A stretch of DNA of 64,000 nucleotides. Source: Gekko japonicus (Eukaryota). The notes under the pieces are model-generated. The model was not told the origin of the DNA, made no database searches, and saw nothing but the letters and a program-made list of their open reading frames with translations. Both the position numbers and the translations under genes were made by a program. Shown in pieces: positions 1 to 64,000 of the stretch. The number at the start of each line of letters is the position of its first letter. Position 1 is the stretch's first letter. The DNA is taken from contig NW_015165887.1 in the NCBI RefSeq assembly GCF_001447785.1, forward strand, positions 31,373 to 95,372, in the 5' to 3' direction.

Positions 1-244
1 ACAGAGTGTTGGACTGGATGGGTCATTGTCCTGATCCAACATTGGTTTCTCTTATGTTCTTATGTTCTTAATGGAGTAAAATATGGAATGCGAATATCAA
101 ATTGACCAAATCAGTTGCATTCAAAGAAAATTTGTATAAAATGTTCTATAGATGTCATCTAACCCCAGATAGGTTAGCTAACATTTATAAAAACTTGAGT
201 GACAAATGTTGGAAATGTAATAATCATGTTGGATCATACTATTA

Positions 245-650
245 CCAGGGTGTCAAACACATGGCCTGGGGGCCGGATCAGGCCCCCGGAGGGCTTTCAT
301 CAGGCCCACAGTGGAACTGGCCATCTCTGGCTTCCAGTTCTGCTGCTGCTGCTGCATCATAGCTTGCTTCAACACTCAGCCATTTCATGTTTTAACCTGG
401 GTCCTCAACTCAAAACTCTGAGCCTGAGATTTCTGTGGTGAATGTCAATAAATCAAAAGTAGGTTTTCAGCTTACAGAGATAATGTTTGAAGCATGTTTT
501 CATTTTAAGTAAAAAAATTGTGTTTGTGTCCTTTATAAAGTTTATATCTCCATTACCTGGCATTACATTTTATGACACACATGGCCTGGCCCATCAAGGT
601 CTCATTTATGTCAGATCCGGCCCTCATAACAAATGAGTTCGACACCACTG
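245..650. mobile_element. hAT-type MITE inside L1
   Basis: Imperfect TIRs CCAGGGTGTCAAAC / GTTCGACACCACTG; 8-bp TSD TACTATTA / TACTATCA. Confidence 0.8.
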
Positions 651-821
651 TACTATCATATGTGGTGGACATGTGAAAAGATTCATAAATACTAGATTGG
701 AGTACATACTTTCTTACAATCAGTGTTGAATATTACAATAGTTTTTAAACCAGAAGTATTCTTGTTAAACTGTCTACCAGATGACTTAGATAAAAACCAT
801 AGATACTTTATTTTACATGTT

Positions 822-1081
822 TCACACACACACAAAACCTTTATTGGCATGAAAGCACAAAACATCATGGAAATATGGAAAAATACTAAGATGCATCAGT
901 CACTTACACTTACACTATGCAAGCCTCGTCTTCTGATTGCATAATATAAAATTTTTGCAACAGCCTCCATTATTTTGCAATTAGAAGAAACAGAAGAAAG
1001 TGAACAATTGAGTCATGAGAGTGCCAGCTCTTACCCTCTAGAAATGGAGTAATAAAATGAGATCAGATATCCCTATAGAGG
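822..1081 (-). mobile_element. Short LINE 3' fragment inserted in L1 (family uncertain, possibly RTE-X)
   Basis: 13-bp TSD TATTTTA(C/T)ATGTT at 809-821 and 1082-1094; minus-strand AATAAA and (TG)n tail. Confidence 0.6.
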
Positions 1082-1469
1082 TATTTTATATGTTATAACA
1101 GCAGCCAGAATCTTATTTGCAACGACATGGAGGACATTGAAAATCCCAACACTTAATAAATTAATAACGAAGATTATGGAATGTGGTGAAATGGACAGTT
1201 TGACAAATATACTAAAAGGAAAAATGGAAGAAGAATTTATGGGACAATGGAGGGTGTTTTATGACTGGTTAAAACATAAGTATTAAGAAACTAAGACTAA
1301 ATGAAGAACAATAAGAAAGATGGTTATAATAGTTGTGAAGCTTTCAGGAGAGGTTTTGCATGAAGAATGCTAATTTGGATTTTTTTTCTACAACTCTGTA
1401 CTCCCCACCCCTTTCTTTTCCCTTTCCCCCTTTCTATATATAAACTAATAAAACTCTATGAAAAAAAAA

Positions 1470-2455
1470 TCATAGAATCACAGAGTTGGAAGGGACCGTA
1501 CAGACCATCTAGTCCAACTCCCTGCTCAATGCAGGATCAGCCTAAAGCTTCCCTGACAAGTGTTTGTCCATCCACTGCTTAAAGACTGCCAGTGAGTGCA
1601 AGCTCACCACCTCCCTAGGCAGCTGCACAACTCTTACTGTAAAAACGTAATTTAAACCCATTATTGTGAGTCCTATCCTCTGCTGCCATCAGGAACAGCT
1701 CCCTGCCCTCCTTTAAGTGTCAGCCCTTCAGATACTTCAAAAAAGGCAAGCTCACCACCTCCCTAGGCAGCTGCACAACTCTTACTGTAAAAACGTAATT
1801 TAAACCCATTATTGTGAGTCCTATCCTCTGCTGCCATCAGGAACAGCTCCCTGCCCTCCTTTAAGTGTTAGCCCTTCAGATACTTCAAAAAAGCAATCAT
1901 GTCCCCTCTCGACCTCCTCTTCTCCAGACTAAACATTCCTAAGTCCCTCAGCCTTTCCTCATAGGGCTTGGTCTCCAGGCCCCCAATCATCCTTGTCACT
2001 CTCCTCTGCACCAGCTCCATTCTGTCCACATCCTTTTTGAAGTGAGGCCTCCAGAACTGCACAGAATTCTCTAGGTGTGGCCTGACCAATGCAGTATACA
2101 GCGGGACTATCACATATTGTGATTTGGATGTTATGCCTCTGTTGATACACCCCAAGATTGCATCAGCCTTTTTTGTCATTGCATCACATTGGCTGCTCAT
2201 ATTTAACTTATGGTCCACCCATACCTCAGGATCTAGTTCACACACACTGCTACCCGGAAGTGTATCCCCCATCCAGTATGCGTGTTCCTCGTTTTTGTTT
2301 CCCATTTGTAAAACTGGGCATTTATCCTTGTTAAATTGCATCTTGTTCACATTCGCCCACTTTTCCAGCATGTTCAGATCTTGTAGAATTCTGTCTCTAC
2401 CTTCTGGTGTGTTTGCTGCTCCTCTGAATTTGGTGTCACCTACAAACTTAATGAG
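1470..2455 (-). mobile_element. CR1 LINE 3' fragment
   Basis: ORF 1868-2371 (MQFNKDKC...LYTALVRPHLE..VQFWRP...LGMFSLEKRR) and CR1 tail TCATAGAATCACAGAGTTGGAAGGGACC; about 150-bp internal tandem duplication at about 1598-1893. Confidence 0.9.
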
Positions 2456-2662
2456 TAGTGGCCAGTGGGTGAAGACTTGTTTGTTTCATCTAGCATTCCC
2501 TCAATAATACCTCCTCCCTGGCCTATGTTTTAAATTGATGTCTGTTTTTAATTGAGGTATGTTTTTAGTCATCAGGCACCTTGGTGAGCCTGACTGGGCT
2601 GAAAGACAGGTTATAAATATTCTAAAATAAATGCTTGAATGAATAAATGTACTTTCTCATAG

Positions 2663-4390
2663 AAATAAATGAGACTCACTCAAAAGTGCATAAAATTGAG
2701 TAGGTTCTGTTGTACAACCTGGAGGACCTCGAGGACCCAGATACCCCAGAAGCGGCCGTCCCATCTCCACTGCCAGACGCCCTGGCCCGGGCCGGCGAGG
2801 CGCCTGGCTTATCTCACATCAATCTTCCGGCAGACAGCACGGCCGTGCCCCGAGAAGCAGTGCTACCCGCCCCACAGCAGCCAACACCGACCAGCTGTCA
2901 GCCGAGTGCAACGGTGTCACCTTCTACCCCGGTTCCAGCACCTCGCCGCTCTACAAGAGCACGTAAAGCACCCTCATATTTACAGGACTTTGTGTGTGGG
3001 TGTCTTTTGAACCAAGGGGGGAGGGATGTAATATATCCGTCTCTGACCACGTGCGTGGCTAGGTCACCATGCGGTCATGTGAAGCGCTGAGCTTCGCTTG
3101 TAAGAACAATGGGCCAAGCGGATCCTAGCCTGCACCAATAGGAAGGCTAGGCTCCCGGCCGAGAGCCCATGGGACTCTTGGCCACTATAATGACCAATCA
3201 CTTGTGTGTGGGTGTGTTTTGGGTGTGGAATTGTTGCACATATAAACCGACCTGCGAGCCAGTTTTAGTTGTCTTGTTCCGAACTAAATAAAAGTATGAG
3301 AGCTGAAATCGCTAGTAGGTCTCAGTACTTTTCAACTGGTACAGATTATGTAGCTGTCTTGCATAACATGATTTGATACCTCACCCTCCAAGTGAACAGC
3401 AACTTCATGAGGAGATAACTTCTGTCGCTTTTTAATGCCAGACAATTTGCTGCAAACAGCACAGTCACAGAACACTTCTGGTTTAATGGAAAGAATAAAG
3501 CAGGCAGAGTGACAATAAATATAGTGAGTAAGTTTAGCTTGTAGATTTCATTGGAACATGCGTCATGAATGATATGAGACAGAGGCAAAAACCAGGATCT
3601 GTCCTTTTCCATGATGGGTGGACCCCCCCCCCAATGAGATTCCTGTACCACAAACCAGTTTCAGCACAATAGAATTTGTCTGGAGCCTTGAAAAATGTTG
3701 TATTACATGATACCCTGCATTTGAAATTAAAGGCGCTGTAGGATAGAAGGAAAGAGAGAGAAATCTAAATCCCAATTGCATCTATGATTGGATGTTGCAT
3801 TACTAATGCATTGTAGCAATATTCACAACTGGATTGTTTTTATACATAGAAAATCCAATTGAAAAAGGTGAAATGATAGTACAACATTCAGCTCTGTGTG
3901 GATGCAGCCGTATGGGACTAAATGCTAGATTTAAACTCAACAGAACATATTTCCACATATATGGAGAAAGTGGAGGTTCTAATCCCCATAATAATCATGG
4001 ATGGTAATTACTGTGGTGTACAAGACTGTGATCTTATACAAGAACATGGCTGCAGACAGCTCGCAAGTTAAATATCACAAAGAACTAGAGCAGTTCTTAG
4101 AAAGGATGAAATGTATAATGTAGTGCCAGATGGCAGAAACCACAGAAGGCCTTCAATACCTCAGACAAAATCTGAATCAGCCGCAAGTGGGCGCCAAAGA
4201 TCAGCGATTTCAGAGTGGTACATGCTTTCTTTCACATTGACACACAACAATCTTGTATGTTTGTGAATTTAGACCTGTACTGGATTTCTTGGCATATTAA
4301 AGAAAACAATAATGGCAACAGTATAAAAAAATTTAAATTCATCTCCATATATCCTTCAGGTTGGTGAAGGGAAAAGCATACACTTTAAAC
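2663..4390 (+). pseudogene. Decayed coding sequence of unknown family, copy A (interrupted by the Gypsy fragment at 2706-3343)
   Basis: Paralogous to 8510-9230 with many synonymous third-position differences. Reads ...IEKGEM...SWMVITVVYKTVILYKNMAAD...ELEQFLERMK...QMAETTEGLQYLRQNLNQPQVGA...DLYWISWH. Homology is clear at 3845-4390; the 5' boundary rests on a putative acceptor. Confidence 0.55.
2706..3343 (+). mobile_element. 3' end of a young Gypsy element with polypurine tract and 3' LTR (3027-3343)
   Basis: pol tail RRSTRARKAPSYLQDFVC, PPT AAGGGGGGAGGGA directly before TGTAATA...GTACA, TATAAA at 3241, AATAAA at 3287. CpG-rich. Confidence 0.82.
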
Positions 4391-5621
4391 AGAACCACTG
4401 TATACTGGTTGGGGAGGGCTGCCATCAAGTCACAGGTGACTTATAGCGACGCCGTGCAGTTTTCAAAGCAAGAGATGTTCAGAGGTGCTTTGCCACTGCC
4501 TACCTCCACACCACAACCCTGATTCCTCAGTGGTCTCCTTTCCAAATACTGACCAGGGTCGACTCTGCTTAGATTCTGTGATCTAACGAGATCGGACTAA
4601 CCTGGTTTGTACTTAGTAATTTCAGTGAGTGAATCAGTTCTGTGGGGTCTTATTGGCATATCTCTCAAATCTTTTTAAACTATTACCTTCAGACTCACAA
4701 TTCCATACTAGCAAAAAGAATGTTTTACATTAATATGTTTGCAGTGAATACTTCCAGTGTATCAACATTCAAACTTTTAAAATCTATAAATAGTACATGG
4801 TTGTTTATGTCCAAATTCCCAGTAATACATAGTAGCAAGTCAATGAGTGTGATGGTATGGTACAGAGGTTAGAGTGTTGGACTAAGATCTGGGAGACCAA
4901 GGTTCTAATCCCCACTCTGCCATGAAAGCTTGGTAAATGACCTTGAGCTAGTCACACACACACCCCACAGTCTAATCTTCCTCACACATTTGTGAGAATA
5001 ACATCCAGAAGAACTGAATGATGTAAGTCACTTTGTGTACCCACTGAGGAGGAAGGTGGGGTCTAAATGAAGTAAATAAATAGTCAAATAAATAGACCAA
5101 AATAGATACAATCAGCAAATAAATCCCATTATATATCAACATGTGCACAAAAAACCAGTTATATAATGGAAAATTAGCACTGTGTTCCCCTATCAAAATA
5201 ATTATTGAACAGGTAGATTATTTGAATTTTGTTCAGTGTGGAATAACAATAAATCCTATGGGCTCTGGTCTCTTGCATTCCTCAATAATAGTAATCCCCA
5301 CCTGTGAATTTCTTTTCAGTTGTTTTATAGAGGAAAGAAAAAACAAAGCTTCCAATAGCTGTTCCTCATCTTACATGCAGGGCAGGTGCCATCCTTTGGT
5401 AAAGCTCTGACAAGGTAAGAGAAACTTGTCCTCACATATGGTACATACAGAAGCACAGAATATCTTTAAGTATCATAATTGTAAGCAGGACAGCCTCACT
5501 GAATCATAAGCTAATAAACATACTAATACTACTGTGGTTAAAGGACACTGCACTCACAGGTATATGTGTAAATAGTGGAACTTCTTGTGGTAGATGTTTA
5601 CATTTTGAACTGTGCATGTTC

Positions 5622-5820
5622 NNNNNNNNNNNNNNNNNNNNNNNNNNNNNNNNNNNNNNNNNNNNNNNNNNNNNNNNNNNNNNNNNNNNNNNNNNNNNNN
5701 NNNNNNNNNNNNNNNNNNNNNNNNNNNNNNNNNNNNNNNNNNNNNNNNNNNNNNNNNNNNNNNNNNNNNNNNNNNNNNNNNNNNNNNNNNNNNNNNNNNN
5801 NNNNNNNNNNNNNNNNNNNN
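5622..5820. other. Assembly gap
   Basis: N run. Confidence 1.
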
Positions 5821-6171
5821 ATACTGCGAGTTTATGTCAGAGTGAAGTCTGAGTGACTGTAACACTAAGTTTTGCCAGTTATATTTACAAGTTCTTATTT
5901 TTTCAGTAACAGTTCAAAATAACCAGAAACCTATTTTGTTCTTCATTAAATAAATCAATTTTTATTTAAGCTTATCCCAGCAATCAGTACGGTTCTTCCT
6001 CAGGGCCACATAGTCCTCTGAAGTGCCTAGGTCATTCTACCAGCAGAGAGAGAGATCTGGAATTTTTAATTCCTGGTGGCAGCAGAAATCTATTAAGTTT
6101 AGGTACACAAAGCATGTTTAAAGGTAAAACTGTCTCCCCAATAAGCAAGAACGTCACACTCTGCTTCACAC

Positions 6172-7878
6172 ACCACCCGGCCAGGATAAGGGGGTTGTCT
6201 TGAGCTAAAGCCTTCTCTGGGATGATGGTATTCAGCCTTGCCTGGTAGAACTCTATCAGGACTTCTTCCGGCCATCCCAAGAGTTTGGCGGCAGTGGCCT
6301 TGAACTCATCTGAATATTCTTGTACTGAGTGGGTACCTTTGTGGATCCCTCGCAGCCAGGTCCGAGCCTTCTCCAACTCGAGGGGATCCTCAAACTCGTG
6401 TCAGAGAGCATGCATGAAGGCATCAACATCTTTTAGCTCCGGTGCTGCCACATTGTACAGGCCGACAAACCAGTCTGCCGCTCTGTCTCACAGCTGGGAG
6501 CCCATGAAATCCTCTCTTTGCTTGTCCGAGGCAAAAGTGTGTCCCACTAGGGTTGCCAGCCTCCAGTGGGGCCTGGGGATCTCCCGCTTTTACAAGTGAT
6601 CTCCAGCTGACCGAGATAAGCTCCCCTGGAGAAAATGGCTGCTTTAAAGGGTGGACTCTATGGCATTGTACCATGCTGAGGCCCCTCCCCTCCCCAAACT
6701 CCACCCTCTCCTGGCTCCACCCCCAAAGTCACCAGATATTTTCCAACCCAGACCTGGCAACCCTAGTGTCCCACTCTCATAGCATCTTCCACACATGTAT
6801 CTCAAAGAACGCCAGCTTGGCGGGGCTCCCATCAAAGGTTGCCTCCAGGGCATCTCGGGGCTGTTCGCGCTCCGTGCTGACCTTATGAGGAAGAGGGGCC
6901 AGCCGGGGAGGTGGTTCGGTCTTGTCACCTTTCCCCTCTTCTTCCTCTTCTGACGTCTCGGATACTTCCTTCTCCATCAGTTCCTTCACCAACTTGGGTA
7001 GATTCTTCATGAGATACTGGAAGTTTAGCTCCTTCAGGTCGGAGTGTAAACTGGAATGAGCCTTGTCCGCAGATGAATCTTCTCCCATTCCTCTCACATT
7101 CTGCCCAATTTGGGGTCATCTTGGAAGGTGTGCAAAACATGGCATCATTCATGCTCGCTCTGCCCTCTGGCTCCCTAGAATCCCAGGGTGCCTCCCAACC
7201 AGGCTGGATCATCCCAGTGATCAGGAGGCTGGAAAATGACTTGCTTCTTGAGGTGCAAACCTGTGCCCTTGGCTGTCTTCTTCTTCTGGGGGTCAGGCAC
7301 CAGGTTCTCGGGTTCAGACCCGGTGCTAGTGCCTGCAATGCCATCTCCATTGCCATTCCCCATTTCCTTTAGAATGGGAGCCAGGTGGGAGAATAAGGGA
7401 GTCCTAACAATCTGTCAGTCAAATCACTCTCCACATGCACTTTCTTTAGTGAATGTTTTATTTAGAGATATGAGATGCTGTAGGTTCAAATGCTTTGTTA
7501 GGACTGATTTGCAAGGCGGGAAACACAAGGTATAGTTACATCCCCAAGTTCCATGCATTCAACATCAGCATTACTACCGTGGTTCTGAAAGATATACAAC
7601 CACTATCTAGCCTGACACAGACTTTACTTCAAGGACGTTTCTCATGTGAAAGATGTCTTGAGGCCTCCTAGAATAGTTACCAAAGCTAGCCTCCCTAAAT
7701 TACTACAGATACTCACTCCCCCCCCCAGGAATGCAATGGCAGCGAGAGCAGCGATAAGGGAATAAAGAGAAAGCTAAACATATATTGGGGTGCACGGGAA
7801 GCAAGCAGAATACATCAGGTTAAAATGTAGCAGATAAAAATACAACAGGTACAGCTGCTCAAATGCCCGAGTCTGACA
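6172..7878 (-). mobile_element. Gypsy (Sushi/Mart-like gag) element: LTR 7413-7878 plus decayed gag
   Basis: LTR bounded by TGTCAG...CTGACA. Gag ATFDGSPAKLAFF...AADWF...FEDPLELEKAR...SVQEYSDEF with stops, interrupted by a MITE. Confidence 0.75.
6548..6765. mobile_element. hAT-like MITE (TAGGGTTGCCA...TGGCAACCCTA family)
   Basis: Clean TIRs and flanking duplication GTGTCCCAC; splits the gag frame. Related copies at about 14205-14420, 34845-34990, 41190-41380 and 61170-61545. Confidence 0.82.
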
Positions 7879-8259
7879 GTCTGATCTGTAGGTGTCTTAT
7901 GCATCAAAAACTGCAACACATATATAATGTAATAGTCCACATATTAAATTATTTTTTAATTCAGATGCAATTATATGCTCTTCCCAGAAATATATAATTC
8001 ATTCATCTTGTTCTTCTGTTGTCATATTATGTTACCACTTTTCTAACCAAATTAAAATGCCATAAAAGTTTATATAATGTTATAAACTATTAAAACTGTA
8101 GTGGGATTTATATTTCCCATTGCTTTCAGTGAGAAATATTTAAGCATGTATTTTCCCATAAAAATAAATGGGCCTCCAAAGGGCTTTTGCTAGATTGCTA
8201 ATGATTATGCAAATACATTAGTTGCTTGATATGATATGATATCTATCTTATTCTCACAG

Positions 8260-9230
8260 TTGGCAGAAAACAGATGGATTTGCTCTGTTACAATTTTAGG
8301 CTAGACAGTGTGGCTAAAAACAGAGTAGGGGAGGGAAAGTACATAAGAACATAAGAGAAGCCAATGTTGGATCAGGCCAATGGCCCATCCAGTCCAACAC
8401 TCTGTCACACAGTGGCCAAAAATACCAGGTGCCATCAGGAGGTCCAGCAGTTGGGCCAGGACATTAGAAGCCCAGTGGGGTCAGGACACTAGAAGCCCTC
8501 CCACTGCTTATACAACCAAAGTATAGAGAAAGGAGAGGTAGGATGTCAGAATGAGGAAGTTGGATCCCAGTGTTGGATTTAAGCCCAAATGGAACACATT
8601 TGTATAAAGGATATAATATTTATCATGGTGACTGAAAAAAGAAATTGTTAACCTGAAATGTAAGAATTCTTTAGGAATAAACCTAAGTAAACAATAACAC
8701 CAGAGTCGTTTTGCACCATTCAAACAAACATTGAGACTAAGAAACAAAAAGGGAGTTCTGTCAACTCAGGACCCATATTTTCCATTCATCCTCCATAACT
8801 ATCATGTTGTATCAGGTTTTCTTGGTGCATATTTCTGAACAAAGGTGAGGATTCTGCCCTACAGATTCACGCATGGTCCCTTATATGGTGTACAAATCTG
8901 TGATTTCAAAAAAGAACATTGGTGCAGACAGAACTAAAGCAGTTTTTCGAAAGGGTGAAAAGTATGGTCTAGCAGCAGATGGCTGAAAGGGTAGGCAAGG
9001 GCCTACAGTAACAATCTCATGAAAAATCTGAATCAGCCACAAGTGGGAGCCAATTTCAAAGCTTTTATAGAAGTTGCTTTCACACACACTTATGAGTTTG
9101 CTTCTTATTTGATTTGTGGCAGATTTCCTGCCATGATTTTCTTTTTAAAAGATATCCCAACAAGTGGTTAAACATTTACAACATCTACTTGCATGTATCA
9201 TTCCAGTCAGCGTATGAAAGCACACTTTGG
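8260..9230 (+). pseudogene. Decayed coding sequence of unknown family, copy B (interrupted by CR1-type tail at 8341-8506)
   Basis: Reads IEKGEV...SRMVPYMVYKSVISKKNIGAD/ELKQFFERVK...QMAERVGKGLQ*..LMKNLNQPQVGA...DLWQISCH with frameshifts. Putative acceptor TTCTCACAG ends at 8259. Confidence 0.55.
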
Positions 9231-11753
9231 AGAAATACATTTTAATCTGGAGGTTTGTGCTGTACAAAATCCTTCACATTTAGTTTTTAAAGGTTTTTCT
9301 TTCTCCTACCAGCCACAGTGTTTAGTCATGCCGGCCACATGACCACGGAACTGTCTTCGGACAGCGCTGGGTTTTTGGCTTTGAAATGGAGATGAGCACC
9401 GCAACCCTAGAGTTGGATTTGACTGGCTTTCGAGCAAGGGAACCTTTACCTTTACCTTTTACCAGCCACTACCCAACAGCAGCTGAGCAACCAGACAGGG
9501 AATCACAGTCTGCTGTGGACACACAGCTGGGAGGCAGTGAAGTGCTGGTTTCATCCCCCAGCCCTGAGCTGACAGCCAACCATCCTATCTCCTCCAGGAT
9601 GCCCAGGTCCGCAACAGCAGTGCTGGCTCAGGTGTAGAGGGGATTTACAGTCCATACAGAGGTCTGCCTGTCTCAGTTGCAGAGGAAGGAGAGACATAAC
9701 CAGAAGAGACATGAAGCAGCTGTTGCAGAGCGTGATGTAGGGCTTGGAGCATATACATTGGAGTACAGGGGAGGAGTTCTTCCGCATGGCTTCAACATGT
9801 TCCCCTTGGACGCTGACCTGCCACTGCTGCTGTATCTGACTTGCTTTTTGGAAAACTGAACATGGCCTGCTCAGACAATTCTTGTGTTAACTTCCAGACT
9901 CTGTTTATTAAACTCTGGCATCCTGCTTCTGATAGCCAGCTCCAGCTAACTGCCTGAGTTGAAGTTGTGTATGCTGGCACTTGCATGAAGCAGAACAGTA
10001 GTTCTCAGAATCACAGGAAATTCCATGGTAAAACCATAAGGTTTCTGGAGATCCCTAGAGCAACCCTATATAGGGATGGGCATAAACGAGGGAACTGAGA
10101 TCGAAGGCTTGTTCACAAAACACACTGGTTTGTGGCCCTGAAAACCCTGTTGAAAGGGACCGCAGTCGCTTTAAAAGGGTTTGCAGAAAGCCTGAAAAAC
10201 AGCTGAGGGGGCTGTCTTCTGCAGTCCCTTTAAATCGGGACTGCAAAAGACAGCCCAAAAAACAGCTGCACTGCTACTGGATTCAAATCTAACTGAACCA
10301 CAGTTAGTGAAGGGGAAGGAAGATATCCATTCATTAGAAGAGGGGGCAGTCTGTCAACCTGTGGGATGCTGTGTACTCACTAGGAACAGAAGAACTTTCA
10401 GTGTTACATCAGTGTAAAATATACTACAGACTAAAGAGTGGGCTTGCAGCTGATCAAATATCTCCATTTTTTCTGCTTATGTAATTATAGCTGAAGCTGA
10501 AAATAGCCAGAGTTTCCTCCTATTTACTTTTCCCTTTGTGTCAGGGAGTGAGAGGACAAGCCATTCTCAAAAAGAGATTTCATTCATCATTAGCAAACAA
10601 TCTAACAGAAGAATGGTCAAGTAATAACACTTCTCAAGTAATTGTTGCAATACCTAATGACCGGCTTTGTGGATGCAATCACATATGCAGTTGATCACAG
10701 AGTAAAATTGTAATATAGTGATCAGCCTTTATAGCTGAAGGAGAAAAAAAACACATACAATATCCCCACATTTCAACATCATTTTATCTTTTACAGGAAC
10801 CTTGTTTCACAATGCAATCTACGTGCATGGTCACTGAGATGTAACTTTGTTCTGTGGGGCTTATTCCTAGGCAACCTTCTGCAGGATTGCACTCTAGTCA
10901 ATTGATTATCTCCTTTTGAACTGACTGATTAAACTGAGCTGAATGTACACATTTCCAAAATTCAGTACAAGCATCTTTTTAGAATAATGGACCCCCACAC
11001 ACACACACTACCCTACCCATCCTTCCTATAGTTAAACAGCTCTTCCTTTGGTGAACTTTGTTGAGTGGATTGGTAGGATACAGGCCCATGAGACCTTATT
11101 ATTTAATAAATACAACCTCTTTTCTTTGTCATGCCTAAAACCAAATATCCTTAAAAATAAAGTAGTGTGCTCCTAACTTACAGTCCCATGGAATAAAATA
11201 TTGCCCTCACAAACTAAAATTGGATGTTACCAACGAATCAGCTACTTGTTATAAAAACACTCCTTTAGCTTTCTTTTCAAAACAGGTGACCTTCTATCCT
11301 ATTCTGAGGATGCCTCTCTACTTTCTTTTGGTAGCCCTTCTGTTCATAACAAAGATGAATCATTATCTTCACCCTGAAGGTACCACTTTGCTTGTACCAT
11401 TTCAGTTTATTCCACATTTTCACAGATTACATCACAACACTGTAGGGAATGCCTCACAAAAGTCATAACTGAAAGTTGCCAAACCAGGCTCTTTGATAAA
11501 CTGCCATTAAGTATACTTCCTTGGGTCAGTCACAAGTTCTCTCAGAGCTTTTCTCTCAAGAGCAGTCCTCAAAAGAGCTCTCTCAGCCCCCCCTACCTCA
11601 CAGGGTGTCTGTTGTAGGGAGGGGAAGGGAAAGGAGATTGTAAACTGCTCTGAGACACTGAATGAAGGGTGGGGTATAAATCCAATCTCTTCTTCTTCTT
11701 CTAAATTAGGTCCACTAAAACACAACTTCTTATCTACCTCTCTTGTCAATGGA

Positions 11754-12773
11754 TCATTCCTTGAACAAGTCAATGGTAGATGTTCTTGTATAAAAGACCT
11801 GACGAGTTAAGACTAGTTTTACAGCTTTCCTAAACCATCGGTAGGAAAACACATAAATCAAGGGGTTGCAGGCAGAATTGAAATAAGCAAACCAAATAAG
11901 AACATCAAACACACTAGGAGGGGTAATAAAATTCACCAGGCTGTCCACCATGGTGTCTATTGTAAAAGGCAGCCAGCACAGGAGATAGATTCCTACAGCT
12001 ATTCCAAGTGTTTTAGCAGCCTTCCTTTCCCTCTTTGTTGCTCCTAATTGGGTCTGAGACCCAATTATCTTATTCGTGTTATTTATCTGCCTGGCTTGTC
12101 TGGTTGCCACAATAAATATCTTGACATACAACCCTATCATTATGAGGCATGGGAAGAAGAAGACTGGGAAGTTTATCCATCCCCAGAGTTTATTGAAGAG
12201 CAGCTGGCAGCTACCAATGCAAGGCACGTCCTGTAAGAACTGCTCTAATCCTTCCTCGATTGCTTTGGTATAAAGGAATATGGAAGTATAAACCACAGGC
12301 ACGCCCCAGCCTATTGCTATATAAATGCAAGCAACCCGGGTGGTGAACTTGGTAGGGTAGAGCAATGGATCACAGATGGCACAGTGGCGGTCAATGGATA
12401 TAAAGCAGAGGTGGAATATTGAGGTCAAGCAAAAGAGCGTGTCCAGAAAGGTGTGGAACCGGCAGAAGTCTTCCCCAAAGTACCAGCAGCCTTCCACTGA
12501 ACGGACCATGCTGAAAGGCAGCACTGTTAAGCCTAGGAGGAGATCTGCCAAGGCAAGTGAAAGTAGTAAGAAATTAGTGGGTGTGTGAAGTGTTTTGAAG
12601 TGGGAGACAGAAATCACCACCAGCAGGTTCCCTAGTACTGTGAGGAACATCCCCATGGCACAGACTAGGTAGACAGCCAACTGGATTCCAAAGGAGTGTA
12701 GAGTTCTGTAGCAAGAGCCATTGATCTCAAAGCATGGTGGGCTTAGAGTTGCACCTTCCACAACAGAGTTCAT
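11754..12773 (-). CDS. TAAR5: Trace amine-associated receptor 5 (class A GPCR, single coding exon)
   Basis: Intact 339-aa 7TM ORF. N-terminus [38 protein letters not shown] motif, Asp3.32 in HTFLDTLFC and TAAR signature NSACNPLIYVFSYRWF match TAAR5 as I recall it. Confidence 0.93.
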   Translation of the reverse strand: MNSVVEGATLSPPCFEINGSCYRTLHSFGIQLAVYLVCAMGMFLTVLGNLLVVISVSHFKTLHTPTNFLLLSLALADLLLGLTVLPFSMVRSVEGCWYFGEDFCRFHTFLDTLFCLTSIFHLCFISIDRHCAICDPLLYPTKFTTRVACIYIAIGWGVPVVYTSIFLYTKAIEEGLEQFLQDVPCIGSCQLLFNKLWGWINFPVFFFPCLIMIGLYVKIFIVATRQARQINNTNKIIGSQTQLGATKRERKAAKTLGIAVGIYLLCWLPFTIDTMVDSLVNFITPPSVFDVLIWFAYFNSACNPLIYVFSYRWFRKAVKLVLTRQVFYTRTSTIDLFKE

Positions 12774-12892
12774 CCTTCTTTCCCAATTCAGCCTGCATTA
12801 AATAGCTCAGATCTGGCGATCTTCATCTGAAAAAGAATGTATCGGGTCACTTAGAAGGTAAAGAAGATGTAATATGTAAAATGATTATCACA

Positions 12893-13160
12893 GAGCCAGT
12901 TTGGTGTAGTTGTTAGGAGCGCGGACTCTAATCTGGGAGAACTTGGTTTGGTTCCCCACTCCTCCACATGCAGCTGCTGGTGTGACCTTGGGTCAGTTAC
13001 AAGTTCTTTCAGAGCCGTTCTCTCATAAGCAGTTCTTGAAGGAGATTTCTCAGCCCCACCTACCTCACAAGGTGGCTCTTGTGGGGAGGGAAAGGGAAAA
13101 GAGATTGTAAACTGCTCTGAGACTGCTTCAGGTATAAATCCAATCTCCTCTTCCTCCTCA
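12893..13160 (+). mobile_element. tRNA-derived squamate SINE; partial second copy at 11517-11701
   Basis: GAGCCAGTTTGGTGTAGTTGTTAGG A box, GGTTTGGTTCCCC B-box-like, (TCT/TCC)n tail shared with 11517-11701. Confidence 0.75.
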
Positions 13161-16100
13161 TCTGGTTGAGTTATGTGAAGTTCAACACACTGATCTAGGA
13201 ATGGGTGATCATGTACCCTGATGAAGTCCCATTGGCTTTCTATAGAAACCAACTTCTGTTTCCTCTGGAATAATTCATCTGGAATAGTTAGTTTCAGAGA
13301 GTGGCCATGTTGGCCTGTAGTAGAACAACTAGATTTGAGTCCAGTAGCACTGACCAAGAAGCTTTTTTGGGGTATAAGCTTTTGAGTGTCAAAGCTCCCT
13401 TCATCAGATACCTTTGTCAGATCCGGAATAGTTAGTATCCCTGGTTCTGTTGCCACTATAGTCACGAAAAGAGACCTGCACGGCTCTGAAACTGTGGAAG
13501 AAATCCATCTCATGTGCTGCTGGATATTTCTGACTGACAACATGCTCAATATTTTCACTGTCAGATCAGGTCGGCAATATCTGATATGATGGAAGACACT
13601 CCCTATATTCCCAATGCCAACATTGCCTTCCGAATAAATATCAGAATATTGGAATTGGTAATGGTGTAGGAGAGGCAGCAGTAGCAGTGAAGAGGAGTGT
13701 GTGTACCCCAGCTTGTCTGTGGTGCATTGGCTCTATAAAGTTTAAAGAGGCATTATTTGCAATGGGTAGAGATCTGGCCTCTGCAGTTCAGAAGCCACTT
13801 CTACCACCCACTGAAGATTGTCAAAACCAGGCCCTTTTGTGGGAATGGAGTCCCTGGACTTACCTCACAGCCAATCTTAGGGCCACTTATGGCCCCACTG
13901 GTCATTCCAAAGCAATACTGCATCTTGCTGAAAGTTCCAGGTCTGCACTGTGCCCCACGAAGGACTCCAGGGCCACATTCTAGCCCCTTTAAGGAGCTGC
14001 TGATATAGAGGCAGCTGAGTCTACTCCTCAGAGTCCCATGAAGCTTCTCTGCACTCAGCAGCAGCAGGCTGCAAGTGGGGTGCAGTGCAGCCTGAGAGCT
14101 GCTAGTGGGGCTGTAAAAGGCCAAAAGATGGGCTGTGAGGTAAGTCCAGGACTCTGTTCCTAGGTGAGGTCCCTGCTGTGGACAATCTTCAATGAGCACT
14201 AGATAGGGATGCCAGCTTCCAGATGGGGCATGAAGATCTCCCAGAATTACAACTGATCCCCATATGACACAGATGAGTTCCCCTGGCAAAATGTCTGCTT
14301 TGGAGGGTGGGCTCTATGGCACTGTACCCTGCTGAGGTCCCTTCCCTCCTCAAATCCCACCTTTCCCAGGCTCCAGCCCCAAATCTCCAGGAATTTCCCA
14401 ACCCAGAGCTGGCAACCCTAGCAGTAGACCTGGCCTCTGAACTCTGGAGGTCAGGTCTACCTCTCATAGAAAATAATGGCCTATTATATTGTAAAGGCCA
14501 ATGCATTGTGGACCAGCTGGGTGCCAGAGGGAGCTTTCGCACTCTATTCCCTCCCTGCTTCTGCTGTCTTGGGGGGGGGGGGGGGGGGGGGGCTTCAAAA
14601 ATTACCATTTTAATTTCCTTTAAAATGGTACAATCATGGACTTCACTAAACTGGGGGAATTGTTCCAGTATCTTTCATGACTTCCCAAGACAATAACAAT
14701 GCTCTTTAATCTTATGTTGGTATCTAGCTGTTTAAAGGCAATCTTTTGCTTGCACTGTGACAACTGCCACAGCATCATGTGATAGAAAAGGAAGGCATTG
14801 CTAGACTGACCCACTTGCACATTGGGAAACAATGGGAAAAAACATTTGTTACAGTATATACACTTGAAATCACAAGTACGCATAAGTGGATTCTATGTTG
14901 CCTGCATTTCACTCTTCTTGATTTTTAACCAGGGGGATTTCAAAAATCAGTGTGCAACTTGGAGCATGCACAGCTTGCCTTCAGGTCATTTGCATCTCTC
15001 CCCCATCTTCTTATATAACCAATATAAGCACAAGCATTGATTTTAAAAACAAAAACCAAAACCCCTGCAAGGAAAGGCATTTTGACATGACTATATGTAG
15101 GATCTCAAAAATAGTTTTTTTTTTTTAAAAAAACACATCCCTCAATGTTCTGAGATGGGAAAATATCATACCAAATCATGCAAACTGTTGTATATATATG
15201 ATTACACCAGGATTGCTTCCTTGTACTGTTTTATCAATGTACAGATGCTCTAGTCTCGAATGACATAGAAAGGGTAGAATGGGAGGACACAACTGAAAAC
15301 TTCAGCAAGTGGGATGAGGAATAATTTGGAAGTATCTCGAGCCACAGGCTATATTAGAACATGAAGATTTTGAAGTGGGAATCTTTTCCTTTGGTCATGT
15401 AGTGAAGAACCTCCTTGTGTGGTTTTCATGTACCACAGAAGCAGAAACTCTGATAGCCAGGAGTTAAATGCAGGGGGGTGAGGCCAGTCTCTGCACCTGA
15501 CCAAGGAAACAACTTTTGCAGACATTGTATATTTGGAAAGCCATGACAACAGCTGCTGTTCATGTCAAACATGAAGTAAATGTAAGCAGGTACCTTTCTA
15601 TAAAAAACACTTGTTGATGTGCGTTACCTAAATGTGCATTGAATGGCCTTATTATCTGTTGTAGAGTAAATGTATAAACATAAAACAGATATTATGCTTT
15701 TTTGATAGAGACATAATAGTTCATTGTTCAGGAACATCCATGCATATTCACAGAGGAATTTCATTTAACAGTAGCTCAGTTTTTGTGCACATCTTATTAA
15801 TGAAGATAATAGTTAATTACTTATATGACAAAGAGCACAACAGGGTTTTTTGCAAACCAAGGAGCAATGCTTTCTGAAAAACCTTTTCTACTGTAAGCTG
15901 CCAGGGCAAGAAACTGTCTTCTTGTTTTTACTCTTTCAATGCCAGACACACAGATTGCATTGGATGCATGCCATTTACTCAAAATTGTCAATAGCAAGTT
16001 CTTAATTTCAGATTCTACAGTTTTTTAAAATGAAGGATCAACTTGTGTCCCTCACATCTAGACATTGTAGCCGTATAAACAGAAAGTATCACAGGCTGAG

Positions 16101-18104
16101 AATTTCTTGTCCAATACATTTTATAACTAATTGTATGACTATTGACGTACGGACTGGTGTCATTGTTTAATATTTAAACTACTGCTTTACAAAGCAAATA
16201 AAGTAGGATGAACAAACTGCACAGTAATATGCGTAGCATTTGTAATGATGGAAAATTCCAAGATCTTTTTGTTGTCTTTTTATCCCCCAAATCCAACAGT
16301 CAGCTTGTATCATTTGAAGAGACAAGTTTCTTCCACTGAGACAGAAAAAAACACACATATTTTTTTTAAAAGTTTAGTAAAATGCAAGGGAAGCTGATAA
16401 ATAGGTCTCTGTTCGGGTTGTAGGAATACTCAGTTCCCTGTATAGGGACTGAAATACCACTACAAAACTCACAGTACACTGGTTTACCTGCTAGAGTCCT
16501 CTGCACTGGTCTCCAAGATTCTCTTCTAACAATGCCTTCATTCCAGGTCTGGGAAGTAGAAAAACAACTGATCCGATCCCTTATATAGTTTGAACAAACA
16601 GTTGTCTCTAATGAACAGTGTGTTTGAAGGGTGTGGCCACAAAGCATGTATGTTCAACAATAATTCTGCTTGCTTTATAGTCCTGAAGCTCACAAACAGG
16701 TCCACTTGATTATTATTTTTTATGTTAACAGCTGGATAATGAATTGGCTATGAATTTCTGCCATGTAATAGATTTAACCTTCCAAACTGTCCTGACTTTA
16801 TTTCTCTAGTTCAGTGTGTTCTATCTTACCTCTAGGCCTAAATAAGGATTTTGTTATCACTACTTTAACAAGTAAGTGACAACTCTAAGCATTTTAGGAT
16901 TGTCTTCATTTTTTTGTGCCAGAGCAATGATATGCTTTTAGTATTCAGTGTGAATTTTATCTGCTAAATATCACTTTTAAAATACATTCCGGACATAGAC
17001 ATTGTGTTGGATCCTATGAATCTATCTACTAGAGCAAGAAATATGCTGGCAGAAAAGGCATGAGAGTGGATTTTGGCCACTTTCTCCTCCTCACTGAGGT
17101 CACCAATCACTATGCGCATCCCACAGCCCTGGCGTACCCTTTAGAGCATTCACAGGCAGTTGCTGGAAGAAGGGGAAGGTGGAAAGATCAATTTGCACCA
17201 GTGCTTTCTGCACATGATACATAGGATCCAACCCATAGCTTAAAATATATACTGCCGGTTACTTCTAGAAAGGCTGGGACTGGACACAGGCTTAGATTTA
17301 CTTGCTGAAGCACAGTCAGACCTTAAACATGCATGTTTTATCTAAGTCACCATGAAGCTGTGACGGTCAATAAAATGGCTAAGCACAGAGGACAGAGCAA
17401 GCTTCCTTAAACAGTTTGGTTCTACTTATAAGAAGCATTTATATGAGAAATGAGAATTTGCTCAGACAGGCAAATAGTTATTTGTATTAGGCATGTTATT
17501 TGTATTAGGGATGTCAGCCAGAGAGAGTCAATGCTACAGGGGACTTTCAGATTTGTTACTGCATTCCTGGTACAGATCACAAGAATGCTTCTTTCATTGC
17601 AAGGTGCATATGAACAACTAGAACTTGAATGTGGAAATATGATCAAGACAAGAAATACAAAAGAAATTGCAGCAAAAATCAACAATTGCTCTTCTTGGAG
17701 CAAAAATCAACAATTGCTCTTCATGACACTCCAGGACTGTTTCGTTTATTTAAAACATTTCAATACCACTTTTCAGTAATAAATTCAAATTGATTTAGAG
17801 TGCTCTGATTGGATATTAGTAGGACACCTATTGGAGTAATTGCTTTCAGCATCACCAGAACAGAAAAAGTGATACGGGGAAGTGCTACCAACAGATCTGC
17901 TCTGAGTAGGGATCCCAAATCCCCCCGGGGGGCGGGGAAACCTCCGCCCCAGAGGCCCGTTCCCCGGCGCCACCAGATTGGGCCCCGGGGGGAACTCCTC
18001 CCCGACGTGCACGTCACCTGGAAGTGACGCGGGCACACTGGGCACGCTGGGGGCGGGGCCACAGCCATACAAGGGAAAACTCTATGGTTTTCCCTTGTAT
18101 GGTC

Positions 18105-18530
18105 NNNNNNNNNNNNNNNNNNNNNNNNNNNNNNNNNNNNNNNNNNNNNNNNNNNNNNNNNNNNNNNNNNNNNNNNNNNNNNNNNNNNNNNNNNNNNNNN
18201 NNNNNNNNNNNNNNNNNNNNNNNNNNNNNNNNNNNNNNNNNNNNNNNNNNNNNNNNNNNNNNNNNNNNNNNNNNNNNNNNNNNNNNNNNNNNNNNNNNNN
18301 NNNNNNNNNNNNNNNNNNNNNNNNNNNNNNNNNNNNNNNNNNNNNNNNNNNNNNNNNNNNNNNNNNNNNNNNNNNNNNNNNNNNNNNNNNNNNNNNNNNN
18401 NNNNNNNNNNNNNNNNNNNNNNNNNNNNNNNNNNNNNNNNNNNNNNNNNNNNNNNNNNNNNNNNNNNNNNNNNNNNNNNNNNNNNNNNNNNNNNNNNNNN
18501 NNNNNNNNNNNNNNNNNNNNNNNNNNNNNN
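18105..18530. other. Assembly gap
   Basis: N run, preceded by a GC-rich transposon end and a hairpin. Confidence 1.
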
Positions 18531-19053
18531 TCACGGTCAGTACTATCAATAAAACGGGACATTCAATAAGCAAAGCATTGGGATTTTCACAGACTGAACC
18601 ACCAGCAATACCTGAAGCATAGCCTAAATATTAACCTGACACATTCAGTGGTACAAAAATTACATAGCAGGAACATACTTACAATAAGCTATATATAGCA
18701 GTATTGACCATGGTCTCGAATCATTTATCCAAGAAAGTCTGTGAACCATAGTGTACTCTATTATGTGCACAGAAAAGCTCTCTTGAATAATTCAGTTTTT
18801 GCAGTTTGTGGAAAGCCAGGGGAGCGGGAGCTTTCCTGACCACCTCGAGCTGCCAGATCTGTGAGACCCCTAGAGCAAAAAAGGACCACACAATCTTTAT
18901 GCAGTGATCCAAGACAACAAGGTTGTCCTGGTATCTACCAGTTTTTACTCCCTACTTATTAGCTATGTTCCTGCTCTTATTCTGCTCTTGCAGAAACAAG
19001 GATAGCTTCTGAGTGCTAGGCAGAGAGGAAGGATCTGTAGGTACAATGACAAC

Positions 19054-19260
19054 CAGTGTTCCCTCTAAGCTGAGTTAGTGTGAGCTAGCTCACAGTTTTC
19101 TAGCCTCCAGCTCACAGGTTTTTGTCTTCGCTCAGGAAGGATGGCTCCAGAACAAAACTAATTTCTGCAGTAGCCAAATTGCTCCCTCACAACTTTAATG
19201 CCAGGAGCTCACAAAGTGGAATTTTGGCTCACAAGACTCCACAGCTTAGAGGGAGCATTG
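19054..19260. mobile_element. hAT MITE (CAGTGTTCCCTCTAAGCTG family)
   Basis: TIRs and perfect 8-bp TSD ATGACAAC. Confidence 0.9.
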
Positions 19261-22200
19261 ATGACAACCCTATTGTCTTGGGTTAAAGATAACAGATCCC
19301 CCCCCCCCGCGCTGTCTTTAATCCTTGTGTTGTTTATTTCTCTGCTTGGAATTACTACATAAAAGAATAAAAAACTTAATTTTTTTAAAAAAGATAACAG
19401 ATTTATTCAGTCTTTGTCTTAACAGAAGCTTTATGCCACAGGCATAAGTGTAGGGTGACTGCTATTCTGTCTGAGGTGAACAAGAGGCTAGGCAGGAAAA
19501 GGGTCCTTCATGAGCAGGGACCAGGTGGCACTTGTAATTATAGGTTGATTGGAGTCTCTACAAGCAGAACACCCCTTGATCAGGACTGGTATCTTGGCCA
19601 GGTAGCTGGAGGAGGTTATGTAGAAAGTACAACACTTCAGAATCTGGTCTAGTCGATGCTGTTGAATTAGCAAATATCCCAGCCAAGAAGAAAGGTTAAA
19701 TTCATGGTTTTAGAGGAAAGCAGCTTTCCCCTTCCTATGTGACATCTCTGGGGGCTCATCATGGAAAAAGTTAGATGGGCTCTGATTCTGCTAGGAACTA
19801 TAGATGTGGGGCAAGATTCTTGCTTGGTTGTATCAGCATGGTCTATAAGTCAGGTACTGCTTCCATACAGGACCACCATCTCATGAGTGTGCTGTTTCTG
19901 GTGATCTTGGTGGTGAAGAGGAAGATCTGGGGAGCAGGTGTGGCCCATCCTTGTCCAATCCTCTAAGACCTCTGGATCTAGGTGACCAAGTACTATGGAG
20001 CTCTGGCAGAGTTTGGAATCTTCAACAGAGGACCAGTCAATTCCCAGGTGTTCCTTCTGCCCCTCAGATGAGGGATGGACTCTAGATTGGAGGGTTGCTT
20101 AAATTCTGGCTGCACCACAAAACTTTCTGTTATACTGTGATTCAAAAATGCAAATGTAGTTCCTTAGGAGGAGGAGGCAGTGTCCATACTTACTGATTTG
20201 GCTACCAACAATGAGAGACAGTTTGGGGTGGGGTTTGAATGCAGAGGAAGGAAACAAGTATGTGGATAGAGTAAAACATGCAATTTGACTTCCAGTTTCA
20301 TTTGGGCAAGCCATAGACCTCTACCTGATCTGCCCACTGGACAACAAAACATGGAGAGTATAATATGTGTGGTTGGCCATGATTTATGGTACACATAAAC
20401 TTGGCAATGTGTGTGGTTGGCCATGATTTATGGTACACATTATAAACTTGGCAATGCAAGGACATTGCCATTCATCTGTGGCTGCATCTGTGGCTGCTGC
20501 TTTTAGTTTGGGATTTTTTTAGTTTTCATTCTGATAATGTTTTATTATTTTTATGCTGGGTTATTGCTTTTAATGGGTTGGATGCTTCCAGCTTCCTGCT
20601 GGTGCAAATCTTTCCCAATTGCCCTCATTACTGCAGTGCCCCCCCTCCCGGCATGTATTTTTCCAGGAAGGTCCCCAATTTTTTCCCCAGGGTATGGAGC
20701 AATTGCTGGAGGAAGAAGAACAATCTGATATAGAGTACATAAAAAGAATATTATCAAGAAGTCCCCAGTCTGAACTTAAATCTTTCTGCAAAGAGGTATA
20801 CTTGAAATAGTTTTAGTAAAGACATTTCCAGAAAGAATTCACAGGGATATAACAGCTGCTTTCAATAGCTAATCCTTTGATTATATTATTTTGCTGCATC
20901 TTCTGAGGCATTTGCTTCAGATAAAAAATGTTTGTCTCCCATGGGAAATGTCAAATCCAAACAATTATTTCAGTTCAACTCCCTGAAGAGCTCTGTTCTC
21001 TGTTCAACATACAACTGTAAGTAAACCCAGACTTTAAGTAGAGGAAAAAAAGAGAGTGCTACCTATCTTTTTCAAGAGAGTTTGAATATTCTGGGTCTAT
21101 TGAAGCCATAACAAAACTTCTCTTGATTTCAAAGGTGTGAGTGTATAAAGACACGTGAATTGCAGATTTTGAAAAGAAGTTCTGCCAAAGCACAAATATT
21201 GAAAAAACATATTATTTGAGAATCATGGCTCATAATGTTGGAAAATGCACGGTCTATCATGTACAGATAAAGAAGTTGACAAAAACATCCTGCAGGGGTC
21301 AGCAGAGGGGACAATTAGTTAGCATAATGAGACTAGGGACTACCTACTATTTTCCTGTCTACTGATTAGGGTTTTTCCTATTCCCGCTGAGATCCTGTAT
21401 GTTCCCTCAAGAGCACTGCGATCGGGGAATTTCCATCGCCTTGAAGTACCAGGCCCCCGAGTCGTGAAGCTGTCCCAAACCAGAGCCAGGGCATTTTCAG
21501 TGGCAGCTCCTACCTGGTGGAATGAGCTCCCGGAGGAGATCTGGGCCCTGCGGGACCTTGTACAGTTCCGCAGGGCCTGCAAGACGGAGCTCTTCCGCCA
21601 GGCCTTTGAGTAGGAGCCGCTGCCACCACTATTCCATCACCGAGATTTCATCTTTCATCTACCACACTGTGAGGGGGCGGTAGGTGTCGCCCGATTGAGC
21701 CTGGGAAACAGCACTCCTGACACTCATGCTTTTAAAGAATTTCTGCCACCAATGTGATTCGTCGCACATCTAGGTTAATTTATGTAAATTATTGTAGCAC
21801 CGGTTTTAGCTTGTATATAACATTGTTTTATTGTCTTAAATTTTACATTATTGTCTTAAATTTTAATAAACCAGCTTAATTCTTTAAACAGCTTGTGCTC
21901 CCTTTTACTGCATATCTATACTCTGCAAACACATAAGACATATGTTGTTCACATGGAAATTAAATCCCAACTAAAGTCCATCTTTCAGCTTATGTATTTA
22001 ATATTCTGCTTCTGAATGCTAAAAATTATAATTGATAATTTCCAGAAACCCTTGGAAATAACTGGTGACTTACTGGCTGATTTTTAACTTGCAGAGGTCA
22101 GGCAGGAAAGTTGAAGGCCAGTGATGGAAGAAAGTGACTCAGCCCAGTGTCAGGGGAGCCTACCAATCATAAATTAAAAGAACCAATAGTAAAAGGTTAA

Positions 22201-22990
22201 AACAATGAAACCATAAAAATATTCACTAGTAAACATCAATTATGCAATAAAATAAGCAGCAATAGCACAAGCCACCTAATCAATTACAAGCAGGGAAAAT
22301 AGGAGATAAGCAAAAAAACCCAATAATCCTTGAGCAAAATGCCTGGGTAAAAGAAATACCTTTACCTGGTGCCAAAAGTTTAATAGCTTCAGAACCAAGT
22401 GAATTGGTGTGCGTGTGTGTGTGCATGTTTAAAGAGCCTCAAGAAAAAATCCCTATCTTTTGTGGCTCTCCACCTTACTTCATAAGGCGGGACCTTAGCA
22501 CATGGGAGCTTTACTTCAGAAGGTGGAAGCCATGGATAATCTTAACTAGCATACAGGCTCCAACGGGAGCAAGGAGTCTTTTAAATATTCCAACAGCAGC
22601 CATTTGGGGCTTTAAAGATAATGACCAGCACTTTGAATTGGGTGAAGAAGTAAACCACAGGCACTATAGTTATTTTAAGACTGCCAAGGTATGTTCCCTG
22701 TAACTTACTTCAGCCAACAATCTTGTTGCTGGATTTTGACCCAACTGAGGCTTCCAAACAATCTTCAAAGGCAGCTCCATACACACTGTACTATAACAAT
22801 CAAACCTGGTTGTGATGAGAGGATGGATACTGGTGGGCAGATGTTGCTTTTCAATGGAAGTCTGCATCTGAACCAACTAAAATTGGCCAAAGGGGTACAC
22901 ATTGCAAGGGGCACAAGCATGAAGCCAACAAAAAGCAGAGCAGGAATTGGCCATCAGTTGTGGATCTCCACAGGAGGCAGAAAGGGCCTG

Positions 22991-23200
22991 TAGGCGATTT
23001 CTCACTAGAGCTGCCTCGCAGCACAACGCCGTTTGCCCCAACACAAACATGTCAATTTCACACCCGAGGCTGCGGGGCTGCATTTGACTTGGGGCTTCGC
23101 CCGATTTCCTCCGCAGTTTCATGATCCTCAAAAACCATTGTGATTGTGTTGGGGCAAAGGGCGCTGTGCTGTGAGGCAGCTCTAGTGAGAAATCGCCCTA
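22991..23200. mobile_element. Palindromic MITE (PIF/Harbinger-like)
   Basis: About 40-bp TIRs GGCGATTTCTCACTAGAGCTGCCTC...GAGGCAGCTCTAGTGAGAAATCGCC. Confidence 0.75.
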
Positions 23201-24148
23201 GAATGTGGGAGCTTCAACCTGTCTCTTGTGTAGTCCTCTGCTTGGTCCAGGCTTAAGCTTCTTCCACCTTTTTTGTTCCTAGAGGAGATACTGCATATGA
23301 ATGTGTCCACCCAGGAGGTTCCTAGTTTTCTTGTTCCACGGGAGTCTTGAACAGGAGGCTGCTGTTAGAGAGGAGGCAGAGGGGTCTTCTCTGGAGCTTC
23401 CATAATGCATGAAGTCTCAGGCATGGTGGGGACCTATGTGCAAGATTCCTTTCAACAATACACATTCTAAAAACAATGAATCAGTAAAACAATAAAGTAA
23501 GATTAAGAATTGAAGCAAAACCAGAGAAAAATGCAGTGAAAAGTATTTAAAACAGCAACTGATGAAACCAATAAAAACCTACTAAAACACAGAACATGTT
23601 ATGTAGTGGGTTCCCTCTGAGAACTCGTGCCTTACCGCTCATCTTTTATTGTCACAGTCCTATGCTAGCTTCAGTCCTGAGTATTTCCAGCTAAAGAATT
23701 TCGGGCCACAAATTGGGATTCCTAGAGTCTGAAGCCTTGAAAAGCTGTTTCCAGTCAAAATATACAGAACTGAGCCAGGTGGACTAATGGTCTGACTGAG
23801 TCCAATGCATCTACATATACGAAAGCCATACATGGACGCTGTGCTAATTTTGGCCTTGAGATTAATGTGGATTGTTTTTGGAACACCTTGCTGGTTCTCA
23901 GATGGAGAGCAGCATAGGAACATTAAGTGGAAGAGCAAAAATGATAGCATCCCAGGGTCCAGATTAGCAAAGATGTCAATCCACTATCAGAAACTGGGGG
24001 GACCCCCAATACAGTTGAGAACAAAGCACACAAACCCCTTTAGATCCAACCTCAGTTTCTGTTTTGTTTTTCTGTTGCATAAACTATCCACAATGACAAT
24101 GTAATAATAGTGGGCTGATAAACATTGACCATTTAGTATTACAAATTT

Positions 24149-25186
24149 TTAAACACCTGCCCCAAAGAGATTCACTGCAGAAGAATTTCTTCTGAAGATC
24201 GTTCCTGTCACAATCATTTTAAATGTTTTGCGAAACCAAGGGTAAAATAAGCCATAAATGATGGGATTACATGTAGAATTGAAATACCCCAGCCAGAGAA
24301 AGGCATTGTACAAACCCTCAGGGGTTGAGAAACCAATGTAAGGGTCTGTTATGGTAAGAACAAAAAAGGGTAACCAGCATAGAACAAATGCTCCCATTAC
24401 TATGCTTAATGTCTTAGTAGCTTTGCTTTCTTTTTTAGTACAAAATTTCCCTTTTCTGTCAGATTTTGATGCGTGTGGAATCCGAGCGATTTGTGTTGCA
24501 TGCTTGTTTGCCACTTTAAATATGTGGAGATAAATGCCCACCATGATTGTTCCAGGAAGAAAGAAGGCTATGAAAGAAGCCATTACTCCCCAGAGCTTAT
24601 TAAATATCAGTGAACAAAAGCCATAGCAATATAGAGAGTCCACATAGTCTTCAATACCATCAATATTTAGTTCTGAGAAAACTAGGCCAAACGCAAACAG
24701 GATTGGGACAGACCAACTAATCAATAAAAAAACTTCAACAACGGGAATAGTTATCTTGGTAATGTAATGAAGGGGAGCACACACGGCATAGTAGCGGTCA
24801 ACAGAGATAAAGCACAAATGGAAAATGGAAGTGGTACACAGCATGATATCACAACAGGTATGAACTTTGCAGAAGAGGTCACCAAAGTACCAGCACGAGT
24901 CAATTGACCTCGCCATACTGAATGGCATCACCGTGAGGCTGAGCAAAAAGTCTGTGGTTGCCATGGAGCAGATGAGAATGTTGGTTGGTGAATGGAGCTG
25001 TTTGAAATGGAGGATAGAGATAATCACAAACATATTTCCACACATAGTAAGCAGTATGGCCCCCACCATAAAGAGATAGATAACAAAAAGGCTGATTGGA
25101 GACCTCAGATTTTTAGGACATGAATTATTCACAAATTCAAAGCAGTATTGCACATCCAATGAGCCCCAGAGTGTGGTTGAGTTCAT
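24149..25186 (-). CDS. TAAR4: Trace amine-associated receptor 4
   Basis: Intact 345-aa 7TM ORF. SCWYFGDLFCKVHTCCDIMLCTTSIFHLCFISVDR closely resembles mammalian TAAR4. Signature NSTCNPIIYGLFYPWF present. Lies between TAAR5 and TAAR2, as in mammals. Confidence 0.88.
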   Translation of the reverse strand: MNSTTLWGSLDVQYCFEFVNNSCPKNLRSPISLFVIYLFMVGAILLTMCGNMFVIISILHFKQLHSPTNILICSMATTDFLLSLTVMPFSMARSIDSCWYFGDLFCKVHTCCDIMLCTTSIFHLCFISVDRYYAVCAPLHYITKITIPVVEVFLLISWSVPILFAFGLVFSELNIDGIEDYVDSLYCYGFCSLIFNKLWGVMASFIAFFLPGTIMVGIYLHIFKVANKHATQIARIPHASKSDRKGKFCTKKESKATKTLSIVMGAFVLCWLPFFVLTITDPYIGFSTPEGLYNAFLWLGYFNSTCNPIIYGLFYPWFRKTFKMIVTGTIFRRNSSAVNLFGAGV

Positions 25187-25576
25187 GATTTAGTGCCTTT
25201 GATCTTCCATTAAAAAGGAAAAACAGCAGCTCCTATAAAAAATAAAATAAGCAGCATATAATAAGTATGTTCTGGGACAGCTTGTACACCCATGAAAGGG
25301 AAAATACAGGTGCAAATTATCTCTGTTACATGGGTTGGGACATTATTGTGGCAGCAAATTTCTAATTACATAGTAAATAAAAAGGTCCTTTCTTCAGGCA
25401 ATTATTTTATTGGGTGACTTTATAGGATCATAAACTACTCTCTGTCTACTTTTTCCATACCAGGAATAATGTGATCAATTTATATTGTCCTTTTTTCCTA
25501 AACTGAAAAGCTTCAGAAGTTTTGACCTTAGCTCACAGGGGAGATACTCTACACTTCTGATTGTTTTGGTTATTCT

Positions 25577-26102
25577 GGCCCCAGTCACACGGAGAATTTG
25601 CTGTGCGAAAGGCACGAATGTCGGGCGGATTTTCGGGGCACGATAACACGGCAATATCTGGGAAGCATAGCGCACCCATGGCCAACCTGTGGCGTCCCGC
25701 CGAAAATGTGGAGTTAAAAAGTACCAAGGAAAGTGCACTAGTATCCGGAAAACACGCAGCACAGGTGGCCATCTGATCGCAGGAGCGCTAGTATTCCGTG
25801 ACGTCCGGTGCCCGTCCACATCCCATCGCAAACCGGATGTTTTTTGTAAGCGCGTGTACACAAACATGAAACTGAAAGCAGTGCTGCTCCGCAGAACTGC
25901 ACACGCGCAAAAATGCGAAACGCTTGTGTGATCGCGCTGCGCCGCTTCTTTGACATGCTGCAGCATTGCTGTGTGATCACCAGCTAACAGCCTAAGCACG
26001 GAGACTCAGGGGACTGTGTGATCAGGCTACCACGCTTTATTTTGCTCCGGGGCGAACAGCCATGCCTCCCCCCTGCATTATCTGGCCCATGTGACTAAGG
26101 CC
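25577..26102. mobile_element. CpG-rich PIF/Harbinger-like non-autonomous element upstream of the TAAR4 coding exon
   Basis: TIR GGCCCCAGTCACACGG / CCATGTGACTAAGGCC with 3-bp TSD TCT. Confidence 0.7.
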
Positions 26103-29100
26103 TCTGTTCATTTTACACCTGTCCCAGCCCCATGATATGTTTTTTGAGAAAGGATGGCTGCTCTCACTATCTCCCCTCCTCCCCTTATTTAGTATTCCCA
26201 AACTGCTGCACTGTAGATTTAAAATAAAACCATTTTGTTGCTGGCCGCTTTGTTCTCAAATCCCCTTTCCTAATAACCCTTAGTATGGAACTGCATTTTT
26301 CACTGCCACTAAACAATGAGACAACATTTTCACTTAACTACTTGCCATAACCCCAAGACCTCCTTTCTGGTTTTTCACTGCCCATTCGTCCCCTATCAAT
26401 ATGTATGCATAATCTGAATATTTGTACCAATGAAAAACAAAAGGTATCTAGTGACGCTTTATAGGTGAACAGCCCAAGCTGATTTGTGAACTAGAATTTA
26501 GGCCAACATACAGCTTCTCATCTTTAAAGTACCACAAAACTCTTTTTTGTTTTTGCTGTAGCAGACTAACATGAGTAGTCTCTGGGTTTCTTTCTTTCTT
26601 TCTTTTTTGCCTTAGAATGAATGACTTTACACTTACTCTGGAATTTATTTGCCATTTCATTACTCATTCACTTCATTTGGAGAAATCTTCTTGTGTCTGC
26701 TTGGGTTTTCACAGTACTATATGATTTTATATGTCATCTTGAAACCTGGCAACAAAATGATAAGGTTGTTATGGGGAAGGGAAATTCTTCACTTTTTAAA
26801 ATATAGCCATTGATTCTTATTATTGTGTGTGTTCTCTTTTAAGAGAGGGATTTCTCTTTGAAGAGAAATCGATGCACCCTTTTGTAACTTCCATCCTTGC
26901 AGGGGGGGGGGTTATGTTGTGCACCACAGATTAGCGTTCTAGCAGGACGATAGGAAGATTTGGGAAGATTGCCTGCCTCTGAGCATCTATACAGTAAAAT
27001 TCTGAAATTATGCAGAACCTCCTTTCCTGCCTCTCCTCTCTTTGAATTTCTCTTTGATCAAAACAGTCTTGATTAGAAATTGACCCCAAATTCCTAAAAC
27101 AAGAGGAAAAGATAAGGATTGCTGGATTTTAGGGATAAATTTGATAATGAGGAATTGAGAGAATTTCTTTTAAGTATCCTACGAAGTAATAAATGTTAAA
27201 CTACTGATTCTAACACAGATTCACTGGGGGACCCCACTGCTTACTTTACTCTGTCACAAGAAGTGAACATTTACACCTTATCCCCTTGCTTCTTGTTGCT
27301 TATTCAGTTACTAGCCACCTGGAATACCCATCTTATCTCTCCGAATAGTCACCCTTACAGTGCAGTCCTAACTGGAGCTGCCCCCTTGAATGACTGCAGT
27401 GGGCTTGGAAGAGAATAAATCTGCTCAGGGCAGCACTGTCCATTATTTCCATAACCTGGGGAAAGGCAGGTAATACAACCTGAGTATTTTCTCATGCTGC
27501 TTTCGACCTTCTCAGATGAGCTGTGTAAATTATAATGGAATGGCAGCTTTGTTTGGGTCAGTCTGCGGGTCTTGAGCCCTGGCATATGCGCCAATGTCCT
27601 AACCACCTTCTGTTGTCTGATTGTTGTTCCCAGTGACCCTGACTATATTTTACATTAGAACCCCTGAATTAATGGTTAATATAATTACTCAGATATATGA
27701 CACCTTTACAAACGGTACTACAATAAGCTTTGATGGACGCAATGCTTCTCTCTTGACTTCATCAGGCAAGAGTACAGGTGATTTATACAGGCAAAAACAT
27801 TCCTGTTAATGATATTCTACTCAGCTGCTTGCTTTGAGCACAAAGTTGGTTAGGATTAAAAGAAATGCAATACCCATAATACATAATTCTGGTCTGGCAG
27901 TACAATTTGCTAGTAGAAGAAAACACAAAAAGACCTGCTGAGATTGGAACAAAAGATACCACTGTTAACAGAACCCCATGTTAATTATTTTGTTATGGAA
28001 GCAATTCAACATCATGTTATTTCTTAATATGATTTGTGAACATTTAAAAAGCAATGTTGGAACAAAGGAAAAGACACATGGTAGTGTTATCAGTGACGTT
28101 CAGCCACAGAGACATTTCCCTGTGATTTGCTAAGTCGATGCACAATTTTGTCACATGCTCCCCTTCTGCAGTTTGTAGCACACTGTGCTAATATGAATAC
28201 ATTATGAAAGGGACTGTGTTTTGGTTCTGCCCTGGTTCAAAGTGAGGGGATACTCACATAGTATTATACCTGTGATGAGTCTGTGATTCTATATTATTTA
28301 CAATGGGGAGTGAAGCTTTTCTGGATGAACTGTCCCAATTAAGACCTCTTCACAAGGTCCTCACCACTAGATATATATCAGTTAAAGATGTCAATACATT
28401 CTGAAAGTAATGAATAAATGAAAGTATAACATATAGCTTCTTAATAATGTAAACCAAGTTATTATCAGAGGGCATAGGTAGTTACCATGGTAAATACAGT
28501 AATATTAATAAGATCTTACTAAGAAATAGCCTATGGATAGGACAGTGCCCCCGCCTCAAGGCACACAAATCAGCAGTTTTATGGTGTAAGGACTATTTGC
28601 CAGTGTTTGCATAATAATGGTAAATAGTAAAACTAAATAATAATGGTAACACTGACTTCAGTGGAAAGAAAACAGGGTCTTTGTGTACCTACGGAGGCAT
28701 ATGTTCCAGTGGTGCTTTGTGAACCACTAAAATTATAATTTTGAAGAATGATCTTCACTATATATGGAAGAGAGCTACATACCACTGAAACTCATAGCTG
28801 CTTCATGCCCCATGTATTCACCTCTTGCAATCTTTTTATAAAAAGATGCACAGCCATTCCTGTATTGTTAGGTAGACTTGTTGGATTGGGAATATGTGCC
28901 CAACAAAAAGATAATGCTGGAAACCACTCAAAGATGCATGGAACCCCACAAAAACTATGCCAAAATTACTTGGTTGTTGGAACACTGCTTTCTGATTTCA
29001 GGATTCAAAGATTTACTCCAGAGTAGGTCTATTGACCTCAGATTATGCCATTTGTACACTGTAGTTAGAAAAACAAATTATGATCTCTGGGCTGCTTGTG

Positions 29101-32083
29101 AAAATAAAATATGAACTCCAGATACCTGTATGAAGAAAAAATATGGATATGTATATTTTAATACAATCTCTAACAGTGCAATACTAATCAGAGTTTCACC
29201 CTTCTATGTCCATTGACTTTGGACTCTGCTTATTATTATGTTTCAAGTCTAAATTTTTAACAAAATTTATTAACATACAATAAATATTAAACTGATGGGC
29301 ATGATACCCAGGTATCACTATAATGCAGACAAAAAACCACAGGAAAGACACCTTTAGAACATATTTTGTTTCATCAATCATTAAATTTAAGGACATCTTA
29401 TTCTCATCTCTACATTTCTGTGTCAAAAGTAAACTGGTTCCATAACTCTTAAAGCTTTACCTGATCATTTTTGAATTTCAGATCTTCCCAGGAAACAGTA
29501 TTTTCAGTGGATTTTTTCCTCAAGACTTATTTGTTAGTCTCAATAAGAAGGTGAATGTGGCTTGGTTGTGCTTGTTCTTCATATATGGCTCCTTCCAGAC
29601 ATAACAAATACAAATTTTAAAGCCTTCTACATGTGATGATTATTGTGATGCTGATATATTCCTGGTACAGAAAGAGAGAAAAGAAGACAGGAAGGTGCCT
29701 CTAATGAGATTCATAAGTTTCTCATCATCAGACCTGGTTTTTAGCTAATACTCTGCAACTTTTCATTCTGTAACTGTGAATGAGAACATTCATGGCTCCA
29801 AAGATAACTTACAGTGAAATCTTTTTGGATTGTATCCTTCATCCTAGTAAAAATGACATCCATGAGTATCTAACCTTTCACAAAGCAGTCCTCCTAAGCC
29901 CTTCTTTTATACAACCACCTCCCTACTCAGGGATGGACTGGCCATTTAACTTACCAGGAAAGTCCTCTGTGGACTATTGCCCTGGAGGGCAGCTGACAGT
30001 AAGGAGTAAGCACAGTCAAGAGCAAGCCAATCTTAGCACCCCATCTAGTGCTATGAGCCAGCTCTTCAGGGGCTACCACTCAGTTCTGTCTTAGCAACAA
30101 TAACCAGTGTCAGTTTGTGGAAGAAGGTAATGGCTGACAGACTTGATGCCCACTGCTGGTACTGCTAGATGGGTCCACGTTAAATGGCCCTGCAGTGCTC
30201 GTTCACAGCTCCAGATAGGGCATACAATGTGCATGCTCCTGCAGCCATTTTAAATTCCCAGTCTGTCTCTGTCACCACTCCTTACAGCCACCTTCCTGGG
30301 AACCCTTCTCCTTTATACAAACCACCTTCCCTTGCCTGCCTTAGGCATGATTTACATTGGTGCAGCATTCCACATACCCAACAACTTTTAGAATTGGGGC
30401 ATTGGTGCAGCATTCCACATACCCAACATCTTTTAGAATTGGGGGTTGTTCATTCATTTATTCATTCATTCATTCATTCATTCATTCATGTATTAATTAT
30501 TTGATTTACATAATTTGTACCTTGTCTTTCTGCCCCATCGCAGCCAGCAAAGCAGCCTAAGAGTTCAAATAAACATCATTAATTATTTGATTTACATAAT
30601 TTGTACATTGTCTTTCTGCCCCAACACAGCCAGCAAAGCAGCCTAACAGTTCAAATAAACATAAAAGTGTGCCATAAAAACAATTAAAACCAAAATTAAA
30701 CTTTATATTTAAAAGCACAGAAAAACAGTAAATAAATCCTCAAGCAAGAAGGGATCACTGAAGGAATAACATAGTATGACAGACAGGGTAGGTTCTGCCC
30801 TTCCCTAAGACTGACCAATGAGAGCTTTCCCCCACCTTTTAAAAATAATTTTATCGAGAAACAATAAGGGTACAATATCCATCAACTTTCAACAGTGGTA
30901 CATCTATAAAGTAACACAAATCAAATAATTAACATTCAGTATTATGATAATCATTCAATTGTCATTACAAAGCTAAAATTAGCTAAGGCATCAGAACCAA
31001 AAGGACTTTCGTGTTTGAATTTCCATTTCAGAAATGGAGCCCACATTAATTACACATGACTCATTGACCTGTAACTCTGAACTTTGAATGTCATCTGAAT
31101 TTTTTTCCATAATAAAATAATCCCACAATTTTGGAGGGTTTTTGTCTTTCCACTTTATCATTATTATGTTTTTTGCTGCCGTGACCATTGTCATAATCAG
31201 GTCTTTCTCAAGTTTGGAGACTTTAAAGGTTTCCCAAACCTATCTTATGGTATCTATATAAGAACAGAATAGATATCTCATAACCAACGGAGAATGACGC
31301 TTCGTTATTAGTCCCCACAGCTTTCCCCCCCTCCATCTCCCTCCCCCAGTAATATCAAAGTATTGTATCAACCATGGTACAAAGGTAAAGACAGAAAGCA
31401 TGATGTACCAAACTGTCATACATTTGACCCAGGAGATAAAAAAAGACAAACCATGCGGTCCCTGAACCTCACAGGGAAGAGCCGTGGTGGCTCCACAGAC
31501 CTGTGTGCCTAAAAAAGAAAGAGCTAAGCAGGAGAGAAACCACCATCTCTGTCCACCCACTTTACGCTAATTAAAAAAGTGAAATAAAACACCACCAGCA
31601 TAAATAGAAACTACACAATAAAAGTAAACATATATAAACTTTGCAGAGCCAGTTAAGTTGCATGCCATATTGGAAATGTTCTGTCTTTCATGGGTGACAG
31701 CAGCTCCAGTTTTCTGTTTTGCGATTTTTTTGTCTCTTCCATTGGGACTCCGATATCCAGCCCTTGCAAGAGGTCATAGCCTTGATCCAGATCTTCTGCT
31801 GCCAGAACCTTGTTGTGGTGAGTAACTTGAATAGCTCCTGTAGGTAGCCATCGAAATTTAATTTTCGCTTCATTTAACAGTGTTGTTATTGGTCTGAGAG
31901 ACCGCCAGGTCTGCAGCATTTCATCCACCAAGTCGGGAAAAATCTGTACTGCTGTATCATTGAAGTGAAGGCTGCCATTTTTTGATACTTGAAGCAGTCT
32001 CCTTTTAATGCGTAGGTCTGGGACTTCAATAATAATAATAATAATATCTCGAGATCGTCCCCACCTTTGGCTGCCTTCCCTCA

Positions 32084-32113
32084 GCTCTTGCTTCAACAGT
32101 GCTTGAATGGAGC
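32084..32113 (+). promoter_or_regulatory. Iron-responsive element (IRE) stem-loop in the ferritin 5' UTR
   Basis: GCTCTTG-C-TTCAA-CAGTGC-TTGAA-TGGAGC: C bulge, perfect 5-bp upper stem and CAGUGN loop. Confidence 0.92.
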
Positions 32114-32226
32114 AGGGTCATGGCCGCCCCATCCTTCCATTTTTCCACCAGACCAGCAAACCAACAGCCCGATCCTTCCTTTTTTCCGCCAGACCAGCAA
32201 ACCATCAGCCCGCCTCTATCTGTGTC

Positions 32227-32721
32227 ATGAACTCCCAGGTCCACCAGAACTATGACACCAAGAGCGAAGCTGGGGTGAACAGCTTGGTCAACCAGTTCTT
32301 CCGCGCCAGCTACACCTATCTGTCCCTGGGTTACTATTTCACCCGGGACGATGTGGCTCTATCCAAGTTTGCATCCTTTTTCCGGCATTTGTCTGAGGAG
32401 AAACACAAACAAGCTGAGAAACTCCTGACCCTCCAAAACCGTCGTGGAGGGAGAGTCTTTCTCCAGGATGTTAAAAAACCGGAGCAGGATGAATGGGAGA
32501 AGAATGTGAACCAGGCTCTGCTGGATCTGCACAAGATCGCTTCTCACCACGTGGATCCTCACATGTGTGACTTCCTGGAGACTCAATACCTTGACGAGGA
32601 GGTGAAGCTGATCAAGAAGCTGGGTGATCACCTGACCTACCTGAAGCGGGTGCGTGCCAGCGAGGACGGCCTGGGCGAGTACCTCTTCGATCGCCTCACC
32701 TTGGGCGAGTCCAGCGACTGA
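32227..32721 (+). pseudogene. FTL: Ferritin light chain processed retrocopy (open frame, internal in-frame deletion of about 13 codons)
   Basis: Intronless MNSQVHQNY...RDDVAL...[16 protein letters not shown]...[12 protein letters not shown]-chain ferroxidase positions are replaced (E27>F, E62>K, H65>Q, Q141>E), indicating L type. The DEW|EKNVNQ junction lacks about 13 aa. 5' UTR with IRE and AATAAA at 32885-32890 retained. Confidence 0.88.
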
Positions 32722-35060
32722 GCTGCAGAGTGCTGGATCCCTCCAGAGTCCTCCCACCAACCTGTCCAGCTGTGTTGCTCTAATTTGTCATGTGCCTATG
32801 TTTAAAAAAAAGTTTGGCTGTTCAGTGAATGAGGCATGCCTCTACCCTGCACATCTTGGGGAGGAGAGTCTGTAACTGGCATTAAATAAAACTTGCCATT
32901 AAGCACTACACTGGCACGTGTTTGTGTGTGTATATGTGCATGCTAACTAGGATAACCTTTGCACAGCATTTTGGATTCAGTGATATTGCCCAGTTTAGCT
33001 TCCATGGATTGAGGAGTGGGTGACCTCTCCTAAAACAAACTGACCTCCAGTTCAGCTAATACAGGGTAACTGTGCCTTCCCTCTGTTCTCTGCCTTCTGT
33101 AATCAAAGATATGATCATCTGCCACTGTATCATGGCTTCCCCGGACTGTCTAAGGGCTGGCTTGCCTGGGCTTCCCACAGCCACGGGGCGCCCGGGCAAG
33201 CTAAGGGAAGGCATGGGGGTGTGGCCTAATATGCTAATGTGCTGTGCTGTTGGGCTGTGGCCTAATACGTTAATGAGTTTCTGCTGTTGGGTGTGGCCTA
33301 TTATGCTAATGAGTTCCTCTACAAAAAAAGCCCTGCACATATTTATTTTCTAATGTTAGTATCCTGGCTTTTGCCCACTTTTCACGCTTTTGTAGTTGTT
33401 GAACCCCGCCTTGATTGGCTAGCACAGCTTCCATGGCCATATCGGCTGTTTGTACTACTTGCTGAAGCATTTTGTGCATGGTGTCTAACTGTTCGGCCAA
33501 GGGTTTCCAAATTTCATGCAGATTGTCGAGTATTTCCTTCTTGAAGTCTTTCAGTTCCTCATGGAGGTCTTGTTTGGTTAGGTTTTCTTTAGAGGCTTTC
33601 CCTAAGTCGAGTCCGGCCACCATTTGGAATGACCGTTGCGTTGATTGAGGGGCAATTTTCTGAAGATCTTTTTTCGATAAAAAGTCTGTCAGAAGCCTGG
33701 TGCTTCCAGATTGTGATTTAGTTTTATGTTCCTCTGGCTTACCCATGCTTTCTGAAGAGAAGATTTAATCACTTGTTGTGACTTTTAAAAGCAAAGTGGG
33801 CAGATCAGATCCAGAGCTCTCCCCCTACACGTCTGCCATCAGCTGCCCCGACGCTCCACCCCCCACCAATGAGAGCTAATGGAATGTTGGAGAGAGACAG
33901 CAGTTAAGAGGGCATTTTGGAGTTGCCATCTAAGGAACGAGAGGGAAATAACAGTCTGATTGAGTGAAGCTAAGGGGAAAGTAAGCTTAAAGGTAACTGA
34001 TGAGGAAATCAATTTGTAACATGAGATTCAAGATGCTGGAACAGGGGAACAGTTCAAAAGTTCAATGGAAGTGAAACATAACTTCTACCTTCCTTTGGTC
34101 AGTGTTATATTCATACCATAAATAAGAGTTAACTTCTTGTTTTGTTTAACCCTGTGGGCTGTGTGTCTCAGGGAAAGATCTTAGTCTATACATGTTTAAG
34201 ATATGACTAAGTGGTGGCAGTGTGTGCATGGGTCAGTGTTTGAGCCCCCAACCCCAATAACTCTGGGAAGTTTTTGAGTGAGGGTTGTTATAGAAGGGGT
34301 GGGCTTCCCCGTCTGCTGATGCCTCTGTGAGTGAGAGAGAGTACATGAGATGCAAAATGGTCATGGTTCTCTAAAGAGTTTTAAAAAGATGAGAAACGTA
34401 GCAAGGGTGATGGCCTTACCTACTTGTAACCTGGAACCTGAGAGAGAGGGGTTTCTGAGGGTGGTAGGCACTCTGTGTGACTGGAAAGGGACATAACGTA
34501 GAGGAAATTTTTTAAAAAAATCTTCCCTCACTGGCAGAAGACAGTGACAGAAAGGAGCAGACAACGATCCCTGGGGAGATACACATATTGTGCATCCTAT
34601 TGTGGTGATGTGCTGATATTTTATATACAGTGACTCAGTTTAAATGAGTTGTTTCGTTGTGCAAACATCACATAGGTAAGTTCTTCTGTCTGTCCAGCAT
34701 CGTGTTTAAATCAGACCTTGCTACCCTTCAAGAGGAAACTGAATCCCTGAAAAGGAAGCCCTCAGAGTGTAGCAAGAGATTCCCTCCTACATCCAATCAA
34801 AGAACCTGCAGTGTGGTTGATGGGCAGTAATAGGATGACAACCAGAGTTGCCAATTCCAGCTTGAGAGAAGTTTGTGGAGATTTGACGGTGGTACCTGAG
34901 GAAGATAGAGATGGGGCTGGGGGTTGGTGGCATTATTTATACTATACAGCCCACCCTCTGAAGTTGCCATATCTTACAGAGGAACTAATCTCTGAGCCAC
35001 CCCATCCACTGCTCATGCGGAGCGGTGGAGCCTCAGCTACTTTGTGCCTCGGCTGAGGAC

Positions 35061-35266
35061 CAGTGTTCCCTCTAAGCTGAGTTAGTGTGAGCCAGCTCAC
35101 AGTTTTTTAGCCTCCAGCTCACAGATTTTTGCCTTCGCTCAGGAAGGATGGCTCCAGAGCAGACTAATTTATTCAGTCGCCAGATCGCCTGCTCACAACT
35201 TTAATGCCAGTAGCTCACAAAGTAGAATTTTTGCTCACGAGAATTCACAGCTTAGAGGGAACATTG
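35061..35266. mobile_element. hAT MITE, same family as 19054-19260
   Basis: TIRs and perfect 8-bp TSD CTGAGGAC. A third copy starts near 61650 and runs into the gap. Confidence 0.9.
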
Positions 35267-36774
35267 CTGAGGACCCACACTTTTGAAACTATGCCTGACA
35301 TTTTCCCCCAAAAGCACTTTCCTGGGGGCATCTTATTTGGGGGGGGGCATAATTTGGATCTCCACAGTGGATGGGTATGCTCTGGACTGCCAAGGTGTCT
35401 TGGGGATACTTTGGGGATCCCCTCCTGGCCCGTAACCTGGATTTTTTATCCTGGGGGGTGGTGCGGTTCCAGGGGGGGCTGCTGGTGGGTGGGAAAAGCT
35501 CGCTGCTGGTGTGGGGGCTTAATTTAAATACCCTTAACTAAATGCTGGTGCAGAGGCCACTTGTCCTTTGCGACTTCGGGTCTCTTCCTGCTGCCTTAGC
35601 AGCTCCGGCAGTGAGGGGGCTGCACAGCTGCCAACCCCTCCCCTCCCCTGGTCTTCTTGAAAAGACCCGGTGAGGGGAGGGAGACAGCAGGCCGGCCTCA
35701 TTGTTGGCTGGGTGAGTTGTCTTTCTGCTTGCTAGCAGGAAGAAGACTCTGCAGCTAGTAAAGGAGGCCACACAACCCCCCCCTCTCTTCCCCTGCCAGC
35801 CAGCTGAGCAGGGTGTGGTTACACCCCCCCCCCCTCTGCTTAGCTGCTTAGCTGGCAGGTAGGGGGAAGAGGGGGGAGGGGCAGCCACTTGCCAGTGGAG
35901 TCTTCTTCCTGCTTGCTAGCAGGAAGAAGACACGGTGGACAAGGAGGCCACGCAGCTGCCCCCTCCCTCCCCTTTCTCTCCCCCACTTGCCAGCTGAGCA
36001 GAAAGGGGTTTTAACCCCCTTTGCTGGTGTTGTGTTGCAGCTGCAGCATGATTTCTCCATTGTATCCAATGGAGAAATCCTGCCACCACTACAGTGAGAC
36101 TCCAGAGAGGGGGGTTTAATTTTTTTAAAAAACCCTCTGCTCAGCTGGCAGGTGGGGGTGGAGAGGAGGTGCAGAAGGAGTGGGTGCAGGGGAGGAATCT
36201 CGTGGTTGACACCGGTCACCCCAGAGCCACCCCAGGCTCCCTTGCCCTCCAGGTGTAGAGGAGGGGGGACTAGCAGGCTGGGGGGTAGGGGCACCCCTAA
36301 TTTGAGAGGAGGACTACCCCAATGCCCCACTGCTGACTATGGCCCTGGGAGCCCCTGTTGGAACTCTGAGGATGTCTGCCTTTCTGTCATTCAGAAACTG
36401 CCTTTGGAGACTTGGGGGGGCTGTATGGGTAGGGAGGATGTTTGTCATGCTTCCAGCGTCTGGCTGGGGGGGGGGTCTGCCCAAGTGAAGTTTATCTGTT
36501 TGGTGTCACTGGCTTGTTCCTGAGGTGCTGTATAGACTCCTGTAACTGCAGCTGTCTTCTCCATGGTTTGTGTAGCTTTCAGGGGGTCCATTCTATACAC
36601 TTTTGAACCTGCACCTGGCATTTTTCCTGGGGGCACCTTCTTTGGGGGGCTATAACTCAGACCCTCTAAGTCCAATCTGCACATAACTTGGAGGCCTGTA
36701 GGAGAGGATCAGGGGGAGGTCCATGAGAGATTGATGTTTCTAGCTTGCACAGGGTCCACTCTATACACTCCAAT

Positions 36775-36919
36775 CCTACACGTGATCATACACACTCAAT
36801 AATCCACTTTCAATGCACTTTCAAACTGGATTTTGCCAGTTCACACAGTAAAAATCTAGTTGGAAAGTGCATTGAAGGTGGATTGAAAGTGGATTATTGA
36901 GTGTGTGTGATTGTAGCCC
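36775..36919. mobile_element. Palindromic MITE
   Basis: CACACTCAATAATCCACTTTCAAT...ATTGAAAGTGGATTATTGAGTGTG inverted arms. Confidence 0.7.
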
Positions 36920-37436
36920 ATGTTTTCCCAGTTCATGCCCATCCCTACCTGCAATGCACAGGTCCTCTATTAACAGGGCATGCATGGCAATCTCTGTTCC
37001 TTCTTTCAGTTGTGGTGAAGCTGTTACACATGGAGCCTCTCAGCCACATCTACTGTTTATGTGACTGGGCTTTTCTAGTCCTCCCTTGTTTGATCCAAGG
37101 CTTCTAGTGCACTAAGTAGTAGGCTATATCCAGGCTTGCTTAATGTGCCAGAGGCCTTGAAGCAGAGAGTGGGACTGGACCGAGGTTTTTTTGGGGACCC
37201 TAGCTGGGCTATGACCACCACCACCCCGAGAGAAAAGTGAGAAGTCTAGAATGAACATTTAACTTACTGGGCATCCAAAATAAAAATGTAAAAATAACAA
37301 GAGATAAGCTCTTGAAAGTATTCTTTTTTCCATCATGGCAGCTATAGAAGACCAGAGTCAACACATATGGATATTCTAGAAGCCAGTTAACGTTAAGCTT
37401 CCTGTCAAGGCAGTAGAGGAACCTCCTTTTGCCTTT

Positions 37437-37650
37437 TAAAGGTAAAGGCTTCCCTTGTCTGAAAGCCAGTTGAATCTGACTCTAGGGGGCGGTGCTCATC
37501 TCTGTTTCCAAGCCGAAGAGTCAGCACTGTCCAAAGACTTCTCCGTGGTCATGTGGCCGGCATGACTAAACGCCGAGGTGCATGGAATGCTGTTACCTTC
37601 CCACCAAAGCGGTACCTATTTATCTACTTGCAATTTCTTGCTTTCGAACC
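37437..37650 (-). mobile_element. Sauria-SINE-like fragment; related 3' fragment at about 9320-9462 (+)
   Basis: (ACCTTT)n tail and GTCATGTGGCCGGCATGACT core shared between the two copies. Confidence 0.7.
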
Positions 37651-38622
37651 ACCCTAAAAATGTGTACCCAAGGCTGTCACCTAGATTTGCCTAGTGATCA
37701 GGCTGGTGCTGGCAGAGAGATTAATATTAACATAAGTCCTTCAAGCTGTTTTAGGCTTCTCCTTATCTTCTCCAGGGCCTCTGGTGTGCAAAACAACCTC
37801 CGCACATACCTTGAGTATGTATTTCAAAATCCGTTCTTGATGCTCCTCTCATTTCTGGAATTTGGGCGTCTGTGCCAAAAACATTTGGAGTAGAATCTGA
37901 TAGCTTCATTTCACTAGAGCCTGAGTTCACTAAGACATTTTAGATCTGATCTGAGAAACAAAGACTTTCACCTGTTAGCCATAGAGTGACACCTGCTACC
38001 TGCTTATGGACAATGAAGGGCTGTCTGAGAAATTCATATCAGAAGAAAAGCAATACCAACAACTTGCCCAATGCTGTACCTTGACTGTACAATGATTTCC
38101 TCTTATAATCGATTATTATCCAGAAGGGAATACTGATTTTATACTAAGAGGTAGTGGGAGGGAAGGTGACATGGTATGGCCTGATGTCATCAGATCTGGG
38201 AAGCTAAGCAAGGTCAGTACCTGGAAGAGAGACCACCAAGAAGACTCTGCAGATGAAAACAATGGGAAACCACCTCTGCTTCCAATTTGCCTTGAAAGCC
38301 CCTTGATGGGGTTGCCATAAGTCCGCTGTGACTTGACAGCACTTTACACACACAAGCACGCACACGCACACACCCCTTGAAAATTTCAGTAATCATGACC
38401 TGTGGCACCTCTCAGCGTATAACCCATGATCGGTGGTTCCATCTTTTCTCCAAGGCTGATAATACCATGCCTCCATCTGCCAGGACTAGCCTAGTAATCA
38501 TTTCCCGACTTTCAGTCACAGGGAAAGCAATTTCAATTTACATTAGCAAGTCCACACCAAACAAAAGATACCATTGATGCTGGAGAAACCACTAAATGCC
38601 TTGGGTTGATAAATGAGTTTGT

Positions 38623-39657
38623 TTATTGATTTTCAGAAAACAGATTAGCAGTACAGAAATGTCGATGGAATATTTTTCCTATGAGGATATATCTAAGTGC
38701 TTTTTGAAACCATGGGTAGAAAAAGCCATATATTAATGGGTTACAGGTAGAGTTAAAGTAGCCAAACCATGTTAAAACATCAAATAATACTGCAGGGGTT
38801 GAAAAACCTATAAAAGGGTCAATTAAAATGACAAAGAAACATGGAAACCAACATAAAAGGAAAAACCCCATCACTATACTCAAAGTTTTGGCAGCTTTCC
38901 TATCTTTACTTGTGGAAAACTGGTTTTGTTTACCATTATGGGAACTTTTAGGCTCATTTTTCATGGCTTTCAAATGCTTTTTGGATACCTCGAAAATTTT
39001 TGCATAAATTCCAATCATTGCACAGCCAGGAATAAAGAAGCCAAATGAGAACAGAACTGTTCCCCACAGTTTATTAAACATAACTGGACAGGAACTAGAA
39101 CATGCAACTAAAGTTGCATAGCCTTCTATGCCAGAAGCATAGACTTCTGAGAAAACCACTCCAAAAGCAAAAATGGCTGGTGCCAGCCAGCAAAGGACTA
39201 TCAATTGCCTAATCACAGGGACAGTGATTTTGCATGAGTAATGCAGAGGATGACAGATGGCATAGAAACGATCAACAGCAATGGAGCATAAGTGGAAGAT
39301 AGAAACCAAACACAGCATCAGGTCAAAGCTGTAGTGGACTTTGCAGAAGGTGATCCCGAAGTACCAGCAGTTTTCCGCAGATCGGATCATGCTGTAGGGC
39401 ATTATGAAGAAACCCAGGAGGAAATCAGTTACTGCCATGGAGAGGGTAAGGAAGTTAGTTGGGGAGTGCAGCTGTTTGAAATAGGAAATGGAAATTATGA
39501 TGGCTAAATTCCCAAACACTGTGAAGATGATGATTCCGCTCATGGATATGTACATGACTCTTCGAACACCAGCTGATGTGAGGCTTTCAGGACAGGATCC
39601 ATTTCCAAATTGAGAGCAATCAATGACATCCTCAGAGGAGTTAAGGAAAGCCATCAT
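38623..39657 (-). CDS. TAAR2: Trace amine-associated receptor 2 (TAAR2/3 clade)
   Basis: 7TM ORF with ISYFKQLHSPTNF, ENCWYFGITFCKVHYSFDLML, DRFYAIC and NSTCNPLIYGFFYPWF. Start moved from 39681 to the ATG at 39657 because MILFLKFR overlaps a branch point/pyrimidine tract/AG acceptor (exon begins 39658). An upstream coding exon is not excluded. Confidence 0.82.
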   Translation of the reverse strand: MMAFLNSSEDVIDCSQFGNGSCPESLTSAGVRRVMYISMSGIIIFTVFGNLAIIISISYFKQLHSPTNFLTLSMAVTDFLLGFFIMPYSMIRSAENCWYFGITFCKVHYSFDLMLCLVSIFHLCSIAVDRFYAICHPLHYSCKITVPVIRQLIVLCWLAPAIFAFGVVFSEVYASGIEGYATLVACSSSCPVMFNKLWGTVLFSFGFFIPGCAMIGIYAKIFEVSKKHLKAMKNEPKSSHNGKQNQFSTSKDRKAAKTLSIVMGFFLLCWFPCFFVILIDPFIGFSTPAVLFDVLTWFGYFNSTCNPLIYGFFYPWFQKALRYILIGKIFHRHFCTANLFSENQ

Positions 39658-42600
39658 CCTGAATTTGAGAAAAAGAATCATTAGCTTTAGATGCAGCTTG
39701 TGTGTGTGTGTACTTTTTACATCTCTCCATCAACGGCAAGGCTGGAATTCTCATAAAATACATTTTATGTTTAGTCTGAAAACTATTCTCTGAAGAATGC
39801 TATGTGTCTGTAGAAACGTACTCTCTATTATTCTCATTTATTGATCATAAATATAAACATGGGGACAATTACTTACATGCAGCATTATTTAAAACAAAAG
39901 CCCCAAGTTCACGATCACACATCCCTATGGGGAGAAATGTGAAGGTTAGTTTTGGATCAGTGAGAGACCAACTAAGATGAAAACAAAGATTCAAAGGAAT
40001 GCTGATGCACGAATACCCATGCAGCCTGACCCTATGCTTATGTATTCAGAAGTTTGAAAAAGGGGAAAAGAACTTTATGGGTTTATGAAATAAACCATGA
40101 TGTGTTGTAAGAGCAAAAGAAACAAGAAGGTGGAGAACAGAGCACAAACTGAAAGCTAAAGAAAATGAAATGAAATGCAGTGTAATTTGTTAGAAGATAC
40201 AGCTGTATTATAGGTTGAGTCTCTGCAGCTACCCCTGTCCTGTCTGATGCTCCTTTAGAATAAGAGCAAGCCATTCCCATCCTTCTCCATCATTTTCTGC
40301 TTTCCAATAAGCTAGTCTGTTGTAGTGATCAGAATGTCAGGTTTCAACCAAGGACACATGGTTCCAGATTCCTACTTTCTATGGAGCTCTCCAGGTGACC
40401 TTGGGCCAGGCACTCTCTCTCCCAGGCTAAGATAGCTCACAGACTAAGTGACTGGGGTGGGTGGGTATATGAACCATCCCAACCTCCTCGGAAGAGTCTA
40501 TTAAATAAACTTACAAACCATATCCTTCCTGTTTGCATTATTGATCCAGCTCCAGAGGTCATAATGGGGCATGTTGTCTATCACTGCCCATTATCTGGAC
40601 TTCTGCTTTACTAGAGTGGCAACTGATGAGATTGGATCTGAAACATTTTGGGAAATAATTGACTCAGTCCTTCTAATTAAGCCATTTTAAAGCAACCCCT
40701 GCAATTCATTTTGTTAATCTGGCAAGTATGTTTTGAGGATCAGTCTATTAGGGCTTCAGTACAATGTACACTTACCTCAAAGGAGACAGTAAGCAGAGGC
40801 TGGTCCATAGAAAAATCCAGTAATAAAAGTCATGTTCTACCAGTAGTCAAAAGCTCTAATTTCTTTAATCACATACAGTAGCTTTTCAATGATATTGCAT
40901 AAATAGAATCTACTCACAACTCAGTATAGCCACACAGGAATCAAGTTCTGTTCTTTAGGTTCGTCTGCTTTCTTTAATGTCACCTATATCAAATGAAACT
41001 CTAGTTTATTCCGATTATGACATTAGTTTAATCTTGCTTTTCTAATTGTCAGATTTTAGAAATGAATAAACAGATTTCCAACCAAATGAAAGTTCGGAGG
41101 GGTGTGTATAACCAACATAGCTCCCCAACAGTCCACTGCATATTTCTAGATCTGCAGATCACATGTTCTATGAGTAAATGCTTCTCAGTGTTGCCAACCT
41201 CTAGGTGGTGGCTGGATATCTCCAGGAATTACAACTGACCTTCAGAGGACAGGGACTAGTTTATCTGGAGAAAATGGCTGCTTTGGAGCATGAACTGTAT
41301 GGCATTATAGCCCACTGCCATCGAACTCCTCCCCAACCCCAAATCTCTTGGAATTTTCCAACCCAGAGCTGGCAACCCTACTGCTCCCTCTCCCACCATT
41401 TAATAATAATATACTTTATTGTCATTGTACATAGTACAATGAAATTAAAGATGCAATCATTTTGGTGATCTACAACAATATTCATATACACTCACACACC
41501 ATTCACAACTGTCCCATAATTTGTAATAAGCAATGCTCACAGATTCCTCCCATTCCCCTCCCCACCTTGGCTTCAGCCATACTGAGCATCGTTTCACATG
41601 ACTACATAAGTCTGTGGCAGCCCCTTTCATTCTCATGTTGACTTCAGATTTCCTCAATCTTATTATGTGAAAGTACCCTCATTAATTCATCGAGGAGTCT
41701 CCTTCTGAGATGGGCATTTTTATGGTGGTATTTGAAAAACCAGGTCTGAGATAACTTTAGTCTTAGAATGTTCTGGTACATGTGCATAACTGGCTCAGCA
41801 GCACTGCCTCAGGTGAGCGGCTAGAAGCTCACATAGGCTAGGCTTTTTCCCAGGCTAGCATGGACTGAGATGATTGTGTGAAAGAAATAATACAATGCCC
41901 CACTTTCCTGTCAAATCTCAACTATATCATCCTGTTTCTGTACAATTCAGTATATCAAGAAAAGAAAAAAACAACTGAGTACAATCCATTTCCTGAGCAA
42001 GACCTACTGAGATGGGGGCATGAATAGAGAAGTAATATTATGAAGCAAAATGATCCTGTAGATTATATCCTTCAAAAATTTGCAGCAAAATATTGTTAAT
42101 TAGAATCCACTGAAATCTACCCCAAGAATTTTGCCAAGAAAGCAAAACCACATTTTCTACAATTTTGCTCTTCTTTCTTCTCCTACCTGCTGCTGCTGTT
42201 ACATAAAGTCATTTAAACTGTCATGTTGAATTAGATGCCAGACCCAATCATTCCTCCTGGTGCCCTTTTCTAAACTAAACTACGATATAAGGATGCTGTG
42301 TTTTTATGACAATGCAGCCAGGTCTCAAGAGAATTTCAAGCACAAGAAAAGGTTCAGATTAGATCTGGTTTGTTTGTTTTGTTTTTGCAACTACAATCAA
42401 GGAAAGAGGCTGACAGGATTTTGCCCTTAGTCCTTTTCACTGGTTACAGCTTTGGTACTCAAGCCGTGCTTAAGGGCCACTTGTTACTTGCCATCTTCCT
42501 GATAAGTACAGCCACCATTTCCACTTTCCACTTGTTACTTGCCATCTTCCTGATAAGTACAGCCACCATTTTGTGTGAATACAGCTATATGTGTAACTTT

Positions 42601-43019
42601 TAGCATCAGTACATGTGATTGGCATCCCAGATTTTTTGGATAGTACACGTTCACATAAACCGAAACTGTAAAAATATATGCATTGATCTATTCACACAAA
42701 ATGGTGGCCGTGTCAGGAGAATTGTGGGTAGTGCAGTCTCCCCTGTAACCAAAAAGGTCTTTTTTCTTTCTGTTTCATATTGCCTTGATAGTCCAAACTA
42801 GCCTGATCTCATCAGATCTCAGAAATTAATCAGAGGCAGGCAACGGCAAAACTAGCCTGATCTAATCAGATCTCAGAAACTAACCAGAGGCAGGCAATGG
42901 CAAATCATCTCTTGCCTTGAAAACCCTCTGGGGTAAGCATAAGTCAGCTGTGACTTGACAGGACACACACATTTCATATCACATCCCTGCCTCCAGCTCT
43001 ACCACTCTCCGCCATTAAA

Positions 43020-43592
43020 TTTATTTTATTCATTTATTTTTGGATTTATATCCTGCCCTCCCCAAAGGCTCAGGGCGGCTTACAACGAGGCATAAATGCC
43101 AAGGTTAAAACAGTAAAAACAGAGTAAAATGATACAATACAGCGCAATTCACTAAAATATCGGTGTTATATTTGGTGCTCCCCTACTCACTTCCAAATTT
43201 TAAAAACCAAGATGGTGTTCTCGATAGTATAGCTACACAACAACAGCAGTGCATATCCCCACTGCCCTGTCGTTCCCTAGAAACTTCCCGCTCCCTCCGA
43301 TGGTACCCGCACCAGCGGTGACAATGTGTGGGAATTATAGGGCGTTGATGGAACAGTGGGTGGCAGCGGCTCCTATTCAAACGCCTGGCGGAAGAGCTCC
43401 ATCTTACAGGCCCTGAGGAACTGCACAAGGTCCTGCAGAGCCCGGATCTCCCCTGGGAGCTTGTTCCACCAGGTAGGAGCCACCACCGAAAACGCCCTGG
43501 CCCTGGTAACAGCCAATTTAATATTCCTGAAGCCTGGAATTTCCAGGAGATTTTGACTCACCGACCGTAATGCCCTTGGGGGAACATGCAGG
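43020..43592 (-). mobile_element. L2-like LINE 3' fragment; related copy at about 21385-21610 (+)
   Basis: TRARAFSVVAPTWWNKLPGEIRALQDLVQFLRACKMELFRQAF and (AATA)n-type tail. Confidence 0.75.
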
Positions 43593-44429
43593 GAAACCCT
43601 TTGTTCCCTCTCTCTCCCATACTTTTTTGCTGCCCCTTATGCCTGGAACTGCCTCTCAGAATTTGTGTTTGATTGCCACCTCCCTACCTGTTCAAAACCC
43701 ATCTTTTCCCTACATGACTCCTCAGTTCCTGATCATGTGCACTTTGAATGAGCAAACAAACTTTCCACATTTACACCCACCCTACCTCTACCCCTTTATT
43801 GTCCTCCCATTATTTTAAACTTTAGTTTATAAATGGACCAAGGGCCTGTCTTCTTGTACACTGTAAAGCACCATGAACGTTGATGGTGAAAATGATAACA
43901 ATACTGATTTCTGCTTAATATCCTGATCTACTCAACTTATTGAACAGAGCAGCCAGCCCTGTCACAATGGTGGGAGAACTCCAGCTGGCAGCCTTAGCTG
44001 CCTGCTGCTGCTTCGTGGTGGTGGGAGAAAAATAAAACAAAGCCCAGAGACATCAGCTGCATTGCTGCATCACTTCTGGGGAAAACTTGGAGGTGACACA
44101 AGGTAGTTCTGGAATTGTTGGAAACTTTGGCCCTTTCTGCACTAGACCTTAAATCCTGGTTCAACCCTGTCCCCGAACTTACATTGTACACTACACTCGA
44201 GTTCACTCCTGTAATTATCTCAGGGTATTTTTTGTTTCTACATTACATTGAGGTCACCCCGGTTTCGCCCCACACTTGTCCTGGGATAAACTGATGCTGT
44301 TCCCTTTCTGCACTTGGATCTCATCCCTGGTTTTATTGGAGTTCAACTCGCGACACAATACCTTGCATTTATCCCTGGTTATAACAGCATCCATTTATTC
44401 CAGTCCAGCCCGAACTCTGGGACTCATGG

Positions 44430-46218
44430 ATGGACCAACTGACCTGCCACCTTGCCTACAATGAGGTAACCGTTCCTCAGTTCCTGTGGCATGAACACTG
44501 CTCAACTCGCAAAGAGTCTCCTGGCACCTAGGATGATCCTTGAATGTACCTACAAGGAAATCATCAACACCCGGACCAGATATCTCATGCCCTGTCCAAC
44601 AACACTCGCTAGACAGATCGAGTTCGAGGGCTACATTCAAAAGCCACTGCATATATGGCCGCCCTGCGTCAGCTTGCTATGGACTGTGCCTTCACCAAGG
44701 TGGAGGAAAACCTCCTGACAGAGTTCGCCTGGGGCATCAGTGATGTAAAGCTGCGCAGGAAAATGATTGGCACCACCAACATCAAGATCGATGAGGCCCT
44801 TCAATTTGCCATCACCCACGAGGCCTCCCACCATGACCAACCCTCGGCAGCTTCTCATCTGGTGCTTCCTGACTCGGCGCCTGAGAATGAGGAGGACGTC
44901 CGTCTCGTCCGCCAACCCACTTGCCGGAAGTCACCGGGACCTGCAGCTACAGGATATCCCGCAAAGGCCGCCAGCCGTTCTTCATGCACCAGCTGCAGTG
45001 AGCCTCATGAGCACAACTCATGCCAGTTCCGGGACGTGACTTGCCACACTTGCGGGAAACAGGGTCACCTCGCCCACATCTGCCAGTCCAAGCGAAACCG
45101 GCACCAGCAACCTGTATCCCAGCCCCGACACCAGGCCACTGCCACCTACAAGACCGCAGCGGAAACCTCTGAACTCTACCTCCTCACTGACTGGCCATCC
45201 CTCCAGGTATTATGACCCCGAATCTGTCTGCTACCCCAAAGATCCCAGTAATGGTCCTGTTCGAGGGGTCCCCCTGCCCTATGGAAGTGGACTCGGGGTT
45301 GGTGGCATCCATCATTTCGGTGGACACACTGCACAGACTTTGCCCTAACGGGGGACCCTGCTTACACCCCTCCCCTTTATGTTTGGTGGACTTCCAAAGG
45401 AACCCAGTTCCTATCTGGGGTGTGGGAACTTTCAGGGTGCAGTACCGGGGTTTTGAGGGACTGCTGGACTTGATTGTGGTGGAGGGAAATCTTGTCAGTC
45501 TGCTGGGGTGGGCCTGGTTTACGCTGTTGGGCATCACGATCAGGGGGGTTAATAAATGTGTAACAAGGGACTTTGCAGAGGTTTGCGGGGAGTTCCCTGC
45601 CATTTTTGATGGGGCTTTAGGGTTTCCTTTCAGCTTGACCCCAAGGTGGCCCCCATCCACATGCAATTCTGCACCACTCCGCTTGCATTCTGGCCCAAAA
45701 TTGATGCTGAGCTGGACCGCTTAGTGGCGCAAGGGGTCCTAGAGCCAGTCTCACACGCCATTTGGGAAACACCAATTGTAACCCCAGTTAAACCCAATGG
45801 CAACATCCGCATCTGTGTGGGCTACAACTGTACACTAAATAAGGCCCTGCACAACCACTCCTACCCAGTCCCAGTCGTAAATCATGTCCTGGCTTCTCTG
45901 GTGGGGTCTAAGATTTTCGGCAAATTAGATCTGGTGCAGGCCTATCAACAGTTGCCGGTTGACAAGGCCACGGCCACGGCACAAACGATAGTCACGCACA
46001 GGGAGGCTTTTAAGGTAAAAAGGCTACAGTTCGGCATAAGCGTAGCCCTGCGGATCTTCCAACAATTAATGGACTTCTTGTTAAAAGGGATCCCTGGAGT
46101 GATGCCATTTTTTGACGATGTCCTCATCACCACGGCGACCCCGGATGACTTCACCTCCCACCTCCGTGCCGTCCTGCAATGTTTCGACTTGGCGGGCCTC
46201 AAAATGAAAAGGGTGAAA
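44430..46218 (+). mobile_element. Ty3/Gypsy internal fragment (gag zinc knuckle, protease, reverse transcriptase), decayed and truncated
   Basis: CHTCGKQGHLAHIC CCHC knuckle, MEVDSG aspartic protease motif, RT motifs WETPIVTPVKPNGNIRIC, KLDLVQAYQQL and FFDDVLI. Frameshifted; no LTRs seen. Confidence 0.88.
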
Positions 46219-48261
46219 TGTCCGAGTCCTCCATGCGGTGAACCCAGTACTTTTCACCATGCATGCTTGCGCGATCAGACAGGGGAAAGTCTGTCCGTGG
46301 CCCGTCACAACCCATTTACTACCGGATTTTCTCTGGTGTCTTTTTACTCCACTTCTGCGGTGGAGCAGCACAGGTTGTTGATGACTGCTGGATGCTTCCC
46401 AGATGTTGCTGTCTGATTGCACCCTGTCAGGCATTTGCGCCTATGTCGGATCTACTGGCGCGTGTGATCGCAGCCCTAATCTAGCATAATGCTAGCATAA
46501 ACAAAAAACAAAACAAAAAAGACTATTTTGGTACATTACATTTGCTCAATTAATACTGACCTCAAAGTATAGAGTGGATATACAGTGAAAACAGTATTGG
46601 CATTGGCTGCCAAGTGGATTTGTTCGTTAGACAGCTGACATCTCCATTGACCTGCCTGTAAAGAACCACAGGAAATTCATTTATGGATCACCTAACACAT
46701 TGAATTTTCTCAAAAGGTAGCCACTGAGAGTCCCAGCTTCAATCAGAGATCTGAACCCTTCCCCTGGCACCATTTGTTCAGGAGAAACCAGTGGCCTTGA
46801 ACTACATAAAACCCCAGAAGGAAAAACAAAACAAACTAGACTGCTTATTTTAGGATTAAGGTTTAGTGTGGTATATCTGCATTCCCCTTGACCTGACTTT
46901 GACTCAGACAATCAGCTGCAAGGAAACTTGCTTCCAAGGCACTGACAGTGCTCTGATTAACTCAGGACCATAGTGCTGGGGGGGAGAAGGGAATTCAGTT
47001 TCACCATGTGATTTTCCCAACCCAAAATAATCTTGAGGGAGTGCTGTTTGTGCTGTTGCAGGGGCTGCATGTTAAGCTCATCTATACAGGTGCAGCAGCC
47101 CAATCGGGTAAGTAATATCCCTCCAGAAAAACCTGAGTGAGGAAAATGGCATGGGGAGGAAGGCTGGAGCCCCTTCTCACACTACATTCCCAGCTCATAG
47201 CTGCACAAGTGCTCTCACAGTTGATATGTGTGTGACTGAGTTAGTCTGGTTAGGCCAAGGGAACTCAAGCACAACATGTTAAAAATTGTAATGTGCAGTT
47301 TGGCAGTCAGTGCCATGATCCTGATACAAATCATCTCCCTCCCTGTGAAGACGTCAAGACTCCTGATCGTAGACTGTATTCCTGCACCCAGCCAAGGCCT
47401 ATGCAGTTTTAATAGAGATTCTGCCTGAGATCCTGGAGAGCCACTGCTAGTCTGAGTAAACAGCACTGACCTTGAGAGACCAGTTGTCTGACTCAGTGTA
47501 AAGCAGCTTCATGCTTTGGTATGTTCTCTGGATGTGAAAATCTGAATAATCTTCAAAAAATTCACAATAGCCTTCTAAAATGTGAACAGGTAGTGGTACC
47601 TATGGATAAATAAGTGCTAAGTATGGATGAATAGCGATAAATTAAATTAAACTATGGATTAAATATAACTAACAGGTGGTAGCAGTGGCCAGGAGTCCCT
47701 TTCACCAGCTTTGATATACTGGCCTGCAGGCTCTGAGTATCAGGTACCAGGGGTCAGGCAAGGCAGGATCATTCAATCCAAGGTCAGGGATCCAGAAGCC
47801 AGGCAAGGCAGAGTTGTTCAGTCCAAGGTCAGAGAATCAGACAAGGCAGAGTTGGTGTCATACGTGTTTTATCCATGCCTAACAGCCTCTCATGCTTGCA
47901 GCCAGATGATCAGAAGCAATCCTGCAACTACACATCTTTGTTATCAGCAAGCGGCTGGCATTAGGCCAGGAGGTGTGCACTTTGCCATCTTGTCTGCAGC
48001 TCTGTTCTCAGCCTTCATATGCAATGCTCTAAGGGTTTAGGTGATACTGGTGGGCTGGGAATGGCTGAGGTTCACCAGCTGAACCAGGGCTGGAGGGTGT
48101 TGGTGGCTCTTCACCAGATGTTGGTTGTGAATCCTGACAAGCCTGCAACTCATTTTCCTGCTGGTCAGCTTTTGTTGACTCAAGGTTGGCTCCTCTTCTC
48201 CTGAGAAATCCTCTTCTCCTAAGGAGTCCTCACTATTGCTGAGCCCTGGTTGAATCATGAC

Positions 48262-48845
48262 ATTTGGCTGGTAGACAAACTGTGGCCCTTCCTGGGCAGA
48301 AAAGATCTTGCCAGAGTGGTGTATGCCCTGGAAACATGTAGATTAGATCGCTGCAATGCACTCTGTGTAGGGCTGCCCTTGAAGACTGTCCAGAAACTAC
48401 AGGTGGTACAGAATGCTGCAGCCTGAGTGGGTTGAAGGCCTGGGACCAACATACCTTAAGGACGGCCTCCTCCCGTATAAACCTACCTGTACACTCCAGT
48501 CATCTTCAGAGGCCCTGCGTTGGTTGTCTCTACCATTTGAGGCTAGATGGGTAGCAATCCAAGAGAAGGCCTTCTCAGTCATAGCACCAAAGCTTTGGAA
48601 TCCCATTCCCAGGGATATTTGTCTATCTCCCTCTATAGTTGTCTTCACCTAGCAGGTGAAGACTCTTTTGTTTCATCTGGCAAACCCACAGTAACAGTTA
48701 CTGACTGTCCTTCTAGTTTTCTTTGTTTATGCATTTTAATGGAATTATTTTATCATTTTAGCTGTATTTTTATTTTTTTTATGTTCACTGCCTTGTGGAA
48801 CTTGATTGGGTGGAAAGGCAACATTAAAATGTTTTTAATTAATTA
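48262..48845 (+). mobile_element. Old L2 LINE 3' fragment
   Basis: RLDRCNALCVGLPLKTVQKLQVVQNAAA and AFSVIAPKLWN. Confidence 0.7.
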
Positions 48846-49039
48846 ATTTAATTAAACATTTTAATCTAACAAAGATTTCTAGTAAGATAATAATGCAGTT
48901 GGGATGAGAACATGAGAAAGAAAAGGGGGAGGGAAATGGAACACATGTAAAAATGTATACAAAGTCTTATTTTACTCCAGAGTAGGGATGGTGTTTGTAT
49001 TATCAATAAGTAGTTGTACACCTCTCTGTGTGTGGTACC

Positions 49040-49830
49040 AAGGAATTACTTAATGCAAAAATCAATTTGTGATCGTGATGGTGAAGCCACCAGCAGAGTG
49101 AATGGCTGCGATGAAAGGGAGCAGAAAGGAGAGTGACCTACAGGAATGAGAAGATGATTACAACAAAATATAGAACATGACTGTGATCACCACAAATACA
49201 TCCTGAGGCTTCCACTAGTAATCCATTAAGCAAATGGTTCCATAGTGTCATTTTGTTTAAGATTTCAAGAAAGTTAAACTTATGAGATCATCACTGAAGT
49301 TCATTTACAAAACAAAGGAGAATGCAGGTATCATCTGGGACCTGTTTAATGAGATGGGCAATTAGATGTGTTGATAACAAATTTATGGCCAACAATGCTT
49401 TGAGACATACTTGTCTGCATTCTCATAGGTTAGCTTTAACCCATAATATGATCAGACAAGAAGCACAAAACATTTCTCTCATTCTTCTCCCATTTGCTAA
49501 AGCTGAGTTTAAATAGAACCAAGAGATCTCATTAACACATCTCTGTTGTATTTCTCTGTCTTAATGAGCAAGAGCCGCACAACAGAGCTAATTAGGTACT
49601 AATGAAGACAAACACACTGGACTTTTGCAAAACGTGATTCTCCCTTATGAGGCTATATATTTCGACAACAAAAGGCACAGATACTCTTTGGGAAATTTCA
49701 AACTTTAATCAGGCACTAGAGGAAGGACTATTTCTGAGTTATTTGGGCCACACAATTAAATGGTGTGTTAGCATCACACAATAGCACTAAGGGACACCAC
49801 ATCTCATTGTGAGCTATTAGGGAGGAATTT
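49040..49830. promoter_or_regulatory. Candidate olfactory TAAR cluster enhancer (homeodomain-site cluster)
   Basis: No repeat recognised. TAATGA/TCATTA at 49347, 49529, 49562 and 49600, TAATTA at 49589, CAATTA at 49359 and 49753. Lies between TAAR2 and TAAR1. Confidence 0.5.
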
Positions 49831-50199
49831 GAAAAAAATACAACCTAATAGATGGTTTAGAGAATAAAGAAGAATGAGTGGGAGAACATACAATAGAACA
49901 AATGATGACAGGATGGTTTATCAAAACTAGTTAGGGAAAAGAAAATTTAGGCAATTATAAATATAGAATGTGCTGGCAAGTCACAACTGACCTCAACCAT
50001 GGGGTCTTCAAGGCAAGAGATGAGCAGAGATGGTTTTCTGTTGCTGTCCTCCTTGTAGCAACCCTAGTCTTCCATCGTAATCTTCCAGCCAAGTACTGAG
50101 CATACCCAACATGCTTAGTTCCCAGACCCTGATGAACTCAGGCCAAATTGAGTTATTTGGGCTGCTTCAGGCAAGTCTACATTTATATAAATATACATG

Positions 50200-52682
50200 T
50201 GTGATAGACGGTCAAGGGTTAATGCCTCACAGAGTTTGAGAACCTCTGAGTGACAGGCTGTTCAAATAGAATTCCGTGAAGAGCATCAGTTAAGATATGA
50301 CAGTTAGGAGGACTTCTGGTTTATGGTGACACACTGGCGGACACATCTCCCGGACCTCCCAGGGATGTGATCTGTGCATCAGCAGAAAGGAGGGGGGGCG
50401 ACGGGTCGCTACCCCCCCCGGAGCCTTGGCAAAAGGCTCCTAACCATGGGGCTTTTGAGGGGTGGTCTCTTCGCCAGCAATATGCTGGGGAAATGAGGCA
50501 GTCCTCCGCCCTGATGGTTCTGCCACTGAGTGTCTGTATGAATCTAGAGCCGCTGACCGGGGCAAGCATTGGAGATCGAGCGTTTTGAACGTATGCCAAG
50601 CGAGGTCGTATGACCAACAATGAACTGTGAGTCGGGTTAAAGCGAAATGAGAATTTAAAAAGAACGCTACCCCCTGGGAACAGTGAAAAAAGTGAGTGGG
50701 GGAGGGGCCTCTCCCATACGCATGAACTAAACAATGAAATACTAAGGGGGGAGCGGAAGAAAAAGTGTTGAAATCTGTTTTGAGAGACTTACGAGAGTGG
50801 AGATAAATGTATGGGCGTATTTCAGAGACTTTAGCAAGTTTTTATAAAAGTAAAAATCCATAAAGATGGCGGGGAAGAGGGCAGAGAAAGACAAACCAGT
50901 AAAAGTGAAACCAGCCGGGATCTTGAGCCCTTGACCGGAAGAGACCACTGAGCTTTCCAAAATGTTGGCAGAGTCCTTGCGCCCTCTGCTGGACCAGATG
51001 ACTAACATCGAACAACAGCTGACGAATCTAAACCAGAATCTTGCAACTCAGCAGCTCCAACTGACTGAGACTTTAAAAATAACGGAGCAAACGGCTGAGA
51101 AGTGAAGGAAATGGATGCCAATGCCAAAAAAGTCAAGAAAAAGGTGCAAAAGCTGGAAAAGAAACAAGCCTAGGAAGAATCACAACTTTTACAGCTGCAA
51201 ATGGAGAAAGCAAATTTGGTCCTATGGTTTCAAGGGGTCCCAGAATTAAAAGGAGAGAATCTAAAGCAACTCCTGAGTGAAGCATTAGCCCCAGTTACAG
51301 ATTTGAAAGCGGAGTATCTTGCAAGCAAAATGGATGTGGTCTATAGGTCCTATTCCGTGTACATCAAAAAGAATAGTCTGCCTGGGGGAATAGTGGCTAG
51401 ATTCTCAAAGCGACATGTGAGGGATTCTATCCTGAAAGCAACTACAGGAACACCCTTGAAAATTGGGGACAATACCATCAGGATTCTAAAAGACATTCTA
51501 TCTGAAATAAGGCAAAAGAGAAAGAAATATATAAAGATTTAATCCTTTTTCTTCAAACAAACAGCATTGTCTACAGATGGTTAATTCCAGAAGGAGTCAT
51601 TTTCAAACTACAAGATAAAAAAGAAAAGATTGACTCTGTTTCCAAAGCACGTGAGTTTCTGAGAGTGCAGCTGGGAGAGCCAGCCGAGGTCAAGAAGGAA
51701 GAAGATGAAAGCAAATCCAGTGGCGAATTGGACTCGGTGTCTTCCGACGAGGACTCTCTTTCTGATAAGGGGGCAGCTGCTCCAAAGCGTAAATATAAAT
51801 TGAGGATTAGAAAAGATAAGACAAAATGAAGGCTGAAGGACTCTGAATTGTGCCTTTAAACTTTAGTTTTATTGTGGGATGCTCTGGGGGCTCTCTTAAA
51901 TGGTTAAAACATTAGATAAAAAGATTTAAAAAATTAGCATAGCCGACTATGTTCAAAGTAATGCTAGCAATTTAAGATTAACATTTATATAAGCTGTTGT
52001 TATGATCTCCTATCCTTGGGGTTTTAGTTAGTTGTGGTTTTGTTTCCTTTCTCCCTAGATGTAGTTACCCCTTCCCAATTTTTTCGTTGTAGTTTGTAGT
52101 TTATTAAAAAATGCAATAAAAATCCCCTTCGAGAGGCAAAAAAAAGAAAAGAAATGACAGTTAGGAAATGACAGTTGAGGAAGAGAGAGTTGAGCACTGA
52201 CTATGGACTGGGAAAGAGGCTGAAGGAGTGAGTGGATCACAGTGGATCCCCATTCAGGCTGAAAAGGGACAGAGCTTCTAGTCAAGAGAAGTAATCCTTG
52301 TATCTCATTCCGACTACAAAGCTTTTACTATATATTTGAAATGTTTTATGGCTTTCCTGTTGGTGAACTGGGTTGTATGTTCCTGCCTTCTAAAACTTAA
52401 GAGTCAGTGAAAATCAGGAACTTGAGTGTTAAAGCAGACACTGAAGAGAAAGCCTCTATCCTCAAATTTTCAAAGACCTTGTTGAAAATCAAAAACACTT
52501 ACTTGTTGGCAACATATTATCTGGAATTAGTGTGATTACAAATTCACCTCGGTTTTTATTATCAGTTCACCTCATATATCCCACCCCTGATTCCAGCTGA
52601 CCTTTCCCCCTCAAAATTAAATATTTGGTTTTTGAACTTTCAAAAGCCTCTCATGTGCCATTACAGGAGTAGAATATTAACA
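50200..52682 (+). mobile_element. Putative 5' LTR of the SCAN-gag element, split by the HAL1-like insertion
   Basis: TGTGATA...TATTAACA termini. Its last ~50 bp (52629-52679) recur at 53876-53926 as a probable 3' LTR remnant. Confidence 0.5.
50309..52148 (+). mobile_element. ORF1-only L1 derivative (HAL1-like), about 1.85 kb
   Basis: 17-bp TSD AAGA(T/A)ATGACAGTTAGG at 50292-50308 and 52149-52165. GC-rich 5' UTR, decayed ORF1 at 50866-51829 (NLVLWFQGVPE, IRILKDI, YRWLIPEG), AATAAA near 52116 and A-rich tail. No ORF2. Confidence 0.8.
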
Positions 52683-52981
52683 GGCTATTTTGTCTTCTCC
52701 CTCAAGTCCCTGGGCTGGGCCAGCATCAAAATATATAATAACATGACAAGGTGGGACAGTTATAGACCAACAAATAAGAAGAAAATAGATGTAGGGCCTG
52801 CTCAGCAAGAAAGAAAGAAGAAACGAAGGGGAAATCCTGTGCATGAAGGAGGGAAGATTTGGTAGCAGCATCATGATACAAAAATAAAAACCCACAATTA
52901 GTTTGTCCCAACACAAATAAAACAAAAAAGGAAAATATTTTATAAATTTGAGAGGAATTACCTCAGAATTCCTGTAAAAAA

Positions 52982-53860
52982 ATGGCACCAGTACACAGAC
53001 TCAGAGAAGTACATGGGGATAGTCAGGGAGAAGAAGAAACTACAGCTGGGGAAAATTTTAGGCAGGAGGTGGAAATTATGAGATTGAAAACTGAACTGGT
53101 GAAAATCGAAGCAGAAAAAGCAAGAATCGAAGCAGAAAAAGAACAACAAATACAGTTAGCCATGACTGAGTCAGAAAAAGAATTAACCAAGATTGAGGCT
53201 GAAAAAGCATGATGGCACAGCAAGGGGGGGAAGCTGAGAGGGAACATGAAAAAGAAATGTATATTGTGAAAATGAAGGAAATACAGTTAAGGGCAGAGTT
53301 GTCACTTCCACAAAGAAGTGGAGAAGTGGAACAAAAGAAATTTCCACAATATCAAAAAGTAGATGATGTGGAGGCATTTTTCTTTACTTTTGAATGAAAG
53401 TGTAGAGACTTTAGGGTCCAAGATGAGAACAGAATTATTTATTTGCACCCATAGATTTGTGGAGGACTAAGTGAAGTTTACTCAGAGATGAGAGATGAGG
53501 AAGCATCTAATTATTTTCTCTTCAAAGGAAGAGTGAGAGTTAGATATGGACTCGCAGCAGAGCAAAGCAGAAAAGCTTTTAGAGAAATTAAAAGAACACA
53601 GGGTGAAACATATGCACAGCTAGGTTGTCATTTGGACAGAGCCTTGGCCAGATGGATTGAGGGAAGCAAAATTCAGACATCTGAAGAACTGAAGCAATTA
53701 ATTGGTTTGGAACAGTTTTATAGACAAGTTTCTCCACAGCTGAGATGGTATCTGAGAGATAAAAATTAAAAACTGTAGATGAAGCTACCACTTTGTTAGA
53801 TGAAATAGAAAGGGACTTGGGAGGATTTCTTTTCCAAGCCCCAATAAGAAAAAGTTAAAT
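52982..53860 (+). mobile_element. Decayed Gypsy (Gmr1-like) gag with SCAN-like capsid C-terminal domain
   Basis: Coiled coil, then FPQYQKVDDVEAFFFTFE, then SRKAFREIK...LDRALARWIEG...EELKQLIGLEQFYRQVSPQLRWYLRD (SCAN pattern). Several stops. Confidence 0.78.
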
Positions 53861-54654
53861 AAAATATTTTGTTGATTTTTGAACTTTCAAAAGCCTCTTG
53901 TGTACCATTACAGGAGTAGAATATTAGCAGTGATTTGGTCTTTGTGGGACATGAACTTTTATTTCCCACCCTTGTATAGATATTAAACCTTCATACCCTG
54001 TGGCCTGCTTTGTTCCTGGTATCAGTCTCCAAAGAAGTTGTCTGATCCAACAGTTTGTCTTTTAGGAGTGACTTTGGCAATTTGCCAGGTGGCTTCCTTT
54101 GACTCTTCTGTCACTTCAAAGGCTGCAAAGCTAAAGATAAGCATGGCATGTCCAAATGTGTTCATCTTTATATTTCTGATCTTTAAAAATCTCAGTAAAT
54201 CTACTTTCTATTATGCCTGCCTTGCGGAAAAAAATGAAATTGTGATACCCTAACAAGTTTGCTAGAAATGTCATTATAATTATTGTTTTTCCTTATGGTG
54301 ATCCTTTTATGAAGTGCACATGCATGTGCAATATATAACATTAAAGTCAGGCAATGTAATAATGGCAGACAAGACAAGATCCAGGTTACAAAGTAATATA
54401 CGGAGTCTTTATTTGCTGTTGGGGTCAAACTACAATAAATCCAAAGCCTACCCAAATCCCTTAGAACCAAATCTATGGTTCTCACTCCTTTAGAGTCCCA
54501 TGTGCATCCATAGGACAGATCATTTGAATGCTAATCACTGCAGTACCTTCTATAGGTTGCAGTCACATGGATATTTGTCCCCTGCTTATTGCTTTTATTC
54601 TCTTGGTTATTAGTGACCTTTATCCTATTATTATTTGTATATCTGAAATACGCT

Positions 54655-54971
54655 GTTTGGAATTCACTGCCACAGGAGGTGGTGGCAGCTACAAGCATGG
54701 ACGGCTTCAAGAGGGGATTGGATAAATATATGGAGCAGAAGTCCTTCAGTGGCTATTAGCCACAAGGTATAGATAGGGACACTCAGTCTGGGGCAAGTGA
54801 TGTTCTATATTCTTGGTGCTTGAGGGGGGGCAACAGTGGGAGGGCTTCTAGTGTCCGGGCCCCACTGCTGGACCTCCTGATGGCACCTGGTATTTTTGGC
54901 CACTGTGTGACAGAGTGTTGGACTCGATGGGCCATTGGCCTGATCCAACATTGTTGTCTCTTATGTTCTTA
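54655..54971 (+). mobile_element. CR1-type LINE 3' end with (TTCTTATG)n tail; related copies at 1-70 (+) and 8341-8506 (-)
   Basis: Shared ACAGAGTGTTGGACT.GATGG.CCATTG.CCTGATCCAACAT...CTTATGTTCTTA. Confidence 0.72.
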
Positions 54972-57411
54972 TTTGAAGCCTTCTAGGCTTGGGCTGACCT
55001 AACCATTGACAATAGACACTCCAGTGGGCAGTTGGCTGGACCAAGAACATGCAATATATGTAAGTCATACCCATGTACCAGGATAGGAGACCCAAATCAC
55101 TTTTGGCCTTGAAAGTGTCAGTTTGGGAGAAATGAGCTGTCACCAAAATGACACTGTCATGTTGATGAGTTCTCTTCCTTTCATTCATAACTTGGAGCAA
55201 CACATACCCATGCTGTGATGCTCTAGTATTATATGTTTCTTTGACCTGCCAGTGGTAACAAATGATGTAAAGTTAGGCAATGAAATACATAGATGACCAT
55301 AGGAGCAATTCTGGCAGAGGCGGAATTGGGAAAGATCCTGCTTGTTAGCAGCAGCTGAATAAAATCTTGCTGAGTTTGTTCTCCTCTATGCCCAAAGTGC
55401 CGCACTGGGTGCGGCCACTGAGGTGCAAGCCCTTGTCCTTTGGCTCTTAGTATAAGGATCTGCTATAAAGTAGGGCAGAAGATCCACCAGTGGAGAGAGA
55501 AGCCTTGCTTTTTCTCCATGTATCATTAACTACTTTGAGTCCCCCAGGGAATAAACCCAAGAATCTTAAGTATGCTAAATAATAATAAAAAATAATACTA
55601 CGACATGAGTAATTTTAACTACACTTTAACTACACTTTAATATGGGATTGCCACTTTAGGTGACTTCCCTTTGTATCCCATAATGAGTAATTCTACAGTC
55701 TGCACCAAAAAAATAAAAATAAAAAATCAAAGCTGGATATTGCTTGCTGAAATCAGTCTGGGGGATTCCAAAACATTGATTTTGCTTTGGGAGTATTGTT
55801 TCTATGTTTCTCTAATCAGCCCAATTAGCCTGTACCTCTGTAAATACCCATCTTTGTTTTTCCAGGGGAAACTGATTCTATGAAGGGTGTATCCCCTAGA
55901 CTTTCATCAGCTCAGTAAACTCAATTGTTCTGATACCACAATTTTCATTTCACCATAGTCATGTCAAGCAGACACATTGCTTTTCTCAACAAATACTTTT
56001 TATTGCCACTGGCTAATGCACATATTAGTCAGTTTTGGTGACTCCAAAGTTATTTTACAGATTGCATTCATAGCAAAATAGTTTTCATCTACTGAATGAA
56101 ACAGATGACCATGTCTGAAGGAAGCTTTTTATTTTCATTCCCTTTAATAATGACCTTTTTTGCCATCAGTTTGCAGCTGACTTATGGCAACCCTTAATCA
56201 AGGTAAGAGACATTCAGAGGTGATTTGCCATCACCTGCCTCTCTCTAGAGACCCTGGTCTTCCTTGGTGGTCTCCCATTCAAATACTGACCATGGCCAAC
56301 CCTGCTTAGCTTCCAAGATCTGAAGAGATCAGGCTAGCCCAGGCTATCCAGGTGAGGGCAATAATGACTTACTTTTGCTCATCTTCAGGACTACATGATA
56401 TAACATCACAGCTCTTAGGATATGTATTATAAATGTAATCCAATTTAACCAGGATTCACAAAGATATACACAGAGAACCTTCAGTTTGAGATTTTATTAA
56501 GAACATCCAGAACCTTCATATTACTTTCCAGGTTTAATGGATGGAGCTGTGATAACAATCTGTGCTGCAGCTTTACAATCAAAACTAGGTTAAACTGAAC
56601 AAACCTAGCAATATATCCAGCTTCTCAGTAGTAATGCACTGTTGAAATGATATCAACGTACTCAGTATGATAACAGCATTTGAACACATTTCAGATAAAT
56701 GAACATAATCCAATAGGTGTACTCCAGCATCTCTGTGTACTTCTTAGATTGTATAAAGTAGTCAGTGTAGGCCACAGTGTACATTCTCTGAGGAGTATTT
56801 TAAAACTCTCCATCCAAGCCCATGGAATCCTAAGGCATATCTCTTGGACTACATGCTGCAGCTGTTTGTAAATTCAGATTTCTTGAGCCAGTCTGTACCC
56901 CATTCACACTTTTCAGCATTCTAGGGCCATTGGGAAAATACTGGATTTGGCGTGGTGTCTTCACTAAACTCCAAAAGTCACAAAAAGTATTTGATGACAA
57001 TGGAGTTAATGTAGCGTCACCTGAGAAACATGGAATGCCCAAGAACATACAAAGATGCATCCTTCCCCCTTCAATAATTACTGCAGTATTTAGGACCTTT
57101 TGTCACAATCTTTCTTCCATTATAAAGAGGGTCACTATGCTACTGCCAATAAAATATATTAATATATGGCTATTAAAAAGCTCTTTCTGTTCCCTTGCAC
57201 TTTTATTTGATGTAAAATATTTTGTACTCTGCCTTTCCATATGCTTATAGATATATAACAACCCATAGTTCCTTCTGAAAACCCAAGTCCTTGTAACAAT
57301 GCTGTAATCTATTCTCTGATAATCTTTAAAGTTACATCACAACAGCTGAATTTCATTTTCAGCTCCCACACTGAACAAATACTGAGAAAGGAAGAGTCAG
57401 ATTTCACTCCA

Positions 57412-58440
57412 TTAACATCTGCGTTCTGGATGAATCCTAAAAACTTTCCCAAATAAAATCATCTTCAGAGCCCTTCGAAACCACAGATAAAAAAATGCGT
57501 AAACAATTGGGTTAAATGTTGAATTCAAGTAGCCAAACCAAACCATCGCATCAATGAGAACAGGGGGTGTTGTGTAATTCATAAAGGGATCAGTAGCTGT
57601 GCAGAAAAAGAATGGGAACCAGCAGATGAGGAAAACACCCATCACTGTACCTAAAGTCTTTGCTGCTTTTCTTTCTCCACTGGGTGAAATATGATGCCTC
57701 ATTTCAAATCTTATTTGCATTTGACTCACAGCATTCCTAATAGATCTCGCCTGTCTTTGGGCTATAACATATATCTTCCCATAGACACATAACATGACAA
57801 ATCCAGGGATGTAAAAGGAAACCATGGAGGCCACTACCCCTGATGTTTCATTGAAGAATACAAAGCAGCCTCCCACACAATAGATGAGTTTGTAGAATTT
57901 CTCTTCTGCTCCTATCATGTTTAGCTCCAGAAAGATCATCCCAAAGCCAAACATCGCAGGGACGGTCCAACTTATGGAGATCATGATTAATATAACACAA
58001 GTGTTTATTTTTGATTTGTATCTCAGCGGATCACAGACAGCGTAGTAGCGGTCAATAGAGATAAATGATAGATGGAAGATGGAAGCTGTACTCAGCATGA
58101 TGTCCATGCCGGTGTGGAGTTTGCAGAAGAAGTCTCCAAAATACCAACAATTCTCAACTGATCTCACCATACTGTAAGGCATGACAAAGCATCCCAGGAG
58201 AAAGTCCACAGAGGCCATGGAGAGGATGAGAAAATTAGTAGGGGTGTGAAGCTGCTTGAAGTGTGATATTGAGATGATAACACTTAGATTGCCAGCTATG
58301 GTAGCAAGGATCACACACACCATGAAGACGTACATGGAGACCCGTACATGAATTGACCAGCTGCTCTTTATGCAGGAACCATTTATGGATTCACAGCAAA
58401 ACTGCATACTTCCAAAAGAATCGGATTCATGCAAGCACAT
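57412..58440 (-). CDS. TAAR1: Trace amine-associated receptor 1, with frameshifted C-terminal tail as assembled
   Basis: [51 protein letters not shown] and [16 protein letters not shown]. First in-frame ATG is 58440 and the ATG homologous to mammals is 58407; the ORF-track start at 58542 is a TTG inside a splice acceptor. Confidence 0.9.
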
Positions 58441-60082
58441 TAGCCTCAGTCTGATGGGTAATGCTTGTGCAATTCTTCTTTTACGGTCAAAACAGAAACT
58501 ACTTTGTCTGTTGCCATGCAATGAAGGCAAAGTATCTGCCAAGAGAGAAGTAGAACATTAATTTTATTTATTTATATGAAATGTTTAGCCTGCATCATAA
58601 TCAGCATTCTAGAATCAGCATGCAAATAATACAAAAACAATACAATTGTAAAAAAAAAGAGAGAGATTTAAATATCTGGTAGCATAAAATAAACAGCAAA
58701 ATATTAATTAAAATAACAATATAACTATCTGAACCGGAGGACAGGCTTTTCTGTCCAGGTGTATTACAATGAGGCTGGGCTATTTTACTGGGTAGGCATG
58801 CATGGGATTTTGCTGTTGTTGTTGGTTGTGTTTTGATCAGTATTTTTAATTGTTTTATCATGTGCTCAGGATTTGTGAATGGAGAGAAAGTGCCACCATT
58901 CAGCTTGTGATATGACATCGGAAAGGAACAGGCCAGGTCATTTCTGAAATAAAGTTAGAAACTGGATAAAAGACGATCTACATTCTTTTATCTAAGAATA
59001 TCTGGAGTTGAATGGCCACCACACTTCAAGCACCACATTTCAAGCACCTCAGGGATGGAGGACTTCACGTTTAAAGAAATGCTGTAGCAGCTGATTGGCT
59101 GTACCTTTGAATGCCTCAGCAGGAGGCAGAGGTGGGATGCATCTGAAGAGGCTGGAAAGCCCCCTGAGTTCTTGTGAAATGATGCAGTCTGGCAAGAGGT
59201 TAGGGGGCAGGAAGATGGCATGCACATTATACCATGCCTTCTTCAAAAATGTCAGGGCAAGAGTTGAAGAAGAGGCTCCATGGTACCTTTTTCGGCATGT
59301 GGGGTGTGTGTGGAGAGAAAGCGGCTGGGGAACAATGTATCCACTAAACCCTCCATAACAGAAGCCATCAGGCTGTTGAGACTGGTCCAAGTTGAGGATC
59401 AAGTCTGGTGGAAGGGGTGGGATAGGTATTACCAATGATGACTTCAGGATGAGATTTACAACTGCTTCCTTTAAGGCAGCTGAAACTATCCTTCCCATCA
59501 AGGAATCATCAACGACGCCTGCACCCAGCTGGGCAGGCCCCTTCAACAAGAAGTAAAGAGTCAAAATGGTCACGGGTTAAACACAGAGGTGCAGGTCATA
59601 TCTGACCAAACTCAGTGATTGTAAAACAGAGGCAGGCAAACAAACAACTGTAGTGTTGCCAATTTAACACTTCTAGTGGAGATATTCCTGCCAGCAATCC
59701 CCTCCCCCTCTCATGTGATGTCCCAGAGACTCTCAACCCCCAAAGACCCCCATTTTTGTCACAGCTTGTTACCCTTTTTTGGACATGTCTACCCCTCAGT
59801 GTGAGCCTAGAATCGATAGAAGGAGCCTGAATTAAAGTGGTATTAAAAGGTTTTGCCAACGTTATGTCAAAGGAGGAATGGAATGCAGATTGGATGGAAA
59901 GATTGGATTTTTATGTTCCATTGGCAACACCCCTTCCCCTCTCCATCCCAGGCAAAAAGGTATAAAAAGTTCCCCGCCCAGCTCCCATTTTGTTTTGGAC
60001 TTATCCTGTTACCCCAGCCTAATGGTTGGCTCCTCATCTCTCCAATCTCAACTGTTCACTCCACAGACGTTGTGCTGCATTT

Positions 60083-60668
60083 CACCTGGGGTAGTTTCCC
60101 ACAAGCACTGCTCCACACTCACTCCTCCCCATTGCCCCGATGGTACGTGTGAATTTCACACAAGTTGCTGCGTGGCCGCATTTTGCACCGCAGCTTCACG
60201 CGATTTTCCCCACGTCTACGCAATTCTCAAAAAACAGGACTGGGTAATTTCCCACAAGCGCTGCTCCGCACTCACTCTTCTCTTTGGCCCGATGGTACGT
60301 GTCAATTTCACACAAGCTGCTGCGTGGCCGCATTTTGCCCGGCAGCTTCATGCAATTTTCTCTGCGTCAACTCAATCCTGTTTTTTGAGGATTGAGTAGA
60401 CACGGGGGAAATCACACGAAGCTACGGGGCAAAATGCAGTCGTGCAGCAGCTTGTGTGAAATTGATACATACCATTGGGGCAAAAGGGAGGAGTGAGTAT
60501 GGAGCAGCACTTGTAGGAAATCACCCGATTGAGTAGACGCGGGGGAAATCACACGAAGCTACGGGGCAAAATGCAGTCGTGCAGCAGCTTGTGTGAAATT
60601 GATACATACCATCGGGGCAAAAGAGAGGAGTGAGCATGGAGCAGCACTTGTGGGAAATCACCCCTGGT
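60083..60668. repeat. Foldback element: two direct ~150-bp units followed by two inverted units
   Basis: TTTCCCACAAGC...AATTTCACACAAG unit at about 60095 and 60248; reverse-complement units at about 60392-60525 and 60528-60660. Confidence 0.75.
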
Positions 60669-61729
60669 CAGTTACAGCTCCCAAAGCAGCTTCTTCACTG
60701 TTCAGAACACCCCCCATCCCTTTTCCCCTGCTTCTCTTTGGGAACAGGCTCATATGTTTCTTTCTTTTTAAGGTTTATTCCCCCTTTGATGTTGGCAGGT
60801 TCCCCAGGGAAAGGTTTTTGTGCTTTATTTGCTGTTTGGGGCTTTTCCACCCTGTAACTTTGATTTTGTTCTGCTCTTTGCATAAATTAATTTGGTTTCT
60901 CCTCCCTTTATAAAATAAAAACTGTTCTCCCTCCCCCTCATTTTTCTACATGTTGATCTGAATGTGGACCTTGGCATACACAGGCTAAGATCCCAAGTAC
61001 TGAAGTACTCCAAACACACATTTTGTTCCCTGCTAGCAAGAGGACCCCTTTGCTCATTAAGGCCCTGATCCTTATATACCAACTAGGAATAAGGATCGTT
61101 GTAAAAATAAATACAATGAGATCTAGAAAGAGGCTCTGGGAGAGTGCCAAGGCCTTGGGTACTCAGCGTCAATTTGCTGTGGCGACCTCCTCAAGCCCCA
61201 CCCTCTCCAGGCTTCACCCCTGAAATCCCCAGGAATTTCCCAGCCTGGAGTTGGCAACCCCATCCCCTTCCCAGCTAACCATCATCCTACCATTTTCTGC
61301 CCCTCTGACTGCAGCTGTCTTTTGCCCTCCCTCCTGGAGATCAGTTGTATTTCTAAGTAATCTCCACCACTCACCTGGAGATTGGCAATAGTGGTTCTCC
61401 CGGAGAAAATGGCTGGTTCAGAAGGGTGGAGTCTATGGAATTGTACGTGTCTGAGGTCCCACCCCTCCTCAAACCTCACCCTTTCCAGACTCCACTCCTC
61501 AAATCTCCAGGAATTTTCCAACCTGGAGTTGGCAACCCTATCTCCTTCCCAGCCAATCATCAACCTGCCATTATCTGCTCATCTGATGTCAGCTTTCCAC
61601 CTCTTTCCCCCTCCCGGAGATCAGTTGTAATTTTCAGTGATCTACACCAAAGTTCCCTCTAAGCTGAGTTAGTGTGAGCTAGCTCACAGTTTTTTAGCCT
61701 CCGGCTCACACCTTTTTGTCTGAGCTCGG

Positions 61730-62720
61730 NNNNNNNNNNNNNNNNNNNNNNNNNNNNNNNNNNNNNNNNNNNNNNNNNNNNNNNNNNNNNNNNNNNNNNN
61801 NNNNNNNNNNNNNNNNNNNNNNNNNNNNNNNNNNNNNNNNNNNNNNNNNNNNNNNNNNNNNNNNNNNNNNNNNNNNNNNNNNNNNNNNNNNNNNNNNNNN
61901 NNNNNNNNNNNNNNNNNNNNNNNNNNNNNNNNNNNNNNNNNNNNNNNNNNNNNNNNNNNNNNNNNNNNNNNNNNNNNNNNNNNNNNNNNNNNNNNNNNNN
62001 NNNNNNNNNNNNNNNNNNNNNNNNNNNNNNNNNNNNNNNNNNNNNNNNNNNNNNNNNNNNNNNNNNNNNNNNNNNNNNNNNNNNNNNNNNNNNNNNNNNN
62101 NNNNNNNNNNNNNNNNNNNNNNNNNNNNNNNNNNNNNNNNNNNNNNNNNNNNNNNNNNNNNNNNNNNNNNNNNNNNNNNNNNNNNNNNNNNNNNNNNNNN
62201 NNNNNNNNNNNNNNNNNNNNNNNNNNNNNNNNNNNNNNNNNNNNNNNNNNNNNNNNNNNNNNNNNNNNNNNNNNNNNNNNNNNNNNNNNNNNNNNNNNNN
62301 NNNNNNNNNNNNNNNNNNNNNNNNNNNNNNNNNNNNNNNNNNNNNNNNNNNNNNNNNNNNNNNNNNNNNNNNNNNNNNNNNNNNNNNNNNNNNNNNNNNN
62401 NNNNNNNNNNNNNNNNNNNNNNNNNNNNNNNNNNNNNNNNNNNNNNNNNNNNNNNNNNNNNNNNNNNNNNNNNNNNNNNNNNNNNNNNNNNNNNNNNNNN
62501 NNNNNNNNNNNNNNNNNNNNNNNNNNNNNNNNNNNNNNNNNNNNNNNNNNNNNNNNNNNNNNNNNNNNNNNNNNNNNNNNNNNNNNNNNNNNNNNNNNNN
62601 NNNNNNNNNNNNNNNNNNNNNNNNNNNNNNNNNNNNNNNNNNNNNNNNNNNNNNNNNNNNNNNNNNNNNNNNNNNNNNNNNNNNNNNNNNNNNNNNNNNN
62701 NNNNNNNNNNNNNNNNNNNN
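61730..62720. other. Assembly gap
   Basis: N run starting within a hAT MITE. Confidence 1.
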
Positions 62721-64000
62721 NAGACGGCAGCCATCTTACAAACACAGCTAACTGCTATTTCGTTACACCTACCAACAGCCACTGAGTGAAAAGTTAAGTC
62801 CCACACAGGAGGCAAGCAGGAGAAGCATCTTCGTCAAGAGAGAAAGCCATTTGCAAGTAATTCTGACAGGACAGAGTGGCTGAAGGGGGAGTGGGTGGGG
62901 AAGAGGAGCAGACCCAGTACCCAGCCAATGGCACGTGAGTACTCTTGAGTGGCGGCTGATGAGCCAATGGCTGAGGGAGAGCATGGAATCTTGCCACCCC
63001 AAAACAGGATTATGTATAAGGAGAGATTGGGAGAACACGCCCCCACCAGCACTTAATGAGACAGCAGAGGGAAAATGGTCTATTTGAAACCAAACAGTCC
63101 CTGTGCCTGCTATTTGGGTAAGATAAAAAGGAAATGGCACTGCAGAAAGGCTTAGAACAACTACATGACCTAATAAATAAACTGCTTCTTTTTCCTTTTT
63201 CTTTTTAAAACTATCTTTAATATGATGTGGAAACTAAAATGTAACAGTTGTTACATGTTACAGTACAGTTGCTTTACTTGATGGCCACAGGAATAAACAG
63301 CTTTAAAAGGGGATTAGATAGATTCATGGAGGATAGGTCTATTAGTGGCTAAGAGCCATGGTTACTGAGGGGAAACTCCACATTTAGACACACTAAACCT
63401 ATTGACTTTAGGGGGAGAAGCCACCTGATTCAAAAGTCTTTGTTCAATCAGCACAACTAATCACCAAGTAATGTTGATGACAAAATCACTACTGGGCAGT
63501 GGTTATGACAGCCTGGTCTAGACTCACTCAGAACACACTCAGAACATATGACTTTAGGAATCCTGCCCTTCTCCATGCTATCCCCCCTCCCCCCCCCGGT
63601 AACAACAACAATTATTCACTGGCAAAATACTTTATGGATGAGGATGCAAAGACTGAAGGGATTTGACCACTTCCTTTTCACTCAGCAATAGACTGTAGCA
63701 AGAAAGTAGGTCTGAAAGCCATGAAGGGAGACTATATCGAGTCCTGTGTAAATGACATCCATATTTATTTATTTATTTACATGATTTATATTTATGTAGA
63801 TAAAGAATTCATGACGTGGATTGTAAATGACATCCATATTTATTTATTTACATGATTTATATTTCTGTAGATAAAGAATTCATGACGTGGAGAGGGTCAG
63901 GATCACACCACATATCCTGCCCCAACTTCTGCATGCCTCCCCACCTTCTGCATAGATCTTCTGCACGTATGAGTTTGTGCATAAACTACATAAACAACAT

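Follow-up and report, generated by a model that had tools for sequence, protein, structure and literature searches.

The window, that is, the whole 64,000-nt stretch of Gekko japonicus DNA analyzed, contained a minus-strand L1 derivative whose ORF1 was interrupted by a ferritin-L cDNA and by half of a MITE (Table 1). As the earlier note had described, the L1 was bounded by a TSD; its two 13-bp copies were identical (13/13), and a chance match of this kind had a probability of roughly 1e-5 with 30 × 30 positions allowed. The ferritin-L cDNA (32052–33129) was fully spliced and lay antisense to its host L1, and its intron-containing parent gene was found at another locus (G000:C11186:371292-378271).

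Table 1. Coordinates and strands of the features that make up the L1/ferritin-L/MITE locus in the window
Feature	Positions	Strand	Remarks
L1 TSD copy at the L1 3' end (ACCAATGAGAGCT)	30814–30826	.	Repeat family D19, 13/13
10 nt between the short L1 A-tail and the TSD	30827–30836	-	Relatives' 3' ends have an A-rich tail without these nt
L1 3' end: last ~80 ORF2 codons, 3' UTR, and short A-rich tail	30837–31236	-	
Spacer between the ORFs, directly adjoining the ORF2 tail	31237–31652	-	66% to C10596
L1 ORF1 C-terminal part, from RDII (32051) to the stop (31653), open	31653–32053	-	Best relative 63% aa
Ferritin-L 5' UTR, starting at the predicted cap site of the parent	32052–32226	+	
Ferritin-L CDS, intronless, 164 codons, open	32227–32721	+	PF00210
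Ferritin-L 3' UTR, AATAAA near 32885	32722–32908	+	Four other retrocopies end at 32908
491-nt tract without difference from the parent locus	32639–33129	+	
Read-through part: 221 nt of parent-gene flank beyond the poly(A) site	32909–33129	+	Matches the parent genomic flank
Right half (206 nt) of a ~410-nt hAT-type MITE	33130–33335	.	Lacks the left half and the left copy of the TSD
CACATATTT, the parent's next 9 nt, beyond the MITE	33336–33344	+	First 8 nt: presumed MITE TSD copy; last 3 nt shared with the L1
L1 ORF1 N-terminal part, MGKPEEHK to ILTLENK, ATG at 33746, open	33342–33746	-	Best relative 69% aa
L1 5' UTR	33747–33864	-	69% to L058
L1 TSD copy at the L1 5' end	33865–33877	.	

The two ORF1 halves were not recognized by Pfam, which gave only weak matches under the curated cut-offs, so the L1 identity rests on relatives within the genome. 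One of them, C10596, had the same 3' end downstream of ORF2-like frames, in which we take certain motifs to be those of an endonuclease and a reverse transcriptase; four 3'-end copies matched the L1 3' end at 85–89%. Both ORF1 halves were free of stops, with a short (ATT)n/poly-Ile expansion in the C-terminal one. The split of ORF1 proposed earlier held in that both halves were found, but the L1 homology of the N-terminal half ended at 33342 and not at 33336, and RDII of the C-terminal half lay at 32051. In intact ORF1 relatives, ~60 extra codons separated the halves, with a gap of 155–199 nt at 41 of 42 loci (a measure 9 nt too low where the alignment begins past the poly-Ile expansion; one locus of the 42, with 943 nt, was excluded from the median). 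Compared with these relatives, the window L1 had lost ~180 nt of ORF1 and carried the ferritin-L cDNA in its place, which bears out the claim that a middle segment is absent and replaced.

Most of ORF2 was also missing from the window L1, with ~80 tail codons left. The ORF2-deletion junction was crossed by none of 31 other matches, all of which ended at 31236–31238, and it was found at this locus only in the assembly search. The term "non-autonomous L1" is thus appropriate for this one deleted copy but not for a family, and membership in the HAL1 family was rejected on the same ground; splicing as the origin of the ORF2 skip was rejected because seven relatives had no AG acceptor at the skip. 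Like HAL1 (half-L1) elements as characterized in the available portions of PMC5753468 and PMC5322556, the window element is a TSD-bounded L1 derivative with ORF1 present and usable ORF2 absent; unlike them, it is a single copy with a unique deletion junction, a broken ORF1, and no family.

In the ferritin-L copy, all three parental introns (2777, 1974, and 1151 nt, GT..AG) were precisely gone. The 5' UTR, CDS, and 3' UTR that had been read from the sequence were confirmed by an IRE at 32084–32113 (Rfam RF00037, 34.6 bits against a gathering threshold of 34), by PF00210, and by alignment with the parent. The best PDB match was an L chain (214 bits), by a narrow margin over the best entry named heavy chain (209 bits), and at the aligned positions of H-chain E27, E62, and H65, which we assume, numbering included, to be the ferroxidase ligands, the copy had F, K, and Q. 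A 41-nt tandem duplication in the 5' UTR (32126–32207) and an in-frame 39-nt deletion (13 codons) in the CDS near 32494 were absent from the earlier description; splicing as the source of the deletion was rejected, since there was no GT..AG on either strand. The first base shared with the parent, at which the copy started, lay 33 nt downstream of a TATA box, and two other retrocopies had the same start base; all three had G before it where the parent had C, which fits copying of the cap (a cap-G is mentioned in a figure legend of PMC11702581). In the 5' part of the copy, 12 of 25 parental CpGs were changed. Another paralog as the source of this diverged part was rejected, as the seven other copies were intronless or truncated and none explained the changes as a set. 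The lack of a poly(A) tail and of a TSD belonging to the ferritin piece itself was likewise confirmed: parental flank ran on past 32908, and no repeat of at least 6 nt was found within 45 nt of the joints.

The approximately 300 bp beyond AATAAA previously regarded as unexplained proved to be the genomic flank of the parent gene at 32909–33129. Comparison of 32910–33335 with parental downstream DNA, which had been proposed, accordingly gave parental flank up to 33129, whereas the remainder (33130–33335) was the MITE half, the transposon end noticed earlier. Beyond the MITE, the parent's next nine nucleotides, CACATATTT, resumed; they were also found in the separate contig C167495 and overlapped the L1 by TTT. 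The motif TATTTTC was common to the parent and the L1 with an offset of 4 nt, and microhomology of 2–3 nt was present at both ferritin/L1 joints. Sibling copies of the MITE were 341–414 nt long, with matching ends and terminal inverted repeats, and in the four siblings with both ends found, the TSDs matched at 8/8, 8/8, 7/8, and 5/8 positions. Their CAG-starting terminal inverted repeats and 8-bp TSDs are presumably those of the hAT class; the siblings' matching ends and TSDs make the window element similar to hAT-type MITEs, whereas the presence of the right half alone distinguishes it from full ones. The presumed 8-bp TSD at this site was CACATATT. The MITE copies were young, the nearest differing at 4 of 187 positions.

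From its 5' end, the ferritin copy showed 27 differences relative to the parent over 547 nt, followed by none over 491 nt (Fisher p 2.4e-8). Judged from the sequence, this identity would mean either an assembly collapse or a recent gene conversion. There is about an even chance that the tract is an assembly artefact in which parent reads collapsed at this place, the true allele being ~3–4% diverged and possibly holding the whole MITE with both TSD copies. Such a collapse is consistent with the abrupt loss of differences, with the private changes present in every other layer, with unplaced contigs of 225 and 230 nt that duplicate parts of the element at 100%, and with the end of the tract at the exact point where the left MITE TSD copy should start. 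Moreover, a contig of DNA run X1 (32866–33129), presumably the parent allele, differed from both G000 copies by 3 letters and 2 gaps, so that the retrocopy is nearer to the G000 parent than the parent alleles are to each other. However, the three private letters in the MITE half make that half look locus-specific, and the 5' part of the copy was not collapsed although it has identical runs of at least ~40 nt. With somewhat less than an even chance, the tract may instead be a real and very recent ectopic gene conversion, in which resection of a break at the MITE left end, with repair from the parental sequence, erased the copy's changes and took away half of the MITE together with its left TSD copy. 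One event would then cover both the identical tract and its stop at the MITE truncation, and the youth of the MITE copies agrees with it. The tract begins inside exon 4, ~78 nt past the exon border, and within the exon it has the letters of the expressed parent (X2 piece 32668–32765, 0 differences), which points to the direction from parent to copy; yet the event would have to be younger than the polymorphism at the parent locus, no microhomology was found at 33129/33130, and only reads can distinguish conversion from collapse. If real, the tract would represent a dated parent-to-retrocopy gene conversion beside a MITE.

The locus as a whole is quite likely a single-copy, spliced, tailless ferritin-L retrocopy in one internally deleted L1, which it entered afterwards in an event of its own, through priming within a read-through transcript and with target deletion. 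The earlier suggestion that a read-through transcript was inserted with target-site deletion is supported, the extra DNA being parent flank and ~180 nt of ORF1 being gone. Target deletion without a TSD is a less usual outcome of retrotransposition. First, an L1 lacking most of ORF2 would have integrated with the 13-bp TSD. A break in ORF1 would then have left the L1-sense strand with an exposed A-rich 3' end, and this end may have paired with a U-rich stretch of a capped and spliced ferritin RNA that was uncleaved at the poly(A) site; L1 reverse transcriptase, likely acting in trans, would have copied this RNA up to the cap, and the cDNA end would have rejoined ORF1 ~180 nt further on. The hAT-type MITE would have inserted later, 8 nt from the 3' joint, and the 491-nt tract and the loss of the MITE left half would have come last, by assembly collapse or recent repair from the parent locus. 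Private changes gave no age order of the layers (9 window-private changes in 392 nt of the L1 3' end, 3 in 189 nt of the MITE half, and ~15 non-CpG changes, some of them on the parent's side, in ~500 nt of the 5' part of the ferritin copy). Rather than a mobile cassette, the copy is probably an ordinary pseudogene, and likely a dead one. It should be noted that the ferritin ORF remains open and that no allele or ortholog having the L1 but lacking the ferritin came to light, both of which speak against this reading.

Ferritin genes have L1-made processed pseudogenes, according to the available portion of PMC7760355, and the window copy resembles processed pseudogenes in its removed introns, its start at the predicted cap site, its parent located elsewhere, and its CpG decay; unlike them, it has neither poly(A) nor TSD, continues for 221 nt beyond the poly(A) site, and stands in place of ~180 nt of its target. 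Tailless retropseudogenes are known in the green anole as well as in therians (Noll et al. 2015, PMC5322556, available portion); the window copy shares with them the absence of an A-tail and the complementarity of RNA end and target (here 3 nt exact, 7 nt offset by 4), whereas those described there have TSDs and are 3'-truncated; the window copy instead goes with a deletion in the target and reaches past the 3' end of the mature mRNA. If formed by the later insertion described above, the locus matters little: it would offer a neat reptilian case of a tailless retrocopy with target deletion and a record of a rare ferritin RNA, spliced yet uncleaved at the poly(A) site.

It is unlikely that a single complex integration brought in the antisense ferritin along with the L1 and its ORF2 skip, all within one TSD; the L1-sense (second) strand would then have jumped from ORF1 to a ferritin RNA that was capped, spliced, and uncleaved, copied this RNA as far as its cap, and rejoined the L1 template ~180 nt further on. 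The strand geometry fits, with the antisense ferritin on the L1-sense strand and microhomology at both joints, but a later break in a resident L1 gives the same geometry. Although the element was already abnormal (its ORF2 skip is unique and not of the GT-AG type, and its 3' joint has 10 extra nt), its private divergence was alike in the L1 and ferritin parts, and both ORF1 halves lacked stops, nesting is common, and the MITE is another nested insertion at this locus. Two-RNA insertions in opposite orientation (PMC11702581) and double template jumps (PMC2104539) are reported in the available portions of these papers; however, the opposite-orientation partners in those of PMC11702581 and bioRxiv 10.1101/2025.02.02.635956 are two-part insertions or an mRNA at the L1 5' end, with no L1-mRNA-L1 sandwich. 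As in the mRNA/L1 chimeric insertions of these three sources, mRNA-derived and L1 sequences lie within one TSD here, and antisense cases exist among them; unlike those, in which the mRNA stands at the L1 5' end or forms one of two parts, the ferritin lies in the middle of ORF1 and co-arrival is only a possibility. A literature search (main texts, with few subscription papers among them) found no report on this locus or on an L1-mRNA-L1 sandwich. If true, the single integration would make the L1/antisense-mRNA/L1 sandwich a fossil, kept in the germline, of a double template jump from DNA to RNA and back to DNA, with a switch of the L1 reverse transcriptase to an RNA template during germline second-strand synthesis, a step that to our knowledge is poorly resolved.

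A mobile ferritin cassette, that is, a ferritin-bearing L1 derivative made elsewhere and retrotransposed here as a unit in trans, is highly improbable and was rejected, because junction searches and a scan of 85 L1 loci, in which no ferritin sequence was found, revealed no sibling: in the assembly search, the L1/ferritin 5' and flank/MITE junctions each occurred at this locus only, and the only match of the MITE/L1 junction elsewhere was a 230-nt contig whose sequence is identical to the window. The earlier note had offered movement as a unit as an alternative and had itself named unique junctions as evidence against it; it is unsupported. The unit is bounded by a TSD, and in two DNA runs of one study (X1 and X2, read to ~50% and ~33%) no contig lay over the unique L1 body at 31302–32003 or 33408–33758, as might be the case if an insert that had already decayed arrived recently and is polymorphic; a further run, X17, had two placed records and does not bear on this. 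However, no donor or sibling was found among the best-scoring candidates in the assembly, whose fragmentation (191,500 contigs) together with the scoring of the best candidates only means that a donor may have been missed; the nearest ORF1 relative had 69% aa identity, ORF1 was broken and ORF2 absent, and no GT-AG-type loss marked a passage of the chimera through RNA.

In RNA run X21 (~3% read), reads had the parent's letter at the diagnostic sites listed (666/666 reads at 32120, for instance, and 763/765 at 32225), and no copy-specific reads were detected at these sites, which is weak evidence of silence, as the animal may lack the insertion. Read depth in this run was 0 at 32940–33056 against several hundred in the 3' UTR, and this lack of read-through indicates that the template RNA must be rare. 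Seven more ferritin-L copies were found in the genome, three of them tailless and 3'-truncated (C6839 with a 13-bp TSD, C4955 with an 8-bp candidate, and C10571 with none found); thus, internal priming on ferritin mRNA recurs in this genome. Together with the window copy, these three fit the proposal of relaxed L1 priming in lizards put forward in the available portion of PMC5322556.

The ferritin-L sequence was found to be a retrocopy in which all four exons of the parent gene (G000:C11186:371292-378271; introns of 2777, 1974 and 1151 nt) are joined, lying between two open halves of L1 ORF1 in a unit bounded by an exact 13-bp repeat (30814-30826 and 33865-33877), which confirms the observation in the earlier note that such a copy is housed inside an L1. 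The copy starts at 32052, the corresponding parent base being located 33 nt below the TATA box. The start position was shared with the ferritin copies of contigs C10571 and C6839, and in all three it was preceded by G, whereas the parent has C there, as would be expected from copying of the cap. The IRE was present; the 5′ UTR carried a 41-nt duplication and exon 3 an in-frame 39-nt deletion. Among solved relatives of the encoded protein, L chains ranked narrowly first, and its ferroxidase positions were L-type when compared with the H-chain residues. The parent flank continued for 221 nt beyond 32908; thus, the DNA beyond AATAAA is present as described earlier but is no longer unexplained, being the downstream flank of the parent gene. 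In the part of RNA run X21 that was read (~3%), depth was 0 at 32940-33056, which shows that read-through RNA is rare and speaks mildly against a ready supply of a read-through template. The L1 body was likewise without coverage, the parent's letter was carried by all or nearly all reads at the diagnostic sites listed, and no sign of expression of the window copy was found.

On the minus strand, the order was 5′ UTR, N-terminal half of ORF1 (134 codons), insert, C-terminal half and spacer, the spacer running straight into the terminal ~400 nt of an L1, whose 3′ end matched four truncated copies at 85-89%. The best relatives of the ORF1 halves were 69% and 63% identical (protein searches, best 150 candidates each, excluding the locus itself and an identical 230-nt contig). 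The halves were 155-199 nt apart in 41 of 42 relatives with both, and the ORF1 loss at the locus was ~180 nt, corrected for a poly-Ile expansion. A HAL1-like family was rejected in favor of a single deleted copy, since none of the 31 other matches crossed the ORF2-skip junction and all stopped at 31236-31238; no splice acceptor was found at the skip in seven relatives. Three ORF1 matches lay inside open frames of 1403-1449 codons (G000:C16276:349650, C507:371526 and C11187:822999) and could represent L1 copies whose ORF1 and ORF2 share a single frame. In a short L1 derivative (G000:C4995:270248-271308, L058), only ~600 nt separated the 5′ UTR match from the ORF2 tail, and the deletion junction was a different one.

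At the 3′ joint, parent and L1 overlapped by TTT, and TATTTTC was common to both at a 4-nt offset; at the 5′ joint, they shared 2 nt (3 if the cap G is counted), the L1 side being deduced from contig C10596. No inner TSD was found around the ferritin insert, as the earlier note had reported. Such joints would be expected if an A-rich 3′ end of DNA had primed internally on a U-rich stretch of RNA. Insertion of ferritin into a resident L1 is the simpler reading and probably the correct one. Arrival of L1 and ferritin together, in one event involving a jump of the second strand, would produce the same geometry but is considered unlikely. PMC11702581, bioRxiv 10.1101/2025.02.02.635956 and PMC2104539 describe related chimeras, both two-RNA and tripartite, from which the present case differs in having the mRNA in mid-L1; our literature search found no chimera of this arrangement. 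Private divergence was ~2% (L1 3′ end, 9/392; MITE half, 3/189 against nine copies) and that of the ferritin 5′ part ~3% outside CpGs, parent-side changes included; from these values it does not follow whether L1 or ferritin arrived first. A mobile ferritin cassette, with the chimera moving as a unit, is very improbable: no second copy of the junctions was found among the best candidates scored in a fragmented assembly (2.49 Gb, 191,500 contigs), an outcome taken beforehand to speak against co-mobilisation although not proof of absence. The 5′ junction query gave 11 matches, including the L1 side only at the locus itself; the flank/MITE query gave two (the locus and the parent), the ORF1 N-half query four (the locus, two distant L1s and the 230-nt contig identical to the locus) and the 3′ ferritin query six, none new, while no ferritin sequence was found in 85 fetched L1 loci. 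Thus, the anatomy described earlier is confirmed and its interpretation partly supported, joint mobilisation being the part without support.

Segment 33130-33335, noted earlier as a transposon end, proved to be a MITE's right half. Siblings of this MITE measure 341-414 nt and have matching ends; the half in the window lacks 12 nt that same-type siblings carry near the end. The 8-bp flanks of the four siblings with both ends found matched at 8/8, 8/8, 7/8 and 5/8. Since the parent's next nine bases, CACATATTT, directly follow the MITE half and the G000 parent has no MITE at the matching site, insertion of the MITE into the retrocopy, at a point 8 nt from the 3′ joint, is the most likely course. 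The assembly lacks both the left half of the MITE and the left copy of its TSD. The MITE/CACATATTT/L1 joint also occurs in a separate contig, C167495; therefore, the evidence for read-through is not confined to the suspect tract 32639-33129. Relative to the spliced parent, 27 substitutions were counted in 547 nt up to 32638 and 0 in the next 491 nt (Fisher p = 2.4e-8), with 12/25 versus 0/10 CpGs changed. A 1039-nt contig of DNA run X1, a putative parent allele because its continuation beyond 33129 is unlike the window, differed from both G000 copies by 3 letters and 2 gaps over 264 nt; hence, either the assembly was collapsed over this tract or the tract was converted more recently than the parent-locus polymorphism arose. 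In the parts of runs X1 and X2 (one study) that were read, no contig covered the unique L1 body.

Among the seven other ferritin-L retrocopies, four ended at the equivalent of 32908, three of these with a visible A-tail, and three were tailless like the window copy, in line with the tailless retropseudogenes reported for a lizard (PMC5322556). The C6839 and C10571 endpoints are ≤8 nt apart (mRNA 310 and 318), possibly reflecting a preferred priming site. The copy at G000:C8994:165232-165866 (L021) has its 3′ UTR piece inverted relative to the CDS pieces and resembles a twin-priming product; that at G000:C4968:181189-181826 (L015) is 5′-truncated, and its exon 4 is interrupted by an insert of ~270 nt at a distance from every parental intron position.

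Locations of tailless ferritin-L retrocopies in the assembly (G000) and of receptor frames in the window
Feature	Location	Strand	Remark
Tailless, 3′-truncated ferritin-L retrocopy	G000:C6839:97472-97772 (L020)		13-bp TSD
Tailless, 3′-truncated ferritin-L retrocopy	G000:C10571:1211870-1212185 (L016)		TSD looked for, none found
Tailless, 3′-truncated ferritin-L retrocopy	G000:C4955:1519813-1520282 (L017)		
GPCR-like receptor frame	11754-12797	minus	frame reading
GPCR-like receptor frame	24149-25189	minus	frame reading
GPCR-like receptor frame	38623-39729	minus	frame reading
GPCR-like receptor frame	57412-58557	minus	frame reading

In the window (G000:C6177:31373-95372), the element lies between the receptor frames 24149-25189 and 38623-39729, two of four intact, single-frame GPCR-like long frames that we take to be a cluster of trace-amine receptor (TAAR) genes. 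The frames at 44613-46416 resemble gag, protease and reverse transcriptase, presumably from a gypsy-type element that is broken, and 1868-2485 (minus) is presumably a CR1-like reverse transcriptase tail. Just left of the L1 TSD, an 86-nt local tandem duplication adjoins a (TTCA)n run (30500-30662).
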